In this document: positions 1-64,000 of the stretch, in pieces
Layout of the letters: each line of letters opens with the position of its first letter
Numbering within the stretch: the stretch's first letter is position 1
Assembly: GCF_047607465.1 (NCBI RefSeq)
Contig: NZ_JASGCY010000061.1
Coordinates: 15,541-79,540, forward strand
Direction of reading: 5' to 3'
DNA from: Microbacterium sp.
GTDB lineage: Bacteria > Actinomycetota > Actinomycetes > Actinomycetales > Microbacteriaceae
Length of the DNA stretch: 64,000 nucleotides
Made by a program: the position numbers and the translations under genes
The notes under the pieces: generated by a model
Told to the model about the DNA's origin: nothing
The model's input: only the letters and a program-made list of their open reading frames with translations
Database searches by the model: none

Positions 1-675
1 GAGGAGCTTCCCCTCGTCGTCGAGGCGTTCGAGCTTGCGATCGGCGAGCGTGCGTCCACCGGCGAAATCGCCGAGCAGCGTCGCCGCGATCTGCTCGGTG
101 TGCTCCGCAGTCATCACCGCCGGGTCGTGCTCGACGCCGTCGACCGCCGCGTACCAGGCGTCGTGCTCGTCGAGCAGTTTCTGGATCGTCTTGACCGGAT
201 GCTGCAGATCGTCGCGCCACGCGAGCTCCCACTCGAAGAACTGCATGTCGCCGGGAGCGGCGTTCTTGAACAGGTGCCGGTCGAGGGAGGTGAACCACAC
301 GAGGCGCGCGATCGGCTCGGCACCCGTGAGCACCTCGCGCTGCTTGAGGAAACCGCGGATGCTGCGAATCGAGCCGTCGAGCTGGCTGAACGGGCTCTTG
401 CCCGGGTTCGGCACGCGGTCGAGCCGCCACTCGCCGTCTTTGTACTCGACGTACTCGGGGCTCTTCGCCTCGATCACGACGATGCCGCGCCCCGGCACCA
501 GCACGACGAAATCGGCCTCGCCCTGGAACTGCGCCGCGTGACGGCGGACCTCGAGGCTGTGCAGGACGATCCAGTCTTCCGACGCGGATGCCGTCGCACC
601 CGCGAACGCGTCGAAGATGCGCGTCTCTGAGCTGTTCGCCCCGCTGCGCGGGCGGGCAGGGATCATGCGGGCCAT
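1..675 (-). CDS. NERD (nuclease-related domain) protein, N-terminal part; gene runs off the left edge
   Basis: Absent from ORF track (no stop in window). Reverse translation from ATG at 675 reads MARMIPARPRSG..WIVLHSLEV..GEADFVVLVPGRGIVVIEAKS.., a NERD-like core. GC3 bias supports this frame only. Confidence 0.7.
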   Translation of the reverse strand, partial: MARMIPARPRSGANSSETRIFDAFAGATASASEDWIVLHSLEVRRHAAQFQGEADFVVLVPGRGIVVIEAKSPEYVEYKDGEWRLDRVPNPGKSPFSQLDGSIRSIRGFLKQREVLTGAEPIARLVWFTSLDRHLFKNAAPGDMQFFEWELAWRDDLQHPVKTIQKLLDEHDAWYAAVDGVEHDPAVMTAEHTEQIAATLLGDFAGGRTLADRKLERLDDEGKLL

Positions 676-715
676 GTTCGGATGCTAGCGGGAGGGGCGG
701 ACACCGAAGGCCTCC

Positions 716-812
716 GGTCCCTGAGCGCCCTTCGTCTCGTCGCTGCGCGCCTCGCTCAGGAACCGCGCAGCGCCACCCCCGGTCCCTGAGCGAGCGCAGC
801 GAGACGAAGGGC
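716..812. repeat. Palindromic intergenic repeat, family B (CCTGAGCG..CTTCGTCTCGTCGCT..GCTCAGG), copy 1
   Basis: Inverted arms cctgagcgcccttcgtctcgtcgct / agcgagacgaagggc. Near-identical copy at 58238-58307. Confidence 0.75.
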
Positions 813-850
813 TCCACAACCCACGCCCCTCTCCCTGGCATTCTTAACCC

Positions 851-2101
851 ATGCCTCTCGCCCGCGACATCCAGAACGTCCTCCCGAGCTTCCGCACGAC
901 GCGGCGCGACCTGTGGAACGGGCGGGCCGTCAACGAGTACGCGTTCGAGGCCGAGAACGCCGTGGGGCTGCTGGCCGATATGGCTGAGGACTACGGTGCG
1001 GCCGACGTGATCCCCGCGGTGCAGAAAGCGATCGCGAGCACGTTCCGCGTGCTGATGCGGGCCGACGATTCGGGGGGAGCGATCCAGCTCGTCATCCGCG
1101 ATCTGCTCGTCCTGCACGCCGAACTGTGCACCAAAGCGCCGCCGGCGCCCGCCGTGCTGACGAAGTGGATCCAGACGCAGCAGTTCGGCGAACTCGGCGA
1201 GTATTTCAACATCGACGTCGCCGACTACGAAGAGGCGCTCGGCGAGAAGGGGCTCGAGACGTTCGAGCGTCATCTCGAGAAGCGCCGGGCTGCGCTGACC
1301 CTGCCGTTCGATGGTCGCCCCGACCTCGAGTTCGAATGGGACGACGAGCGGCACGCTCGACGGGCGGTGCTCTACAACCTGCAGCGCCTGGCCGTGCTGG
1401 CTGAAGACGAGGAGGCGATCGTCCGAACGCATGGTGGCGATCTGCCGAAGGCGTATCTCCGAGCGGATGCCGCGAAGGCGCTGATCGAGGCCGGATTCTT
1501 GGAGCGGGCAGCATCCGTCGCCAAGGAAGGCATGACGCTCGACGGCGGGTCGCATCAACAGCAGGAATGCGGTGAGCTGTGGGTCGAGTCGCTGGGTCGC
1601 ATCGACCCTGCGGGGGTGGCGGATGCAGCGGGCGAGGTATTCCGCCGGTGGCCGACTGGTGGCAACGCGTCGGCGTGGATGGATGCCGCGGGCGACGGCG
1701 TGCGCGAAGAAGCCGTGACGTTGATGCGGAAGAATCCGCGAACGCTCGTCGCGTTCCTGCTCGATGCGGATGATGTGACGCGCGCCTGGAACGAGGCTCT
1801 CGACTCGCTCGGGGGCGCTGGCGGCGGGTTGCTTCCGCAGCAGTGGGACGAGCTGGTGAAGCGCTACGCGAAGGTGGATGCTGTCGCCGTGCTGCCTGTG
1901 ATGGCGCAGCTGATCGATGACCGCCTGGTCGAGGCGAACACCGCGGTGTACGCGGGTGCGGTGAAGCGCATGAAGGAGCTGCGCAAGGCAGCCGCTCTCG
2001 CCGGGGTGCCCGAGATGGCCGACGCGTACCTCGCCGAGTGGCGGGAGAGGTTCAGGCGGCGAACGACGCTGATCAAGCGCATGGACGCCGCGGGGGTGTG
2101 A
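851..2101 (+). CDS. Hypothetical protein, 416 aa, apparently all-helical, no catalytic motif recognised
   Basis: Track ORF with good GC3 codon bias. No family motif recognised by eye. Confidence 0.6.
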   Translation: MPLARDIQNVLPSFRTTRRDLWNGRAVNEYAFEAENAVGLLADMAEDYGAADVIPAVQKAIASTFRVLMRADDSGGAIQLVIRDLLVLHAELCTKAPPAPAVLTKWIQTQQFGELGEYFNIDVADYEEALGEKGLETFERHLEKRRAALTLPFDGRPDLEFEWDDERHARRAVLYNLQRLAVLAEDEEAIVRTHGGDLPKAYLRADAAKALIEAGFLERAASVAKEGMTLDGGSHQQQECGELWVESLGRIDPAGVADAAGEVFRRWPTGGNASAWMDAAGDGVREEAVTLMRKNPRTLVAFLLDADDVTRAWNEALDSLGGAGGGLLPQQWDELVKRYAKVDAVAVLPVMAQLIDDRLVEANTAVYAGAVKRMKELRKAAALAGVPEMADAYLAEWRERFRRRTTLIKRMDAAGV

Positions 2102-2201
2102 GGGGGCGGATGCCTGGCGGCCCGAGTGCTGGTCTGCGGTCTGCGCCATGATGGACGAGGGCGTGGACCGTCTTCACGCCCAGGAGCGAGGGGAAATCGG
2201 C

Positions 2202-3227
2202 ATGAGCGTGTGGGGCGTACACAACAACAAGCTCACGAGCGAATTGACGGATGACGGCTTCATCAGCATCGGGTGGGACGATCTCGGGCCGTTGTCGGAG
2301 ATCTCGGGTGACAGAGAGGGCCTGAAAACTGCGCTGAGCGCGTTCCAGCCCGACGCCAAGTGGCGCTCGATCGCGGGCCAGGCAGGCGTGCTCGCGCGGT
2401 TCCGAGACGAGATCCGAGTGGGTGATGTGATCGTTGCGCCGTTCAAGCCGACCTCGACGATCAACCTCGGTATCGTCACCAGCGACTACTACTTCGACGC
2501 GGAGGCGCCGACGCACCGGCATCGACGGCGGGTGGAGTGGAAGCAGGTGGGGCTCCCGCGGACCGTCTTCACACAGTCGGCGCTCTACGAGATCGGCTCG
2601 GTGCTGGCAGTCTTCGGCATCCGCAATCATCCTGACGAGTTCCTCGCTGCGCTCGAAGGCGGCGGATCCCTTGAGCAGGTCTCGGAGGCTGTCGAAAAGG
2701 TGTCCGAATCGCTCTTCGAGGACGACGACACGGATGACGAACCCCGGGCGTCTCGTATCGAACGGCACACGCGAGACTTCGTTCTCGAAGCGCTACACAA
2801 ACGCCTGGCGCACGAAGAGTTCGAGGAGTTCACCGCCGACTTGCTGCGGGCACTCGGCTATCAGGCGCGAGTCACGCAGTACTCACAAGATGGCGGTGTG
2901 GATGTCATCGCACATCGCGACGCGCTCGGCGTCGAACCGCCCCTCATCAAAGTGCAGTGCAAGCACAAGACGGGATCGATCGGTGCACCCGAGGTTCAAC
3001 AGCTCATCGGCACTCAGGGCCAGGGAGAACTCTCACTCTTCGTGACCCTCGGTTCATACACTCGCGAGGCCCTCGCCATCGAGCGGCAGCGCTCCGGCCT
3101 GCGACTGCTCACCGGCGAGGACATCGTCACGATGGTGCTGGAGAACTACGACAAGCTTCCGCAACGGTGGCGGAGTGAGATTCCACTGACGAGTGTGCTG
3201 GTGGTCTCTGACGGGGTGGAGCAGTAG
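2202..3227 (+). CDS. mrr: Mrr-family type IV (modification-dependent) restriction endonuclease
   Basis: C-terminal Mrr_cat-like core (GGVDVIAHRD..PPLIKVQCKH..GAPEVQQLIG..LFVTLGSYT). Internal ATG at 2202 (MSVWGVH) follows GGAGCGAGGGGA. N-terminal Mrr_N-like region. Confidence 0.8.
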   Translation: MSVWGVHNNKLTSELTDDGFISIGWDDLGPLSEISGDREGLKTALSAFQPDAKWRSIAGQAGVLARFRDEIRVGDVIVAPFKPTSTINLGIVTSDYYFDAEAPTHRHRRRVEWKQVGLPRTVFTQSALYEIGSVLAVFGIRNHPDEFLAALEGGGSLEQVSEAVEKVSESLFEDDDTDDEPRASRIERHTRDFVLEALHKRLAHEEFEEFTADLLRALGYQARVTQYSQDGGVDVIAHRDALGVEPPLIKVQCKHKTGSIGAPEVQQLIGTQGQGELSLFVTLGSYTREALAIERQRSGLRLLTGEDIVTMVLENYDKLPQRWRSEIPLTSVLVVSDGVEQ

Positions 3228-3288
3228 ACGGGGCCCGAATTCTGGGCACGCTCGGAACCGACTCCGCTCTCCCGGCGGGCGTGCTCAA

Positions 3289-4209
3289 CTACACTGCGAG
3301 GTCCAGCGGCAGATCGGCGATGTCTCGCAGACGCTTGCCATTGATCAGAGTGTCAAGAGTCATCTGCGCCTCATCGTTGTCGAGCTGAGCCGTCGCTTTG
3401 ACCAACTCCGGTAATGCAAAGTGATAGACCGTGTCGACGTCACCGGTTCCGAGCGCAAGCGATGCAATTCGTGAAGGCGAAGGCTCCCCAGTCACAACGG
3501 CAATGTGCGGCGCCCTCCCCTTACGATTACGGAGCACGCCTAGCGCCTCAGTACGAGCATTCTGCGCTCGGTCCGAGCGAAGCGTCCACTTGCAGGAAAT
3601 CACAGCGTGAACTATTCCATGAGGTTGATTCGCCTGTCGGATCGGGGCGAGCGTTCCAAACTGTTTGTCGACGAGAGGCCTCGTGGCGTTGATTTCAGCA
3701 TCCGGAACCGGTAATCGAATGACGGTAACGTCCGGCGACACATCGTAGGCATTGCCGAGCACGGCGGCGAGGGTCGGGCTCGCGTCCACCATCTGAGCGA
3801 GTTCATCGAGATGCCGGTATGGTTCATACCTCGCAAGGTGATACTCCCGTCTCGAGCCGCCCACGTTCTCGACCACCCATCGCCCTGGCCGCAGCATGTC
3901 GAACAACGGGAGGGTGCGGGCGACGAATGACCGTACTGAGCCCTCGAACTGACTCCCCGCGCGCTGCCCGTCCAACTTCACGCCGCCGATGGTTGCGCCG
4001 AGTGCAGTCGCCACGGCCAATGCAGCCTCGCGAGAAAAGCGCTGTCCGGAATCAGCGTTCGAAGCGATGCCTTTGGCATCGACAACCAACGTGCGGTCTG
4101 CAATGAGCTCGCGATGGAACTCGGCGCGAGCCTGTGACAACAGAGCCAGATGACTCACTGATCCTCCGATACTTAGTGCAGCCCTCTCGGCCCACGTAAG
4201 CAGGTTCAC
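3289..4209 (-). CDS. Type II restriction endonuclease, NgoMIV/Cfr10I-like (CCGG-core recognising family)
   Basis: Motif VISCKWTLRSDR: S-x-K active-site element followed by the R-S-D-R element known from NgoMIV. Sits next to an m5C methyltransferase. Visibly lower GC than neighbours. Confidence 0.7.
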   Translation of the reverse strand: MNLLTWAERAALSIGGSVSHLALLSQARAEFHRELIADRTLVVDAKGIASNADSGQRFSREAALAVATALGATIGGVKLDGQRAGSQFEGSVRSFVARTLPLFDMLRPGRWVVENVGGSRREYHLARYEPYRHLDELAQMVDASPTLAAVLGNAYDVSPDVTVIRLPVPDAEINATRPLVDKQFGTLAPIRQANQPHGIVHAVISCKWTLRSDRAQNARTEALGVLRNRKGRAPHIAVVTGEPSPSRIASLALGTGDVDTVYHFALPELVKATAQLDNDEAQMTLDTLINGKRLRDIADLPLDLAV

Positions 4210-4220
4210 GACATCGAGAA

Positions 4221-5558
4221 CTAGCTCACTCGGTTTCGATGAGCCGCGACAACCTCATGGCGCCAGTGATCCGCTTGCCCGGTGAAGCCCTTGAACTCAC
4301 CGAGAAGATATCGCCGGACCCCGTCAACGTCGATGGTGTGCAGTTCAAAATCCCGCTGCAATGCCGCCAGCCGCTGTTCAACCGCAGCGACGCTTCCTTC
4401 GTTGAACGCCTCCACGAGTTCATCAAGACTCAGCGCCCGGTCAGTGCGCGCGAGAGCCCGATAAACCGGATCATGGACGTCCAGGGTTCCGGGTGCCTCG
4501 GACCGCGGCGTTCCCTCGCGCGTCAGCGCGTTGCGGATACTCTCGCCGATCGCTTGCGCGACGGGCGGGGGAAAGGCGTTTCCGATCTGCCGATACTGCG
4601 ACGTCTTTCTCCCCGAGAATGCGTACCGATCGCCAGGCTCCCATCCCTGGATCCGGGCAGCCATCTCGATCGTCAACCTCGGCGGCGCTGTCCGGAACGA
4701 CACCGACTTCCGATTCGGGGCGGCGTCGGCGATTCCACGGCCATCGATGTTCAAGCGCGCCCACCCTGCCTTAGCCCGGGTCGGACCGAGGTCCGCGCCG
4801 CCGTGCTTCTTGCTCCCGCCGACGAGTGTAGGGCCGATATCGTCGGCGAGGTCACGCCATGCATCGGCGTATCGCCAGCCATCCGCCGCCATGTAGTCGT
4901 AAAGAGCGTCACCGACAGTCACACGCGGCCGCTGCCCCGGCTCCGGCCAGTGAAAGTAACGCATATCTTCTACGGGCATCGCGACGAGGACAAAGCGCGG
5001 CCGAAGCTGGGGCACGCCGAAATCAGCTGCATGTAGCAGCCGCCACTCGCCGACGTAACCCAGCGCATCAAGCCTGTCGATTACGCGCTGACGATACGCA
5101 GCGAACCGCGGGGCGGACAACCCGCGAACGTTCTCGAGCATGACAGCCTTCGGTCGGATGATTGCCACCTGCTCGATTGCCCACGCGAACAGGTCACGTT
5201 CGTCGGATGTGCCAAGCTGTTTACCGGCTGCTGAGAACGGCGGACACGGTACGCCCCCGGCGAAGAGGTCCACGCCTTCGTAATCGCCCGGGACCCATAC
5301 GTCCTCGCTGGCGACGTCGCCGACGGCGACGTCAATTCCCAAGTTTGAACGGAGCGTGTCCGCCGCCGTGTCATCGATCTCGATGGCGAGCGCGTGCGCG
5401 AACCCGGCTTTGTGAAGGCCAAGCGACTGGCCCCCCGCGCCGGCGCACGCTTCGACGACCGTGAGGCGCTGAGCTCGAATTTCTGTCACGGGTTCATCGT
5501 ACGTGGGGCCAGGGACATAGCCTCGGTGCGGCGACACCGCGGCGCTAATTCGGGCCAC
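4221..5558 (-). CDS. DNA (cytosine-5)-methyltransferase, with about 100 aa C-terminal extension
   Basis: Motif I ACAGAGG, motif IV GGVPCPPFS, ENVRGL, QIGNAFPPPVA. 11 bp from the endonuclease gene, same strand. Confidence 0.9.
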   Translation of the reverse strand: MARISAAVSPHRGYVPGPTYDEPVTEIRAQRLTVVEACAGAGGQSLGLHKAGFAHALAIEIDDTAADTLRSNLGIDVAVGDVASEDVWVPGDYEGVDLFAGGVPCPPFSAAGKQLGTSDERDLFAWAIEQVAIIRPKAVMLENVRGLSAPRFAAYRQRVIDRLDALGYVGEWRLLHAADFGVPQLRPRFVLVAMPVEDMRYFHWPEPGQRPRVTVGDALYDYMAADGWRYADAWRDLADDIGPTLVGGSKKHGGADLGPTRAKAGWARLNIDGRGIADAAPNRKSVSFRTAPPRLTIEMAARIQGWEPGDRYAFSGRKTSQYRQIGNAFPPPVAQAIGESIRNALTREGTPRSEAPGTLDVHDPVYRALARTDRALSLDELVEAFNEGSVAAVEQRLAALQRDFELHTIDVDGVRRYLLGEFKGFTGQADHWRHEVVAAHRNRVS

Positions 5559-5641
5559 GGACGGTCACGCTGATGCCTACCGCCGCGTCATCGGGATCAT
5601 CACACTCCCGCACGCGAATCCAACGTAGTACTCTCCCTCCC

Positions 5642-5980
5642 ATGCCCCTCTCCCGCGATACCGAGGAAGCCCTCCGTGCCTTCGTCGCCGCCCGCGACTG
5701 GGATCAGTTCCACACGCCGGAGAACCTCGCCAAGAGCATCGCGATCGAAGCATCCGAACTCCTCGAGTGCTACCAGTGGGGCGAGAACCGGAGCCAGAGC
5801 CCGAAGCAGCGCGAGCACATCGAAGACGAGCTCGCCGACGTCGTCACCTACTGCGTCCACCTCGCGAACAGGCTGGGGGTCGACCTCGACGAGATCGTGA
5901 TGCGCAAACTCGCGAAGACCGAGCGGCGCTACCCGATCGAGTCGAACCAGGGCGAGATCAACAAGCGGGCAGCCCCGTGA
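5642..5980 (+). CDS. MazG-like nucleotide pyrophosphohydrolase (DCTPP1/RS21-C6-like single-domain type)
   Basis: RDWDQFHTPENLAKSIAIEASELLE..EDELADVVTY.. four-helix MazG signature. Start moved to the internal ATG (MPLSRD). Confidence 0.75.
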   Translation: MPLSRDTEEALRAFVAARDWDQFHTPENLAKSIAIEASELLECYQWGENRSQSPKQREHIEDELADVVTYCVHLANRLGVDLDEIVMRKLAKTERRYPIESNQGEINKRAAP

Positions 5981-6029
5981 GCATCCGCCGTTTTCCGTTC
6001 CACCGCGACGCTCTCGACACCGACGACGA

Positions 6030-6146
6030 GAGCCTCACCAACTGACCCGTCGTCATGGCGTGCTGCTCACCCGCGGCAGGCGCGGCACGTACGTGTACGT
6101 CTGCGATCCCGGGCTACGAGACTGGCTTCGGATGCTGCTGAGCTGA
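6030..6146 (+). pseudogene. C-terminal remnant of a DUF2075/helicase-like ATPase gene
   Basis: The frame ending at TGA 6144-6146 reads ..HGVLLTRGRRGTYVYVCDPGLRDWLRMLLS*. This resembles the conserved VLLTRGrkG..y tail of such proteins. No matching upstream ORF exists. Confidence 0.4.
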
Positions 6147-6200
6147 GCAACCAGGCGCAATCGGCACACGCGCGGTCTACGCTGCGTGACCGAGCCCCCC

Positions 6201-7442
6201 TCACAGCTCCCACAACGCCGAGATCGGCAACGCGGCGAGGCGGTCGCCGAAGCGCGTTCCTGTCGAGGCTGTGTTGAGAACGTAACCGCCGAGAAAGCGA
6301 TCGCCCAGCTTGTCGCGCAAGAACTTCAGCCCTCTGAAGTGCTCCTGCTTCAGGGTCGAGCCCGACTTCACTTCAAGGGCGATCACCGATCCGTCGCGAA
6401 GCTCCACGATGATGTCAACTTCGATCCCGGTCCGGTCGCGGAAGTGGAAGAGGTCGTATTCCTCGCGACTCCACCCGCGCTGCTTGAACAGCTCCGACAC
6501 CACGAACCCCTCGACGGCGGCACCGAGATGCGGGCTTCCGAGTGCGCTGAGCTGCTGCTCCGAGATGCGCCCGACTCTGAGCGCCAGCCCCGGGTCATTC
6601 ACGATCATCTTCGGCTTTCCCGCCTCACGGCTCGTGAGGTTCGGTGTCCACGGCCGCAGCCTCTCGACGAGGTACATCGTCTCCAGCAGATCGATGTACG
6701 CCGACACCGATGTCTCAGGAACATCAGCATCGCGTGCGACGCGCGCCTTCACGAGCTCGCCGGCCTGGCTGGCGGCGAGCAGCCGAAGCACCACCGCGAT
6801 GCGCCCCGGGTCGACTCGCGGCGCGATGTCGGCGACGTCTCGTTCCAGGAGCCGCTCGACGTAACTGTCGAACCAGCTGGCCCGCATCCGTCCTGTAAGC
6901 CGCCCCGCCTCGGGGTAGCCGCCTCGCGCGATGCGTTCGATGTATCCGGCTCGATCGACGCCGCTCTCGACGCGTCCCGCATCGACACCGTCGACCAGCT
7001 TCGCCACGAAATCTTCGGGAGTACTCGCCCATTCCCCCTGGCTGAACCCGCGCAGCCCGACGGTGATGGCACGCCCTGCCAGACTGTCAGGCGTCCGCGA
7101 CAGCCGCAGAAGATTGCTGGAACCGGTGAGCACGAAGCGCCCAGGACGACGATCGCGATCGATGGATGCTTTGATGGCGAGTAGCAGTTCAGGCGCCCGC
7201 TGCAGCTCATCGATGACGAGGGTCGCATCCGACGCCTGCTCGATCAGCGCTTCCGGAGATTCCGATGCCACGGCTCGGGTCGTGGCATCGTCAAGAGTTA
7301 TCAGCCTGGCACCTGCTGCAACGATCTGCTCCGCGAACGTACTCTTGCCGACCTGTCGGGCGCCCTGGATCACGATGGCAGGAAAGGTGCGCAGCGCCTC
7401 TTGGGCGAAGGATGCGGAATGACGGGGAAGCAGCGCGGCCAT
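6201..7442 (-). CDS. AAA+ ATPase (AAA_14 plus DUF4143 type), paralog 1
   Basis: Walker A GARQVGKST, Walker B LVIDELQ, C-terminal DUF4143-like region. Confidence 0.85.
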   Translation of the reverse strand: MAALLPRHSASFAQEALRTFPAIVIQGARQVGKSTFAEQIVAAGARLITLDDATTRAVASESPEALIEQASDATLVIDELQRAPELLLAIKASIDRDRRPGRFVLTGSSNLLRLSRTPDSLAGRAITVGLRGFSQGEWASTPEDFVAKLVDGVDAGRVESGVDRAGYIERIARGGYPEAGRLTGRMRASWFDSYVERLLERDVADIAPRVDPGRIAVVLRLLAASQAGELVKARVARDADVPETSVSAYIDLLETMYLVERLRPWTPNLTSREAGKPKMIVNDPGLALRVGRISEQQLSALGSPHLGAAVEGFVVSELFKQRGWSREEYDLFHFRDRTGIEVDIIVELRDGSVIALEVKSGSTLKQEHFRGLKFLRDKLGDRFLGGYVLNTASTGTRFGDRLAALPISALWEL

Positions 7443-7461
7443 GATCCCTCATCATAGATCT

Positions 7462-7527
7462 CAACTCGTAGGTTCGCAGCATCCAACTCGTAGTTTTGCA
7501 ATGCTCAAGTCGTGGGTTTGCATAGAA
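7462..7527. repeat. Three tandem 22-bp direct repeats immediately upstream of the ATPase start (7442)
   Basis: Units caactcgtaggttcgcagcatc / caactcgtagttttgcaatgct / caagtcgtgggtttgcatagaa. AT-richer than the surrounding sequence. Confidence 0.7.
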
Positions 7528-7757
7528 CCCCGCTCCGGAGGGCGCGGTGAGGGGCCCCATGCCACCAGCATCCTGCAGTGAAATCGGCCTCCTGCACGAT
7601 GAATCCGCCCGAAACTCACTGCATTCTCTGCAAACCCCTGCAGGATACAAACCGGGAACCCCGCGGCCTGGCCCCTCAACACCCCGGCCACGGCGCGATG
7701 TCGGAGGCGTCTCTTAGCCTCATAGAGTCCTCATTCGCACCGACCCAGGAGAGCGCC

Positions 7758-10700
7758 ATGCACTTCGGCCACAAGGCCCTCGAACTCGCCAACCGTGAGT
7801 TCCCGGCATCCGCCGTCGGCGCTGCCATGAAGCTCATCTCTGCTGGTGATGTCCAGCTTTTCTCCGAGCTCGCCGACACCGGGGTGCGCGAGTTCAACTA
7901 CACAGTCCTCACGGACCGTTCGATCCACGACGTCAACCTCGCGATCAATGCCGACGGCACCACCGACATCATGTGCAGTTGCGGCGCCAGTCGATGCGCA
8001 CACCTCGCCGCCGGAGTGCTGCTCGCGTTCTCCGCAGACGCGAAACCCGTACCAAGCTGGCACAAGGAGCTCGCGCCGCTCCTGCCCACGAGCACTCCTG
8101 CCCCCGAGTCGTGCCTGTTCATCACGCTCGTCGATCCCACGCGGAGCCGGTACTCCTACGGCGCCCCACGCTCACGCTACATCGGCATTCGCCCCGGCAT
8201 TCTTGGGTCCCGCGGCCTCTGGATCAAAGGGAACACATCCTGGCGGAACCCGCCGTTTCACCAGGCAACCCCGAGGCAAGCATCAGCTGTGAACCGGCTG
8301 CAACGCCTGTGGGAGTCGACCCAGGAGCACTGGTACTACGACCCGGAGTGGATCCCCCTCGGCAATCTGCCCGGCGAAGATCTCTGGGCCACGCTGATCC
8401 GGATCCGCGACAGCGGCATTCCGATCGTCTCGACGGGAAAACACCAGCATCCGCTCGTCTTCGAAGACACCCCCATCAACGTCTCGGTCACGCTCGCGCG
8501 CCACGGCTCTTCGTTGCGTCTGGCTGCCACCACCTCCGACCCACCTGCTCCCGACGGCAGCCAGACGATCTGGCTCGGCGAACCTCATGCGGTACGAGCG
8601 CGAGTCATCGACGCAGGCGCGCCCGGCGAGCTGATATCCCTGGCGCGCGTAGGTCATGAGATCGATCGCGTCACCTCGCACCTGCTCCAGCGCGAGGCAG
8701 CTCTCACAATCCCAGCATCCGACATCGCCAGCTTCGAGGCCGAGTTCCTCCCCCGAATCCAAGCGGGCACGACCCTCATCTCACCCGACGGCTCATACGA
8801 CCTCCCCGAGCCGCCGCGCAATGTCCTCACCTTGACGCTCCACTATGCCGACCCGCAATTGCACCTGTCGTGGCAGTGGCGACGCCCATCGGGAATAGCG
8901 GATGCTGGGCACGAGCACGCAGTGACCGAAGAGGTGAACGCCCTTCTCGCGGAACTTCCGAATGCGCCGACGGCACACGACATCCCGGCCGATCGCATCC
9001 TCGGCGCTGCCGCGAGCGTGCTGTTCGTGACCGAGATTCTTCCGAAAATCCGAGAACTCGACGACATCGAGATCATCGAGCAGTCAGCGCCGCCCGAGTA
9101 CCGAGCAGCGCGCGAGAACGCTCTCGTCAGCGCTGAGCTCGGACACTCCGGAGACTGGTTCGACCTGCACTTCACCGTCACGGTCGACGAAGAACCCGTC
9201 GACTTCGCCGACCTGTTCACGGCGCTCTCCCTCGATGACCCGATCTTCGTCCTGCCCAGCGGCACATACTTTCCCCTCGACGGCCCCGAGTTCCAGAAGC
9301 TGCGCGAGATCATCGAAGAGGCGCGAGCACTCGGCGACCGACCTGTCGCCCAGAGTGACTCCATTCGCGTGAACCGCAGCCAGCTCGACCTGTGGAACGA
9401 CCTCGCCGAGCTCGGCGTCGTCGCCGCACGCGAAGCCGAGTGGTGGCTTGCGGTGCAGAGCCTCGCCGACGGCGAAGGCGTCTCGCCCGTCGACCCGCCG
9501 TCGACGCTGCAAGCGACCCTGCGCGACTATCAACAGCTCGGCTTCTCGTGGCTGCATTTCTTACGCACACACGGGCTCGGCGGCATCCTCGCCGACGATA
9601 TGGGGCTGGGCAAGACCCTGCAGACCATCGCGATGCTCGAAACGGCGCGCGTCGAGAACCCCGACATGAAACCCTTCCTCGTCGTCGCCCCCACCAGCGT
9701 CGTCGCGAACTGGGCGAGCGAGTGCGCACGCTTCGCACCCGAGCTGAAGATCGCCATAATCACCGCGATGGAGAGCCGACGCGGAGAACGATTGGCGGAT
9801 GCTGTCGCCGGAGCGCACGTCGTCATCACCAGTTACACGCTGTTCCGCAGCGAAGCCGAACAGTATCGCGCCCTCGAATGGTCTGGGCTGATCCTCGACG
9901 AAGCACAGAGGATCAAGAATGCGGCCTCACACGGCTACCGCGCCGCCCGAGACCTGGGCGCGCCGTTCTGTCTGGTGATCACCGGCACGCCGCTGGAGAA
10001 CAACCTCGGCGAACTCTGGGCGCTCGCGGCTCTTGCTGCGCCTGGATTGCTGGGCAGCCAGAAGAAGTTCACCGAGTTCTACCGCAAGCCGATCGAGAAA
10101 CTGAAAGACGCGGATCGCCTGGCGCTTTTGCAGAGGCGCCTTCGGCCATTCCTGCTGCGGCGCACGAAAGAGCTCGTCGCCACAGAGCTGCCGCCCAAGC
10201 AAGAGCAGGTGCTCTCCATCGAGCTGCACCCGAAGCATCGCCGCCTCTACGATGTGCGATTCCAGCGCGAGAGACAGAAGGTGCTCGGTCTCGTCGATGA
10301 CGTCGAAGCGAACCGGTTCCAAATCTTCCGTTCGCTCATGCTACTGCGCCAGCTCGCCCTCGATCCGAGCCTCGTCGATGAGGGCGAAGCCCCATCCGCG
10401 AAACTCGAGGCTCTGGAAGAACTCATCGTCGAGGCCGCGGAAGAGGGCCACCGGGTCCTCGTTCTCAGCCAGTTCACCCAGTTCCTCGGCGCCGCCCGCG
10501 ACCACATCAGCGCAGCCGGCATCCCCTCGCAGTATCTCGACGGGAAAACCACGAATCGTCCGGCCGTGATCTCGCGGTTCCGCGAGGGGACGGAGCCGGT
10601 GTTTTTCGTCTCCCTTCACGCCGGAGGGGTCGGCCTCAACCTCGTCGAAGCCGACTATGTCGTGCTGCTCGACCCCTGGTGGAACCCCGCAGTCGAGGCC

Positions 10701-10901
10701 CAGGCGATCGATCGTGCTCACCGTATCGGGCAGACGCGTCCGGTGATCGTCTACCGGCTCGTGGCGAAAGACACCATCGAGCAGAAGGTGATCGCGCTGC
10801 GCGAATCGAAAGCAGAACTCTTCGCGCGCGTACTCGACGGAGAAGGCGAGTTCACACCGGGCACCCTCACTGCCGAAGACGTGCGAGGACTGCTGGGATA
10901 A
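7758..10901 (+). CDS. SNF2-family helicase with N-terminal SWIM zinc finger
   Basis: SWIM CSCGASRCAHLAAG. SNF2 motifs ILADDMGLGKTLQ, DEAQRIKN, C-terminal helicase QAIDRAHRIGQ. Start uncertain: 7758 has AGGAGA upstream; 7698 and 7578 are alternatives. Confidence 0.9.
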   Translation: MHFGHKALELANREFPASAVGAAMKLISAGDVQLFSELADTGVREFNYTVLTDRSIHDVNLAINADGTTDIMCSCGASRCAHLAAGVLLAFSADAKPVPSWHKELAPLLPTSTPAPESCLFITLVDPTRSRYSYGAPRSRYIGIRPGILGSRGLWIKGNTSWRNPPFHQATPRQASAVNRLQRLWESTQEHWYYDPEWIPLGNLPGEDLWATLIRIRDSGIPIVSTGKHQHPLVFEDTPINVSVTLARHGSSLRLAATTSDPPAPDGSQTIWLGEPHAVRARVIDAGAPGELISLARVGHEIDRVTSHLLQREAALTIPASDIASFEAEFLPRIQAGTTLISPDGSYDLPEPPRNVLTLTLHYADPQLHLSWQWRRPSGIADAGHEHAVTEEVNALLAELPNAPTAHDIPADRILGAAASVLFVTEILPKIRELDDIEIIEQSAPPEYRAARENALVSAELGHSGDWFDLHFTVTVDEEPVDFADLFTALSLDDPIFVLPSGTYFPLDGPEFQKLREIIEEARALGDRPVAQSDSIRVNRSQLDLWNDLAELGVVAAREAEWWLAVQSLADGEGVSPVDPPSTLQATLRDYQQLGFSWLHFLRTHGLGGILADDMGLGKTLQTIAMLETARVENPDMKPFLVVAPTSVVANWASECARFAPELKIAIITAMESRRGERLADAVAGAHVVITSYTLFRSEAEQYRALEWSGLILDEAQRIKNAASHGYRAARDLGAPFCLVITGTPLENNLGELWALAALAAPGLLGSQKKFTEFYRKPIEKLKDADRLALLQRRLRPFLLRRTKELVATELPPKQEQVLSIELHPKHRRLYDVRFQRERQKVLGLVDDVEANRFQIFRSLMLLRQLALDPSLVDEGEAPSAKLEALEELIVEAAEEGHRVLVLSQFTQFLGAARDHISAAGIPSQYLDGKTTNRPAVISRFREGTEPVFFVSLHAGGVGLNLVEADYVVLLDPWWNPAVEAQAIDRAHRIGQTRPVIVYRLVAKDTIEQKVIALRESKAELFARVLDGEGEFTPGTLTAEDVRGLLG

Positions 10902-10986
10902 GCACCCGGCAGATACCGACACCAGGACCAGCACCCCGGCATCCCCCCGGTAGACTGGATCAGCCCCGCCTGGCCCCGATCTTGGA

Positions 10987-13320
10987 GTGCGCGTGACCGC
11001 CCCGAACACCCCCACCTCGCACGTCCCCGACTCCGTCGAGAACGCGATCGCGACGCCCGAGAAGGAGCAGCCGTACGCGGCCCTCGGCCTCAAGGACGAC
11101 GAGTACGCGAAGATCCGCGAGATCCTCGGCCGACGCCCCACCTCGGGCGAGCTGGCGATGTACTCGGTGATGTGGTCGGAGCACTGCTCCTACAAGTCGT
11201 CCAAGAACTACCTGCGCCGGTTCGGCCAGAAGGTCTCCGACGAGATGAAAGAGCGCCTCATGGTGGGCATGGGCCAGAACGCGGGCGTCATCGACGTCGG
11301 CGAGGGCTGGGCGGTCACCTTCAAGGCCGAGTCGCACAACCACCCCTCGTTCATCGAGCCGTTCCAGGGTGCTGCGACCGGCGTCGGCGGCATCGTCCGC
11401 GACATCATCTCGATGGGCGCCCGCCCTGTGGCCGTGATGGACGCCCTCCGCTTCGGCGCGATCGACCACCCCGACACCGCCCGCGTCGTGCACGGCGTGA
11501 CCAGCGGCATCAGCTTCTACGGCAACTGCCTGGGCCTGCCGAACATCGGCGGCGAGACGGTGTTCGACGCCGTCTACCAGGCGAACCCCCTCGTCAACGC
11601 GCTCGCGGTCGGCGTGCTCCGCCACGAGGACCTCAAGCTCGCCAACGCCACCGGCGTCGGCAACAAGGTCGTCCTCTTCGGCGCGCGCACGGGCGGCGAC
11701 GGCATCGGCGGCGCCAGCATCCTCGCCTCCGACACCTTCGCCGACGGCGGACCCACCAAGCGTCCCGCCGTGCAGGTCGGCGACCCCTTCGCCGAGAAGG
11801 TGCTCATCGAGTGCTGCCTCGAGCTCTACCGCGACGAGCTCGTCGAGGCGATCCAGGACCTCGGCGCCGCCGGCATCTCCTGCGCCACCAGCGAGCTCGC
11901 CGCCAACGGCAACAGCGGCATGCACGTCTCGCTCGACAACGTGCTGCTGCGCGACCCCACCCTGACCGCTGAGGAGATCCTCATGTCGGAGTCGCAGGAG
12001 CGCATGATGGCGATCGTCGCGCCCGAGAAGCTCGACGCGTTCCTCGCCGTCGTCGGCAAGTGGGACGTCGAGACCTCGGTCCTCGGCGAGGTCACCGGCG
12101 ACGGCCGCCTCGTCATCGACTGGCAGGGCGAGCGCATCGTCGACGTCGACCCGTCGACCGTCGCCGTCGACGGCCCGGTCTACGACCGTCCTGTCGCCTA
12201 CCCGACGTGGATCGACGCGCTGCAGGCGGATGCCGCGGAGAACCTCCCCCGCTCGAGCGACCCCGATGCGCTCAAGGAGCAGTTCCTCAGCCTCATCGCC
12301 TCCCCGAACCTCGCCGACACACGCTGGATCACCAACCAGTACGACTACTACGTACTCGGCAACACCGCCCTCAGCTTCCCCGACGACGCCGGCATGATCC
12401 GCGTCGACGAGGAGTCGGGCCTGGGCTTCGCGATCTCGACGGACGCCAACGGCCGTTACTGCCAGCTCGACCCGTACGCGGGCGCGCAGCTCGCGCTGGC
12501 CGAGGCCTACCGCAACGTCGCCGTCACCGGCGCCGTGCCCACAGCGATCACCGACTGCCTGAACTTCGGCTCGCCCGAGAACCCCGAGGTCATGTGGCAG
12601 TTCGGCCAGACGGTCGACGGCCTGGCAGACGGATGCTTCGAGCTGGGCACCCCGGTCACCGGCGGCAACGTCTCGTTCTACAACCAGACCGGCGACGTGC
12701 CGATCCACCCGACACCCCTGGTCGGCGTGCTCGGCATCATCGACGACGTCTCCCGGCGCATCCCGTCTGGGTGGCAGGACGTTGGTCAGAACATCTACCT
12801 CCTCGGCACCACCTCCACCGAGCTCTCCGGATCCGCCTGGGCCGAGGTCGTGCACCAGCACCTCGGCGGCCGGCCGCCGAGGGTCGACCTCGCCGGTGAG
12901 AAGCGTCTCGCCGGGCTGCTGTCCGCCGCCCGTGACGAGTGGCTGATCTCCTCGGCGCACGACCTCTCGGAGGGCGGCCTCGCGCAGGCGCTCGCCGAGG
13001 GCGTCTCCCGCTTCGGCGTCGGCGCCCGCGTGTGGCTGAACGAGATCATCGAGCGTGACGGTGTGGATGCGGCATCCGCTCTGTTCTCCGAGTCGACCGG
13101 CCGCGTGATCGTGACCGTTCCGCGCGAGGACGACGTGAAGTTCCGCGGGCTCTGCGAGGGCCGAGGCTACCCGGTGCTGCGCATCGGCGTGACCGACAGC
13201 GAGCCGCAGCTTGAGGTGCAAGACGTCTTCACCGTACCGGTCGCCGATCTGCGCGAGCGCTCCCAGGCAACCCTGCCCGCAGCCTTCGGCCCCACCGTCG
13301 CAGAGGCAGCGAGCGCATGA
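10987..13320 (+). CDS. purL: Phosphoribosylformylglycinamidine synthase subunit PurL
   Basis: [17 protein letters not shown] and a full-length PurL-like sequence. GTG start. Confidence 0.95.
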
Positions 13321-13451
13321 CCGACGACGACGATTACGGCGACCTCGACGTCCGCCGCAACCGCCGCGTGCGCATCGTCGCCTGGACCGTCATCGTCGCC
13401 CTCATCCTCGGCGGCGGCGGCGCGACGGTCCTCGCCCTGCTCTTCGGCTGA
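13317..13451 (+). CDS. Small (44 aa) single-pass membrane protein, hypothetical
   Basis: ATG overlaps the purL stop (ATGA). [44 protein letters not shown]. Good GC3. Too short for the track. Confidence 0.45.
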
Positions 13452-13547
13452 GTCCCGCCCGGCTGAGTCCCGCCCGTCGCACGCAGCGGGGTTGAGGAGC
13501 GGATGCCGGCACGACGAGCGCGCCGGACCGCGGGGTACATTCGAACC

Positions 13548-14567
13548 ATGCGACCCGAGCGTGCGGTGACACTGCAGGACATCGCCGATCGGCTCGGCGT
13601 GTCCCGCTCGACAGCGTCGTTCGCGATCACCGGGCGCGGTCGCGTCTCCGACGAGATGCGCCGCCGTGTGCGCGAGGTCGCCGATGAGCTGGGCTACCGG
13701 CCGAACTCCGTCGCCCGGCACCTCAAGGGTTCTCGCACCGGCATGCTCGCGCTGCGGATGCCGCCCTACACCACCACGATGTCGTACTACATGGAGGCGA
13801 CCTTCGGGATCGTCGAGGAGGCGAACGCGGCGTCGATGACCGTCATCATGCTGCCGACCGCGCAGCGCCCTGAGGCCGCCGACCAGGTTCCGGCCGACGC
13901 CGTCATCCTGCTCGACCCCGACCCCGAGGACCCCGTCGCGCGCACCCTGCTCGCCGGTCGTCTTCCGGTCATCACCGGCGAACCGGTGCCCGCCGGGCTC
14001 CCAGAGCCGCGGGCTTCGGTCACCAGCGCACACGCGGATGCGGTGCGCGAGCTCATGGATCATCTCCTCGAGCGCGGTACCCGCCGGCCGGCGATGCTGT
14101 TCCCCGAGATCCGCGGCCACTGGGCGTTCACCGTACGCGCGGCATTCGAGTCATGGTGCGCCGAGCACGGCATCCGCCCTCGGATCTCCGAGATCGCGCA
14201 TCCGGCTCCCCCCGCGCTCATCCACGCCGCCGTGTCGGAGCTCGTCGCCGACCACGGCGACGAGCCGGCCGACGCGATCGTCGCCGTCTCCGACGGCACG
14301 GTGCTCAGCGTCGTGACCAGCGCGCAGCAGCTGGGGCGAAGGGTCGGCGACGACCTGCTGGTCGCGGCGCTGGTCGACTCCGAAGTGCTCTCGCTCACGC
14401 AGCCGTCGATCACCGCGATCGACCTGCACGCGCGCGAGTTCGGGCGTCGCTGCGTTCGTGCAGCCCTCGCGGTGATGGACACGGATGCCGCAGGCGCAGC
14501 CGCCCCTCTCATCGAGATCGTGCCGGTCACCGTGCAGCGTCGCGCCTCCAGTCTCGGCGCGCGCTGA
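13548..14567 (+). CDS. LacI-family transcriptional regulator
   Basis: N-terminal HTH VTLQDIADRLGVSRSTASFAITGRG plus a periplasmic-binding-like fold. Internal ATG chosen. Confidence 0.9.
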   Translation: MRPERAVTLQDIADRLGVSRSTASFAITGRGRVSDEMRRRVREVADELGYRPNSVARHLKGSRTGMLALRMPPYTTTMSYYMEATFGIVEEANAASMTVIMLPTAQRPEAADQVPADAVILLDPDPEDPVARTLLAGRLPVITGEPVPAGLPEPRASVTSAHADAVRELMDHLLERGTRRPAMLFPEIRGHWAFTVRAAFESWCAEHGIRPRISEIAHPAPPALIHAAVSELVADHGDEPADAIVAVSDGTVLSVVTSAQQLGRRVGDDLLVAALVDSEVLSLTQPSITAIDLHAREFGRRCVRAALAVMDTDAAGAAAPLIEIVPVTVQRRASSLGAR

Positions 14568-14599
14568 CCCCTGCGGCGCCTCCGCGTCAATTGCCTCTT

Positions 14600-14630
14600 G
14601 CGTGTGCTTTATCGATATCGCTACCCTGTC
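14600..14630. promoter_or_regulatory. AT-rich patch with palindrome TATCGATA between the LacI gene and the permease; possible operator or promoter
   Basis: gtgctttatcgatatcgc stands out in a GC-rich intergenic region, about 85 bp upstream of the 14702 start. Confidence 0.25.
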
Positions 14631-14701
14631 AGCACGCCGACCCCGAGCCGGTGCATCCGTGACGACGACGCCACCCCCCTCCCCATAGCTCAGGAGCGCA
14701 C

Positions 14702-16075
14702 ATGTCCCAGCCCGAAGATTCCCTGGTCCCACCGACCGAGCTCACGGCCCAGGTCACCGAGGGGCGCTTCAAGCGCGTGCTCGGCGTGCCGTCGCTCGTG
14801 CTGTTCGGCCTCGTCTACATGGTGCCGCTCACCGCGTTCACCACCTACGGCATCGTCACCCAGCTCACCGGCGGACGCGTGGCCGCAACCTACATCATCA
14901 CGCTCGTCGCGATGGTGTTCACGGCCCGCTCCTACGCGCGGATGTCGATCGCCTATCCCTACTCCGGCTCCGCCTACGTGTACACGCAGCAGACCTTCGG
15001 CGGCGCACTGGGCTTCCTCGCCGGTTGGGCGCTGCTGCTCGACTATCTGTTCCTGCCGATGATCAACTACCTCATCATCGGGCTGTACATGGGTGCCTCG
15101 TTCCCCGGTGTCCCCACGTGGATCTGGATCGTCGGGGCGATCGCCCTGGTCAGCGTGCTGAACATCGTCGGCATCGTCTCGGTCGCCCGCGCGAACTTCG
15201 TCATCATCGCGGTGCAGACCATCTTCATCGTCGCATTCATCGCGCTGTCGATCGGTGCCGCCAGCGGGCAGGGCGTCGACCCGCTGCTGCCGTTCACCGG
15301 CAACGGCACAGTCGACGGCTTCATTCCGCTGTTCCAGGGAGCAGCGATCCTGTGCCTGTCGTTCCTCGGGTTCGACTCGGTGTCCACACTGGCCGAAGAG
15401 GCCGAAGACTCCCGTCGCACCGTCCCCCTCGCGATCATGATCGTCACCGTCAGCGCCGGCCTGGTGTTCATCCTGCTCACCTATCTCGCCCAGGTCGCCT
15501 ACCCGTCGAACGCCTTCGAATCCGCCGACACTGCGAGCCTCGAAGTCGTCGCCTCCTTCGGCCAGCAGTGGATCTCGACGCTGTTCATCGCGGGCTTCAT
15601 CGCCGGCGGCCTCGGGTCCGCCCTCACATCTCAAGCCTCTGTGGCGCGCATCCTGTTCGCGATGGGCCGCGACGGCGTGCTGCCCCGCGCGATCTTCGGC
15701 CACCTGAACAAGCGCTTCGGCACACCGGTCGTGCCGATCCTCGTCGTGTCGGTCGTCTCGCTGTACGCACTATTCGGCGACCTGCTGACGCTGTCGAACA
15801 TGATCAGCTTCGGTGCCCTGATCGCCTTCTCGTGCGTGAACCTGTCGACGATCAAGCACTACTTCGTCGACCGCGCAGAGCGCAGCGGATGGAGTGTCGT
15901 GAACAACCTCGTGCTCCCCGGCATCGGCTTCGCCCTCACGATCTGGCTGTGGACGAACCTGTCCGGAATGACCTTCATCGTCGGCCTGTCCTGGCTCGCC
16001 ATCGGATTCGTGCTGCTGCTCATCGTCACGCGCCTCTTCAGCCGCCCGACGCCAACCCTCGACCTGAAGGAGTGA
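14702..16075 (+). CDS. APC-family amino acid/polyamine permease
   Basis: About 12 predicted TM segments. APC-like N-terminus (GVPSLVLFGLVYMVPL). Confidence 0.85.
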   Translation: MSQPEDSLVPPTELTAQVTEGRFKRVLGVPSLVLFGLVYMVPLTAFTTYGIVTQLTGGRVAATYIITLVAMVFTARSYARMSIAYPYSGSAYVYTQQTFGGALGFLAGWALLLDYLFLPMINYLIIGLYMGASFPGVPTWIWIVGAIALVSVLNIVGIVSVARANFVIIAVQTIFIVAFIALSIGAASGQGVDPLLPFTGNGTVDGFIPLFQGAAILCLSFLGFDSVSTLAEEAEDSRRTVPLAIMIVTVSAGLVFILLTYLAQVAYPSNAFESADTASLEVVASFGQQWISTLFIAGFIAGGLGSALTSQASVARILFAMGRDGVLPRAIFGHLNKRFGTPVVPILVVSVVSLYALFGDLLTLSNMISFGALIAFSCVNLSTIKHYFVDRAERSGWSVVNNLVLPGIGFALTIWLWTNLSGMTFIVGLSWLAIGFVLLLIVTRLFSRPTPTLDLKE

Positions 16076-17682
16076 CCGTGGTCGACACGATCGTCGTCGG
16101 CCGGCGGGTGCGGACGCTCGCTCCCGAGACACCGGACCAAGCGGATGCCGTCGCCATCACCGCCGGGCGGATCACCGCGATCGGCCCCCGGGGCGACGTG
16201 CTCCCTCTCGCCGCCCCCGCGACCCGGGTGATCGCACACGACGAGGCGACGATCATTCCCGGCTTGGTCGACGCGCACAGCCACCCGATCTACAGCCTGG
16301 GAATCGTGCGCGGTCTCTCCCTCACCGGCGTGCACACCTACGCCGAGCTGCGCGCAGCGATCGAACGCGGACGCGCAGAACAGGAGGGCGAGGAGTGGTT
16401 CCTCGCCTGGGGCCTGGATCCCACCGCGTTCGAGGGCAGGACGATCGGCAACGCCGTGCTGCACGAGGTGCTGGGCGCCGACCGTCCCGCCTACATCAAG
16501 ATGTTCGACGCCCACTCGGCGATCGCCTCGGCATCCGCTCTCTCCCGCGCCGGCATCGACGCGCCCATCACCCACCCCGACGGCTCGGGCGCCGCAGGCG
16601 ACGCCGAGGGCAACCTCACCGGCCATCTGATCGAGTTCCCGACCATGGAGATCGTCGAGAAGACGCTGCCAGCCCACGGCTTCGACGATCGCGTGGCGCA
16701 GCTGAGCCGGTTGCTGAGCGACATGGCGGCCGTCGGCATCACGTCAGCGCACGTCATGGACCTGCAGGACGACGACGCCCTCGACCTGCTCGCGGCGATC
16801 GAGGCCTCCGGGGACCTTCCGGTGCGACTGCGGATCTCGCCCTGGGTCACCCCGCAGACGACGGATGCCGAAGTCGCCGAGCTCATCGCGCTGCAGGGTC
16901 GGGGCGGCCGGCGCTATCGCATCGAAGGCGTGAAGTTCTTCATCGACGGCACCGTCGAGGGAGGCACGGCGTGGCTGTCGAGCCCTGACTCCGAAGGAGA
17001 GGGGCTGTCGTCGACCTGGGTGCCCGCCGAGGCCTACGCCGCGCGCATCAGGCAGTTCCACCAGGCGGGCGTGCCCACGGCCACGCATGCGATCGGCGAC
17101 CGCGGCATCCGCTTCGCCGCCGAGACCCTCGCCGCCCTGCCCGCCACAGGCGTGCCGCACCGCATCGAGCACATCGAGACGGTCGATGACGACGTGATCG
17201 CCCTGATCGGGCGAAGCGGCATCATGGCCAGCATGCAGCCGACGCACTGCACCCACCACATCCGCGGCGACGGCGGCGACGACTGGTCGCGCCGGCTGGG
17301 GCCGCAGCGCGCCGCGTACGCCTGGCGCACGGCCGACGTTCGGCGCAGCGGGGCGACGCTGGCGCTCGGCTCAGACTGGCCGGTGGCGTCGTTCGACCCG
17401 TGGGAGATCATGGCGGATGCTCGGCTGCGCCGCCGGGTGTCCGTGTCGGATTCGCCCACCATCGGTGCGGAGCAGCAGCTCACCGCGACCGAGGCGATCG
17501 AGGGCTACACCACCCACGCGCACCGGTCGGTCGGCTCCGACGGCGGAGCGCTCGTCGTCGGCGCGCCCGCCGATCTCGTCGTGGTCGACCGCGATCCGCT
17601 CGCGTCCACGCCGGAGGAGCTTCTGCACGCTCGCGTGCTGCTGACCCTGGTCGACGGAGTGCCCACGCATACGGCGTCCTGA
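16072..17682 (+). CDS. Amidohydrolase (amidohydrolase_3 / YtcJ-like metal-dependent hydrolase)
   Basis: GLVDAHSHP metal motif and HAIGD. GTG start overlaps the permease stop. The upstream part of track ORF 15025..17682 is an out-of-frame overlap with the permease. Confidence 0.85.
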   Translation: MTVVDTIVVGRRVRTLAPETPDQADAVAITAGRITAIGPRGDVLPLAAPATRVIAHDEATIIPGLVDAHSHPIYSLGIVRGLSLTGVHTYAELRAAIERGRAEQEGEEWFLAWGLDPTAFEGRTIGNAVLHEVLGADRPAYIKMFDAHSAIASASALSRAGIDAPITHPDGSGAAGDAEGNLTGHLIEFPTMEIVEKTLPAHGFDDRVAQLSRLLSDMAAVGITSAHVMDLQDDDALDLLAAIEASGDLPVRLRISPWVTPQTTDAEVAELIALQGRGGRRYRIEGVKFFIDGTVEGGTAWLSSPDSEGEGLSSTWVPAEAYAARIRQFHQAGVPTATHAIGDRGIRFAAETLAALPATGVPHRIEHIETVDDDVIALIGRSGIMASMQPTHCTHHIRGDGGDDWSRRLGPQRAAYAWRTADVRRSGATLALGSDWPVASFDPWEIMADARLRRRVSVSDSPTIGAEQQLTATEAIEGYTTHAHRSVGSDGGALVVGAPADLVVVDRDPLASTPEELLHARVLLTLVDGVPTHTAS

Positions 17683-17755
17683 CACCCGCCGCCACTGGGA
17701 GAGCACAGCTTCGGAGCGGATGCCGGGCCGGGCGAGAACCCGGCCCGGCCGGGGG

Positions 17756-20431
17756 CTACAGTTCGAGCGTTCCCACCGCGCGGATGTCGCGCGACGAGAC
17801 GCCGACGCGCACCTCCGCCACGCCGGTCGCGGCGACCCAGTCGTGGCTGTCCACGTCGAAGTACGAGACCGAGCGCCGCGGGATCGGCACGCGGACGCGC
17901 TCGGACGCGCCGGGCTCGAGATGCACCCTCGCGAATCCGGCGAGCTGCTGCGGCGGCATCGGCACCGGCGCCTGCACATCGCCCGCATACACCTGCACGA
18001 CGGTCGATCCGGCCCGTCCGCCGACGTTGCGCACGGTGACCGCGGCGGTGCCGGCATCCGCCCCCTCTCCGCCTTCGACGACGAGATCCTCGAACTCCCA
18101 GCTCGTGTAGCCGAGGCCGTGGCCGAACGGATACGCGGGGACCAGCTCGTGGGCGTCGAAGCCGCGGTAGCCGACGAAGACGCCCTCGTCGTAGAAGACC
18201 CGACCGTCGACACCAGGGTAGGTGCGAGCCTGCGCGGCCGGCGTCTGGTCGAGCGACAGGGGCAGCGTGAGCGGCAGGCGCCCTGCGGGCTCGACGGCGC
18301 CCGTGAGCACGCGGGCCAGCGCATCGCCCTGCGCCTGACCGGCGAACCAGGCCTGCAGCAGGGCTGCGGGCTCACCGCCCCAGCGCGTCACGTCGACCGG
18401 CGCGCCCGTCATCAGCACGACGACGGTGCGCGGGTTCGCCGCGATCACCGCGCGGATCAGGTCGTCCTGCCCTGCGGGCAGGTTGAGACCAGGCCTGTCA
18501 TCGGCCTCGGCCTCGTAGGAGCGCACGACCACGATCGCGACATCGGATGCTGCGGCGGCCTCGGCCGCCTGCGCGACCGACGGCGCGACCACCCCGGCCG
18601 GCGGCACCCACCCGAGTCGCAGCTTGGCGCCGAGCTGGAACCCCTGCGAGGGGTCGTTCGCCTGATAGTCCAGCTGCAACCGGTACTCGCGCCCCGCCTG
18701 CAGCTGCACCGTGACCTCGTCGACCGACAGGATCCCGTCGCTGCCGTCGCCGCCCGTGCCGTACGGGGTCTCCGCCACGGGGGCGGAGTCCGCGGCCTCG
18801 CCGCCGTCCGCGGCCTCGCCGCCGGCGTGGTCGATCACCACAGGATCCACCACGGGATCCACCACGAGCGGCGCCTCGGCGGCATCCGCTCCGGTGCGGG
18901 CGATCACCTGACCGTCGAGGGTGAAGGTGTAGGTGCCGAGCGAGGTCACGGCGAGCGTGTAGTCGCCCGTGACCGGCACGGTGAACGTGCCGGAGTAGCG
19001 CAACGACATCTGCCCGTTGAGCTCGCCGGGCAGCCGCGTGAAGCGCTGCGATGCGGCGTTGAAGCCGGGGAAGTTGTGGAAGCCGAGCATGAGCTCGATC
19101 TGGCCTTCGGTGCGGACCAGGAAGGGGTCGCCCCCGAAGTCGGTGTTCGTCCAGTACTCGGCACGCAGCCCCACCTCGCCGTCCTGGGTGCGGAAGAAGC
19201 CCGATCCGATGGCGTCCGGCCCCGGCAGCAGCGCGCCGGGCGTCACCGGGTCGCTGCCGTGCACGACCGTGATCTCGACGTCATCGCCGAGCGCGCGCCG
19301 CAGGCCGTCTGCCGGCGAAACCTCCCTGGTGCCGCGCACCTGCGAGCTGCCACCGCCCTGGGCGCTCACGGCGTCGACATCCGGGCCGATCAGAGCCACC
19401 GTGCGCACACCGGCCAGGGGCAACAGGCCGTCATTGCGCAGCAGCACCATGCTGCTCTCGGCGATGCGCTGCGCGACCTCGTGGTGAGCGTCCTCGTCGA
19501 AATCCGTGATGCCCACCGGGTTCTCCAACTGCCCGAGACCGATCAGCGGCCGAAGGATGTTGCGCACCTTCTCGTCGATGACCGCTTCGGCGACCTCACC
19601 GGCCTGCACCGCAGCGAGCAGCTGCGATCCCCAGAAGCCCTCATTGGGCTGCTCCTGGTCAAGACCAGCGTTCGCTGCGGGCGCCGTGGAGTGATTGGCG
19701 CCGTAATCGCTCATGATCCAGCCGCGGAAGCCGAGGTCATCGCGCAGGATGTCGCGCAGCAGCGTCGGGTTCTCGCACGCGAACTCGCCGTTCACGCGGT
19801 TGAACGAGCCCATCATCGAGGCGACCTCGCCGTCGCGGATCAGAGCCTCGAACGACGGCAGATACAGCTCGCGCAGGGTGCGCTCGTCGATCACGGCGTC
19901 GATGCTCCAGCGGTGATCCTCCTGGTTGTTGATCGCGTAGTGCTTGGCGCACGCCTGCACGCCCTGAGCCTGGATGCCGTGCACCACCGCGACCCCGATC
20001 CAGGACTGCAGCAGCGGGTCCTCCCCGAAGGACTCGAAAGTACGTCCGCCGAGCGGTACGCGGGCGATGTCGACGGCCGGGCCGAGAGAGACGTTGTGGT
20101 CGGTCGCACGGCACTCGACGCCGATGACCGTGCCGTACTCGGTGGCGAGCTCCCGGTCCCACGTCGCGGCGAGCGCGATGGGGGCGGGAAGCTGCGTGGC
20201 CTTGCCCTCGTGCACGTCGCCCTTGTTGATGCGGACGCCCGCGGGGCCGTCGGCCATCTGCACGTTCGGCAGGCCGAGCCGCTCGTTGCCACGGGAGAAG
20301 AACCCGTAGTTCCAGTCGAGGTCGCCGGTGACGAAGGCCACCTTGTCCTCCAGTGTCATCTCGGCGAGGTAGCTCTCGACGCGCTCCTCGGTCGCTGCCG
20401 AATCCCAGCTCGCCACGGACTGCTCAGACAT
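17756..20431 (-). CDS. Glycoside hydrolase family 3 beta-glucosidase with inserted PA14-like domain
   Basis: GH3 motifs (GWIMSDYGA nucleophile region, KHYAINNQE). The PA14-like stretch GDYTLAVTSLGTYTFTLDG interrupts the C-terminal domain. Confidence 0.9.
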   Translation of the reverse strand: MSEQSVASWDSAATEERVESYLAEMTLEDKVAFVTGDLDWNYGFFSRGNERLGLPNVQMADGPAGVRINKGDVHEGKATQLPAPIALAATWDRELATEYGTVIGVECRATDHNVSLGPAVDIARVPLGGRTFESFGEDPLLQSWIGVAVVHGIQAQGVQACAKHYAINNQEDHRWSIDAVIDERTLRELYLPSFEALIRDGEVASMMGSFNRVNGEFACENPTLLRDILRDDLGFRGWIMSDYGANHSTAPAANAGLDQEQPNEGFWGSQLLAAVQAGEVAEAVIDEKVRNILRPLIGLGQLENPVGITDFDEDAHHEVAQRIAESSMVLLRNDGLLPLAGVRTVALIGPDVDAVSAQGGGSSQVRGTREVSPADGLRRALGDDVEITVVHGSDPVTPGALLPGPDAIGSGFFRTQDGEVGLRAEYWTNTDFGGDPFLVRTEGQIELMLGFHNFPGFNAASQRFTRLPGELNGQMSLRYSGTFTVPVTGDYTLAVTSLGTYTFTLDGQVIARTGADAAEAPLVVDPVVDPVVIDHAGGEAADGGEAADSAPVAETPYGTGGDGSDGILSVDEVTVQLQAGREYRLQLDYQANDPSQGFQLGAKLRLGWVPPAGVVAPSVAQAAEAAAASDVAIVVVRSYEAEADDRPGLNLPAGQDDLIRAVIAANPRTVVVLMTGAPVDVTRWGGEPAALLQAWFAGQAQGDALARVLTGAVEPAGRLPLTLPLSLDQTPAAQARTYPGVDGRVFYDEGVFVGYRGFDAHELVPAYPFGHGLGYTSWEFEDLVVEGGEGADAGTAAVTVRNVGGRAGSTVVQVYAGDVQAPVPMPPQQLAGFARVHLEPGASERVRVPIPRRSVSYFDVDSHDWVAATGVAEVRVGVSSRDIRAVGTLEL

Positions 20432-20581
20432 GCACACGCTCCATCGGGTCTGCGGCGCCACGACGATGTGGCCCGTTTCGATGAGAGTCTCGCGCGAAAC
20501 CCGTAGCGAGTCAAGTATTCAGATTCGGGGCGGGGTTCCTCACGCGCCGGTCTCGTGACGGCAGGGCGGATGCCGCAGCGG

Positions 20582-22108
20582 CTACGGCCTCCAGGTGCGC
20601 TCGAAGGGCAGCCGCCAGGCGTTCGGGGCGATGAGCTGATGGATCGCGTTCGGCCCCCAGGTGCCAGGAGCGTACATCTTCACGGCAGGCGGGTTCTCCA
20701 GCAGCGGGGCCGAGCGTTCCCACAGCGACTCGATGCCCTCGGCGGTCGTGAACAGCGTGTGGTCACCGCGCATCGCGTCGAGGATCAGCCGCTCGTACGC
20801 CTCCAGCACATCGGAGGCGCGCTCCGTCCCCTCGGTGGAGAACTGCATCGACAGCTTCTCCAGCCGCATTCCGGGCCCTGGCCGCTTGCCGTAGAACGAC
20901 AGCGACACCTTCGACTCGTCCGCCAGGTCGAAGGTCAGGTGATCAGGGCCTGCCGCCCCGATTCCCGAGTTCGCCGGGAACATCGACTTCGGCGCCTCCT
21001 TGAAGGCGATCGAGATGATCCGCATGCCCTCGGCCATGCGCTTGCCGGTGCGCAGATAGAACGGCACCCCGGCCCAGCGCCAGTTGTCGATACGCGCGCG
21101 CAGCGCGATGAACGTCTCCGTGTCGGAGTCGGGGTTCACGCCCGGCTCGTTGCGGTAGCCCGAGTACTGGCCGCGCACGGCATCCTCCGGCAGGATCGGC
21201 TCCAGGGAGCGGAAGACCTTGTTCTTCTCCTCGGAGATCGCCCGCGGCTCGAGCGCCGTCGGCGGCTCCATCGCCACGAACGCGAGCACCTGCAGCAGGT
21301 GCGTCACGACCATGTCCTTGTAGGCACCCGTCGGCTCGTAGAACGCCGCCCTGGCATCGAGACCGAGCGCTTCCGGCACGTCGATCTGGATGTGGTCGAT
21401 GAAGTTGCGGTTCCAGATCGGCTCGAACAGACCGTTCGCGAACCGAAACGCGAGGATGTTCTGCGCCGCTTCCTTCCCCAGGAAGTGGTCGATCCGGAAG
21501 ATCTGTCGCTCCTGGAAGGTGCGGTGGATCTCGGCGTTCAGGGCGACGGCTGTTTCCAGATCCTCGCCGAAGGGCTTCTCCATGATGACCCGCGAGTGCG
21601 CCACCAGCTTCGCCTGCTCGATGGTGTCGATGACCGCCCCTGCGGCCCTCGGCGGCACGCTGAGGTAGTGCAGCCGCCGCACGCCCTTGCCCAGCTGCTC
21701 CTCGGCCGCTGCGACCTTGGCGGCCAGCGCTGCGGGTCCCGCCCCGGTGGGGACGTACGACAGCAGCGGCGCGAACTGCTCCCACTGCTCGTCGGTGAGC
21801 TTGCGCGCGCCGACGGCGTCGATGGACTCGCGGGCGAAAGTGCGGAACTCGTCGTCATCGAGCTCGTCCAGCGAGGTGCCGACGACACGGATGCCGCCGG
21901 TGAACCCCGATACGGCGAGGAAACCGATCCCCGACAGGAGCTTGCGCCTGGCGAGGTCTCCGGTCGCGCCGAACAGCACTATCACGTGCGGCGCGGCCTC
22001 AGGCCCCTCCTTGCGCGCGTGGGAGTTGCCCCCGGGATAGGCGACGGTCTGCGGCTTCGCCGCAGCATCCGGCTTCCTCGGCGCCCTGCGCTCAGCCTGC
22101 GTCGACAT
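20582..22108 (-). CDS. zwf: Glucose-6-phosphate 1-dehydrogenase
   Basis: GATGDLARRKL, EKPFG, RIDHFLGKE. Start at the internal ATG (MSTQAERR) preceded by AGGAGG. Confidence 0.93.
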   Translation of the reverse strand: MSTQAERRAPRKPDAAAKPQTVAYPGGNSHARKEGPEAAPHVIVLFGATGDLARRKLLSGIGFLAVSGFTGGIRVVGTSLDELDDDEFRTFARESIDAVGARKLTDEQWEQFAPLLSYVPTGAGPAALAAKVAAAEEQLGKGVRRLHYLSVPPRAAGAVIDTIEQAKLVAHSRVIMEKPFGEDLETAVALNAEIHRTFQERQIFRIDHFLGKEAAQNILAFRFANGLFEPIWNRNFIDHIQIDVPEALGLDARAAFYEPTGAYKDMVVTHLLQVLAFVAMEPPTALEPRAISEEKNKVFRSLEPILPEDAVRGQYSGYRNEPGVNPDSDTETFIALRARIDNWRWAGVPFYLRTGKRMAEGMRIISIAFKEAPKSMFPANSGIGAAGPDHLTFDLADESKVSLSFYGKRPGPGMRLEKLSMQFSTEGTERASDVLEAYERLILDAMRGDHTLFTTAEGIESLWERSAPLLENPPAVKMYAPGTWGPNAIHQLIAPNAWRLPFERTWRP

Positions 22109-23147
22109 TGCGTCCTCCTGCCTCCAGCACGTCTCCAGCCGGACGTTCCTGGTGCCCACCGAACTGCAACCGCATGGCCGAGAGGACCTGGTTCGCGAAG
22201 CGATCCTCGTCGCGCGAGGCGAAGCGCTCGAAGAGGGATGCCGCGAGCACCGGTACCGGCACGCCGACGTCGACCGCGGCCTTGACGGTCCAGCGCCCCT
22301 CCCCGGAGTCCGAGACGCGGCCGGCGAGACCGTCGAGCCGGGGGTTCGCGTGCAGGGCGGCCGCGGTGAGATCGAGCAGCCACGACGACACGACCGATCC
22401 GCGCCGCCAGAGCTCGGCGACCTTGGCGGTGTCGATCGGGAACTGGTAGTACTCCGGCTCCTCCAGCGGCGCGACCTCGGCGGAGTGCTCGGCCTCGCGG
22501 ATGCCGGCATCGGCGTTCTCGAGCAGGTTGAGACCCTCGGCGATCGCGGCCATGATGCCGTACTCGATGCCGTTGTGCACCATCTTCACGAAGTGGCCGG
22601 CCCCGGACGGCCCGCAGTGCAGGAAGCCCTGCTCCTCCGGGGCGAGGTCGCCGGAACGACCCGGGGTGCGCTCGACGTCGCCGACGCCGGGGGCGATCGT
22701 GCGCAGGATCGGCTCGATGCGCGTCACCGCGGCATCCGATCCGCCGACCATCAGGCAGTAGCCGCGTTCGAGGCCGAAGACCCCGCCGCTGGTGCCGATG
22801 TCGACGAACTCGACGCCGCGCTCCCGCAATGCCGCCGCGCGGCGGACGTCGTCGCGGTAGTTCGAGTTGCCTCCGTCGATGATGACGTCGCCGGCGTCGA
22901 GCACCGCCGCCACCTCATCGACGACCTGTCCGGTGAGGGAGGCGGGCACCATGAGCCAGACCACCCGCGGCGCCGTCAGCTTGGCGGCGATGTCCGCGTA
23001 GCTGTCGGCCCCGATCGCCCCCTCCGCGACGAGCGTCGCCACCGCCGACGCGTTCACGTCGTAGACCACGCACTCGTGTCCTGCGCGCATGAGGCGCCGC
23101 ACGATATTGGCCCCCATCCGCCCGAGCCCCACCATCGCCAGCTGCAT
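22092..23147 (-). CDS. gnd: 6-phosphogluconate dehydrogenase, decarboxylating (short Gnd/YqeC-like form)
   Basis: MVGLGRMGANIVRRL Rossmann motif and GAGHFVKMVHNGIEYG. 17-nt overlap with the zwf start. Confidence 0.9.
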   Translation of the reverse strand: MQLAMVGLGRMGANIVRRLMRAGHECVVYDVNASAVATLVAEGAIGADSYADIAAKLTAPRVVWLMVPASLTGQVVDEVAAVLDAGDVIIDGGNSNYRDDVRRAAALRERGVEFVDIGTSGGVFGLERGYCLMVGGSDAAVTRIEPILRTIAPGVGDVERTPGRSGDLAPEEQGFLHCGPSGAGHFVKMVHNGIEYGIMAAIAEGLNLLENADAGIREAEHSAEVAPLEEPEYYQFPIDTAKVAELWRRGSVVSSWLLDLTAAALHANPRLDGLAGRVSDSGEGRWTVKAAVDVGVPVPVLAASLFERFASRDEDRFANQVLSAMRLQFGGHQERPAGDVLEAGGRNVDAG

Positions 23148-23236
23148 GTTCGCTCCTCACGCCACAGACGGCCCCGTGCGGCCGGATGCGCTCATATTGG
23201 CACGCTCTGCGCAATCCCTCAATGCCTTCGGCATTC

Positions 23237-23260
23237 AAAACCCGTATTGATTAAGGTTTA
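23237..23260. promoter_or_regulatory. Candidate operator AAAACC-N9-TAAGGTTT upstream of the GH3 gene
   Basis: aaaacccgtattgattaaggttta. A similar inverted motif occurs at 27731-27753 upstream of another GH3 gene. Confidence 0.3.
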
Positions 23261-23269
23261 CGTGCGAGG

Positions 23270-25567
23270 ATGATCGGCATGAGCGCCCTGATGCCGTACC
23301 AGGACCCCTCGCTGGCGGTCTCCGACCGTGTCGCCGATCTCGTCTCGCGCATGACCGTGGAAGAGAAGATCGGGCAGATGATGCAGCTCGACGCACGCGG
23401 CGACCTCGACGAGCTGGTGCTGAACGTCCATGTCGGCTCGATCCTGCACACCTCCCCCGAGCGCATCGTCCGCGCCCAGGAGCTCACGGCGCAGACCCGG
23501 CTCGGCATCCCGCTGCTCGTCGGTGAGGACTGCATCCACGGCCACTCGTTCTGGGAGGGTGCGACGATCTACCCGACCCAGTTGGGCATGGCGGCATCCT
23601 GGGATCCCGATCTTCTGGAGCGGGTCGCCAGGGCGACCGCGGTCGAGGTGTCGGCGACCGGCGTGCACTGGACGTTCTCGCCGGTGCTGTGCATCGCCCG
23701 CGACCTGCGCTGGGGCCGCGTCGACGAGACCTTCGGCGAGGACCCGTTCCTGATCGGAGAGCTGGCGAGCGCGATGGTGCGCGGCTACCAGGGCGAAGGC
23801 CTCGCCGACACCACCGCCATCCTCGCGACGGCCAAGCACTTCGCCGGCTACTCCGAGACCCAGGGCGGGAGGGATGCCGCTGAGGCCGACATCTCGCGCC
23901 GCAAACTGCGCTCCTGGTTCCTGCCGCCGTTCGAACGCGTGGCCAGGGAGGGATGCCGCACCTTCATGCTCGGCTACCAGTCGATCGACGGGGTCCCCGT
24001 GACCGTGAACGACTGGCTGCTCAGCGACGTGCTCCGAGGCGAATGGGGCTACACCGGCACGCTGATCACCGATTGGGACAACGTCGGCCGCATGGTTTGG
24101 GAGCAGCGCGTGCAGCCCGACTACGCGCATGCGTCGGCCGCCGCCGTGAAGGCGGGCAACGACCTCGTCATGACGACGCCCGGCTTCTTCGACGGCGCGC
24201 TGCAGGCGATCGCCGACGGACTGCTCTCCGAGAGCGAGCTCGACGTCGCGGTCGCCCGCATCCTGACCCTGAAGTTCGAGCTCGGCCTGTTCGAGAACCC
24301 CCGGCGCCCCGACCCGGCACGCATCGCCGACGCCGTCGGCACCGTGGAGCACGCGGCCCTCAACCTCGAAGCCGCCCGGCGCTCGCTCGTGCTGCTGCGC
24401 AACGAAGAGCAGGCGCTGCCCCTGGCCGGCGGCTACGACGCGGATGCCGATGGCAGATCGACCGGTGGCGACCCCGCTCCGCGGCGGATCGCCGTCATCG
24501 GCCCGCTCGCCGATGACGCGCAGACGCAACTCGGCGACTGGGCGGGCGGCTCCGGTCAGGCCGGCTGGCTCGACGGACAGCCGCGGGAGATGATCACGAC
24601 CGTGCTCGACGGCATCCGCGCGCACGTTCCGGCGAACTGGAGCGTCACGTACGCCCCCGGCGCCGAGATCCTCACCCTCTCACCGGACCCCCGCGGCGAG
24701 ACGTTCGCCGACGGGCAGCCGCGCCCGCCGATCGCCTGCGCGTGCGCCCCCGACGAGCGGCTGATCGCGGATGCCGTCGCCGACGCGCAGCGCGCGGACT
24801 ACGTGGTCGCGGTCGTCGGCGACCGCATCGAGCTCGTGGGCGAGGGCCGCTCGACCGCGACCTTGGAACTGCTCGGCGGACAGAACGCACTGCTGGACGC
24901 GCTCGCCGCCACCGGAAAACCGCTGATCGTGGTGCTGCTCGCCTCGAAGCCGCTGGTGCTGCCGGCATCCGCTCGCCACGCCGACGCAGTGATCTGGGCC
25001 GCCAACCCCGGCATGCAGGGCGGCAGGGCCGTCGCGGAGCTGCTGCTCGGCCTGATCGAGCCGTCCGGACGCCTGCCGATCTCCTTCGCCCGCCACGTCG
25101 GGCAGCAGCCGACCTACTACAACCAGATCCGCGGACAGCACGGAGACCGCTACGCCGATCTCACGCAGGAACCGGCCTGGGCCTTCGGTGAGGGCCTGTC
25201 GTACACGTGGATCGAGTACGAGGACCTCGTGCTCGACGAGGACGCGGTTCCGGCCGACGGCGTGCTCGCGGCGGAGATCACCCTGCGCAACGTCGGCGAG
25301 CGCCCGTCCCTCGAAACCGTGCAGGTCTACGTCAGCGACCTGGTGACCTCGGTGAGCTGGGCGGAGCAGGAGCTCAAGGCCTACCGTCAGGTGTCGGTGC
25401 AGCCAGGAGAGTCCGTGCGGGTGCGCATCGAGCTGCCGGTGGCGGGGCTGACGATCGTCGACGCCGAGGGCGACCGGCTCGTCGAGCCGGGGGAGTTCGA
25501 GCTGCGCGTCGGCCGCTCCAGCAGAGACCCGTGGCTCCAGCGCGCGGTGTTCCGCGTCGAGGGATGA
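23270..25567 (+). CDS. Glycoside hydrolase family 3 beta-glucosidase (BglX-like)
   Basis: GEDCIHGH, KHFAGYS, GTLITDWDNV. Start may be 23279. Confidence 0.9.
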   Translation: MIGMSALMPYQDPSLAVSDRVADLVSRMTVEEKIGQMMQLDARGDLDELVLNVHVGSILHTSPERIVRAQELTAQTRLGIPLLVGEDCIHGHSFWEGATIYPTQLGMAASWDPDLLERVARATAVEVSATGVHWTFSPVLCIARDLRWGRVDETFGEDPFLIGELASAMVRGYQGEGLADTTAILATAKHFAGYSETQGGRDAAEADISRRKLRSWFLPPFERVAREGCRTFMLGYQSIDGVPVTVNDWLLSDVLRGEWGYTGTLITDWDNVGRMVWEQRVQPDYAHASAAAVKAGNDLVMTTPGFFDGALQAIADGLLSESELDVAVARILTLKFELGLFENPRRPDPARIADAVGTVEHAALNLEAARRSLVLLRNEEQALPLAGGYDADADGRSTGGDPAPRRIAVIGPLADDAQTQLGDWAGGSGQAGWLDGQPREMITTVLDGIRAHVPANWSVTYAPGAEILTLSPDPRGETFADGQPRPPIACACAPDERLIADAVADAQRADYVVAVVGDRIELVGEGRSTATLELLGGQNALLDALAATGKPLIVVLLASKPLVLPASARHADAVIWAANPGMQGGRAVAELLLGLIEPSGRLPISFARHVGQQPTYYNQIRGQHGDRYADLTQEPAWAFGEGLSYTWIEYEDLVLDEDAVPADGVLAAEITLRNVGERPSLETVQVYVSDLVTSVSWAEQELKAYRQVSVQPGESVRVRIELPVAGLTIVDAEGDRLVEPGEFELRVGRSSRDPWLQRAVFRVEG

Positions 25568-25576
25568 AGCGCAGGA

Positions 25577-26173
25577 TCAGGCCTCGGCAGCGCCGAGGTG
25601 CGACAGGGCGGCGATGCCGCCCCACATCGCCCTGAGCCGCGCGATCATGTCGATCGAGCGGTCGAGCAGCCACTGCTGCTGCAGCCCGTCTGCAGTGGCG
25701 ATGATGATGTCTGCGACCAGGTCGGCATCGACGTTCGGGCCGAACTCGCCGCTCTCCTGGGCGGCGGCGATCGACTGCTTCGACAGTTCGCGCACCCATT
25801 CGTAGCGCTCGAGGAAGTACTCGTGCGCCGGATGCTTGCCGATGCTCGCCTCCGCAGAGAACTCCACGTACAGCTGCACGAGACCTGGTACCCGGGTGTT
25901 GTGCTCCATGACCTCGAGAAACCCCTCGAAGTTCGGGCTGCCGACCCAGTGCGCCTCGGTGTCGCGCTCGTCCCGCGCGCGCAGCACCGCCATGTAGAGC
26001 TCTTCGCGCGAACCGAAGTAGTGCATCAGCCCCGGCTGCGTGAGCCCGACACGACGAGCGATCTCGCGATTCGAGGCGTTGCGGCATCCGAACTCCGCCA
26101 CGACATCGAGCGCCACGGCGAGGATCTCCTCCCGTTTCGCTGCCCCCTTGGCGTACTGCCCCCGACGATTCAT
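25577..26173 (-). CDS. TetR-family transcriptional regulator
   Basis: HTH NASNREIARRVGLTQPGLMHYFGSREEL. Confidence 0.9.
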   Translation of the reverse strand: MNRRGQYAKGAAKREEILAVALDVVAEFGCRNASNREIARRVGLTQPGLMHYFGSREELYMAVLRARDERDTEAHWVGSPNFEGFLEVMEHNTRVPGLVQLYVEFSAEASIGKHPAHEYFLERYEWVRELSKQSIAAAQESGEFGPNVDADLVADIIIATADGLQQQWLLDRSIDMIARLRAMWGGIAALSHLGAAEA

Positions 26174-26296
26174 CGACTTAAGTCTATGAGCTAAAGCGAA
26201 TGGTCATGTGAACGCTCCCCTTCGTGCGCCCGTATGGCTGATGGGGCGGTCGGACGCTCCTGCGAGCATCCGACCGCCCCACCCTGAATCGGCCGG

Positions 26297-27646
26297 TTAC
26301 TTGACCTTCTTGATCGGCAGGATCACGAGGGCGCCGATCAGGCACAAGACGGCGCAGACGGTGAACCAGACGGCGTAGTCGTCTCCGTTCGCTCCGCCGG
26401 TGAAGGCCAGCACGATGCCGCCGATCATCGGCGCGAAGGTCTGCGGCAGCGCGTTCGCGATGTTCAGCACGCCGAGGTCCTTCCCGGAGTCGTCCGGGTT
26501 CGGCAGCACGTCGATCACGAGGGCGAGGTCCACGCCCACGTAGATGCCGTATGCCGCCCCCAGGAGCCCCTCGAGGATGTAGAAGGCCGAAACGTCCTGG
26601 ACGAAGATCAGCGCGAAGGTCCCCACCGCGAACAGGGCCGTGGACGACCACACGAAGATCTTGCGCTTGCCGATCTTGTCGGAGAGCTTGCCTGCGACCC
26701 AGGCGGTGATGATCAGCGCACCGGTGTAGATGAGCGTGGTGTTGGCGATCAGCGCGGTGACCTCAGCCTCGGGCACGCCGATGTGGAACTGCAGGTAGGC
26801 GAACCGGAACGCGGTGAACCCGAAGCTCGCGAACGTGATGAGGAAGCGGGACCACCACGCCAGAGCGAAGTCGGGGTGCTTGAGGGGGCTGACCCAGAAC
26901 GTCTCGATGATCTCGCCGAACGTCATACGCGGCGGCTTCGCCGGCAGGACCTTGTCCGGCAGGACGATGACGAACACGACCATCGCCAGGATCGCGAGGA
27001 TCGACGGGATCACGAAGACGATGAAGAGGCTGAAGGAGAACCAGTTCGCGACGTACACGCCGCCGACGATGCCGATGTTCTGGGCGATTCCCAGTGCAGC
27101 GGTGATCCCGCCTCGCTGGAACTTCGGCACCTGGTCGGCCATGGTCGCGATGAAGGGTGCGAGCGTCATGTTGGCGCCCAACTGCGCGATGGCCCAGCCG
27201 ACTGTTGCGAGCGCCAGGCTGTCGCCCAGAGCCATCACGACGAAGCCGACGGTCATCACGACCGTGCCGAGCACGACCCAGATCCGGCGGCGTCCCCATC
27301 GGCTGGTCGTGCGGTCGGAGACGCGCCCGAAGACGACGTTCGCCACCGTGGCGAAGAATGCGCCGACACCGCCCAGAATCGCCGATGCCGTGATGAACGA
27401 CTGCCCACCGGCCGCGATCGCTCCGGAGTCCTGAAGGGCATTGATCTTCATGCCGATCCCGACGATGGCGGGCCCGAGCAGGGCGATGAAGAAGATGAGC
27501 TGGGCGATCAGCAACCACGTCACATACGTCTTGCTCGCCGGCTCGGTCGGCTCCTTGAACCAGTGATGCTCGTGCGAGCCGATCGTGCGACTCGCCGATG
27601 TCATCCCTGATGGCGTGCCCGCGGCTGATCCGCTGACTGACGACAT
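26297..27646 (-). CDS. MFS transporter (glycoside/GPH-like)
   Basis: About 12 TM segments. GRVSDRTTSRWGRRR loop motif. Sits inside the glycosidase cluster. Confidence 0.85.
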   Translation of the reverse strand: MSSVSGSAAGTPSGMTSASRTIGSHEHHWFKEPTEPASKTYVTWLLIAQLIFFIALLGPAIVGIGMKINALQDSGAIAAGGQSFITASAILGGVGAFFATVANVVFGRVSDRTTSRWGRRRIWVVLGTVVMTVGFVVMALGDSLALATVGWAIAQLGANMTLAPFIATMADQVPKFQRGGITAALGIAQNIGIVGGVYVANWFSFSLFIVFVIPSILAILAMVVFVIVLPDKVLPAKPPRMTFGEIIETFWVSPLKHPDFALAWWSRFLITFASFGFTAFRFAYLQFHIGVPEAEVTALIANTTLIYTGALIITAWVAGKLSDKIGKRKIFVWSSTALFAVGTFALIFVQDVSAFYILEGLLGAAYGIYVGVDLALVIDVLPNPDDSGKDLGVLNIANALPQTFAPMIGGIVLAFTGGANGDDYAVWFTVCAVLCLIGALVILPIKKVK

Positions 27647-27730
27647 ATACCTGCCTCCTTTGGCTGGTTTCGCTTCCGGGGCCCCGCGACGACGCGTATG
27701 CCGCCGTGTGGTGACCCCCCCTTGTCGATG

Positions 27731-27753
27731 AAAACCTAGACCGCTAAGGTTTC
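27731..27753. promoter_or_regulatory. Candidate operator AAAACC-N8-TAAGGTTT in the divergent MFS/GH3 promoter region
   Basis: aaaacctagaccgctaaggtttc. See 23237-23260. Confidence 0.3.
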
Positions 27754-27806
27754 CAGCACAAGAGGCATTTCCAGAACTTTCCCAGCTTCAGGATCGAGGA
27801 CGATCA

Positions 27807-30017
27807 ATGGCCGATCTCAGCAACCTTCGCGCAGCAGACCTCACGCTCGAAGAGCGCGCGTCGCTCACCAGCGGCGCCGACTTCTGGACCACCAAGGCGG
27901 TCGACCGTGTCGGCATCCCCTCGGTCATGGTCACCGACGGTCCGCACGGCCTGCGCAAACAGGGCGGGGCATCCGACCACCTGGGTCTTGCCGACAGCAT
28001 CCCTGCCACCTGCTTCCCCCCGGCCGTCGGTATCGCCGCGAGCTTCGACCCCGAGCTCGCAGAGCGCGTCGGTGTCGCCCTCGGCGTGGAGTCCGCCATC
28101 GAAGACGTCGCCGTCATCCTCGGCCCCGGCATCAACATCAAGCGCTCCCCGCTGTGCGGACGCAACTTCGAGTACATGTCCGAAGATCCGATCGTCTCCG
28201 GCGCGATGGGTGCAGGGCTCGTTCGTGGCATCCAATCGCAGGGCGTCGGCTCCTCGCTGAAGCACTTCGCCGCGAACAACCAGGAGACCGACCGCGTTCG
28301 TGTGTCTGCCGACATCGACCAGCGCACCCTGCGGGAGATCTACCTGCGCGGCTTCGAGCGCGTCGTCAAGGACACCCAGCCGTGGACCGTGATGTGCTCC
28401 TACAACCGCCTCAACGGCGTGTACACCTCGGAGGACCCCTGGCTGCTGACCTCGGTTCTGCGCGACGACTGGGGCTTCGAGGGGCTGGTGGTCTCGGACT
28501 GGGGCGCCGTCTACGACCGCGTCGCCGGCGTCGCCGCCGGGCTCGATCTGGAGATGCCATCGAGCAACGGCCGCACGGATGCCGAGCTGGTCGCCGCCGT
28601 CCGCGACGGGCGGCTGGCCGAAGACGCCCTGAACGCCGTTGCCGACCGTGTGATCGACCTGGTGCGCAAGTCGCAGGCGCGGCCTGCAGCATCCGGCTCG
28701 CTCGACGTCGAAGCGCACCACGCGCTGGCCCGCGAGGCGGCAGGGCGGTCGATCATCCTGCTGAAGAACGACGGCGGCGTCCTGCCGCTCGCGGCCTCGA
28801 CCTCGGTCGCGGTGATCGGCGCCTTCGCCGAGTCCCCCCGCTATCAGGGCGCCGGCTCATCGCAGATCAACCCGACCCGCCTGGACAAGGCGATCGACGC
28901 GATCCGCGAGGCGGCCGACACCGAGGTCGCCTTCGCCGCCGGATTCACGATCGACGGCTCCGGGGATGCTGCCGCGCTGCGCGCGGAGGCCGCCGCTACG
29001 GCATCCGCAGCAGAGGTCGTCGTCGTCTTCCTCGGCGTTCCGGCCGCAGAGGAGTCCGAGGGCTTCGATCGAACGCATATCGACCTGCCGCAGAACCAGC
29101 TCGACCTGCTGGACGCGGTGATCGGCGCGAACCCGAACGTGGTGGTCGTGCTCTCGCACGGCGGCGTCGTGGCTCTGCCGTTCGCCGACCGCGTGTCGGC
29201 GATCCTGGATGCGTCGCTGCTCGGCCAGGCCGGCGGCTCAGGCACGGCCGACGTGCTGTACGGCGCGGTCAACCCGTCCGCGCGCCTCGCCGAGACCATC
29301 CCGTTCCGCATCGAGGACACCCCGGCGTTCGGGAACTTCCCCGGCGAGCACGGCCATGTGCTCTATGGCGAGGGGCTGCTGGTCGGCTACCGCTGGTATG
29401 ACGCGAAGAAGCTCGACGTGCAGTTCCCGTTCGGGCACGGCCTGTCGTACACCACCTTCTCCTACGGCCAGGCCAGCGCCTCGGTCGGCTCTGATGGAGA
29501 CATCCTGGTCACCGTGCCGGTCACGAACACCGGAAGTGTCGACGGCCGTGAAGTCGTGCAGGTGTACACCTCGCTCCCCGGCTCCTCGGTGAACCGCCCG
29601 CCCCGCGAGCTGAAGGGCTTCGCCTCAGTGGCGATCGCGGCCGGCGAGACCGTGGATGTCGAAGTGACGCTTCGCCGCTCGGAGCTGGCCTACTGGGACA
29701 TCCGGGTCGACGGGTGGATCGTGGAGGGCGGCGAATACGTCGTCGAGGTCGGGGCGTCCAGCCGCGATCTGCGCAGCTCGACGACCGTGGCCGTGGCGGG
29801 CGACCCGCTGCGCCTGCCGATCAGCATGAACTCCTCCTTCGAGGAGCTGCTGGCAGACCCTGTGATCGGCGAGGAGGTGCGGGCCGCGCTCGATGCGAGC
29901 AACGTCGAACCTGCCCTGCTGGAGCTGATGGGCAACTTCCCTGTCGGCCGCATCGACGGCATGCCGCTGCCCCGGGAGCAGACGATCGCCCTCGTCGAGA
30001 AGGCTCAGCGAGGCTGA
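27807..30017 (+). CDS. Glycoside hydrolase family 3 beta-glucosidase
   Basis: KHFAANNQE and GLVVSDWGAV, with a C-terminal fibronectin-like region. Confidence 0.9.
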   Translation: MADLSNLRAADLTLEERASLTSGADFWTTKAVDRVGIPSVMVTDGPHGLRKQGGASDHLGLADSIPATCFPPAVGIAASFDPELAERVGVALGVESAIEDVAVILGPGINIKRSPLCGRNFEYMSEDPIVSGAMGAGLVRGIQSQGVGSSLKHFAANNQETDRVRVSADIDQRTLREIYLRGFERVVKDTQPWTVMCSYNRLNGVYTSEDPWLLTSVLRDDWGFEGLVVSDWGAVYDRVAGVAAGLDLEMPSSNGRTDAELVAAVRDGRLAEDALNAVADRVIDLVRKSQARPAASGSLDVEAHHALAREAAGRSIILLKNDGGVLPLAASTSVAVIGAFAESPRYQGAGSSQINPTRLDKAIDAIREAADTEVAFAAGFTIDGSGDAAALRAEAAATASAAEVVVVFLGVPAAEESEGFDRTHIDLPQNQLDLLDAVIGANPNVVVVLSHGGVVALPFADRVSAILDASLLGQAGGSGTADVLYGAVNPSARLAETIPFRIEDTPAFGNFPGEHGHVLYGEGLLVGYRWYDAKKLDVQFPFGHGLSYTTFSYGQASASVGSDGDILVTVPVTNTGSVDGREVVQVYTSLPGSSVNRPPRELKGFASVAIAAGETVDVEVTLRRSELAYWDIRVDGWIVEGGEYVVEVGASSRDLRSSTTVAVAGDPLRLPISMNSSFEELLADPVIGEEVRAALDASNVEPALLELMGNFPVGRIDGMPLPREQTIALVEKAQRG

Positions 30018-30092
30018 GAACCCCGCATCGGCCCGTCGCCGCCCGGGAGCACGGCACTTCCAGAGCCGTCTGCACGGTCAGGTCGGCGGATG

Positions 30093-30866
30093 TCAGTGCC
30101 GCGACGGATGCAGGACGAGGGCGAGGATCTCCTCGAAGCTGCGCGCCGCAGCATCCTCATCACGGGCCTCGAAGGCCGCGCGGAGGGCATCGAACAGGAT
30201 CGCCACCTTCTCGGGGGAATCCACCCGCACCTCCGCCGCGCGCACATCGCGCTCGAGGACGACGCGCATCTCGGACATGACGGTTCCGTACACCGACCCG
30301 TCGGCGCACTGGGTGAGAGTGTCGATGCAGCGGAAGAGGCCCGAATGCGCGCTCTGGGTGTCTCCGCCGAGGAGCGCCTCCTCCCAGGCATCGAGATCCG
30401 CACTGATCCCTTTCGTCACGGGCGCGCCCATCGAGAGCGCGGCGAGGCCTGCAGCACGCGCGCAGAGATGTCGTAGCAACCGCAGCGACTCGTCTATCTG
30501 CGCCGCGGACAAGGGCACGACACGGGTGAACCTGCTGGCCGAGGTCTCGACGATGCCCTGTCTCTCCAGTCGGAACAGCGCCTCTCTGACGGGAGTGCGC
30601 GATACGTCGAGCACCGCGCACAGACGCGACACGTCGAGAGCGACGCCCTCGGGCAACTCACCGCTGATGATCGCCTCGGCGAGACGCCGATAGGCGATGT
30701 CGCTCAGGCGTCTCGCCTCTCGCGCGACTCCTGACCGGAGCGCGGCGACGCTGCGGAGCTCGGCATCTGGTCGCACGACATGCATGCTCGTCGTGCGGAC
30801 CGCCTCGGCGAACGGCGACGAGGCGACGCCGGCCCGAGGCTCCGCAGGGTGCGGTGTCTTCTCCAC
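30093..30866 (-). CDS. GntR-family regulator (FadR/FCD subfamily)
   Basis: wHTH LDVSRTPVREALFRLERQGIV plus a helical C-terminal domain. Start uncertain. Confidence 0.8.
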   Translation of the reverse strand: MEKTPHPAEPRAGVASSPFAEAVRTTSMHVVRPDAELRSVAALRSGVAREARRLSDIAYRRLAEAIISGELPEGVALDVSRLCAVLDVSRTPVREALFRLERQGIVETSASRFTRVVPLSAAQIDESLRLLRHLCARAAGLAALSMGAPVTKGISADLDAWEEALLGGDTQSAHSGLFRCIDTLTQCADGSVYGTVMSEMRVVLERDVRAAEVRVDSPEKVAILFDALRAAFEARDEDAAARSFEEILALVLHPSRH

Positions 30867-31029
30867 GGCGCTCCCTTCGAATCGGACGGCCTGTGTGATT
30901 CAGTCGAGCACATCGCCGGGGAGCCGGATCGCAAATCCATGAAACTTCACCCCGGCTTTCACCCTCGACTCGAGGGTCTGCCGAGGAAGTGGCTCCGCGC
31001 GTGCACCCGAGAAGTAGGCTGAGCACATC

Positions 31030-31800
31030 ATGGAGTGGTGGAACTACTGGTGGCTCGTCTTCCCGTTGATGGGAGTCGCGGGCGCGGCCGCGAAGCGGTG
31101 GGAATGGGCCGCGCGCCGACGTCACGAGCGCCGGCTGGAGACCCTGCGCCTGAAAGCCGAGATCCAGGCCGCCCAGCTCGAGGCACGCGGGCTCCCTCAG
31201 CGTCAGGATCCCGCGAGCATCGACCCCGCGGCATCCGTCGCGACGAACGAGCTGCTGACCCGTCTGTTCGCCGAGCATGACGAGATCACCGCGCGCTGGC
31301 TCGACTACGAGCTCGACGTGTCCAAGCTCATCGCGTTCCCCGCGATGAGCGATGGACGCCAGCCGCTGGTGGCCGCGTTCCTGCGTGCGAAGAAGACGGC
31401 GGATGCTCTGCGCCCGGCCTCCGCGGACGCTGCGGTGCCGCAGCGCCAGGTCTCCGAGTACCTCGACGCGGTCGGCGCCTACGCGGTGGCCTTCGAGGTC
31501 GCAGAGAAGGACGCCAGGCGCCTGCGCGACTCGACCTTCACCGAGCCCGAGCGCAAGCGCTTGGAGCGTGCGCAGCAACTGCTCAAGGTCGCCGTCGACG
31601 AGTCGGCCACGCAGGCCGAGCGCAATGTCGCCTACAAGCGGGTGCGCGAGGAGCTCGATGGGCTCGTCCTGCTGTCGGACGAGGCGGTCGAGGTGCTCGA
31701 GAAGCAGGTCGCCCGCGAACTCCCCGCTCCCCCGGCATCCGCTCCGGTCTCTCCGCCGACGCCCCACCTGCACGGCGACGCCGACGCCCCACCTGCCTGA
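31030..31800 (+). CDS. Hypothetical membrane-anchored helical protein; 3' end runs into a family A repeat
   Basis: N-terminal TM MEWWNYWWLVFPLMGVAGAA. The last ~15 codons (..PPTPHLHGDADAPPA*) are encoded by the repeat. Confidence 0.55.
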   Translation: MEWWNYWWLVFPLMGVAGAAAKRWEWAARRRHERRLETLRLKAEIQAAQLEARGLPQRQDPASIDPAASVATNELLTRLFAEHDEITARWLDYELDVSKLIAFPAMSDGRQPLVAAFLRAKKTADALRPASADAAVPQRQVSEYLDAVGAYAVAFEVAEKDARRLRDSTFTEPERKRLERAQQLLKVAVDESATQAERNVAYKRVREELDGLVLLSDEAVEVLEKQVARELPAPPASAPVSPPTPHLHGDADAPPA

Positions 31801-31825
31801 CGTCGGCCACGTGGGGCGTCGGCGG
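31754..31825. repeat. Palindromic repeat family A (GACGCCCCACCTG units), copy 1
   Basis: ccgccgacgccccacctg..gacgccccacctg..cacgtggggcgtcggcgg. Confidence 0.8.
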
Positions 31826-31842
31826 GAAGTGCGGGCGGCGCG

Positions 31843-32319
31843 TCAGCCGCGTGCGGTGCGCTCGGCCTCTTTCGCGGCGACGATCTGGCGAAGACCCGAG
31901 CTCGAGAAGCGGTGGTCGCGGGTGTTGAAGTACAGCTCGATGCCGGACTCCTCGCAGTAGGCCCGTCCGGTGAAGTCGCGGTCGGCGTACTCGTCGCCGA
32001 CGATGCGCACGTCGAGCTTGAACGAGCGGAGGATGTCCTCCAGGTCCTGCTCGGTGGAGTACGGGACGATCTCGTCGACGTACTCGCAGCCGCGGAGCTG
32101 GATGTAGCGCTCGACGACCGTCTGGGTCGGAGCGTTCTTCTCCGGGCGGTCGAGGGTCGGATCCATCTGCAGCCCGCAGATGAGGTAGTCGCACTGCCGC
32201 TTGGCCTCGGCCAGCATCATGATGTGCCCCGCATGCAGCAGGTCGAAGGTGGAGAAGGTGATCCCGACACGGGGGCCGGGGTTGTAGTCCTGGTGCTTCT
32301 TCTTCGGCTTGTCTGCCAT
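31843..32319 (-). CDS. Cytidylyltransferase-fold protein (glycerol-3-phosphate cytidylyltransferase TagD-like)
   Basis: TFDLLHAGH (HxGH motif) and RFSSSGLR. 158 aa. Confidence 0.75.
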   Translation of the reverse strand: MADKPKKKHQDYNPGPRVGITFSTFDLLHAGHIMMLAEAKRQCDYLICGLQMDPTLDRPEKNAPTQTVVERYIQLRGCEYVDEIVPYSTEQDLEDILRSFKLDVRIVGDEYADRDFTGRAYCEESGIELYFNTRDHRFSSSGLRQIVAAKEAERTARG

Positions 32320-32387
32320 TGCTCTTCCGATTGTGCTGCGGTTTCGACGTCCTGAGAACTCTATCCAACCGCAGCCCCTGAACCCCC

Positions 32388-32470
32388 GCGACGCCCCACC
32401 TGCGCCGCGACGCCCCCTCTGACAGACGTCGCCCAGGTGGGGCGTCGCGTGTCAGGTGGGGCGTCGGCGG
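32388..32470. repeat. Palindromic repeat family A, copy 2
   Basis: gcgacgccccacctg..cgacgccccc..caggtggggcgtcgc..caggtggggcgtcggcgg. Confidence 0.8.
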
Positions 32471-32490
32471 ATCCGCAGAGGGAACGGGCT

Positions 32491-32865
32491 TCAGTCGGGC
32501 AGCATCCGCTTCGTGATCGCTTGCACATCAGCATCGAGACCGTCGAGTCGGCGCTCCACGCGATCGAGGCGCTTGTCGACCTGCTCGAACCGCCGATCGA
32601 CCTCTTCGAAGCGCCGATCGACGTTGTCGAAACGGACCATCATCTCGGTGCGCAGACCGTCGATCTTCTGGTCGAACGTCGCGGCCATCACATCGAGTCG
32701 TGTGTTGACCGCCTCGAACTGCGCCGCAACGGTGCCGAACTGCGCCGTGATCGTGCCGAACTGCGCCGCGATCGTGCGCATCATCAGCTGCGTGGTCACG
32801 GCGATCATGCCGGTCAGCGCCGCGGCGAGTATGCCCAGCGCAGCCCAGATCTGCGGTTCATTCAC
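32491..32865 (-). CDS. Small membrane-anchored coiled-coil protein, hypothetical
   Basis: GTG start after GAAAGGG. One TM, then heptad-like repeats (AAQFGT x3; DRRFEEV/DRRFEQV/DKRLDRV/ERRLDGL). Confidence 0.5.
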   Translation of the reverse strand: MNEPQIWAALGILAAALTGMIAVTTQLMMRTIAAQFGTITAQFGTVAAQFEAVNTRLDVMAATFDQKIDGLRTEMMVRFDNVDRRFEEVDRRFEQVDKRLDRVERRLDGLDADVQAITKRMLPD

Positions 32866-32996
32866 GGGAAGCACCCTTTCATCATCCAACGGCTGCGTCC
32901 AGATTGCCAGCGTCTTGTGGCGTGGAAATACCTGCTGACCGGCATATCCCGCGATCTGTGCATAAGTCGTCGACACAGGGAGATGTGTAGAGAGAG

Positions 32997-34103
32997 TCAG
33001 TGGCGGACGCTGCGCGTCACCGTGAACTTCGGCGTGCGCACGACCTGCTCGGTGGGGCCGACAAGCCGGCGCAGCTCGCCGCGGTAGGCGAGCGACGAGT
33101 TGTACACGCACCAGAGCACCCCGCCGGGGCGCAGAATGCGCGCCGCCGCCTCGAACAGCCGGGTCGCGGCTCCCGTGTGGATGCTGGAGCCGAGGTGGAA
33201 CGGCGGATTCAGCAGCACGACGTCGACACTCGCATCATCGATCTCCGACGCCGCGTCATCGTGCATCACCACCACGCGATCGCCCACGCCGTTCGCCGCG
33301 GCGGTGGCGAGAGCGGATGCCGCCGCAGCGGCCGAGCGATCGGTCGCGATCACGCGGGAAGAGGGATGGGCGAGGGCATACGACACGGCGAGCGCGCCGG
33401 TGCCGCAGCCGAGATCGACGACGTCCGCCGCCGCGGGCACGCGATCGAGCGCGTCGAGGAGCACCCGCGTGCCGATGTCGAGCCTCGCCCCGGCGAAGGC
33501 GCCGCCGTGCGCGACCAGGGTGAGTCCGTCGTGCTGCGCCGACACCGGGAACGGCGGCGGCCCGGCGACGGTCAACGGCTCGGACGCCACGATCAGCCGC
33601 GACTTCCGCTGCGCCCGCTGCGCCTGCACCGCCCCGAAGAACCGGCCGAGCACCTCGTTCTGCGCGAGGGTCATGTGCTTCACCCGGCCTCCGGCGACGA
33701 GCACGACATCGGGCGCGGCCGAGCGCGCCACGGCATCCGCTATCTCCTCCAGCTCGGCGAGCGACTTGGGCAGCTGCAGGAGCACGAGCCGGGCGCCGTC
33801 GAGCAGCGCGGGCGACAGCTCGTGCGAGGCGAAACCGCTCAGCCCGAGCTCCTCGGCGTTGCGCGCGAGCGCGCAGCGCCCTGTGGCGAGGTCCTGATGC
33901 ACGCGAACTCCGGTGCGCCCGGCATCCGTCAACGCCAGGGTGATGGCTCCGTACTCGTCGCCGATGACGGCGATCTCCACCCCAGGCAGGCCCGTCTCGA
34001 TCGCCCACTCGACGAGCAGCATGTCTGTGGCGTCGTACGCCTGCAGGTTCTCGGCCTCGACATCGGGCCAGCGCCGCAGGCGGGCGTAGGGAAAGTCGGG
34101 CAC
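32997..34103 (-). CDS. Class I SAM-dependent methyltransferase, RlmG/RsmC-like (rRNA guanine-N2 type)
   Basis: DLGCGTGAL SAM motif and NPPFH catalytic motif. Duplicated-domain length. Confidence 0.75.
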   Translation of the reverse strand: MPDFPYARLRRWPDVEAENLQAYDATDMLLVEWAIETGLPGVEIAVIGDEYGAITLALTDAGRTGVRVHQDLATGRCALARNAEELGLSGFASHELSPALLDGARLVLLQLPKSLAELEEIADAVARSAAPDVVLVAGGRVKHMTLAQNEVLGRFFGAVQAQRAQRKSRLIVASEPLTVAGPPPFPVSAQHDGLTLVAHGGAFAGARLDIGTRVLLDALDRVPAAADVVDLGCGTGALAVSYALAHPSSRVIATDRSAAAAASALATAAANGVGDRVVVMHDDAASEIDDASVDVVLLNPPFHLGSSIHTGAATRLFEAAARILRPGGVLWCVYNSSLAYRGELRRLVGPTEQVVRTPKFTVTRSVRH

Positions 34104-34127
34104 CTCCCTACGATACGCGGGCGCCGC

Positions 34128-34859
34128 TCAGCCCGCCTCGCGCGCGATCAGAACGGCCGTGCGCTGCAGCAGCGGGATGCGGTGGGCAAGCTGCTCCACG
34201 TCCTGCACCATGCGGATAGCGGTCAGCGACAGGGCTCCGATCACGCCCATGGCACTGCGGATCGGCACGGCGACGCAGTTCACGAAGTCCTCGAACTCGG
34301 CGTCGTCCGCCGCCCAGCCCCGCTCCGAGATCACGTCGAGCTCACGGTCGAGCGCGGCGCGCGAGGTGATCGTGCGGCGGGTGTGCGGCGTCCAGTCCGT
34401 GCCCATGAGCACCGCATCCCGGCGGTGTTCGTCGAGGTCGGCGAGAATCGCCTTGCCCACCCCCGTGCAGTGCGGCAGCACTCGGGAACCGATGCGCGAG
34501 TACATGCGGACACCGCCCTGGTCCTCGACCTTGTCGACGTAGACGATGGTGTCATCGACGAGGGCGGCGACGTGCAGGGTGTTTCCGGTGTGCTCGTGCA
34601 GCTCTCGCAGGTGGACGGATGCCGCCTTGCGCAGGTCGAGGTTCTCCAGCGCCGTCTGGGCGAGGGAGACGAGATGGAACGCGAGCACGTAGGCGCCGTC
34701 GGCGCGGCGGCGCACATAGCCGACGTCCTCGAGGGTCTGCAGCTCGCGGAACATCGTCGAGCGATGCAGCCCGAACTCGACGGCCAGCTCGGCCACGGTC
34801 TGCGGCCGCGCGGCGATCGCGTCGACGATCATCGCGGCCCTTCGTACGCTCTGCGACAT
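34128..34859 (-). CDS. IclR-family transcriptional regulator
   Basis: Internal ATG (MSQSVRRAAMIVDAI..). wHTH TVAELAVEFGLHRSTMFRELQTL plus an IclR effector domain. Confidence 0.85.
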   Translation of the reverse strand: MSQSVRRAAMIVDAIAARPQTVAELAVEFGLHRSTMFRELQTLEDVGYVRRRADGAYVLAFHLVSLAQTALENLDLRKAASVHLRELHEHTGNTLHVAALVDDTIVYVDKVEDQGGVRMYSRIGSRVLPHCTGVGKAILADLDEHRRDAVLMGTDWTPHTRRTITSRAALDRELDVISERGWAADDAEFEDFVNCVAVPIRSAMGVIGALSLTAIRMVQDVEQLAHRIPLLQRTAVLIAREAG

Positions 34860-34867
34860 GGCGAGGC

Positions 34868-36154
34868 CTAGAAGAACGTCCGCACGAGCTCGACGACGCG
34901 GTCGTCGTCGAGCGAGACCGTCACCGGGAGGTAGTGCCACTTGTCGAAGGCGGTGCAGGGGTGCGAGAGCCCCAGGCGCACGACGTCGCCGATGCGCACC
35001 TCGGCGTCGCGGAGGAAGTCGCGGAGGAAGGAGTGCTGGTCGTTCATCGCCGACACCGTCGCCCCGGGCAGCGGCTGCCACGGCTCTCCGAGATCGGCGG
35101 CGAGCGCCTGCGGCTCGGGCAGTCCCTCGTCGAAGGGCAGGTCGCGCTTGCCCCCGTCGAGGAGGGCCAGCGCGGGCTCTGGGCGCGAGACGACCCGCGC
35201 GTATCCGTGCATCGCCGAGCGCAGGACGCCCTCGTCGCTGCGTCCGCCGTCAAGGGGGGAGATGCCGCGGTAGAAGCCGTCGTCGTGCACGATGTACGCG
35301 CCGGAGCGCAGAATCCAGCGGGTGCGGTCGTCACGGGCGATCGCGGGGGCGTAGACCTCGGCGACGAGATCGAAGTACGCGCTCCCGCCCGCCGTGACGG
35401 AGACGTCGCCCTCGTCGTCGTAGAGGTCTGCGATCGCGTCGTGCAGCGCCACCTGGTTCTCGAGGTACGCGCGGACCGCGTCGAGCGCGGCCGGCGAGCG
35501 ATCATGACCGAGGCTGCCCTCGTAGCCGGCGACGCCCGCAAGGCGAAGGACGTCGGATGCCGCGAGCAGCCGCGCGATCTCGATGCCCTCTTCGAGGGTG
35601 CGGGCGCCGGTGCGTCCGCCGGGAGCGCCGAGCTCGACGCACACGTCGACGCGTCGCGGCACGCCGATCTCGCGGAGCAGGTCCTGCATCCGCTCGACCG
35701 TGGCGACCGAGTCGGCCCAACTGACGAACCGGAACTCCGGATCGGCGAGCTCGGCCGAGAGCCAGCGCAGCGAGCGCGGGTCGACGACGGCGTTCGCGAG
35801 CATGATCTCATCGAGGCCGAAGGTGCGGGCGACGCGGACCTGGTCCAGGTTCGCGAGGGTGATGCCGGGGCATCCGGCGTCGAGCTGGCGCTGCCACAGG
35901 GCGGGAGCCATCGTCGTCTTGCCGTGGGGCATGAGGCTGAGGCCGCGAGAGGCCGTCCACTCGGCCATGAGGGCGAGATTCGCCGTCATGGCGGTGTCGT
36001 CGAGGGCGATCAGCGGCGTCCAGAACTCCGACAACCGCGGCTCGGTCGCGAGGAACTCGTCGACCGTGAGCCCGATCGCGCGCTCGGGGATCCCTTTGTC
36101 GCGGGCGGTCAGACGCTGGGTGCCGAGGCCTTCGAGCAGCAGTCGCTGTGCCAT
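34868..36154 (-). CDS. PLP-dependent D-amino-acid deaminase/aldolase-like enzyme (alanine racemase N-terminal fold, DSD1-like)
   Basis: Internal ATG after GGAGGA. PHGKT PLP-lysine motif. The rest of the 816-aa track ORF is antisense to the kinase gene. Confidence 0.75.
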   Translation of the reverse strand: MAQRLLLEGLGTQRLTARDKGIPERAIGLTVDEFLATEPRLSEFWTPLIALDDTAMTANLALMAEWTASRGLSLMPHGKTTMAPALWQRQLDAGCPGITLANLDQVRVARTFGLDEIMLANAVVDPRSLRWLSAELADPEFRFVSWADSVATVERMQDLLREIGVPRRVDVCVELGAPGGRTGARTLEEGIEIARLLAASDVLRLAGVAGYEGSLGHDRSPAALDAVRAYLENQVALHDAIADLYDDEGDVSVTAGGSAYFDLVAEVYAPAIARDDRTRWILRSGAYIVHDDGFYRGISPLDGGRSDEGVLRSAMHGYARVVSRPEPALALLDGGKRDLPFDEGLPEPQALAADLGEPWQPLPGATVSAMNDQHSFLRDFLRDAEVRIGDVVRLGLSHPCTAFDKWHYLPVTVSLDDDRVVELVRTFF

Positions 36155-36274
36155 GGGCGTCCTCCGTGCGGTCGGGGTGGAACGATCTGGGTCGAACCTA
36201 CCCCTCCGATGCCTGCTGTGCATATATTGCAACGCCTGTTGCGGATGCTGCGCACGCTCGTCATCATGTGAATC

Positions 36275-37165
36275 ATGTCTGCTGACGCCGCCCCCGCCCT
36301 GATCGCCATCGGCGAGACGATGGTGCTGATCGCCCCGCACGACGCCACCCCGCTCGCGGACGCCGACGACGTGCGCCTGAGCATCGGCGGCGCGGAGTCG
36401 AACGTCGCCGTCCACGTGTCCGCACTCGGCCAGTCGGCGGCCTGGGTGAGCGCACTCGGAGACGAGGTGCTCGGCCATCGGGTGCAGCGCACGCTCTCCG
36501 GGCTGGGCGTCGACACCCGCTGGGTGCGGTTCGATCCGGATGCTCCGACCGGTGTCTATTTCAAGGATCCGGGTCGCGGGGTGCACTACTACCGTGCGGG
36601 CTCCGCAGCTTCGCGCATGACCGCAGAGAGCATCGCAGAGGTGCCGCTGGAGCAGGCGCGCATCGTGCACGTCTCGGGAATCACCCCCACGCTGTCGGCG
36701 GAGTGCGCCGCGCTGATCGATTCCGTGATCGAGCGGGTCGCGGCATCCGACGCCTTCCTCAGCTTCGACATCAACCACCGGGCGGCGCTGTGGTCGGCAT
36801 CCGAGGCCGCGCCCGTGCTGCTGGGGCTGGCGAATCGCGCCGACATCGTCTTCGTCGGCCTCGACGAGGCGGAGACGCTGTGGGGGACGACATCGGCGGA
36901 TGCCGTGCGCGCTCTCATCTCCGCTCCCGGTCGCCTCATCGTGAAGGACGGCGACGTGGGAGCCACCGAGTTCTCGGCCGACGGCGTCGTCTTCGTGCCT
37001 GCAATCCCGACCGAAGTTGTCGAGGCGGTCGGCGCCGGCGACGCTTTCGCGGCAGGCTACCTCGCCGGCGTCCTCGCGGGACACGACCCCGAGGCGTGCC
37101 TGCGCTCGGGGCACGAGCGCGCCCATCTCGTGCTGCAGTCGACGCACGACGTCGTCACGCACTGA
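36275..37165 (+). CDS. PfkB-family sugar kinase, 2-dehydro-3-deoxygluconokinase-like
   Basis: GGAESNVA, DINHR, GAGDAF. Confidence 0.8.
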   Translation: MSADAAPALIAIGETMVLIAPHDATPLADADDVRLSIGGAESNVAVHVSALGQSAAWVSALGDEVLGHRVQRTLSGLGVDTRWVRFDPDAPTGVYFKDPGRGVHYYRAGSAASRMTAESIAEVPLEQARIVHVSGITPTLSAECAALIDSVIERVAASDAFLSFDINHRAALWSASEAAPVLLGLANRADIVFVGLDEAETLWGTTSADAVRALISAPGRLIVKDGDVGATEFSADGVVFVPAIPTEVVEAVGAGDAFAAGYLAGVLAGHDPEACLRSGHERAHLVLQSTHDVVTH

Positions 37166-37212
37166 CCCCCGCCCGCTTTCCCCCTCCCCCTCTCCCTCTC
37201 CGCCCTCCCGAT

Positions 37213-37298
37213 CCGCCGACGCCCCACCTGGCGCACGACGCCCCACATGCGCGACGCCCGCCAGGTGGGGCGTCGCGGCGCAGATGGGGCGTCGGCGG
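37213..37298. repeat. Palindromic repeat family A, copy 3 (most complete), with C-rich left and G-rich right flanks
   Basis: ccgccgacgccccacctggcgcacgacgccccacatgcgcgacgcccgccaggtggggcgtcgcggcgcagatggggcgtcggcgg. Confidence 0.85.
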
Positions 37299-37372
37299 AG
37301 AGGGGGTTGACAGCGCACCCGGTTGCATGGTTACTTAGTTGAGTAACTAACCAACAATCCCGGGAGGATCGC

Positions 37373-37750
37373 GTGATCGAAGAAGGCAAGCCCCTCTTCC
37401 TCCAGATCGCCGAACAGATCGAGGACTCGATCGTCGACGGATCCCTGGCCGAGGAGACGCAGGCGCCTTCGACCAACGCCCTCGCCGCGTTCTACCGGAT
37501 CAACCCCGCCACCGCAGCCAAGGGAGTCGCAATGCTCACCGACAAAGGCGTGCTGTACAAGCGCCGCGGCATCGGCATGTTCGTCGCCGCCGGCGCCAAG
37601 GACATCCTGCTCACCGAGCGCCGGGCGGCCTTCGCCGACCGCTACATCGACCCGCTCCTCGCCGAGGCCCGCACCCTGGGCCTCGGCGCCTCCGACCTCG
37701 CGGCGCTGCTCGCCGAGCGCGCCGCCCGCACCGAAGGGAACCCCGCATGA
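37373..37750 (+). CDS. GntR-family regulator, YtrA subfamily
   Basis: Short (125 aa) wHTH protein. PSTNALAAFYRINPATAAKGVAMLTDKGVLYKRRGIGMFV. Confidence 0.85.
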   Translation: MIEEGKPLFLQIAEQIEDSIVDGSLAEETQAPSTNALAAFYRINPATAAKGVAMLTDKGVLYKRRGIGMFVAAGAKDILLTERRAAFADRYIDPLLAEARTLGLGASDLAALLAERAARTEGNPA

Positions 37751-38643
37751 CCGCCGTCATCGAGGTGCAGAACCTCACCAAGCGCTACAAGGACAAGAAG
37801 GCCCTCGACGGCGTCTCGCTCTCGCTCGAGCCCGGCCACATCTATGGCCTCCTCGGCCGCAACGGCGCCGGCAAGACGACGCTGATGTCGATCCTCACGG
37901 CCCAGAACTTCGCGACATCCGGCACCGTGCAGGTGTTCGGCGAAGCGCCGTATGAGAACGCCAGGGTGCTCAGCCGCATCTGCTTCGTGCGCGAGAGCCA
38001 GAAATACCCCGACGACGCCACCCCGCGGCACGCGTTCCAGGCGGCCAGGCTGTTCTTCCCGAACTGGAATCAGCCGCTCGCCGACGACCTCATCCGCGAG
38101 TTCCAGCTGCCGATGAAGCAGAGGATCAAGAAGCTCTCGCGCGGCCAGCTCTCGGCGGTCGGCGTGATCATCGGCCTCGCCTCGCGTGCCGAGATCACCT
38201 TCTTCGACGAGCCGTACCTCGGCCTCGACGCCGTCGCCCGGCAGATCTTCTACGACCGCCTGCTCGAGGACTACGCCGAGCATCCGCGCACCGTCATCCT
38301 CTCCTCCCACCTCATCGACGAGGTCTCCAACCTCATCGAGAAGGTGATCGTCATCGACAACGGCCGCATCATCCTCGACGAGGACACGGATGCCGTGCGC
38401 GATCGCGCCGCGACGGTCATCGGCGACGCCGCCAAGGTCGACGCCTGGGTGGCGGGCCGTGAGGTGCTGCACCGCGAGGAGCTCGGCCGTGTGGCCTCGG
38501 TCACCGTGCTCAGCGCACTGAGCCCCGCCGAGCACGCCGAGCTCGCGGCATCCGGTCTGGATCTCGCCCCGGTCTCGCTGCAGCAGCTGGTCGTCCGGCT
38601 CACCCAGAAGAACGAAGCACTCGCGAAGGAGGAGGTCCGCTGA
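37747..38643 (+). CDS. ABC transporter ATP-binding protein
   Basis: GRNGAGKTT, LSRGQ, FFDEP. 4-nt overlap with the ytrA-like gene. Confidence 0.9.
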   Translation: MTAVIEVQNLTKRYKDKKALDGVSLSLEPGHIYGLLGRNGAGKTTLMSILTAQNFATSGTVQVFGEAPYENARVLSRICFVRESQKYPDDATPRHAFQAARLFFPNWNQPLADDLIREFQLPMKQRIKKLSRGQLSAVGVIIGLASRAEITFFDEPYLGLDAVARQIFYDRLLEDYAEHPRTVILSSHLIDEVSNLIEKVIVIDNGRIILDEDTDAVRDRAATVIGDAAKVDAWVAGREVLHREELGRVASVTVLSALSPAEHAELAASGLDLAPVSLQQLVVRLTQKNEALAKEEVR

Positions 38644-39326
38644 TGCGCACCCTCAACGTCATCCGCCTGCAGATGATCAACCGGTCGACGTTCCTCTGGA
38701 CGCCGCTGATCATCCTCGCCGGCGCCACCCTGCTGTCGATCCTCATCTACGCGATGATCCCCGTCGACACCCCCAAGTACGGCGGGGCTGGCCAGGCCCC
38801 GCTGTGGTACTTCTTCGCGATCGGCATCGGTGCGATGAGCTACACCTTCCCGTTCTCGCAGGCCATGAGTATCACCCGGCGCGAGTTCTTCTTCGGCACC
38901 ATGCTCACCGCGGTGATCGCGAGTGCCCTGATGGGCGGACTGTTCGTCCTCGGCGGCGGCATCGAGCTGGCCACCGGCGGCTACGGCGTGAACGGCTACG
39001 TGTTCTACCTGCCGTGGATGTGGGAGTCGGGGGCCTTCGGCGCCTTCCTCGTCTTCTTCACGCTCTCGTTGCTGCTGTTCCTACTGGGCTTCACGGGGGC
39101 TGCCATCTACAAGAGCTGGGGCCAGACCGTGCTCACGATCGTGTGGGTCGGCCTCGCCCTGTTGTTCATCCTGCTCGTGTTCCTCGCGACGCGGTTCGAG
39201 CTGTGGGGTGCGTTCTGGGCGGGCGTGGGCGGGCTGGGAGCCGCGGGACTCGCCGCCTGGGGACTGCTGGTCGTCGCTGTCCTCATGCTGGTGTCGTTCT
39301 TCGCCTTCCGGAGGGTGACGCCGTAG
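38643..39326 (+). CDS. Integral membrane protein, putative permease partner of the ABC ATPase
   Basis: About 6 TM segments. Start overlaps the upstream stop. Confidence 0.7.
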   Translation: MRTLNVIRLQMINRSTFLWTPLIILAGATLLSILIYAMIPVDTPKYGGAGQAPLWYFFAIGIGAMSYTFPFSQAMSITRREFFFGTMLTAVIASALMGGLFVLGGGIELATGGYGVNGYVFYLPWMWESGAFGAFLVFFTLSLLLFLLGFTGAAIYKSWGQTVLTIVWVGLALLFILLVFLATRFELWGAFWAGVGGLGAAGLAAWGLLVVAVLMLVSFFAFRRVTP

Positions 39327-39462
39327 GCACGGCGTCCGCCTCGGAAAACCCGGACGAGACGGATGCCGGGCGGCGTGTCGCGGAGGAACACGCCGAGGCG
39401 GATGCTGATGCTCTCCGTTTTCCGGAGGCGACGGGCACGAGTGGAAGGCGGGATAACGGAGG

Positions 39463-39693
39463 CGTGTTGTCCATCGGATGCTGCGGCATTGGGACACCGC
39501 GGGCCTGCTCGTGCCCGCCCACGTGGACGAGTCCAGCGGCTACCGCTCGTACGACCCGTCGCAGTTGGAACGGCTGCACCGGATCGTCGCGCTGCGGCAG
39601 CTCGGCTTCGGCCTCGACGACATCGCGCAGATCCTCGAGCAGGGCGTCGACGCCGACCGCCTCGCGGCGATGCTGCGGGTGCGCCGGGCCGAG
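39463..39693 (+). pseudogene. Decayed MerR-family regulator gene (HTH internally deleted, C-terminus lost)
   Basis: VLSIG in one frame abuts MLRHWDTAGLLVPAHVDESSGYRSYDPSQLERLHRIVALRQLGFGLDDI in another. About 11 codons of the HTH are missing. MerR-like sequence ends near RRAEV. Confidence 0.5.
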
Positions 39694-39719
39694 GTGCGCT
39701 CGTGCGCGGGACCGCCGAC

Positions 39720-39938
39720 TCAGAGCGCGCCGGTCAGGGCGGCCACGCCGACGAGCACCGAGACCACCGCGAGCACGAGGGCGATCGCGATGAGCACGAC
39801 GTGCACCCGGAGGAACGCCGTCGCGCGGCCGTTCTCGTCGCGTGCGCGGGGGTCGCTGGCGATGCGCGTGTAGAAGCGGGGCCACACCACCACGTTGAAG
39901 GCGGCATTGAGGAAGAGGACGACGGCGAGGGCGATCAC
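39720..39938 (-). CDS. Small two-TM membrane protein (SCO4848-like family)
   Basis: VVWPRFYTRI..GRATAFLRVHVVLIAIALVL pattern. 72 aa. Confidence 0.55.
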   Translation of the reverse strand: MIALAVVLFLNAAFNVVVWPRFYTRIASDPRARDENGRATAFLRVHVVLIAIALVLAVVSVLVGVAALTGAL

Positions 39939-40038
39939 CCCTCCACGCTAGCCCCCGTTCCGGCACTGCGCCGTGAATATATCGACCGCGATCATGTATC
40001 AGAAATCGCTTGCCCGGCTCCTTGCTGGTGTGATCACA

Positions 40039-40656
40039 ATGGAACTCATGATCGACGGCGCACCGGACGCCGATCTCGAGCAGGCCGACGACGGTGCCGC
40101 GCGGTGGCAGCAGGCCGCGCGGAGCTTCCGCGCCTGGCGAGACGGAGACAGCCGCGCGATGGACGACCTCGTGCGGCTGATGACCCCTGTCCTCTGGCAT
40201 GTCGTGCGCGCGTACGGTCTCGACCGCACCCTCGCCGAGGACGTCGTCCAGTCGGCGTGGCTGGCGCTCGTGCGCGGTCAGGACTCCATCAGCGATCCGA
40301 AGGCCGTGTCGGCCTGGCTCATCACCACCGCGCGTCGCGAGGCGTGGAGGGCCAGCAAGGCGCATGGCCGGGTGGACACGACGGATGCCGACGGCCTCGA
40401 CCGCCTGCTGCCGCAGCAGCGGTCCGCCGAGGAGCACGCGGCCATCGGGGACGAGAGCCGTCGGCTCTGGCTGGCCGTGCAGGCGCTCGACGAGCGCTGC
40501 CAGCGCCTGCTCCGCGTCGTCGCGTTCGACGACCGCCCCGACTACGCGAAGCTCGCCGCCGACCTCGCCATGCCCGTCGGCAGCATCGGCCCGACCCGCA
40601 AGCGGTGCCTGGCCAAGCTCAGAGGACTTCTCGATCCGGCAGGAGGGGAATCATGA
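40039..40656 (+). CDS. ECF-type sigma-70 family RNA polymerase sigma factor
   Basis: Region 2 (LAEDVVQSAWLALVR) and region 4 HTH (YAKLAADLAMPVGSIGPTRKRCLAKLR). Start 40039 preferred; track start is 39973. Confidence 0.85.
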   Translation: MELMIDGAPDADLEQADDGAARWQQAARSFRAWRDGDSRAMDDLVRLMTPVLWHVVRAYGLDRTLAEDVVQSAWLALVRGQDSISDPKAVSAWLITTARREAWRASKAHGRVDTTDADGLDRLLPQQRSAEEHAAIGDESRRLWLAVQALDERCQRLLRVVAFDDRPDYAKLAADLAMPVGSIGPTRKRCLAKLRGLLDPAGGES

Positions 40657-41108
40657 CCGACCACGAAGACGCCGAGCTGTTCGCGCGGCTGCGCTCGCTG
40701 TGGACCGACGTCGACCCGATGCCGGCCAGCCTCATCGACCGCATGATCGCCGCCGTGGCCACCGACTCCCTCTCCGAGGAGTACGCGCTGCTGACCCTCA
40801 TCGATCAGCCGCTGGGCGCGGTGCGCGCGGAGACGGATGCCCTCACGCTGCAGTTCAGCGACGGCACCACCAGCATCCTCCTGCACGTCACGACGAGCGC
40901 GAATGGCAATCGCCGCATCGACGGCTGGGTCGACACCGCGACGACGGAGATCGTGCTCGCGCAGGGCGACAGCATCCGCTCCACCGTCCCCAGCGAGACC
41001 GGCCGCTTCATCTTCGACGATGTGCCGCAGGGTCTCGCCAGAGTGCGGCTGACGGCGCAGGATGCGGATTCCGAGCGCACCGTGGTGACGCCGCAGTTCG
41101 AGTTGTGA
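40653..41108 (+). CDS. Hypothetical 151-aa protein coupled to the sigma factor; C-terminal half resembles a carboxypeptidase-regulatory-like beta sandwich
   Basis: ATG overlaps the sigma stop (ATGA). No TM and no zinc anti-sigma motif. GRFIFDDVPQGLARVRL strand pattern. Confidence 0.6.
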   Translation: MTDHEDAELFARLRSLWTDVDPMPASLIDRMIAAVATDSLSEEYALLTLIDQPLGAVRAETDALTLQFSDGTTSILLHVTTSANGNRRIDGWVDTATTEIVLAQGDSIRSTVPSETGRFIFDDVPQGLARVRLTAQDADSERTVVTPQFEL

Positions 41109-41147
41109 ACCGAGCAGTTCGGGTCGTGAGCACGGAAGGGGAACGAC

Positions 41148-42707
41148 ATGGATCAGCCCAAGGGGTGGAGCTGGCAGGACCGCGCTGAGGGGTCGATCCT
41201 CCGCGGGACGGCGCTCGATCCGAGCGTCGAGCCGGTGGACGGCGTGCGCGCCTACCCGACCGCCTACCTGCCAGAGCACCTGCTCATCACGCAGGATCTC
41301 GACCACGAGGCCAATGATCGCGAGATCCAGGCGCTGCGCGACGCCGCCGGCGCCTTCGGGTGGATTCTGGAGATGGAGTCGCCAGACGCTGGCCGAGGGC
41401 TCGGCGCCGACGGAGAGCTGATCCCCGGCGTGCCCGGGTTCCTGCGCGCCCGGCTGACGACGCCGGAGGAGCCGCAGCGGGGCGAGTCGCCGGTGGCGCC
41501 GGATGCCTGGCGGGTGCTGCAGCGCGCCCGGCGCGCGACGCGCAGCACGATGCCGCGGACGAGCCTGGAGCACGTGCTCGCGATCGACCCCGTCGGGCTC
41601 AATCCGTTCAGCAAGACGAACCCCTTCAGCAAGACGAACCCGTTCAGCAAGACGAACCCGGTGCGCGGCGGGGGCGGCAGCGACGACTACCTCGAACCAG
41701 GGCGCGGCGCGCGCCAGCCGGTCGGCTGGGTGGGGGCGGCACCCGCGCGCGGGCCGGCACCGAAAAGCGGACGGCGCCCGGTCATCGCGGTGCTCGATAC
41801 CGGATGCGGCGTGCACGACTGGCTGCCCGACGACATCGTCACACGGGGCGCCGAGCTCGACGGCGTGCCGGTGGGTCTCACCGACGACGCCGACCCCGAG
41901 CTCTACCCCGACCTGTACGGGCAGCTCGACGGCGAGATCGACGCCGTCGCCGGGCACGGCACGTTCATCGCGGGGCTGATCCGCCAGGCGGCACCGGATG
42001 CCGACATCCTGTCGATCCGCATGGCGGGCTCGCTCGGCGTCATCGACGAGAGCACGTTCCTCGTGACCGTGGCGCAGGTCGTCGAGCTGCTGCGTCGGCA
42101 TCGCGAGGACCCGCGCACCGGGCATCCGATCGACGTCATCAACCTCTCGCTCGGCTACTACCACGAGACGCCCACCGACGGGCTGTTCAGCACGACCCTG
42201 TTCCAGCTGCTCGCCGAGGCGCGGCGGTTGGGCTGCGTCGTCGTCTGCTCGGCGGGCAACGACGCGATCGACCGTCCGTCCTTCCCCGCGTCGCTGTGGC
42301 CATGGCCGGGCGCCGACAACGGCATCCGTCCCGATCGCGCGGCGCCGCACGTCTCGGTAGGAGCGCTGAACCCCTCGGGGCAGTCGATCGCCCTGTTCTC
42401 GAACGTCGGCCCGTGGGTGCAGGTATACGCGCCCGGGGCTGCGGTCGTCAGCACGTCACCGGGATTCACGGGCGGCCAGCAGGCCGCGAGCCGTGCCGAT
42501 TTCGACGGGTTGCGGCGTGAGACCCTCGACCCCGACGACTACCGCGGCGGGTTCGCGGTGTGGAGCGGCACCTCGTTCTCAGCGCCGTACGTCGCCGGAC
42601 GCATCGCCGCGCAGTTGGGCTCGGTACCGCTTGCCGGAGCGAGTGCGGAGACGGCGCGGGATGCTGTCGCCAAGGTTCTGGAGGCGCTGCCGACGCCGCG
42701 GGTGTGA
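41148..42707 (+). CDS. S8 (subtilisin-like) serine peptidase without recognisable signal peptide
   Basis: Triad motifs VLDTGCG (Asp), GHGTFIAG (His), GTSFSAPYVAG (Ser). The N-terminus is acidic and non-hydrophobic. Confidence 0.88.
   Translation: MDQPKGWSWQDRAEGSILRGTALDPSVEPVDGVRAYPTAYLPEHLLITQDLDHEANDREIQALRDAAGAFGWILEMESPDAGRGLGADGELIPGVPGFLRARLTTPEEPQRGESPVAPDAWRVLQRARRATRSTMPRTSLEHVLAIDPVGLNPFSKTNPFSKTNPFSKTNPVRGGGGSDDYLEPGRGARQPVGWVGAAPARGPAPKSGRRPVIAVLDTGCGVHDWLPDDIVTRGAELDGVPVGLTDDADPELYPDLYGQLDGEIDAVAGHGTFIAGLIRQAAPDADILSIRMAGSLGVIDESTFLVTVAQVVELLRRHREDPRTGHPIDVINLSLGYYHETPTDGLFSTTLFQLLAEARRLGCVVVCSAGNDAIDRPSFPASLWPWPGADNGIRPDRAAPHVSVGALNPSGQSIALFSNVGPWVQVYAPGAAVVSTSPGFTGGQQAASRADFDGLRRETLDPDDYRGGFAVWSGTSFSAPYVAGRIAAQLGSVPLAGASAETARDAVAKVLEALPTPRV
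41601..41660 (+). repeat. In-frame 18-bp tandem repeat x3.3 encoding NPFSKT NPFSKT NPFSKT NP
   Basis: aatccgttcagcaagacg / aaccccttcagcaagacg / aacccgttcagcaagacg. Lies in the linker before the S8 catalytic domain. Confidence 0.9.
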
Positions 42708-42808
42708 TCGGAAGCCGGGCGGCTGGGCGTTCGAGCACCGCGCCCGGCATCCGCCTCACCCCCCGCGTGCCCTTCCCCTGACCCGGCGCACCACGGCATG
42801 CTGGGACA

Positions 42809-45364
42809 ATGCCCCTCTCCGCCGGTGAACTGCACCGCCGCGGGCTCGAAGCGGCCAACACCCGGCGGTACGCGCAGGCCCGACGGGACCTCGCCGCGGC
42901 GTCCGCCCGCACCGACGACCCCGACCTGCGCGCGCGCATCGACGGCACATCGGCCTATGTGCTCGCGCAGACCGGGGAGCCCGCCGCCGCCGAGGCGCTG
43001 TCGCGCGAGGCGCTCGCCCGACCGGGGCTCGCCCCAGAGACCGTCGCCGTGCTGTGCGGGCAGCTGGGCGTGCTGCTCATGCATTCCGGGCGGCTCGACG
43101 AGGCCGACGCCATGCTGACCCGCGCGATCGATGCCATGCCGGGCGATTCGGTGGAGTTCGCGCACTGCCTGATGAACCGCGCCATGGTGCGGATGCAGCG
43201 GCACGAGCTCGACGAGGGCATGGCCGACCTGGAACAGGCGGCGCTGACCTATGAGGCCGCAGGAGACTGGGTCTCGAACGCCGAGGCCCGCCACAATCTC
43301 GGCTACGCGGCGCTGCTGGGCGGAGACCTCGTCACGGCGCTGCGGCTGATGACGCAGTCGCGGCCGGTCTTCGCAGAGACGAGCGAACTCGCCACCGCGA
43401 TCAGCGATCTCGACCGCGCCGAGGTGCTCCGGGACGCCGGGCTCACCACCGAGGCCGAGGCGCTGCTCGGCGAGGTCGCCGCGCGCTTCGGCGCGCAGCG
43501 CATGCGGCAGGCGCGCGGGGAGGCCGAGTTCCACCTCGCCCGTTCGCTGCTGCGCCATGACGCTCCTGCGGCCGTGCGCACGGCGCGCACAGCGGTGCGC
43601 CGGTTCACGGCACTGCGCAGCACCGGCTGGGCGGCGAGGGCCGAGGCGGTGCGGCTCGAGGCGGCGGTGCGCGCGGGCAGGCCGCCTTCTGCGCAGGAGT
43701 TCGCGGCAGCATCCGATGCCCTGATCCAGGGCGGATTCCGCACCGAGGCGGCAGCGCTGCGCCTGACCGCACGACAGGCCGGTCACGGTCCGCGACCGCG
43801 CATCGGGGCCGATGCCCCGGTGCCGTTGCGCGTGCGCGACCACGAGGTGCGGGCGGCGCGCTCGGCCTCCCGAGGGCGCGACGCGGAGGCCCGGCGCATC
43901 GCCGCCGCTGGACTCGACCTGCTGGCGAACGGTCAGGAGTCGTTCGGGGCGCTCGACCTGCAGTCCTCGGTGAGCATGCAGGCATCCGATCTCGTCTTCA
44001 CCGGGCTCGCCGCGGCGGCGCGCTCGCGACGTCCGGAGGTGCTGTTCGAGTGGTCGGAGCGGGCGCGGCACCTCAGTCAGCAGGTCACCCCGGTGCGCCC
44101 TCCCCACGATGCGGACCTCGCCGCCGACCTCGCGGCGCTGCGGATGCTGCGCGCCGATCTCGCCGGCTCCGATTGGACGGGCGACGCCAGGGTGCGCGCT
44201 CTGCGCGATCGGGTGCGGGAGCGGCAGTGGTCGACGACGACGACCGGGCGGGCGCTCACCCGGCTCGGGCTCGCCGAGGCGCAGTCGCTGCTCGACCGCG
44301 AGACCGCCGTGCTCTCGTACGTGTACACCGGCGCGGAGCTGCAGTGCGTCGTGGCCACGGCATCCGATGCGCGGATCGTTCCGCTCGCCTGGCGGCGCGT
44401 GCAGGAGGCGCTCGACGGGCTGCGTGCCGATCTCGATGTCGCCGCCCTCACCCGCGGCGGGCCGATGGCGGCGTTCGTGGAGCGCGCGCTCGACGAACGC
44501 CTGGCCCGGCTCGACGCGGAGCTCCTCGCCCCTGCGCGCGCCGCCGCAGGCCCGGTTTCACGACTCGTGCTCACGGTGCCCGGCATCCTCTCCGGCATCC
44601 CCTGGGCGATGCTGCCGGGGATGCATGCCACCCCCTTCACCCTCGCGACCTCGGTCTCGCGCTGGTCCGCCGACCGCCCCCCTTCCCCTCCTTCCCCTCC
44701 TCACCCCGGCCGACGCCCCACCTGGGCGTCCGCGCCCCACCTGGGCGACGTCGCTCAGGTGGGGCATCGCGGCGCAGATGGGGCGTCGGCGGAAGAGGGC
44801 GGGGGGAGCGCGGCGGGCGGGGCGGGGAGAGGGGGGAGCGGGTTCGCGGCGGGGCCGCGGGTGCCGCGCGCGCTCGACGAGGTGCAGCGGGCGTCCGCCG
44901 CGTGGGAAGAGGCCACAGTGCTCACCGGCGACGACGCGCGGGTGGATGCCGTGACCGCCCTCGCCGCGCGCAGCGAGGTGCTGCACATCGCAGCCCACGG
45001 ACGCCATGCCGCCGACAACCCGCTCTTCTCCGGCCTCGAGCTCGCCGACGGCACGCTGTTCGGCTACGACGTCGACCTCATCGAGCGCACACCAGACACC
45101 GTCGTGCTCTCGGCGTGCGAGCTCGGCCGCTCCTCGGTGCGCTGGGGAGAGGAGGCGCTCGGCATGACCCGGGTGTGGTTGCACGCCGGGACGCGTTGCG
45201 TCATCGCCGCGCCCGTCGTCGTAGCGGATGCTGTCGCCGCCGAGCTGCTCGCGGCGCTGCACACCGGGCTCGCGCGGGGCGAGGATCCGGCCGCGGCGCT
45301 GGCCGCGGCATCCGTCTCCACCGGGCTGCGCGCCCCGTTCCAGTGCCACGGATCCGGATTCTGA
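42809..45364 (+). CDS. TPR-CHAT protein (helical repeat N-terminal half plus caspase-like CHAT protease domain)
   Basis: About 400 aa of TPR-like repeats. CHAT His (VLHIAAHGRH) and Cys (VVLSACELG) dyad. Confidence 0.85.
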   Translation: MPLSAGELHRRGLEAANTRRYAQARRDLAAASARTDDPDLRARIDGTSAYVLAQTGEPAAAEALSREALARPGLAPETVAVLCGQLGVLLMHSGRLDEADAMLTRAIDAMPGDSVEFAHCLMNRAMVRMQRHELDEGMADLEQAALTYEAAGDWVSNAEARHNLGYAALLGGDLVTALRLMTQSRPVFAETSELATAISDLDRAEVLRDAGLTTEAEALLGEVAARFGAQRMRQARGEAEFHLARSLLRHDAPAAVRTARTAVRRFTALRSTGWAARAEAVRLEAAVRAGRPPSAQEFAAASDALIQGGFRTEAAALRLTARQAGHGPRPRIGADAPVPLRVRDHEVRAARSASRGRDAEARRIAAAGLDLLANGQESFGALDLQSSVSMQASDLVFTGLAAAARSRRPEVLFEWSERARHLSQQVTPVRPPHDADLAADLAALRMLRADLAGSDWTGDARVRALRDRVRERQWSTTTTGRALTRLGLAEAQSLLDRETAVLSYVYTGAELQCVVATASDARIVPLAWRRVQEALDGLRADLDVAALTRGGPMAAFVERALDERLARLDAELLAPARAAAGPVSRLVLTVPGILSGIPWAMLPGMHATPFTLATSVSRWSADRPPSPPSPPHPGRRPTWASAPHLGDVAQVGHRGADGASAEEGGGSAAGGAGRGGSGFAAGPRVPRALDEVQRASAAWEEATVLTGDDARVDAVTALAARSEVLHIAAHGRHAADNPLFSGLELADGTLFGYDVDLIERTPDTVVLSACELGRSSVRWGEEALGMTRVWLHAGTRCVIAAPVVVADAVAAELLAALHTGLARGEDPAAALAAASVSTGLRAPFQCHGSGF
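44708..44792. repeat. Palindromic repeat family A, copy 4, located inside the CHAT coding sequence
   Basis: ggccgacgccccacctgggcgtccgcgccccacctgggcgacgtcgctcaggtggggcatcgcggcgcagatggggcgtcggcgg. Confidence 0.85.
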
Positions 45365-45416
45365 ATCTTTTTCTCCACTCGATGTATCAGACCGGCGGGA
45401 ACCTGCTCTTGATCGT

Positions 45417-45606
45417 CAGAAGATGCCGATGCGAAAGGGCTTCGAGAAGGCGGAGCACGGGAGGCGCAGTCGAAAGGGGGCTTCTGTGCACTGGGGAGTG
45501 CAGGAATCACGACGGGTCATCTTCTGCCCAGGGGGTGCCGTGGTTGCAACCAGGCACCCCCGCCAGGGGCGGGTGCGGCGGACTGGGGCCGCCGCACCCG
45601 CTTTCC
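45417..45606 (+). ncRNA. Candidate structured RNA (unclassified) in a convergent intergenic region
   Basis: 9-bp closing helix cagaagatg (45417-25) / catcttctg (45518-26), with a competing cttctg at 45481-86. 12-bp hairpin at 45531-61. 13-bp hairpin at 45569-601 followed by TTTCC. Strand assignment is tentative. Confidence 0.3.
45569..45606 (+). terminator. GC-rich 13-bp stem-loop followed by TTTCC; possible intrinsic terminator
   Basis: gcgggtgcggcgg-actgggg-ccgccgcacccgc-tttcc. Confidence 0.35.
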
Positions 45607-45658
45607 GGCGGAGGTCTTCAGCAGGACGGCGCGACGCCGTCATCCGCCCTGAGGGCTC

Positions 45659-45964
45659 TCAACGCCCCTCGGCCGCCTCGGTGTGATGCCGGATCACCTC
45701 GGCCACCACGAAGTTGAACCACTTCTCGGCGAACTCGGGGTCGAGATGCGCCGCCTCGGCCAGCGACCGCAGTCGGGCGACCTGCTGCTCTTCACGACCA
45801 GGATCGGATGCCGGCATGGCATGCTCGGCTTTGAGATGACCCACCTGCTGCGTCGCCCGGAATCGCTCGGCGAGCATGAAGATCAGCGCGGCATCGATGT
45901 TGTCGATGCTCGCGCGCAGTCGGAGCAGTTCGGCTTGCGGATCCACGGCGTCGGTCATGGTCAT
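45659..45964 (-). CDS. Chorismate mutase (AroQ class)
   Basis: LRLRASIDNIDAALIFMLAERF motif. 101 aa. Confidence 0.85.
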   Translation of the reverse strand: MTMTDAVDPQAELLRLRASIDNIDAALIFMLAERFRATQQVGHLKAEHAMPASDPGREEQQVARLRSLAEAAHLDPEFAEKWFNFVVAEVIRHHTEAAEGR

Positions 45965-46021
45965 ACTCTACGGTCCCTTGTACGACCGCTCTCGTGAGCG
46001 CTCGAGCGACGAGCAGCCGGT

Positions 46022-47152
46022 TCAGCGAACGGGAAGGAAATGCGTCGGCGTGGGCACCGGCGCCTGATGACGGATGCCGAGGGCGACACCGGTGCGCTCG
46101 TCGAGGTCCAGCAGGGCGATCGTGTCGGAGCGCTGTCCGGCGACGAGCAGCTTGCCCTCGTGCACGAGGTGGTGGCGCGGCCAGTCCACGCCGGATTCGG
46201 CGAGCGCGACCGGCTCCAGGCTCTCGCCGGTGCCGCGCACGCGGAGGGTCGCGATGGTGTTGCTGCCCCGCAGCGCCGTGTAGAGGAACTGCCCGTCGCG
46301 GGAGCGGGCGAGCTCGGCCGGGAAGTCGGCGCCGACCTCGGCGATGGGGCTCGAAAGCACCGATGAGACCACCGCCCAGGTGCCGTCGGGACCGGGCGCG
46401 AGGGTGAACACCTCGCACGAGTACTCGGTGACGACGTGCAGGTGCCCGCTCGGATGCATCACCATGTGCCGGGGCCCAGTGCCCTGGGGCAGCGCGATCT
46501 CGTGGTCGCGTACGAGGCCGCCGGATGCCGAGGCGCGCCAGATCCGCACGAGATCGAACCCGAGGTCGGTCGTGGCGAGGCGTCCGTCGGGCAGGAACAC
46601 CGCGGAGTGCGCATGCGAGACGCGGTCGTCGCCGTCCGCCGCGTACGGATCCGTCGCCGGGGCCCCGTCTCCCGCGCCTCGACCGGCATCCGTCCCCGCC
46701 GTTCCGGACGCCGAGGAACCGTCGTCGTCGGCGAACAACGCCGCGCGCAGCGCCGCCGCGGCATCCGCCTTCGCCGGGACCAGGCGTCCTTCGCCATCGA
46801 TGCCGATGCGCACGACCCGGCCGTCGCCGTAGCAGCTGGCGATGAGGAAGCCGCCGCGCGGCGAGACCGCGAGGTGGCAGACCGCGTCGCCGACCGCGAC
46901 CGGGGCGCCCAGGGGCACCAGCGCGTGCTCGCCGGTGCGGGCGAAGGCCTGCACGGCGGCATCCGCCTCCAGCGCCGCGTAGACGACATCGAGGGTCGGA
47001 TGCTGCGCCAGCCACGACGGCGAAGCCGTCTCGGTCACCGCGCCCCGGTACGACAGGGCGGTCGGCGCCCCCTCGTCACCGGCGAGGAGGCCGATCCCGG
47101 TGGCGGTGCCATCCATGGCGGGTCCGTATCCGCCCAGCCAGAACGTCGTCAT
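46022..47152 (-). CDS. Lactonase, 7-bladed beta-propeller (6-phosphogluconolactonase YbhE-like)
   Basis: GTGPRHMVMHPSG and repeated propeller blade pattern. Carries a low-complexity Gly/Ala/Asp insert. Confidence 0.7.
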   Translation of the reverse strand: MTTFWLGGYGPAMDGTATGIGLLAGDEGAPTALSYRGAVTETASPSWLAQHPTLDVVYAALEADAAVQAFARTGEHALVPLGAPVAVGDAVCHLAVSPRGGFLIASCYGDGRVVRIGIDGEGRLVPAKADAAAALRAALFADDDGSSASGTAGTDAGRGAGDGAPATDPYAADGDDRVSHAHSAVFLPDGRLATTDLGFDLVRIWRASASGGLVRDHEIALPQGTGPRHMVMHPSGHLHVVTEYSCEVFTLAPGPDGTWAVVSSVLSSPIAEVGADFPAELARSRDGQFLYTALRGSNTIATLRVRGTGESLEPVALAESGVDWPRHHLVHEGKLLVAGQRSDTIALLDLDERTGVALGIRHQAPVPTPTHFLPVR

Positions 47153-47155
47153 GCG

Positions 47156-48442
47156 TCAGTCGAGCAGATCGTGACGGACGATGACCTGGTCGCGCTCCGG
47201 CCCCACGCCGATCACCGAGATGCGCGTGTTGCTCATGCTCTCGAGCGCGAGTACGTAATCCTGAGCGGCCTGCGGCAGCTCCTCGAAGGTGCGGGCCTTC
47301 GAGATGTCCTCGCTCCAGCCGGGGTAGTACTCGAGGATCGGCGTCGCGTGGTGGAAGTCGGTCTGGTTGACCGGCACCTCGGCGAAGCGCCGGCCGTCGA
47401 CATCGTAGGCGACGCAGACCGGAATCTGCTCGAGCCCGGTGAGGATGTCGAGCTTGGTGAGCACGAGGTCGGTGATGCCGTTGATGCGCGTCGCATAGCG
47501 GGTGATGGGGGCGTCGTACCAGCCGACGCGACGGGGCCGGCCGGTGGTCGTGCCGAACTCGAAACCCTGCTTGCGCAGCCATTCGCCCTGTTCGTCGAAC
47601 AGCTCGGTGGGGAAGGGGCCGGAGCCGACGCGGGTCGTGTAGGCCTTGACGATGCCGACGATGCGGTCGAGCGATCCGGGGCCGACGCCGGAGCCGGATG
47701 CCGCGCCCGCGGCCGTCGCGGTCGATGAGGTCACGAACGGGTAGGTGCCGTGATCGATGTCGAGCATGGTCGCCTGGCCGCCCTCGAAGACGACGACCTC
47801 GCCGCGGCGGAGGGCTTCAGCGATGAGGTGCCCGGTGTCGGCGACCATCGGTCGCAGCCGCTCGGCGTAGGAGAGGAGCTCGTCGACGATCTCGTCGATG
47901 GTGACGGCGCGGCGGTTGAAGACCTTGACGAGCAGGTGGTTCTTCTGGTCGAGGGCGCCTTCGACCTTCTGACGAAGGATGTTCTCGTCGAAGAGATCCT
48001 GCACGCGGATGCCGACGCGGTTGATCTTGTCGGCGTAGGCCGGGCCGATGCCGCGGCCGGTGGTGCCGATGTTGCGCTTGCCGAGGAAGCGCTCGGTGAC
48101 TTTGTCGAGCGTGCGGTGGTACTGGGTGATGATGTGCGCGCTGGCGCTCACCTTCAGCCGCGAGATGTCGATGCCGCGCGCGCTGAGCGCTTCGAGCTCG
48201 TGGAACAGCACCTCGAGGTCGATGACCACGCCGTTGCCGATGACCGGGGTGACGCCTGGGGAGAGGATGCCGGAGGGAAGCAGGTGCAGGGCGTACTTCT
48301 CGTCGCCGACGACGACGGTGTGCCCGGCGTTGTTGCCGCCGTTGAACTTCACGACCCAGTCGGTGCGCTCGCCGAGCAGGTCGGTCGCCTTGCCCTTGCC
48401 CTCATCGCCCCACTGGACGCCGACGATCACGATTCCTGGCAT
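47156..48442 (-). CDS. purA: Adenylosuccinate synthase
   Basis: [11 protein letters not shown] and NGGNNAGHT. Confidence 0.95.
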
Positions 48443-48683
48443 GGGTCTCCCCCTTGCTTTCGCCGGGCTTGCACCGGCCGATGAGCTGGCCCTGAACGGG
48501 CGGGGACAAGTCTATCGGAGGGGTCGGGCGGGGCCGATGGGGGCGATCAAGTGGCGCATGGCAGCGTTGCGGCAATCCAGCCGGTCGTCAAGGACGGTAG
48601 GACGTCGCCCCGTTGACGAGACCGAGCTCTGGGTAGAGAATTGCGTGAGTAGATAATTGTCTACGCAGAAGGGAGGCCTGCCG

Positions 48684-48944
48684 ATGAGCGGAAGCATCAC
48701 CGTCGGCGAGTTGCGGCAGAATCCGACCCGCATGCTCCGCGAGGTCAAGGCCGGCGCGCGGTATACGATCACCGACCATGGTGAGCCGATCGCGGAAGTC
48801 GCAGCGATCACGCAGAAGCGATGGGTTCCCGCCGAGCAGGTGAACGAGCTCTTGAGCGAGTTGGGTGCAGACGACTCCTGGGCGCACGACATTCAGGCAG
48901 CGCGAACCGCGGAGGACGCAGGCGATCCGTGGCAGGGCGCCTGA
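48684..48944 (+). CDS. Phd/YefM-family antitoxin
   Basis: ITVGELRQNPTRMLREVKAGARYTITDHGEPIAEV. Internal ATG after GGGAGG. Confidence 0.8.
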   Translation: MSGSITVGELRQNPTRMLREVKAGARYTITDHGEPIAEVAAITQKRWVPAEQVNELLSELGADDSWAHDIQAARTAEDAGDPWQGA

Positions 48945-49327
48945 TGAGGGCTGTGCTCGATACAAACCTCCTTGTGGCCGAGGCGCTCACCCACCGAGGC
49001 TACGACGTCGCGGTCGCCTCACTTTCCTGGGCCGAGCTCGGCTACGGTGTGCGAAAGAGCCGTACCGCTGTTGAGCGCGCGCGTCGCGAGTCGCGGGTGC
49101 TTCGCCTCCGTGAGATGTTCGGGGCAGGACTGCCCTTCGACGACGCCGCTGCGGCAGCGTATGAAACGATCTGCGGGCTCGTGCTCGCGAACGGACGTGA
49201 CGTGCGCGGGCGCGTGGTCGATCTCATGATCGCCGCTACTGCCGCGGCGAACGGAGCAACGGTCATCACACGGAACACCGGCGACTTCGTCGGGCTCGAG
49301 GGGTTCGTCGACGTCATCGGCGCGTGA
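48944..49327 (+). CDS. vapC: PIN-domain toxin (VapC-like)
   Basis: VLDTNLL acidic motif and DLMIAATAAANGATVITRNTGDF. Start overlaps the antitoxin stop. Confidence 0.8.
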   Translation: MRAVLDTNLLVAEALTHRGYDVAVASLSWAELGYGVRKSRTAVERARRESRVLRLREMFGAGLPFDDAAAAAYETICGLVLANGRDVRGRVVDLMIAATAAANGATVITRNTGDFVGLEGFVDVIGA

Positions 49328-49381
49328 GGCTGCGGAGCCACTGCCCCTGCAGCGACCTCTGGCCCGCCCCCTCCGCCCGGC

Positions 49382-49530
49382 TCCCGGCATCCGCGGTGGT
49401 CAGAAACGCATGCCCACCGCCCGTCCGAGAGGCATTTTCGACCACCGCGCGGCGCGAAAGAGGCGCGAGAGTCAGGCGGCGACGGCGATGACGACGTCGT
49501 AGAGTCCGCGGAACGCCCTCTCGGCAGCAT
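49382..49530. repeat. Left copy of a long imperfect direct repeat; contains a duplicate of the last ~60 bp of the gntR-like gene at 51012
   Basis: cccggcatccgcggtggtca..gaccac..gaggcgcgagagtcaggcggcgacggcgatgacgacgtcgtagagtccgcggaacgccctctcggcagcatcc matches 50894-51072. Confidence 0.8.
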
Positions 49531-49540
49531 CCTCTCAGCT

Positions 49541-49609
49541 TTCAACTTTTTCCTCTCTCAGATTTCCACTTTTTCCTCTCTGAAATGTCCACTTTTTCCT
49601 CTCTGATAT
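49541..49609. repeat. Three tandem 23-bp direct repeats immediately upstream of the ATPase start (49623)
   Basis: tcaactttttcctctctcagatt / tccactttttcctctctgaaatg / tccactttttcctctctgatatc. Strikingly AT-rich for this genome. Confidence 0.85.
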
Positions 49610-49622
49610 CTAGGATCGGCGC

Positions 49623-50879
49623 ATGGCCGCCTACCTTCCCCGCGTCGTGGACACGCAGATCGCCGAGGCGCTGGCCCACCCAGGAGCCATCGTCCTCGAA
49701 GGGGCGAGAGCCTGCGGAAAGTCGGCGACCGGACGTCAGCACGCGGCGAGCAGCATCCAGCTCGACCTCGATCCGACAGCCGTCCGTCTTGCCGAGCTCG
49801 ACCCGGCCCGGCTGCTCGTCGGAGCCCGACCTCGGTTCATCGACGAGTGGCAGCTCGCGCCGTCCGTCTGGAATCAGGTGCGCGCAGCAGTCGACCGCGA
49901 TGAAGACGGCCGCTTCCTCCTCGCCGGATCCGCTCTGCCTGCCGACGACGCGACGCGCCACTCGGGCGCCGGGCGGATGCTGCGCCTGAGGATGCGCCCG
50001 ATGGCGCTGGGTGAATCCGGCCATTCCTCTGCCGAGATCAGCCTCGCGGCCGTCGTCCGTGCTCCGACCGACTCCGTCTCCGGCGCCTCTCCGATCACGA
50101 TCCCCGAACTCGCGGAACTCACCGCCCGAGGGGGATGGCCAGGACTCCAGAGCCTCTCCCCGAGGCTCGCCTCCGAACGCCTGCGGTCCCATCTCGACGA
50201 CACGGCGAGGATCGACCTCCCCCGCCTCGAGGGGGAGAGCCGACGTGATCCGCAACGTGTGCTGCGCGTCATCCGGGCGCTTGCGCGCAACGTCGGCACC
50301 GAGGCATCGGTCGCCTCCCTCGCGCGCGACTCCTCTGCGGGGGGCGAGCAACCGACCGACGCCACCGTGCAGAACTACCTGGATGCGCTGACCCGGGTCT
50401 TCGTCATCGAGGATCAGCCGTCCTGGGGACCGCACCTGCGCTCAAGGGACAAAGTACGCAAAGCCCCGAAGCGGCACTTCACCGATCCCTCTCTCGCCGT
50501 CGCTGCGGTCGGCGCCGATCCGGACCACCTCCTCGACGACCTTGACTTCTTCGGGCAGGCCTTCGAATCCCTGGTGATCCGCGACCTGCGCACCTATGCC
50601 GCCCCCCTGGGCGGAGTCGTTCAGCACTATCGCGACAGCGCGGGCCGCGAGGTCGACGCGATCGTCGAGCTGCCAGGAGGCGACTGGATCGGTGTGGAGA
50701 TCAAACTCGCCGCATCTCGCGAAGATGAAGCGGCCGCCTCGCTCCAGCGCTTCACCGCGAACATCGACACCTCACGCACCCCTCCGCCGCGTGCCCTGCT
50801 GATCGTCACCGGAGGGCAGTACGGGTACACCCGTGCAGACGGCATCCATGTGGTGCCGATCGGGGCCCTGGCGGCATAG
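49623..50879 (+). CDS. AAA+ ATPase (AAA_14 plus DUF4143 type), paralog 2
   Basis: Walker A GARACGKSA, FIDEWQ, DUF4143-like C-terminal half. Confidence 0.85.
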   Translation: MAAYLPRVVDTQIAEALAHPGAIVLEGARACGKSATGRQHAASSIQLDLDPTAVRLAELDPARLLVGARPRFIDEWQLAPSVWNQVRAAVDRDEDGRFLLAGSALPADDATRHSGAGRMLRLRMRPMALGESGHSSAEISLAAVVRAPTDSVSGASPITIPELAELTARGGWPGLQSLSPRLASERLRSHLDDTARIDLPRLEGESRRDPQRVLRVIRALARNVGTEASVASLARDSSAGGEQPTDATVQNYLDALTRVFVIEDQPSWGPHLRSRDKVRKAPKRHFTDPSLAVAAVGADPDHLLDDLDFFGQAFESLVIRDLRTYAAPLGGVVQHYRDSAGREVDAIVELPGGDWIGVEIKLAASREDEAAASLQRFTANIDTSRTPPPRALLIVTGGQYGYTRADGIHVVPIGALAA

Positions 50880-50893
50880 CCCCGCGGCCCGTG

Positions 50894-51072
50894 CCCGGCA
50901 TCCGCGGTGGTCAAGAACGCATCCCCCTCGCCGAAACGGGAGGCGCTTTTGACCACGGCACGGCGAGCACGGCGAGCGCGGCGCAAGAGAGGCGCAAGAG
51001 AGGCGCGAGCGTCAGGCGGCGACGGCGAGGCCGACGTCGTAGAGTCCGCGGAACGCCTTCTCGGCAGCATCC
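50894..51072. repeat. Right copy of the long direct repeat (overlaps the true 3' end of the gntR-like gene and its downstream hairpin)
   Basis: See 49382-49530. This copy carries an extra ~30 bp internal expansion (ggcgcaagagaggcgcaagagaggcgcgag). Confidence 0.8.
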
Positions 51073-51704
51073 GCATCGCCGAGCATCATGGCGTCGCGCG
51101 TCGCGCGCAGCAGGTCGCTGCGGTTCGACATCGCGGAACCGTCGGACTGCGCGTGCTTCAGATTGCGCGCCACGAGCAGGCTCGTCTCGTGCATCATGGC
51201 CCTGAAGATCGGGTTGCGGGTGCGGGCGACGAGGTACTCCACGAACGCGAGCGACTCGACGACGAGCCCCTCCTGATCATCACCATCGGATGCTGCGATG
51301 AGCCGGTCGAGCAGCGAGACCGCCTCGACGAGCTGGGCAGCATCCATCCGGCGCATCGCCAGGTGCAGCGCGACGCCCGCCTGCATACCCATGTGCTCGA
51401 GCGTGCTGAGCACCTGGTCGTCGGTGATGTCGGTGACCCGGGTGTAACGGCTGGGAGCGACCTCGACGAGGCCCACCCAGGTGAGTCGCTGCAACGCCTC
51501 ACGCACCGGCGTGCGCGAGATGCCGAGGGCTGCGGCGAGTTCCTTGTCGTTGACCCGCTCGCCGGGTTCGAGGGTGCCGTCGACGATGGCGTGGCCGACG
51601 ATGTCGAAGATCTGGCTCGACAGCGCGGCACCGTCGGCGCTGACAGGGCTCAATCGTTCATCGAGCGAGATGTCGGAATCAGTCATGGTCGATACCGCTT
51701 TCAT
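51012..51704 (-). CDS. GntR-family regulator (FadR/FCD subfamily)
   Basis: LGISRTPVREALQRLTWVGLVEV plus a helical C-terminal domain. Start may be 51686. Confidence 0.85.
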   Translation of the reverse strand: MKAVSTMTDSDISLDERLSPVSADGAALSSQIFDIVGHAIVDGTLEPGERVNDKELAAALGISRTPVREALQRLTWVGLVEVAPSRYTRVTDITDDQVLSTLEHMGMQAGVALHLAMRRMDAAQLVEAVSLLDRLIAASDGDDQEGLVVESLAFVEYLVARTRNPIFRAMMHETSLLVARNLKHAQSDGSAMSNRSDLLRATRDAMMLGDADAAEKAFRGLYDVGLAVAA

Positions 51705-51847
51705 TCCTGGGTGCGTCCCGGTCCCCTCGTGACGCGGGCAAGATCCTACGCCCCGAACCTTCAGGATTCCCTGTCAGGATCATGCGGATAACCTGGTGCG
51801 GGGGATCATCGGATGCTGTCCCCCCTGCGTCGAGGAGGAGACACCAG

Positions 51848-52945
51848 ATGAACGAGCCGCACACGCCCGGCGCCCCCGCGGGATCGACGCCGCCTCCCCC
51901 GCCCCCGGCCCCGCCGGCAGCCGCAGGGACCCGGGCCCCGTCTACAGGCGCAGGGGCCCAAGCCCCGTCGGCCGACGAGCTCGCCCGCGCCGGCCGGGTG
52001 CTGAACACCATCGCCGAGGCGTACTCGGCGAAGATGGTCGGCCAGGACCGCCTGCGCATGAGCCTGCTCATCTCGCTGATCGCCGGCGGCCACATCCTGC
52101 TCGAGAGCGTGCCGGGGCTCGCGAAGACCACGGCCGCCAGCACGCTGTCCGACACGGTCAGGGCCTCCTTCAAGCGCATCCAGTGCACCCCCGATCTGCT
52201 CCCGAGCGATATCACCGGCAACCAGATCTACGACGCGGCGACCGGATCGTTCCGCACGGTGCTCGGCCCGGTGCACGCGAACTTCGTGCTGCTCGACGAG
52301 ATCAACCGCTCCAGCGCCAAGACGCAGAGCGCCATGCTCGAGGCGATGCAGGAGCACCAGACCACGATCGGCGGCGAGATCCACCACCTGCCCAAGCCCT
52401 TCCTCGTGATCGCGACGCAGAACCCCATCGAGCAGGAGGGCACCTACGAGCTGCCAGAGGCGCAGATGGACCGGTTCCTCCTCAAGGAGATCGTCGAGTA
52501 CCCGAGCCCTGCCGAGGAGTTCGAGATCCTCGGACGCATCGACTCCGGCGTGCTCGACCCCGACCGTCACATCGAGAGCGCGGTCACCCTCGACGACGTG
52601 CGGATGCTGCAGGAGATCGCGAGCCGCATCTACGTCGACCCTGCGATCCGCAACTACATCGTCTCGATCGCCTACGTCACCCGCAACCCCGCGCCGTACA
52701 TCGGCGAGGAGCGCGCCCGCTACATCAAGTACGGTGCGAGCCCCCGCGCGAGCATCGCCTTCCTGCAAGCGTCGCGCGCGCTCGCGCTCCTGAACGGACG
52801 CACCCACGTGCTCCCGGAGGACATCCGGTCGCTGCGGCACCTCGTGCTGCGTCACCGCGTGCTGCTCACCTTCGAAGCGGATGCCGAGGGCATCCGCAGC
52901 GAGGAGATCATCGACCAGATCTTCGCCGCGGTGCCGACCCCCTGA
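51848..52945 (+). CDS. MoxR-family AAA+ ATPase
   Basis: Internal ATG after GAGGAGGAG. GHILLESVPGLAKT and LLDEINRSSAKTQSAMLEAMQE. Confidence 0.92.
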   Translation: MNEPHTPGAPAGSTPPPPPPAPPAAAGTRAPSTGAGAQAPSADELARAGRVLNTIAEAYSAKMVGQDRLRMSLLISLIAGGHILLESVPGLAKTTAASTLSDTVRASFKRIQCTPDLLPSDITGNQIYDAATGSFRTVLGPVHANFVLLDEINRSSAKTQSAMLEAMQEHQTTIGGEIHHLPKPFLVIATQNPIEQEGTYELPEAQMDRFLLKEIVEYPSPAEEFEILGRIDSGVLDPDRHIESAVTLDDVRMLQEIASRIYVDPAIRNYIVSIAYVTRNPAPYIGEERARYIKYGASPRASIAFLQASRALALLNGRTHVLPEDIRSLRHLVLRHRVLLTFEADAEGIRSEEIIDQIFAAVPTP

Positions 52946-52975
52946 CCCTCACGACGAGCCCGGACCCACGCCTCT

Positions 52976-53863
52976 ATGCCCAGCCTGATCACGCAGGTGA
53001 AGAGCAAGCTCTTCATCCACTCGTCGCGGAAGTCGCTGCACGCGCTCGACGGCGCCTACGCGTCGCTGCTGCACGGGCGAAGCCTCGACTTCGAAGACCT
53101 GCGCAAGTACGAGTACGGCGATCAGGTGCGCGACATCGACTGGCGGGCGACCGCCAGGCAGGGCACCCCGCTGGTCAAGCGCCACCGCGCGCAGCGCATG
53201 CACACGATCCTCTTCGCCGTGGACACGGGGCGGTCGATGTCGGCGCTCGCCCACGATGAGCGGTCGAAGAAGGAGCTCGCGATCCTCGCCGCCGGCGCGC
53301 TCGGATTCCTGAGCCTGCGCCACGGCGACGACTTCACCACCGTGTACGGCGACGCCGCCGGCATCCGCCGTCTCGCCCCCGGCCGCAGCGAGGGGGCCCT
53401 CGAGCACGCCCTGCGCACGATCGACCGCGCGATCGACACCAGCCGCGCGCCGAGCGATCGCGACGCCCTGCTGTCGTACCTCACCCGCAACATCTCCCGC
53501 CGCATGATCGTCGTGATCGTCACCGACGAGGCGCCGATCACCGACGAGACGGAACGGATGCTGCGCCGGCTGCGCGTGCAGCACGACGTGCTGTGGCTCA
53601 CCGTGCGCGACGCCGACGTGGTGCTCGAGCATGCGGCGAGCGCAACCCGCACCGACGTCGACACCCTGTGGGACGTGCCGGACTTCGTGCAGGGCGACCC
53701 CGAGATCGTGCGCGAGCTCACGGCGCAGACCCGGGCCGAGGCCGCGCAGCTCGCCGAGATCCTCCGGCGCCTGGAGATCAGCCACGCGGTGCTCGACGGT
53801 CAGGACGATGCCGTCTCGCAGCTGCTGCAGCTGCTGAACCGGAGGTCGCATGACCGGCTCTGA
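52976..53863 (+). CDS. DUF58 domain protein
   Basis: LDFEDLRKYEYGDQVRDIDWRATAR hallmark. Confidence 0.88.
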   Translation: MPSLITQVKSKLFIHSSRKSLHALDGAYASLLHGRSLDFEDLRKYEYGDQVRDIDWRATARQGTPLVKRHRAQRMHTILFAVDTGRSMSALAHDERSKKELAILAAGALGFLSLRHGDDFTTVYGDAAGIRRLAPGRSEGALEHALRTIDRAIDTSRAPSDRDALLSYLTRNISRRMIVVIVTDEAPITDETERMLRRLRVQHDVLWLTVRDADVVLEHAASATRTDVDTLWDVPDFVQGDPEIVRELTAQTRAEAAQLAEILRRLEISHAVLDGQDDAVSQLLQLLNRRSHDRL

Positions 53864-54344
53864 CGAACTGTACCCCCCGTTCCAGTACTCGGGGTGGTGG
53901 ATGCTGCTCGCCTTCGGCATCCTGATCGTGCTCGTGCTCGCGGCGTGGCTCCTGATCTTCTTCACGCGTCCCCGTCACGCCGTCAGCGAGATCGACCAGA
54001 CAGCGCCCTGGCCGCAGGTGCTGACGATGGACGTGCTCTCGCAGCTGCGTGTCGAGTACCTCGAGCGCATCCAACAGATCGAGGACGACTACCGCGCACG
54101 ACGCCTCTCGGCCCGCAACGCGAACCTCGAGTACAGCCGCGTCGTGCGCACCTTCGTCAACGAGTACAGCGGCCTCGAGGCGCCGGTGCTCGCCCTCGGC
54201 GACCTCGTCGAGCGCGGCGTGCACCCGGCCCTCATCGACGCGATGGGCAGGCACTTCTACCCGGGCATCTTCCGTCCAGGCCCCTCGATCGATCCGATCG
54301 CCGGCGCCGAGGCTGCGCGGACGGTGGTGCGCACATGGCACTAG
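53850..54344 (+). CDS. Single-TM membrane protein, hypothetical (Bat-like operon member)
   Basis: 14-nt overlap with the DUF58 gene. TM WWMLLAFGILIVLVLAAWLLIFF. Confidence 0.65.
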   Translation: MTGSDELYPPFQYSGWWMLLAFGILIVLVLAAWLLIFFTRPRHAVSEIDQTAPWPQVLTMDVLSQLRVEYLERIQQIEDDYRARRLSARNANLEYSRVVRTFVNEYSGLEAPVLALGDLVERGVHPALIDAMGRHFYPGIFRPGPSIDPIAGAEAARTVVRTWH

Positions 54345-55321
54345 CGAACGGATGGCTGATCCTCGCCGCCGTCGGACTGCTCGTCGCCGCGGTGGTCGTC
54401 GGGCTCCTCCTGGGGCTGCGCGGTGGCACGCGCGCAGCGCCGGGCGAACGCGCCCGCATCGCCCGCGCGGAGAGGCTGCGCGCGCTGCCGACGTTCCGCT
54501 CGGCGCTGCGCCGCCGCGCGCTCGGGCTCACCGGCATCCTCGCTCTCGGCGCCGTCGCCGTCCTCGCCACCGGCGTCGTCGCCGCCCGTCCGATGTCGTC
54601 GCAGACGATCCAGCCCGTCAACACCAGCCGCGACATCATGCTGTGCCTCGATGTGTCCGGTTCGATGAGCGAGGTCGACGTCGAAGTGCTCAGCGTGTTC
54701 GAGGACCTGCTCGAAGGCTTCAAGGGCGAGCGCATCGGGCTCACCATCTTCAACAGCTCGCCGGTGCAGATCTTCCCCCTCACCGACGACTACGAGTTCA
54801 TCCGCGAGCACCTGGAGCAGATCCGCGAGAGCTTCGACTACATCGAAGAGGTCCCAGAGCACTGGGTGGGCACGCTCAACGGAGACGGGGCCTCGCTCAT
54901 CGGCGACGGCCTCGCGGCGTGCGCCATGGCCTTCGACCACCCCGACGACGACCGGAGCCGCTCGGTGATCCTCGCCACCGACAACGAGGTCAACGGCGCC
55001 TCGATCGTCACGGTCGCCGAGGCCGCCGCCTACGCCGAGGCGAACGGGGTGCGCGTGTTCGCGATCAACCCGGTGCAGGGCATCGACACCGAGATCAGCG
55101 CCGAGCTCACCGACGCCGCCGTCAGCACTGGGGGCCAGTCCTACGCGCTGCGCGACACGACGACCGTCGGCGACATCGTCACCGAGGTGCAGAAGCAGGA
55201 CGCCACCGAGCTCAAGGGGCAGGCGCAGGTCGTGTGGACCGACAGCCCGAACCTGTGGATCGTCGTGATGATGGCCGCGGTCCTCGGCTTCGTCGTGCTG
55301 TCCTGGAGGGTGAAGCTGTGA
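54335..55321 (+). CDS. von Willebrand factor A domain membrane protein (BatA-like)
   Basis: MIDAS LCLDVSGSM with N- and C-terminal TM segments. Start overlaps the upstream stop. Confidence 0.85.
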   Translation: MALANGWLILAAVGLLVAAVVVGLLLGLRGGTRAAPGERARIARAERLRALPTFRSALRRRALGLTGILALGAVAVLATGVVAARPMSSQTIQPVNTSRDIMLCLDVSGSMSEVDVEVLSVFEDLLEGFKGERIGLTIFNSSPVQIFPLTDDYEFIREHLEQIRESFDYIEEVPEHWVGTLNGDGASLIGDGLAACAMAFDHPDDDRSRSVILATDNEVNGASIVTVAEAAAYAEANGVRVFAINPVQGIDTEISAELTDAAVSTGGQSYALRDTTTVGDIVTEVQKQDATELKGQAQVVWTDSPNLWIVVMMAAVLGFVVLSWRVKL

Positions 55322-56358
55322 TCTTCCAGCCCGTGCTCAACGTCTTCCTGCTCCTGCTGCTGTTCGCGCCGGTGGCGGCGGTGGCCGTGATCGCGATGGT
55401 GCGCCGCCGGGTGGGCGATCCTCCGGTGCTGACCTGGGTCCTGCGCCTGGTGATGATCGTCGCCTGCTTCGCCATGCTGCTGCGCCCTGGAGTTCCCGGG
55501 GGCACGACGCAGAGCCTCGCGACCGACACCGACATCGTGCTCGTCGTCGACACCACCGCGAGCATCGTCGCCGAGGACTGGGACGGCGCGAAGCCCCGCC
55601 TCGACGGCGTCCGAGACGACGTGCAGGCGATCGTCGACGAGTACCCCGGCGCGCGGTTCGCCCTCATCGTCTTCGCCGCATCGGCGGAGCTGCGGATGCC
55701 GTTGACCACCGACACCACGGCGCTGATCTCGTCGCTCGAGGTGCTGCGCCCCGAGGTGACCAGCCGGTCTCGCGGCAGCTCGGTCGGCATCGCCGCACGG
55801 ATGCTCGACGACACACTCACGAACGCCGCGAAGGCGTCGTCGGAGCGCTCGCGCATGGTCTTCTACTTCGGTGACGGCGAGCAGACCGACGGCGGCACGC
55901 CCGAATCGTTCGCATCGAGCGCGGCCTTCACCGACGGCGGCGCCGTGTTCGGCTACGGCACCGCCGAGGGCGGGCCGATGAAGCTCACCACCGGGGGCGT
56001 CGACCCTTCGTCAGGTTCGGGGGAGTACATCCAGTACCAGGGACAGAACGCGCTCTCGACGATCGACGAGGCGAACCTGCAGACGATCGCCGAGCAGCTG
56101 GGAGTGCCGTACCAGCATCGAGAAGCGGATGCCGCGCCGGAGCTGCCGGCGGCTCCGACGACGACCACGACGCTGAGCGAGTCGGGCGAGGTCGGCAACG
56201 TCATCGAGCTGTACTGGGTGTTCGCGCTGCTCGTCGCGGTGCTGCTCGCGGTGGAACTCGCCCGCGCGACGATGCTCGTCGCACGACTGCGGGCGCTGAA
56301 GGCGCCGGTGCCTGAGCCCTCCCCGGTTCCTGAGCGGCACGAAGGAGGCGAATCGTGA
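55318..56358 (+). CDS. von Willebrand factor A domain membrane protein (BatB-like)
   Basis: GTG start overlapping the upstream stop. LVVDTTASI MIDAS-like motif. TM segments at both ends. Confidence 0.8.
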   Translation: MIFQPVLNVFLLLLLFAPVAAVAVIAMVRRRVGDPPVLTWVLRLVMIVACFAMLLRPGVPGGTTQSLATDTDIVLVVDTTASIVAEDWDGAKPRLDGVRDDVQAIVDEYPGARFALIVFAASAELRMPLTTDTTALISSLEVLRPEVTSRSRGSSVGIAARMLDDTLTNAAKASSERSRMVFYFGDGEQTDGGTPESFASSAAFTDGGAVFGYGTAEGGPMKLTTGGVDPSSGSGEYIQYQGQNALSTIDEANLQTIAEQLGVPYQHREADAAPELPAAPTTTTTLSESGEVGNVIELYWVFALLVAVLLAVELARATMLVARLRALKAPVPEPSPVPERHEGGES

Positions 56359-57110
56359 CCGAGACGCAGGCTGCGGCATCCGCTCTTCTCGCGGCGAACC
56401 GCCGACGGCGCAGCATCCGCCGATGGATCGCCATCGGCACGCTGCCGCTGACGCTGTTCGCGCTGTTCTTCGTCGGCAAGATCGTGAGCATGTACGCGCT
56501 CGCGCACCAGTCGATCAGCGCCTACGTCGTCGACGACTACGCCGGCTCCGAGACCGCCGCCCGCGGGCTCGAGTTCGCGAACTGGTTCGAGGCGTTCAAG
56601 GCGCCGTTCGACATCGGCACCGCCCTCGCCGGCGCCGAGGAGCTGCCGGCCGCACGCGCGAAGCTCGAGGAGTCGCTCGCGCTCGCGACCGGGCTCGAGC
56701 AGTGCACCGTGCGCATCAACCTCGCCCTCGTCATCGAGCGCCAGGGGGATGCCGCCCGCGAGGACGGCGACGGCGAGGCCGCGGCGGTTTTCTACTCCGA
56801 GGCCCTCACGGTGTCGGCCGAGACGCCGGAGGAGTGCAGCAGCGACGAGGCGCAGGAGCAGTCCTCCGACCCCGATCGCGACATGCAGCAGACGAAGGAG
56901 GACACCGAGGACCGCCTCAAGCAGAAGCAGCAGGAACAGGAGCAGCAGCAGCCCCAGCAGCCCGAGGAGGAGCAGCAGCAGCACGATCCCACCCCCTCCG
57001 AGGACAAGCTCGACGAGCTGAAGGAGAAGCTCGAGCAGGGCCAGGAGGAGCGCGACCAGCAGGGCCAGGGCGACGAGCCCGGCGGCTCCGGAACGGACAA
57101 GCCATGGTGA
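56355..57110 (+). CDS. Membrane-anchored TPR-like protein with Glu/Gln-rich tail (BatC position)
   Basis: One TM, a short helical repeat, then KQKQQEQEQQQPQQPEEEQQQHD. Confidence 0.55.
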   Translation: MTETQAAASALLAANRRRRSIRRWIAIGTLPLTLFALFFVGKIVSMYALAHQSISAYVVDDYAGSETAARGLEFANWFEAFKAPFDIGTALAGAEELPAARAKLEESLALATGLEQCTVRINLALVIERQGDAAREDGDGEAAAVFYSEALTVSAETPEECSSDEAQEQSSDPDRDMQQTKEDTEDRLKQKQQEQEQQQPQQPEEEQQQHDPTPSEDKLDELKEKLEQGQEERDQQGQGDEPGGSGTDKPW

Positions 57111-58216
57111 TGGATCACGAGAAGCAGCGTCAGCGCTACCTCGCCGGCGCCGAGGGCGCGCCTCCCGTGCCCCCGCCCGGCGGCTACCGGGGGGCGAAGC
57201 GGCAGCAGGGCCCGGTGTTCGCGCCGGGCGGGCCACTGCCCCTGGCCGCAGCCCCCGCTCCGGTCGAGAAGAAGCCGTCGTCGGTCTTCGCGCGCATCGC
57301 GCTCATCGTGGCGATCGTGTTCGCCTCGGTCCTGCTCATCGTCATGCTCGCCGGCGGCGCCGACCTCCTCTACGGCCTCACGCTGTTCGCCCTGCAGCTC
57401 CTCGTCGCCGGACTCGTCGTCGCAGCGCTGTGCACCGCACGAGGACGGATGCTGGGCGCTATCGCCCTGGTCATCACGCTGCTGTTCAACGTGGCCACCG
57501 TCGGCGCGCTCGGCGCGCTGGTCACCTCGGCGCGCGGATCGTATGACGGGGTGAAGAGCGACGAGCAGAAGCATGAGGAGGCTTATCCGGGTATCAAGGA
57601 CGAGAACCCGCAGAACGCCCTCGACCAGCAGTCCGTGGAGGAGATCAGGGCGGCATCCGATGCGCTCTTCGCCGACATCCGTGCCCGGTTGACCGCCGAG
57701 TTCGGCTACGAGTGGGTGCCCGTCGGCGATGAGACGCTGCGTCCGGAGCGCAACGGCTACGGAGGCGAGTCGATGCTCGTCGAGTACGCCTCGGCGGGCT
57801 GGGCGACGACCGAGCCGATCCAGGACTACGACCGCAAGGTCGCCGTGATGGACCTCATCGGAGACATCGTCAACGAGCACGGCATGTACGGTCTGTACGC
57901 CTTCAACGACCCCTTGCAGTCGGGCATCGACCCGACGATCATCGCGAAGATGTACGGCAGCGACGACGTGCGCACCCAGCACACCTGGGAGGCGTACTCC
58001 GACAACTACCCCGAGCCGATGCGGTTCTACGCCGACATCTACGACCTGTCGAACGACGACGACGGCAGCTTCACCCGCACCCGCGAGGCGCAGTCCGCGC
58101 GCACCGGCGAACCGGTCGAGGGTCTGCAGTTCGTCGTGATCGCGAGTGCCGTGCTCAGCGAGGCCGACCGCGAGGAGTTCGAGAAGAGGCTCGAGGAGTA
58201 CCCGGGGTTCTACTGA
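57104..58216 (+). CDS. Polytopic membrane protein with cytoplasmic or extracytoplasmic C-terminal domain, hypothetical
   Basis: Start overlaps the upstream stop. Pro-rich N-terminus, about 4 TM segments, then about 230 aa of acidic domain. Confidence 0.6.
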   Translation: MVMDHEKQRQRYLAGAEGAPPVPPPGGYRGAKRQQGPVFAPGGPLPLAAAPAPVEKKPSSVFARIALIVAIVFASVLLIVMLAGGADLLYGLTLFALQLLVAGLVVAALCTARGRMLGAIALVITLLFNVATVGALGALVTSARGSYDGVKSDEQKHEEAYPGIKDENPQNALDQQSVEEIRAASDALFADIRARLTAEFGYEWVPVGDETLRPERNGYGGESMLVEYASAGWATTEPIQDYDRKVAVMDLIGDIVNEHGMYGLYAFNDPLQSGIDPTIIAKMYGSDDVRTQHTWEAYSDNYPEPMRFYADIYDLSNDDDGSFTRTREAQSARTGEPVEGLQFVVIASAVLSEADREEFEKRLEEYPGFY

Positions 58217-58237
58217 GTGGCGGGGCCGCCTCTCCAC

Positions 58238-58307
58238 GGTTCCTGAGCGCCCTTCGTCTCGTCGCTTCGCTCCTCGCTCAGGAACCGCGAAGCGAGACGA
58301 AGGACTC
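58238..58307. repeat. Palindromic repeat family B, copy 2
   Basis: ggttcctgagcgcccttcgtctcgtcgcttcgctcctcgctcaggaaccgcgaagcgagacgaagg. Confidence 0.75.
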
Positions 58308-58312
58308 CCCGC

Positions 58313-58396
58313 CCGCCGACGCCCCCGCTGGGCTGCGACGCCCCTGTTCAGCGACGTAAATCAGCAGGGGCGTCGCGGCCCAGCTGGGGCGTCGGC
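58313..58396. repeat. Palindromic repeat family A, copy 5 (diverged, arms co-vary)
   Basis: ccgccgacgcccccgctgggctgcgacgcccctgttcagcgacgtaaatcagcaggggcgtcgcggcccagctggggcgtcggcg. Confidence 0.75.
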
Positions 58397-58581
58397 GTAG
58401 GTGGGGGTGGCTCGGAGGGCGGATGCCCCTGACGACATTCGCGAACTTCGCCTCGCCGACCAGCGCTGAGTTCCTCCTCGACACCAGCGCCGCGCATCGA
58501 GTCTCCCGAGAAGGCCCATGGCGGGGCTCCAGGGAAGATACCCCGGGAGCCCCGCCATCCGATTGCCTCAGCCGATCTCGA

Positions 58582-61500
58582 TCACTCGGTCTCGACCAGC
58601 CGACGGCGCCTTGACCACAGCAGCGCGAAGCCGATGCCGAACAGCAGCACACCCAGCGCGACCGGACCGTAAGGCACCTCCGCACCCGTGGTCGGGAGTG
58701 CCACCGGCGGGACCAGCGGGTGCCTTGTGCACAGCGGCGAATCCGGCACGCAGATCGGCTCCTCGCCGGTCCTCGCCACCACGTTGTTGAGCTCGTGGTC
58801 GCCCTGACGGTCGTAGGCCTTGACCACCACGGCATACGTCACCGCAACGGCCATGCCGCTCGCGATCTCGCCCTCGATGACCAGGGTGTCGCCGACGATC
58901 TGCGCGGTGAGCCCTTCGCCCGCCGTCACGGAACCTTCGACGAGCGTCGCGTCGTCGAGCACATCGACCAGGTGGTCCGTGTACGAGATCGCCACGGGCG
59001 CGGCACCCGGAGCGGTCGAGTGGTTCACGAACGCGAGGGTGTAGGTGACCTTCTCGCCCTGGTTGACCTTCGTGCCCGACACCGGGTCGGAGGACTTCGT
59101 CACGGACACGACCGATACCGGGTTCGTGGTGCAGTCCGCACGCTCCGGGTCGGCGGGAACACAGTTCTCAGCGGGCTCACCACCGGTCGGGACCAGGAAG
59201 TTCGCCAACAGGTCATCACCCCGCTCACCATCGGCGTTCACCGTCACCTGGTAGGTGACCGTCGCCGTCGCGCCCGGCTCGAGCGACCCGGTGATGCGGA
59301 AACGCCCATCAGCGATCGCCGAGACGGTCAGACCATCCGCCGACGCAGGGTCGGAGGTCACAGCCGCGTCATCGAGCACCCGGGTCAGCACATCCTCACG
59401 ATCCACCGACACCGCACCGGCACCCGTGTTCTCGAAGTGCAGCGTGTAGGTCAGCACCTGACCCGCCCGCACCGTGCTACCGGATGCCGGGTCGACGCTC
59501 TTCCACGCCTCCAGCTCACCGATCGGATGCTCCGTGCACGACACCTCAGGGTCACCGCACTCCGGGTCGACCGTGCCCGTCGGGAACACGACGTTGTCGA
59601 GGACGTTGTCGCCACGCTCACCGTCTTCGCCAACCGTCACCGCGTAGGTCACCGTGACCGTCTGACCACCCTGCAACGTACCCGTGACCCGAAGCTCACC
59701 ATCCGTGCCATCGCTCGCCGACAGCGCAGCATCGCTCGCCGCCGGCGCCGTGGTGATCGCCGCGTCGTCGAGAACACCCGACAGGTCATCGGTGTAATCA
59801 ACAGCACCCGCGCCCACACCCGTGTTCGCGAACGTCAACGTGTACGACACAACCTGACCAGCACTCACCACCGTCCCCGACACCGGGTCGGAGGACTTCG
59901 TCACCGCGATGTTCGACAGCGGGGTGACGGTGCACTGCGTGTCTCCTGCGGGGCAGGAGGTCGGAGGCGTTGCCCCCGGGGGGACGAGGAAGTTCTGCGC
60001 CACGTTGTCACCGCGCTCCGACTCCGGCTTCACGACCACCTGGTAGGTGATCGTCGCCGTGGCGCCCGTCGCGATCTCGCCACCGATCGTGAAGCGCTCA
60101 TCGACGATGTCGGTCACCGTCACCGAGCTCACATCGGACGAGGGCTGGGTGCTGACATCGGCATCGTCGAGCACGCCGGTCAGCACGTCTTCACGAGAGA
60201 CGGATGCGGTGGCGCCACCGACATTGCGCACCGTGATCTGGTAGGTCAGCACGGTTCCGGCCACGATCGGGTCGGACGACGCCGACACAGACTTCTCGTA
60301 GGTCACACCCCCGATCGGCGTCGTGGTGCAGTCCGGGCGGTCATCGTCGGCCGGGTCGCAGAGGTTGGACGGCGGCGGCGGGTCGTTCGGTCCGAGCAGG
60401 AAGTTCGACGCGATGCTGTCGCCGCGCTCTCCATCCGCTTTGACCGTCACCGTGAAGGTGACCGTGCCGGTCGTCCCCGGGGCGACACTGCCGGTGACGG
60501 CGATGCGGTTGCCGTTCACGGTCGCCGCGAGCCCGGTGGACGCGACGGGCCCGGAGGCGATCACCGCGTCATCGAGCACGTGCGTGAGGTCGTCGACCGC
60601 GTCGATGGTCGCTGCCGCCTGACCGTTGTTCTTGAAGTACAGCGTGTAGGTGAGGGTGCTGCCGGCAACGGCGGGCGTGTCGGATGACGTCACCTGCTTC
60701 CACTGCTCGAGCTCGGCCCCTGGAATGCGCACGGTGTCGCACTGCAGGCCGCCAGGGGCGACTTCGGATGCCGGAACGCACGCGCGGTTGAAGAGCTCAT
60801 TGGTGCCCCCGGCGTTGTAGGTCACCCGGTAGGTCACGGTGGCCGTCGCACCAGCGGCGAGCGGGCCCGACCAGCTGATCGTGCTGCCAGAGAGCGTCGC
60901 GGTTCCGGCGGATGCCGTGATGCTGCCTGCAACCACGGAGCCATCGTCGATCACGTCGCTGAGGTCATCGGTGAAGGTCGCGAGCCGCGCTGCGGTGTAG
61001 TCGCCGGGGCCGGGGTTGGTCACCTGGATCGTGTACTGCACCTCACCGCCGGCTGCCGGCAGCGCGGTGGTGTCGGCGCCCTTCCTGATGGTGAGCTTCG
61101 GCAGGAGCAACTCGGTCTCGGCGCAGGGCTCGCCCGTCACCGCGTCGACCGGCCCCCAGGCGACGTCGTTCACCGTCGGGTCGCACGTCGGCGTCACTCG
61201 ACTGTCGGGAGTGGACGGCACCCACGCGACATTGTGCACCGTGCCGTTTCCGCCCGCCTTGAGCGTGACGGAGTAGGTGAGCGTGACCGTGTCGCCCGCG
61301 GCGAGCGCACCAGTCCACGCCAGCGGGTTCGGACCGCTCAGGGTGCCTGTGCGGTTCGCGGCGGCATTCCCGTTGTACGTGGCGTCATCGAGCACATCGG
61401 TCAGGTCGTCGACGATCACGGCCGGGTAGCCGGTCGTGAAGTCGGTCTCACCGATGTTCGTGGCGGTCACGGTGTAGGTGACGGGGTCTCCGACGCGCGA

Positions 61501-62961
61501 AGCGGCCGTGGCATCCGATTCCTTGGTGATCTTGAGCTTGGGCAGCTCGACGTTCACGGCGTAGTCCTCGACCTCGCCCGAGAGCGACAGGCCGGTCGGA
61601 GTCGACGCCTGCGCCTGGTCCTCCGCGATACGGACTCGCAGGAACGTCTTGGTAGTGCCTCGCGAGTCCACAGCGTCCATCGGAACGGTCCAGACCAGGT
61701 CCACTTGACCGCCGGTGCACTGCACTGTGCCGCTCGCGTCATCGCTATCGAACGTTCCATTGCGATCCCAGTCGAGCCAGGCGGTCACATAGCCGGCCGA
61801 ACACGACACATCATCGATGCGATAGGTCTGTCCAGGAGTGGCCTTCACGGTCGTGACCGTGATCGAGGTCTCGTCGTCGACCCTCGTGGTGTCGTCGAGC
61901 GCAGCATCGGCCGAGGCCGTATAGACGTCACCGTCGCCGTCGACGTACCCCCCGAGCCGGTGCGGAGGCGGACCAGGCACCGTGGGCGTGAAGGCCGCAT
62001 CGGACACGTTCGTGTTGCCGACCGGAACTTCGCCGCCCACCGGAGTCGGCACGAAGAGGCTGCCGGCCTCGCCGTAGCTCGCCGGTGCGTCGCCGTAGTC
62101 CACCGGGAACACGACACCGAGCGCGATCGCGCTGCGCCCACGCCCGCGAAGCTCGATTGCAGCGCTTGCGGTGTTCTCCATCACGGCGACAGCGCTGGGT
62201 CCGTTCCAGGCGGTATTGCCAACAGCCGCGTCGGTGCACTCGACGCCGTCGGGCTCCAAACGCAGCGTGTTATCGCTCGACCGCTTTGCGATCGTCGACG
62301 TAGTGCAACCAGCCGACCGGTAACGCTCTGCAATGAACCAGTTCGCGTTCGGCGCTGTCGGCGTGGCCTGCACATACTCCGTGTCGTTGACGCCGTAGTA
62401 GGTGCTCGACTCAGCATCGGCGATGACGAGACCGGGCAGTGTGAGCGGGGCGCCGTCAAAGGTTGCCGAGCAGCTGAAATCGAACTTGACCGTCGAGCCG
62501 GGAGTGGCGCGATAGTAGTTCGCGAGACCTGCGACCATCTGGTTCGCGGTACCGGTTCCGCCGATGTTGTAGAGGTCGTCGAAGGCGTCACCGCGCCAAG
62601 TGCCGGACTTGTACGTCATCAGCGGGTTCTCGAGGACATCGCCTGCCGCATTGTTCCGCGTGCCCACGATGTTGCTGACCGTGCAGGTGACCGACAGGGC
62701 CTTGCCGTCGATCATTCGCGTGTTCGTCTCGGTCAGCGTTGACGCAGTGATCTGCGTGGCCGCGTCGCCCCATTCGAACCAGTCGATCGCGCCTGTGTAG
62801 GTTCCCGATCCGCCGGTGGCGAAGCGCGCCTGGGCAGTCGGAGCGGTTGCGACCGCCCCGACTGCAGTGAGCAGGGAAGCCACCAGGGCCCCCACCACCA
62901 GAGTGGAAACACGGCGCATCTTTGCGCCGCCAGCAGGACGCCGCTCGTCTTTGTTGTTCAT
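58582..62961 (-). CDS. Very large LPXTG-anchored surface protein with GEVED-type N-terminal region and at least 8 tandem DUF11-like Ig-fold repeats
   Basis: Signal peptide (..VATAPTAQA). SGEVEDYAV. Repeats each carry ..TYT(L/V)..N.G....DDL..VLDDA... C-terminal LPTTG, a TM and RRRR. Start 62961 (MNNKDE) preferred. Confidence 0.85.
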   Translation of the reverse strand: MNNKDERRPAGGAKMRRVSTLVVGALVASLLTAVGAVATAPTAQARFATGGSGTYTGAIDWFEWGDAATQITASTLTETNTRMIDGKALSVTCTVSNIVGTRNNAAGDVLENPLMTYKSGTWRGDAFDDLYNIGGTGTANQMVAGLANYYRATPGSTVKFDFSCSATFDGAPLTLPGLVIADAESSTYYGVNDTEYVQATPTAPNANWFIAERYRSAGCTTSTIAKRSSDNTLRLEPDGVECTDAAVGNTAWNGPSAVAVMENTASAAIELRGRGRSAIALGVVFPVDYGDAPASYGEAGSLFVPTPVGGEVPVGNTNVSDAAFTPTVPGPPPHRLGGYVDGDGDVYTASADAALDDTTRVDDETSITVTTVKATPGQTYRIDDVSCSAGYVTAWLDWDRNGTFDSDDASGTVQCTGGQVDLVWTVPMDAVDSRGTTKTFLRVRIAEDQAQASTPTGLSLSGEVEDYAVNVELPKLKITKESDATAASRVGDPVTYTVTATNIGETDFTTGYPAVIVDDLTDVLDDATYNGNAAANRTGTLSGPNPLAWTGALAAGDTVTLTYSVTLKAGGNGTVHNVAWVPSTPDSRVTPTCDPTVNDVAWGPVDAVTGEPCAETELLLPKLTIRKGADTTALPAAGGEVQYTIQVTNPGPGDYTAARLATFTDDLSDVIDDGSVVAGSITASAGTATLSGSTISWSGPLAAGATATVTYRVTYNAGGTNELFNRACVPASEVAPGGLQCDTVRIPGAELEQWKQVTSSDTPAVAGSTLTYTLYFKNNGQAAATIDAVDDLTHVLDDAVIASGPVASTGLAATVNGNRIAVTGSVAPGTTGTVTFTVTVKADGERGDSIASNFLLGPNDPPPPSNLCDPADDDRPDCTTTPIGGVTYEKSVSASSDPIVAGTVLTYQITVRNVGGATASVSREDVLTGVLDDADVSTQPSSDVSSVTVTDIVDERFTIGGEIATGATATITYQVVVKPESERGDNVAQNFLVPPGATPPTSCPAGDTQCTVTPLSNIAVTKSSDPVSGTVVSAGQVVSYTLTFANTGVGAGAVDYTDDLSGVLDDAAITTAPAASDAALSASDGTDGELRVTGTLQGGQTVTVTYAVTVGEDGERGDNVLDNVVFPTGTVDPECGDPEVSCTEHPIGELEAWKSVDPASGSTVRAGQVLTYTLHFENTGAGAVSVDREDVLTRVLDDAAVTSDPASADGLTVSAIADGRFRITGSLEPGATATVTYQVTVNADGERGDDLLANFLVPTGGEPAENCVPADPERADCTTNPVSVVSVTKSSDPVSGTKVNQGEKVTYTLAFVNHSTAPGAAPVAISYTDHLVDVLDDATLVEGSVTAGEGLTAQIVGDTLVIEGEIASGMAVAVTYAVVVKAYDRQGDHELNNVVARTGEEPICVPDSPLCTRHPLVPPVALPTTGAEVPYGPVALGVLLFGIGFALLWSRRRRLVETE

Positions 62962-63015
62962 CAAAACTGTCCCCTTTGATCCCGGATCCCCCACCCGGAC
63001 ACTCCCTCTGGGCAC

Positions 63016-64000
<985 letters not shown>

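Follow-up and report, generated by a model that had tools for sequence, protein, structure and literature searches.

The ECF54 group of sigma factors was reportedly defined by bioinformatics, in work by Huang et al. in 2015 (J Bacteriol 197:2517), and it is also covered by Casas-Pastor et al. 2021. More generally, a stoichiometric sigma/anti-sigma pair is usually recognised by a start-stop overlap of the sigma gene with the gene at position +1. In classical anti-sigma proteolysis, RseA is cut by DegS, RseP and ClpXP, and RsgI undergoes autoproteolysis. In ECF54, the +1 gene always encodes a CarboxypepD_reg-like protein, position +2 or -1 is taken by a subtilase gene and position +3 or -2 by one for a CHAT protein; region 4 of the sigma factor is noted to hold two cysteines, the predicted promoter is GTATCAG-Xn-CTCC, and the group is described as being without a recognised anti-sigma factor (10.1101/2019.12.11.873521 supplements). 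Proteolytic control of ECF54 sigma factors is an already published speculation (PMC8999054; 10.1101/2019.12.11.873521 supplements), and we found no experiment on any ECF54 member in the literature searched. It has also been cautioned that the genes neighbouring an ECF sigma factor are possibly its targets, not its regulators (Casas-Pastor et al. 2021, NAR 49:986). In type III-E systems, cleavage of a partner protein by a CHAT protease releases a sigma factor, and CHAT-mediated proteolysis has been proposed as the releasing step in the DdvA-DdvS system (PMC11506125).

The locus analyzed here lies within a 64-kb stretch of Microbacterium DNA, which we call the window (Table 1). Genes for a sigma factor, a 151-aa partner, a pro-subtilase and a TPR-CHAT protein form a single conserved, tightly packed gene set, and these four genes are probably co-transcribed. 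Because the gene context, the region-4 cysteines and the predicted promoter all agree with the published description, we predict with high confidence that this cassette is an ECF54 member. The cassette itself is not new: it is a typical ECF54 operon plus one extra transcription unit. The only new item at the locus is a previously undescribed small RNA. Our overall account is that of an ECF54 operon with a small RNA and a protease-gated sigma factor, to which we assign a probability of roughly 0.55, a figure that balances the well-supported identity with a more speculative mechanism.

Table 1. Features of the locus, numbered from the first nucleotide of the window
Feature	Coordinates	Strand	Remarks
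MerR remnant	39463-39702		residues 12-91 of a 266-aa protein left
SCO4848-family small membrane protein gene	~39720-39941	-	between MerR remnant and sigma gene
Promoter P1, ECF54 type (predicted)	39996..40021	+	-35 GTATCAG 39996-40002; -10 CTCC 40018-40021
Palindrome TGTGATCACA	40029..40038	+	between P1 and sigma start codon
ECF sigma factor, predicted group ECF54	40039..40656	+	start is ATG 40039 (MELMIDG) or 40048 (MIDG)
151-aa soluble partner	40653..41108	+	ATG overlaps sigma stop; translationally coupled to sigma gene
Cytoplasmic pro-subtilase (S8), predicted	41148..42707	+	Peptidase_S8 1.1e-22
TPR-CHAT caspase-like protease	42809..45364	+	CHAT 1.8e-29, TPR_12
Promoter P2, ECF54 type (predicted)	45384..45409	+	GTATCAG 45384-45390; CTCT 45406-45409; 16-nt gap
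Structured small RNA, ~148 nt	45418..45565	+	conserved, covariation-supported; after P2

The four genes are co-directional; the sigma stop and the ATG of the 151-aa gene overlap as ATGA, and the following gaps are 39 bp (to the S8 gene) and 101 bp (S8 to TPR-CHAT). All four proteins lack a signal-like or membrane-like segment at the N terminus by Kyte-Doolittle analysis, the highest 19-residue score (2.08) being located within the CHAT core. The initial annotation of this DNA had described this packing, the overlap and gaps of about 40 and 100 bp, and the coordinates confirm it. It had also claimed that no membrane-spanning or zinc-type anti-sigma factor is present, which agrees with the profile search and the Kyte-Doolittle analysis, and that the cassette sits between a decayed MerR gene and a structured noncoding region; both of these exist, but the intervening SCO4848-family gene was overlooked. 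Profile searches matched Sigma70_r2 (Pfam, E 1.3e-10) as well as Peptidase_S8, CHAT and TPR_12, and the TIGR02937 sigma70-ECF model matched residues 62-218 of the sigma factor (5e-17). The sigma factor is 63-81% identical across 80 Microbacterium species, with two invariant cysteines in region 4, in ERCQRLL and RKRCLAKL. A sigma start codon within the upstream 10-mer described below was rejected; protein-level conservation starts at one of the two ATGs in Table 1, and the stretch upstream is conserved as DNA motifs.

A survey of gene neighborhoods found the complete four-gene set to be syntenic in 75 of 82 Microbacterium loci, and six of the seven incomplete loci are interrupted by a contig end. 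The same set also occurs in a Nocardioidaceae MAG and in an unassigned metagenome contig, while Nonomuraea and one other contig (L088) have the permuted order S8-sigma-partner-CHAT. Another metagenome contig carries S8-sigma-partner followed by a large gene. The S8 gene is missing from one related locus, and thus S8 is not indispensable.

Each end of the cassette carries the 10-mer ATGTATCAGA, as the initial annotation had noted; it is indeed uncommon in this DNA, occurring exactly twice in the 64 kb, where 0.01 copies are expected. The copies (39994-40003 and 45382-45391) fall within P1 and P2, respectively, and P2 lies 20 nt past the CHAT stop codon. In P1, as in P2, 16 nt separate GTATCA from the downstream element. 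Ahead of the sigma gene, 77 loci carry the motif and 74 of them keep the 16-nt spacing; after CHAT it is present in 68-73 loci, with this spacing in 73/73. P1 and P2 are the sole two matches to the motif in the window. Across 1.62 Mb of loci there are 155 matches, every one on the operon strand, of which 145 occupy one or other of the two expected positions. Of the ten that remain, five represent the post-CHAT site where it was displaced or was skipped by the position filter, and four, from distant loci, precede a gene for a sigma factor or regulator; the last has no explanation. We derived the motif from these loci independently, prior to comparing it with the published ECF54 motif, and the two are the same. 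Given that the 10-mer contains the published predicted -35 element, both copies are likely to be promoters, as opposed to insertion scars. In one Nocardioidaceae contig, CTCC lies 6-7 nt ahead of the start codons of two sigma genes, which fits the expectation for leaderless transcripts. Both predicted promoters are probably read by the sigma factor itself, which would imply positive autoregulation and one small-RNA output. The palindrome TGTGATCACA is nearly invariant among the closer Microbacterium loci and is replaced by TGTGGACACA in distant loci; it could serve as an operator or belong to a second promoter (CACAAT) that gives a leaderless transcript.

The small RNA is very likely to be real. 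In its structure, 95.4% of cells are paired (slid controls, 37-61%), and among the 29 pairs, 25 vary on both sides. Its closing stem pairs the 5' end with a segment just ahead of the terminator, which is a GC-rich hairpin (45531-45561), and its internal hairpins have G-rich loops with an invariant CUGGGGA. The many G-U pairs indicate that the structure is specific to the plus strand, while indels that are not multiples of three and the absence of ATGs argue against a coding region. With a covariance model, each locus yields a single copy, which always follows CHAT, and 59 matches score above 100 bits; the RNA is conserved despite species-to-species change in the genes downstream. The RNA is strong in one Microbacterium clade only, is weak in three of the more divergent loci, and was not found by the covariance model in the three distant contigs searched. 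It has no match in Rfam.

The TPR-CHAT protein consists of a helical/TPR region of about 560 aa followed by the CHAT domain, whose His730 (HIAAHG) and Cys770 (SACE) do not vary among 15 homologues, three distant contigs among them. In the S8 protein, His270, Asn371 and Ser476 are invariant among 11 homologues, and Asp217 is missing from one truncated gene call alone. The catalytic residues that the initial annotation had recognized in both proteases, and its statement that S8 lacks a signal peptide, are therefore upheld. An AF2 model of S8 has a prodomain-like fold (beta-alpha-beta-beta-alpha-beta, residues ~39-145), a disordered linker (148-190) and the catalytic domain; a tandem repeat search located three NPFSKT repeats in the linker (DNA 41604-41660). 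The best Foldseek matches are pro-forms with their propeptide, over 485-568 aligned columns, compared with ~290-330 for mature subtilisins. On the basis of this model, S8 looks like a pro-enzyme, which fits protease-gated release.

The 151-aa partner belongs to a family of 536 clusters at 50% identity, and its sole Pfam match is a sub-threshold one, to CarboxypepD_reg (E 0.0047). The AF2 model (pLDDT 90) has a two-helix hairpin (3-51) joined by a disordered linker (52-61) to an Ig-like beta-sandwich (63-145). Residues D21, P24, R58, F68, R88 and W92 are invariant, and Arg58 is in the linker. Foldseek returned generic beta-sandwich matches and nothing more specific, there is no detectable similarity to solved chains, and profile and structure searches revealed no resemblance to known anti-sigma domains by sequence or fold. 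An overlap or abutment of the sigma and partner genes is also present in four distant contigs. We tentatively propose the partner as a candidate anti-sigma factor, at slightly less than even odds. That CHAT, S8 or both cleave it is a doubtful proposal. The modeled anatomy is consistent with protease-gated release of the sigma factor.

A protease-gated switch could operate as follows. Translational coupling would keep the partner made in step with the sigma factor, and the partner's N-terminal helical hairpin would hold the sigma factor inactive. The large TPR region would sense a cytoplasmic cue and so activate the caspase-like CHAT protease, which might then cut the partner in its exposed linker, with the invariant Arg58 as a candidate site. 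The subtilase would be a zymogen that is matured in the same cascade or that completes degradation of the fragments. The released sigma factor would amplify its own operon and turn on the small RNA. The interpretation given in the initial annotation is partly supported: a switch of this kind is a reasonable hypothesis, yet one already published for ECF54.

A rather unlikely alternative is that the system makes the proteases as its output and is not regulated by them. The sigma factor would be set otherwise, e.g., by transcription, by TGTGATCACA as an operator, or by redox chemistry of the region-4 cysteines, whose invariance here and mention in the ECF54 description are in line with this idea. 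The operon would supply the pro-subtilase and TPR-CHAT, remodeling the proteome under some stress, with the small RNA as a parallel output and the 151-aa protein as an adaptor, inhibitor or substrate of the proteases; its beta-sandwich is a generic protein-binding fold. The four genes lie behind the sigma factor's own predicted promoter, and are thus regulon members by construction, and the published classification states that context cannot separate regulator from target. However, retention of the sigma/+1 overlap in distant lineages and through changes in gene order is typical of a sigma/anti-sigma pair, and a positively autoregulated sigma factor without an inhibitor would be unstable.

The initial annotation had also raised the possibility of a conflict system, i.e., a CRISPR-independent analogue of Craspase in which infection activates CHAT and/or S8, leading to sigma release or abortive infection. 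The architecture does resemble that of Csx29 (TPR-CHAT), Csx30/Csx31 and an ECF-like sigma factor (PMC10028731), and that of DdvA-DdvS, in which a TPR-CHAT anti-sigma factor governs a defence island (PMC11506125). In addition, S8 is weakly similar to the IetS/IteS anti-phage peptidases, and unrelated insertions within or beside the cassette in a few species suggest that the region is plastic. Nevertheless, we consider a defence role improbable. Apart from that weak, generic S8 similarity, PADLOC returned nothing for the four proteins, its families matching neither sigma, partner nor CHAT; the window has no CRISPR-like array, as the initial annotation had stated; and CHAT matches Csx29 only marginally. 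The cassette is in no genuine plasmid or phage record: the one plasmid match proved to be a misfiled chromosome, and the one phage match is an unverified 7.5-kb faecal contig. In the Microbacterium loci examined, no fifth conserved gene accompanies these four. Each of 227 species representatives of this one genus has a single copy of the cassette, usually beside the SCO4848 gene, a pattern that suits a regulatory module passed on vertically more than a defence island of patchy occurrence. The GC content of the cassette matches that of its flanks. This also bears on the earlier suggestion that the cassette was inserted as a mobile module with the ATGTATCAGA copies as boundary repeats or a target-site duplication, as does the lack of a nearby integrase or transposase. 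An AT-rich 10-mer that brackets the four genes and occurs nowhere else in the window, with a MerR gene upstream that is decayed in this genome, might seem to suggest such an insertion. However, both copies are inside longer bipartite motifs (in relatives, GTATCAG at a fixed 16 nt from CTCC) that are conserved in ~70 species and other families, always in the orientation of the operon, and that are the same as the published ECF54 promoter. Among relatives, the bases around one copy are unlike those around the other, and the copies themselves are not always identical (M. natoriense has ACGTATCAGG and ATGTATCAGA); the conserved RNA is outside the supposed right boundary. Insertion as a mobile module is therefore extremely improbable.

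Among described systems, every testable feature of the cassette agrees with the ECF54 group, with no difference in the cassette itself: an actinobacterial host, a CarboxypepD_reg-like protein at +1, a subtilase at +2 (-1 in relatives), TPR-CHAT at +3, two region-4 cysteines, no recognised anti-sigma factor and the promoter GTATCAG-Xn-CTCC. The ECF54 text and supplements searched do not mention a second ECF54-type promoter after CHAT with a small RNA, the division of the +1 protein into three parts with an invariant linker arginine, or the subtilase's prodomain-like fold and NPF repeats. For the inferred mechanism, the type III-E module (Craspase, i.e., gRAMP/Cas7-11 with Csx29, plus Csx30, Csx31 and CASP-sigma/RpoE) offers the best functional analogy; it likewise combines TPR-CHAT, an ECF-type sigma factor and small soluble partners. 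However, our cassette has no cas genes or CRISPR array; its activator cannot be an RNA-guided effector; its CHAT profile matches Csx29 chains weakly and in the catalytic core alone (E ~0.02); and it has the S8 pro-subtilase in addition. DdvA-DdvS of Myxococcus xanthus also couples TPR-CHAT to control of an ECF sigma factor, but DdvA is a single transmembrane protein that joins a zinc-binding anti-sigma domain to a periplasmic TPR-CHAT with an incomplete active site (PMC11506125). By comparison, the CHAT protein of the cassette is separate and soluble with an intact His/Cys dyad, and there is no zinc-type anti-sigma domain or membrane segment. The RseA and RsgI systems share the logic of a sigma factor that is held by an adjacently encoded partner and freed by a protease cascade. 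However, those cascades run across the membrane and rely on site-1 and site-2 proteases, whereas the parts of this cassette are all predicted to be cytoplasmic, and its proteases are a caspase-like CHAT protein and a subtilase encoded in the same operon.

The cassette is of an already known kind, and with it we have rediscovered both the ECF54 group of sigma factors and its published hypothesis. According to Casas-Pastor et al. (supplements, 10.1101/2019.12.11.873521), ECF54 is exclusively actinobacterial and has no putative anti-sigma factor. In its genomic context, a carboxypeptidase-regulatory-like protein is always found at position +1, a subtilase at +2 or -1, and a CHAT protein with TPR repeats at +3 or -2; some subgroups also have two cysteines in region 4. 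Judging from the sequence, the window agrees with each point of this description. The sigma factor is of the ECF type, with regions 2 and 4 only, and both of its region-4 cysteines (ERCQRLL, RKRCLAKL) are invariant in 19 sigma sequences. Position +1 is occupied by the 151-aa partner, whose match to CarboxypepD_reg is only sub-threshold (Pfam, E 0.0047); in some sources its homologues are named 'Carboxypeptidase regulatory-like', and its AF2 model contains a beta-sandwich. The subtilase and the TPR-CHAT protein are at +2 and +3, and none of the cassette's proteins matches a zinc-finger or other anti-sigma family in Pfam. A 2022 review (PMC8999054) includes ECF54 among the sigma factors proposed to be under proteolytic control. 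In the literature searched, we found no experimental study of any ECF54 member.

Gene calls place the four genes on the + strand between 40039 and 45364, in DNA of ~70% G+C, and the nearest relatives of all genes examined are from Microbacterium. The finding is real, and the initial annotation described it accurately: the genes are co-directional and tightly packed, with an overlap between the sigma and partner genes and small gaps after them, and the profile searches that it proposed recovered Sigma70_r2, Peptidase_S8, CHAT and TPR_12. Its statements that the S8 protein has no signal peptide and that there is no membrane-spanning or zinc-type anti-sigma factor also stand, as no signal-like N-terminus or membrane-like segment is present in any of the four proteins. 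The annotation had further placed the cassette between a decayed MerR gene and a structured noncoding region. Both are indeed there, but it overlooked an SCO4848-family gene between the MerR remnant and the sigma gene. This gene adjoins the remnant; its product is a small membrane protein of two helices, and in Microbacterium it usually lies next to the cassette on the upstream side. By comparison with the intact counterpart, the effector-binding half of MerR is deleted in the window genome.

Features of the cassette and its surroundings in the window
Feature	Coordinates	Strand	Basis and remarks
MerR remnant	39463-39702		Residues 12-91 of a 266-aa protein kept; full-length counterpart at the same position in M. 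natoriense
SCO4848-family gene	39720-39941	-	PF26606 in relatives
ECF sigma factor	Start ATG 40039 or 40048, end 40656	+	Sigma70_r2 1.3e-10 (Pfam); TIGR02937 (sigma70-ECF) 5e-17 over residues 62-218 (NCBIfam)
151-aa partner	40653-41108	+	ATG overlaps sigma stop as ATGA; AGGAGG ribosome-binding site ahead
S8 subtilase	41148-42707	+	39-bp gap after partner; Peptidase_S8 1.1e-22 (Pfam)
TPR-CHAT protein	42809-45364	+	101-bp gap after S8; CHAT 1.8e-29 and TPR_12 (Pfam)
Small RNA	~45418-45565	+	Covariance model and alignment
Chorismate mutase and lactonase genes	Downstream of cassette	-	Pfam

Some further elements of the window were noted. A simple scan for sigma-70 promoters and terminators gave no promoter match and a single terminator-like site, on the - strand within the S8 gene. 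The convergent chorismate mutase gene probably has its terminator in a second GC-rich hairpin (GGGTGCGGCGG...CCGCCGCACCC, 45569-45601), located between its stop codon and the terminator of the small RNA. Farther downstream, the AT-rich 23-mer CTCTCAGATTTCCACTTTTTCCT, which is very unusual in 70% G+C DNA, occurs three times in tandem (49532-49604), immediately 5' of a 418-aa ORF (49623-50879).

The cassette is conserved as a unit, so the co-occurrence that the initial annotation proposed to survey is borne out, also outside the genus. The partner family comprises 536 clusters at 50% identity (E <0.001), nearly all of whose members have 145-175 aa. When genomes were scanned with the partner, one per species, 227 species proved to have relatives; the top 80 loci from these species all belong to Microbacterium or to Actinomycetota MAGs, together with one record labelled Streptomyces. 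When the window's proteins were compared with these 80 loci and two earlier ones, the order sigma-partner-S8-CHAT was unchanged in 75 of the 82. Six of the other seven loci end at a contig edge, and one (L044) carries other genes after S8. The genes flanking the cassette vary from species to species. The protein profile search was dominated by Microbacterium, and other genera were reached via cluster representatives, contig look-ups and one match in a plasmid collection. The order sigma-partner-S8-CHAT recurs in a Nocardioidaceae MAG, and all four genes are also present in a metagenome contig whose partner is 29% identical to that of the window. Another contig (L085) has sigma-partner-CHAT without S8, and the permuted order S8-sigma-partner-CHAT occurs in Nonomuraea gerenzanensis and in one other contig (L088). 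In one metagenome contig, S8-sigma-partner is followed by a large gene of no assigned family. The S8 gene is thus at -1 in Nonomuraea and two other contigs and at +2 in the window. The sigma and partner genes overlap or abut in all four of the distant contigs with called genes.

Several individual loci have peculiarities. In a few Microbacterium species, unrelated insertions lie in or beside the unit: S8 and CHAT are separated by the gene of a YhcG PDDEXK nuclease (L041, 12130-17165), FtsX/MacB transporter genes follow S8, with no CHAT gene within 8 kb (L044, after 12170), and ~4 kb separate CHAT from the small RNA (L014 and L025). L088 corresponds to GenBank MT838002, an unverified record labelled 'Bacteriophage sp.'; it is a 7.5-kb human faecal contig and most likely represents mis-binned actinobacterial DNA. 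In L085 (8470-13184), the CHAT protein has only 654 aa, its N-terminal region being shortened. We also considered a natural sigma-partner fusion, but the sole long match (protein P0166, 339 aa) is a frameshifted gene call.

The initial annotation had pointed to a 10-mer at both ends of the cassette as a hint that the cassette was inserted as a module. The 10-mer, ATGTATCAGA, does occur at 39994 and 45382; these are its only copies in the window, where 0.01 occurrences are expected. However, the insertion inference is wrong. Upstream of sigma, an alignment of all loci has a conserved block ATGTATCA(G), followed by 14-15 variable bases, GCTCCT, TGTGATCACAATGG and the start codon, and the DNA right after the CHAT stop codon has the same two blocks with the same spacing. 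A loose pattern of this motif, GTATCA-N14-17-CTCY, was searched over 1.62 Mb of loci and gave 155 matches, all on the operon strand: 77 before sigma, 68 after CHAT and 10 elsewhere. Among these 10, five are the post-CHAT site, displaced by insertions or missed by the position filter, four are located in distant loci (L084-L086), ahead of a gene for a sigma factor or a regulator, and one (L077) has no explanation. Of 77 upstream sites, 74 have a spacing of exactly 16, as do all 73 downstream sites. In the window there are only two matches, the upstream one at 39996-40021. We derived the motif independently and then found that it was already published: the ECF54 target promoter is predicted as GTATCAG (-35) with CTCC (-10) (Casas-Pastor et al., supplements, 10.1101/2019.12.11.873521). 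This prediction agrees with that of Huang et al. (2015), insofar as the content of that paper is conveyed by Casas-Pastor et al. and the 2022 review. We therefore reject the reading of the repeats as insertion boundaries, and take them as parts of two conserved predicted promoters. Also against a mobile cassette bounded by direct repeats, the conserved RNA lies outside the right-hand repeat, and no recombinase was seen among the gene calls.

The motif is likewise present in distant relatives. The Nocardioidaceae contig has it before two sigma genes, where CTCC is separated from the start codons by 6-7 nt, and the metagenome contig with the 29%-identical partner has it before sigma. In the contig without S8, an ECF54-type promoter after CHAT leads to an AAA_16/GerE (STAND/LuxR-type) regulator gene instead of the small RNA. 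The additional sigma-like gene of the Nocardioidaceae MAG (L084, 5138-5632) is shorter, matches Sigma70_r2 only, and lies directly upstream of the ECF54 operon with its own GTATCAG-N-CTCC motif; both sigma genes of this locus appear to be leaderless. The window also has a perfect palindrome, TGTGATCACA (40029-40038), downstream of the ECF54-type promoter and ahead of the sigma start codon; it hardly varies in Microbacterium and has the form TGTGGACACA in the distant clade. The palindrome could be an operator for another regulator. Alternatively, it and CACAAT, which is located 7 nt before the second ATG (40048), could belong to a housekeeping promoter giving a leaderless transcript.

The one new item is a small RNA under the second ECF54-type promoter. 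The noncoding DNA that follows CHAT remains conserved in loci where a different gene comes next. In an alignment of 34 sequences, the consensus fold is made up of a closing stem, internal hairpins, one of which carries an invariant CUGGGGA loop, and a GC-rich terminator hairpin. The closing stem begins ~8 nt past the -10 element, where transcription is predicted to start. A covariance model found one copy per locus, always after CHAT, with 59 matches above 100 bits and weak matches in three of the more divergent loci; it found none in three distant contigs searched. In the model-derived alignment, 95.4% of cells are paired, versus 37-61% with slid partners, and 25 of 29 pairs change on both sides, but it is important to consider that this alignment was fitted to the model, and so favours structure. 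In an independent MAFFT alignment, 17 of 29 pairs are compensated. Frequent G-U pairs fix the strand of the RNA. A search of the whole window against Rfam at gathering thresholds was negative, and permissive thresholds, applied to the RNA region, gave nothing but noise. We considered and rejected two other identities for this region. An Ms1/6S-like RNA is disfavoured by the linkage of Ms1 to a HAD hydrolase gene and by the lack of a match in Rfam, which should include Ms1 and 6S. A small ORF is contradicted by frame-breaking indels and by an ATG that is missing in several species. In the rest of the window, sequences complementary to the CUGGGGAG loop are no more numerous than expected by chance, and their sites are uninformative.

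The proteins were analyzed using predicted structures and conserved residues. In the AF2 model of the partner (pLDDT 90), two helices (3-20 and 27-51) are connected by a low-confidence linker (52-61) to a beta-sandwich of eight strands (63-145). The residues that are invariant across 40 diverse members of the family are D21 and P24, which belong to a DPxP turn connecting the helices, the linker residue R58, and F68, R88 and W92 of the sandwich. Neither fold nor sequence searches detected an anti-sigma domain in the partner, and only generic Ig-like sandwiches were matched. The partner homologue in M. natoriense (P0010) is named '5,10-methylenetetrahydrofolate reductase' in NCBI and UniRef, which looks like an annotation error, as its 151-aa sequence lends this name no support.

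The catalytic residues of both proteases, noted by the initial annotation, proved to be conserved. In the S8 protein, His270, Asn371 and Ser476 are invariant among aligned homologues, and Asp217 is present in all but one, a truncated gene call; in the CHAT protein, His730 and Cys770 are invariant in 15 sequences. The S8 AF2 model (pLDDT 71.5) has three parts, namely an N-terminal beta-alpha-beta-beta-alpha-beta domain (residues ~39-145), a disordered linker (148-190) and the catalytic domain. Its best structural matches are propeptide-attached subtilases (ProN-Tk-SP, PCSK9, fervidolysin and pro-Tk-subtilisin), and alignments span 485-568 columns with pro-forms versus ~290-330 with mature enzymes. 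The modelled protein is therefore probably made as a zymogen. Within the linker, an 18-nt tandem repeat (window 41604-41660) encodes three copies of NPFSKT (residues ~153-171). Three to five NPF-type repeats are found in all aligned S8 homologues, even at 37% identity (SPFVNG, five copies), which suggests a docking or cleavage motif. The CHAT protein has a low-complexity Pro/Gly/Ala-rich insertion, PSPPSPPHPGRRPTWASAPHLGDVAQVGHRGADGASAEEGGGSAAGGAGRGGSG, between its helical region and the CHAT domain (residues ~620-680, window ~44660-44850); this is largely missing from 14 aligned homologues, with a shorter insert only in M. natoriense.

We observed a conserved gene set, two copies of a bipartite motif identical to the predicted ECF54 promoter, and a structured RNA downstream of the second copy. 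The mechanism that probably connects these is as follows. The sigma factor would read both promoters, and the partner, made in step with it, would sequester it via the helical hairpin. TPR-CHAT would sense a cytoplasmic cue and cut the exposed linker of the partner, with Arg58 as the candidate site, while the subtilase would be matured in the same cascade or would clear fragments. The freed sigma factor would then amplify the operon and induce the small RNA. In its most novel form, this reading would make the +1 protein a new class of soluble anti-sigma factor, in which a cleavable linker joins a helical hairpin to a beta-sandwich handle. Cleavage by a stand-alone TPR-CHAT protein at the invariant linker arginine would be a CRISPR-independent, possibly ancestral, counterpart of the Craspase-Csx30-sigma switch. 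The cytoplasmic pro-subtilase would mature in the same cascade, possibly via its NPF-repeat linker, and the new small RNA with its G-rich CUGGGGA loop would be the main dedicated output of the released ECF54 sigma factor. We assign this joint reading a probability of roughly one in four.

Its main rival holds that the proteases are outputs, and that the sigma factor is under the control of something else. Casas-Pastor et al. (main paper) found no clear regulator for ECF54, and considered that genomic context does not tell the roles of regulator and target apart. We regard this rival as possible, if on the doubtful side. The initial annotation had also raised the possibility of a conflict system. 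Such a defence role has the analogy in architecture in its favour, but nothing beyond this: PADLOC-DB 2.0 has no match for sigma, partner or CHAT, and S8 has weak generic matches to IetS and subtilase models (1.7e-7 and weaker). Because its support consists of the architectural analogy only, we consider a defence system improbable.

The cassette itself leaves existing knowledge unchanged, being a clean example of a group catalogued since 2015. However, ECF54 is one of the few ECF groups without an identified regulator, and the cassette is thus a useful entry point. It offers testable parts: a partner that is translationally coupled to sigma and has an invariant arginine in an exposed linker, a TPR-CHAT protein with an intact dyad, a zymogen-like subtilase and two predicted promoters. 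The small RNA would be the first candidate member of an ECF54 regulon outside the operon, and a simple readout of sigma activity could be based on it. Existing knowledge gains modestly from the second promoter and its RNA, and from the structural detail on the partner and subtilase, all of which make the question of ECF54 regulation easier to test.

Two known systems invite comparison. The Craspase module of type III-E CRISPR has gRAMP/Cas7-11 and a CRISPR array that activate the protease, whereas there is no CRISPR-like tandem array in the 64 kb of the window, as the initial annotation had stated, and no extra conserved gene alongside the cassette in the Microbacterium loci examined. The module also has Csx30 and Csx31, while searches with the window's partner, and with a profile of 40 partner sequences, matched solved chains only in generic beta-sandwich segments. 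The CHAT protein as a single sequence had no match in the PDB; a profile of 15 homologues matched Csx29 chains weakly (E 0.02-0.09), over ~100 residues of the catalytic core only. In DdvA, a single transmembrane protein joins a zinc-binding anti-sigma domain to TPR-CHAT. By contrast, the CHAT protein of the window has no N-terminal anti-sigma domain and no membrane-like segment, and is a separate protein. If the protease-release model is true, control of sigma factors by TPR-CHAT proteins would exist outside CRISPR systems and across Actinobacteria.
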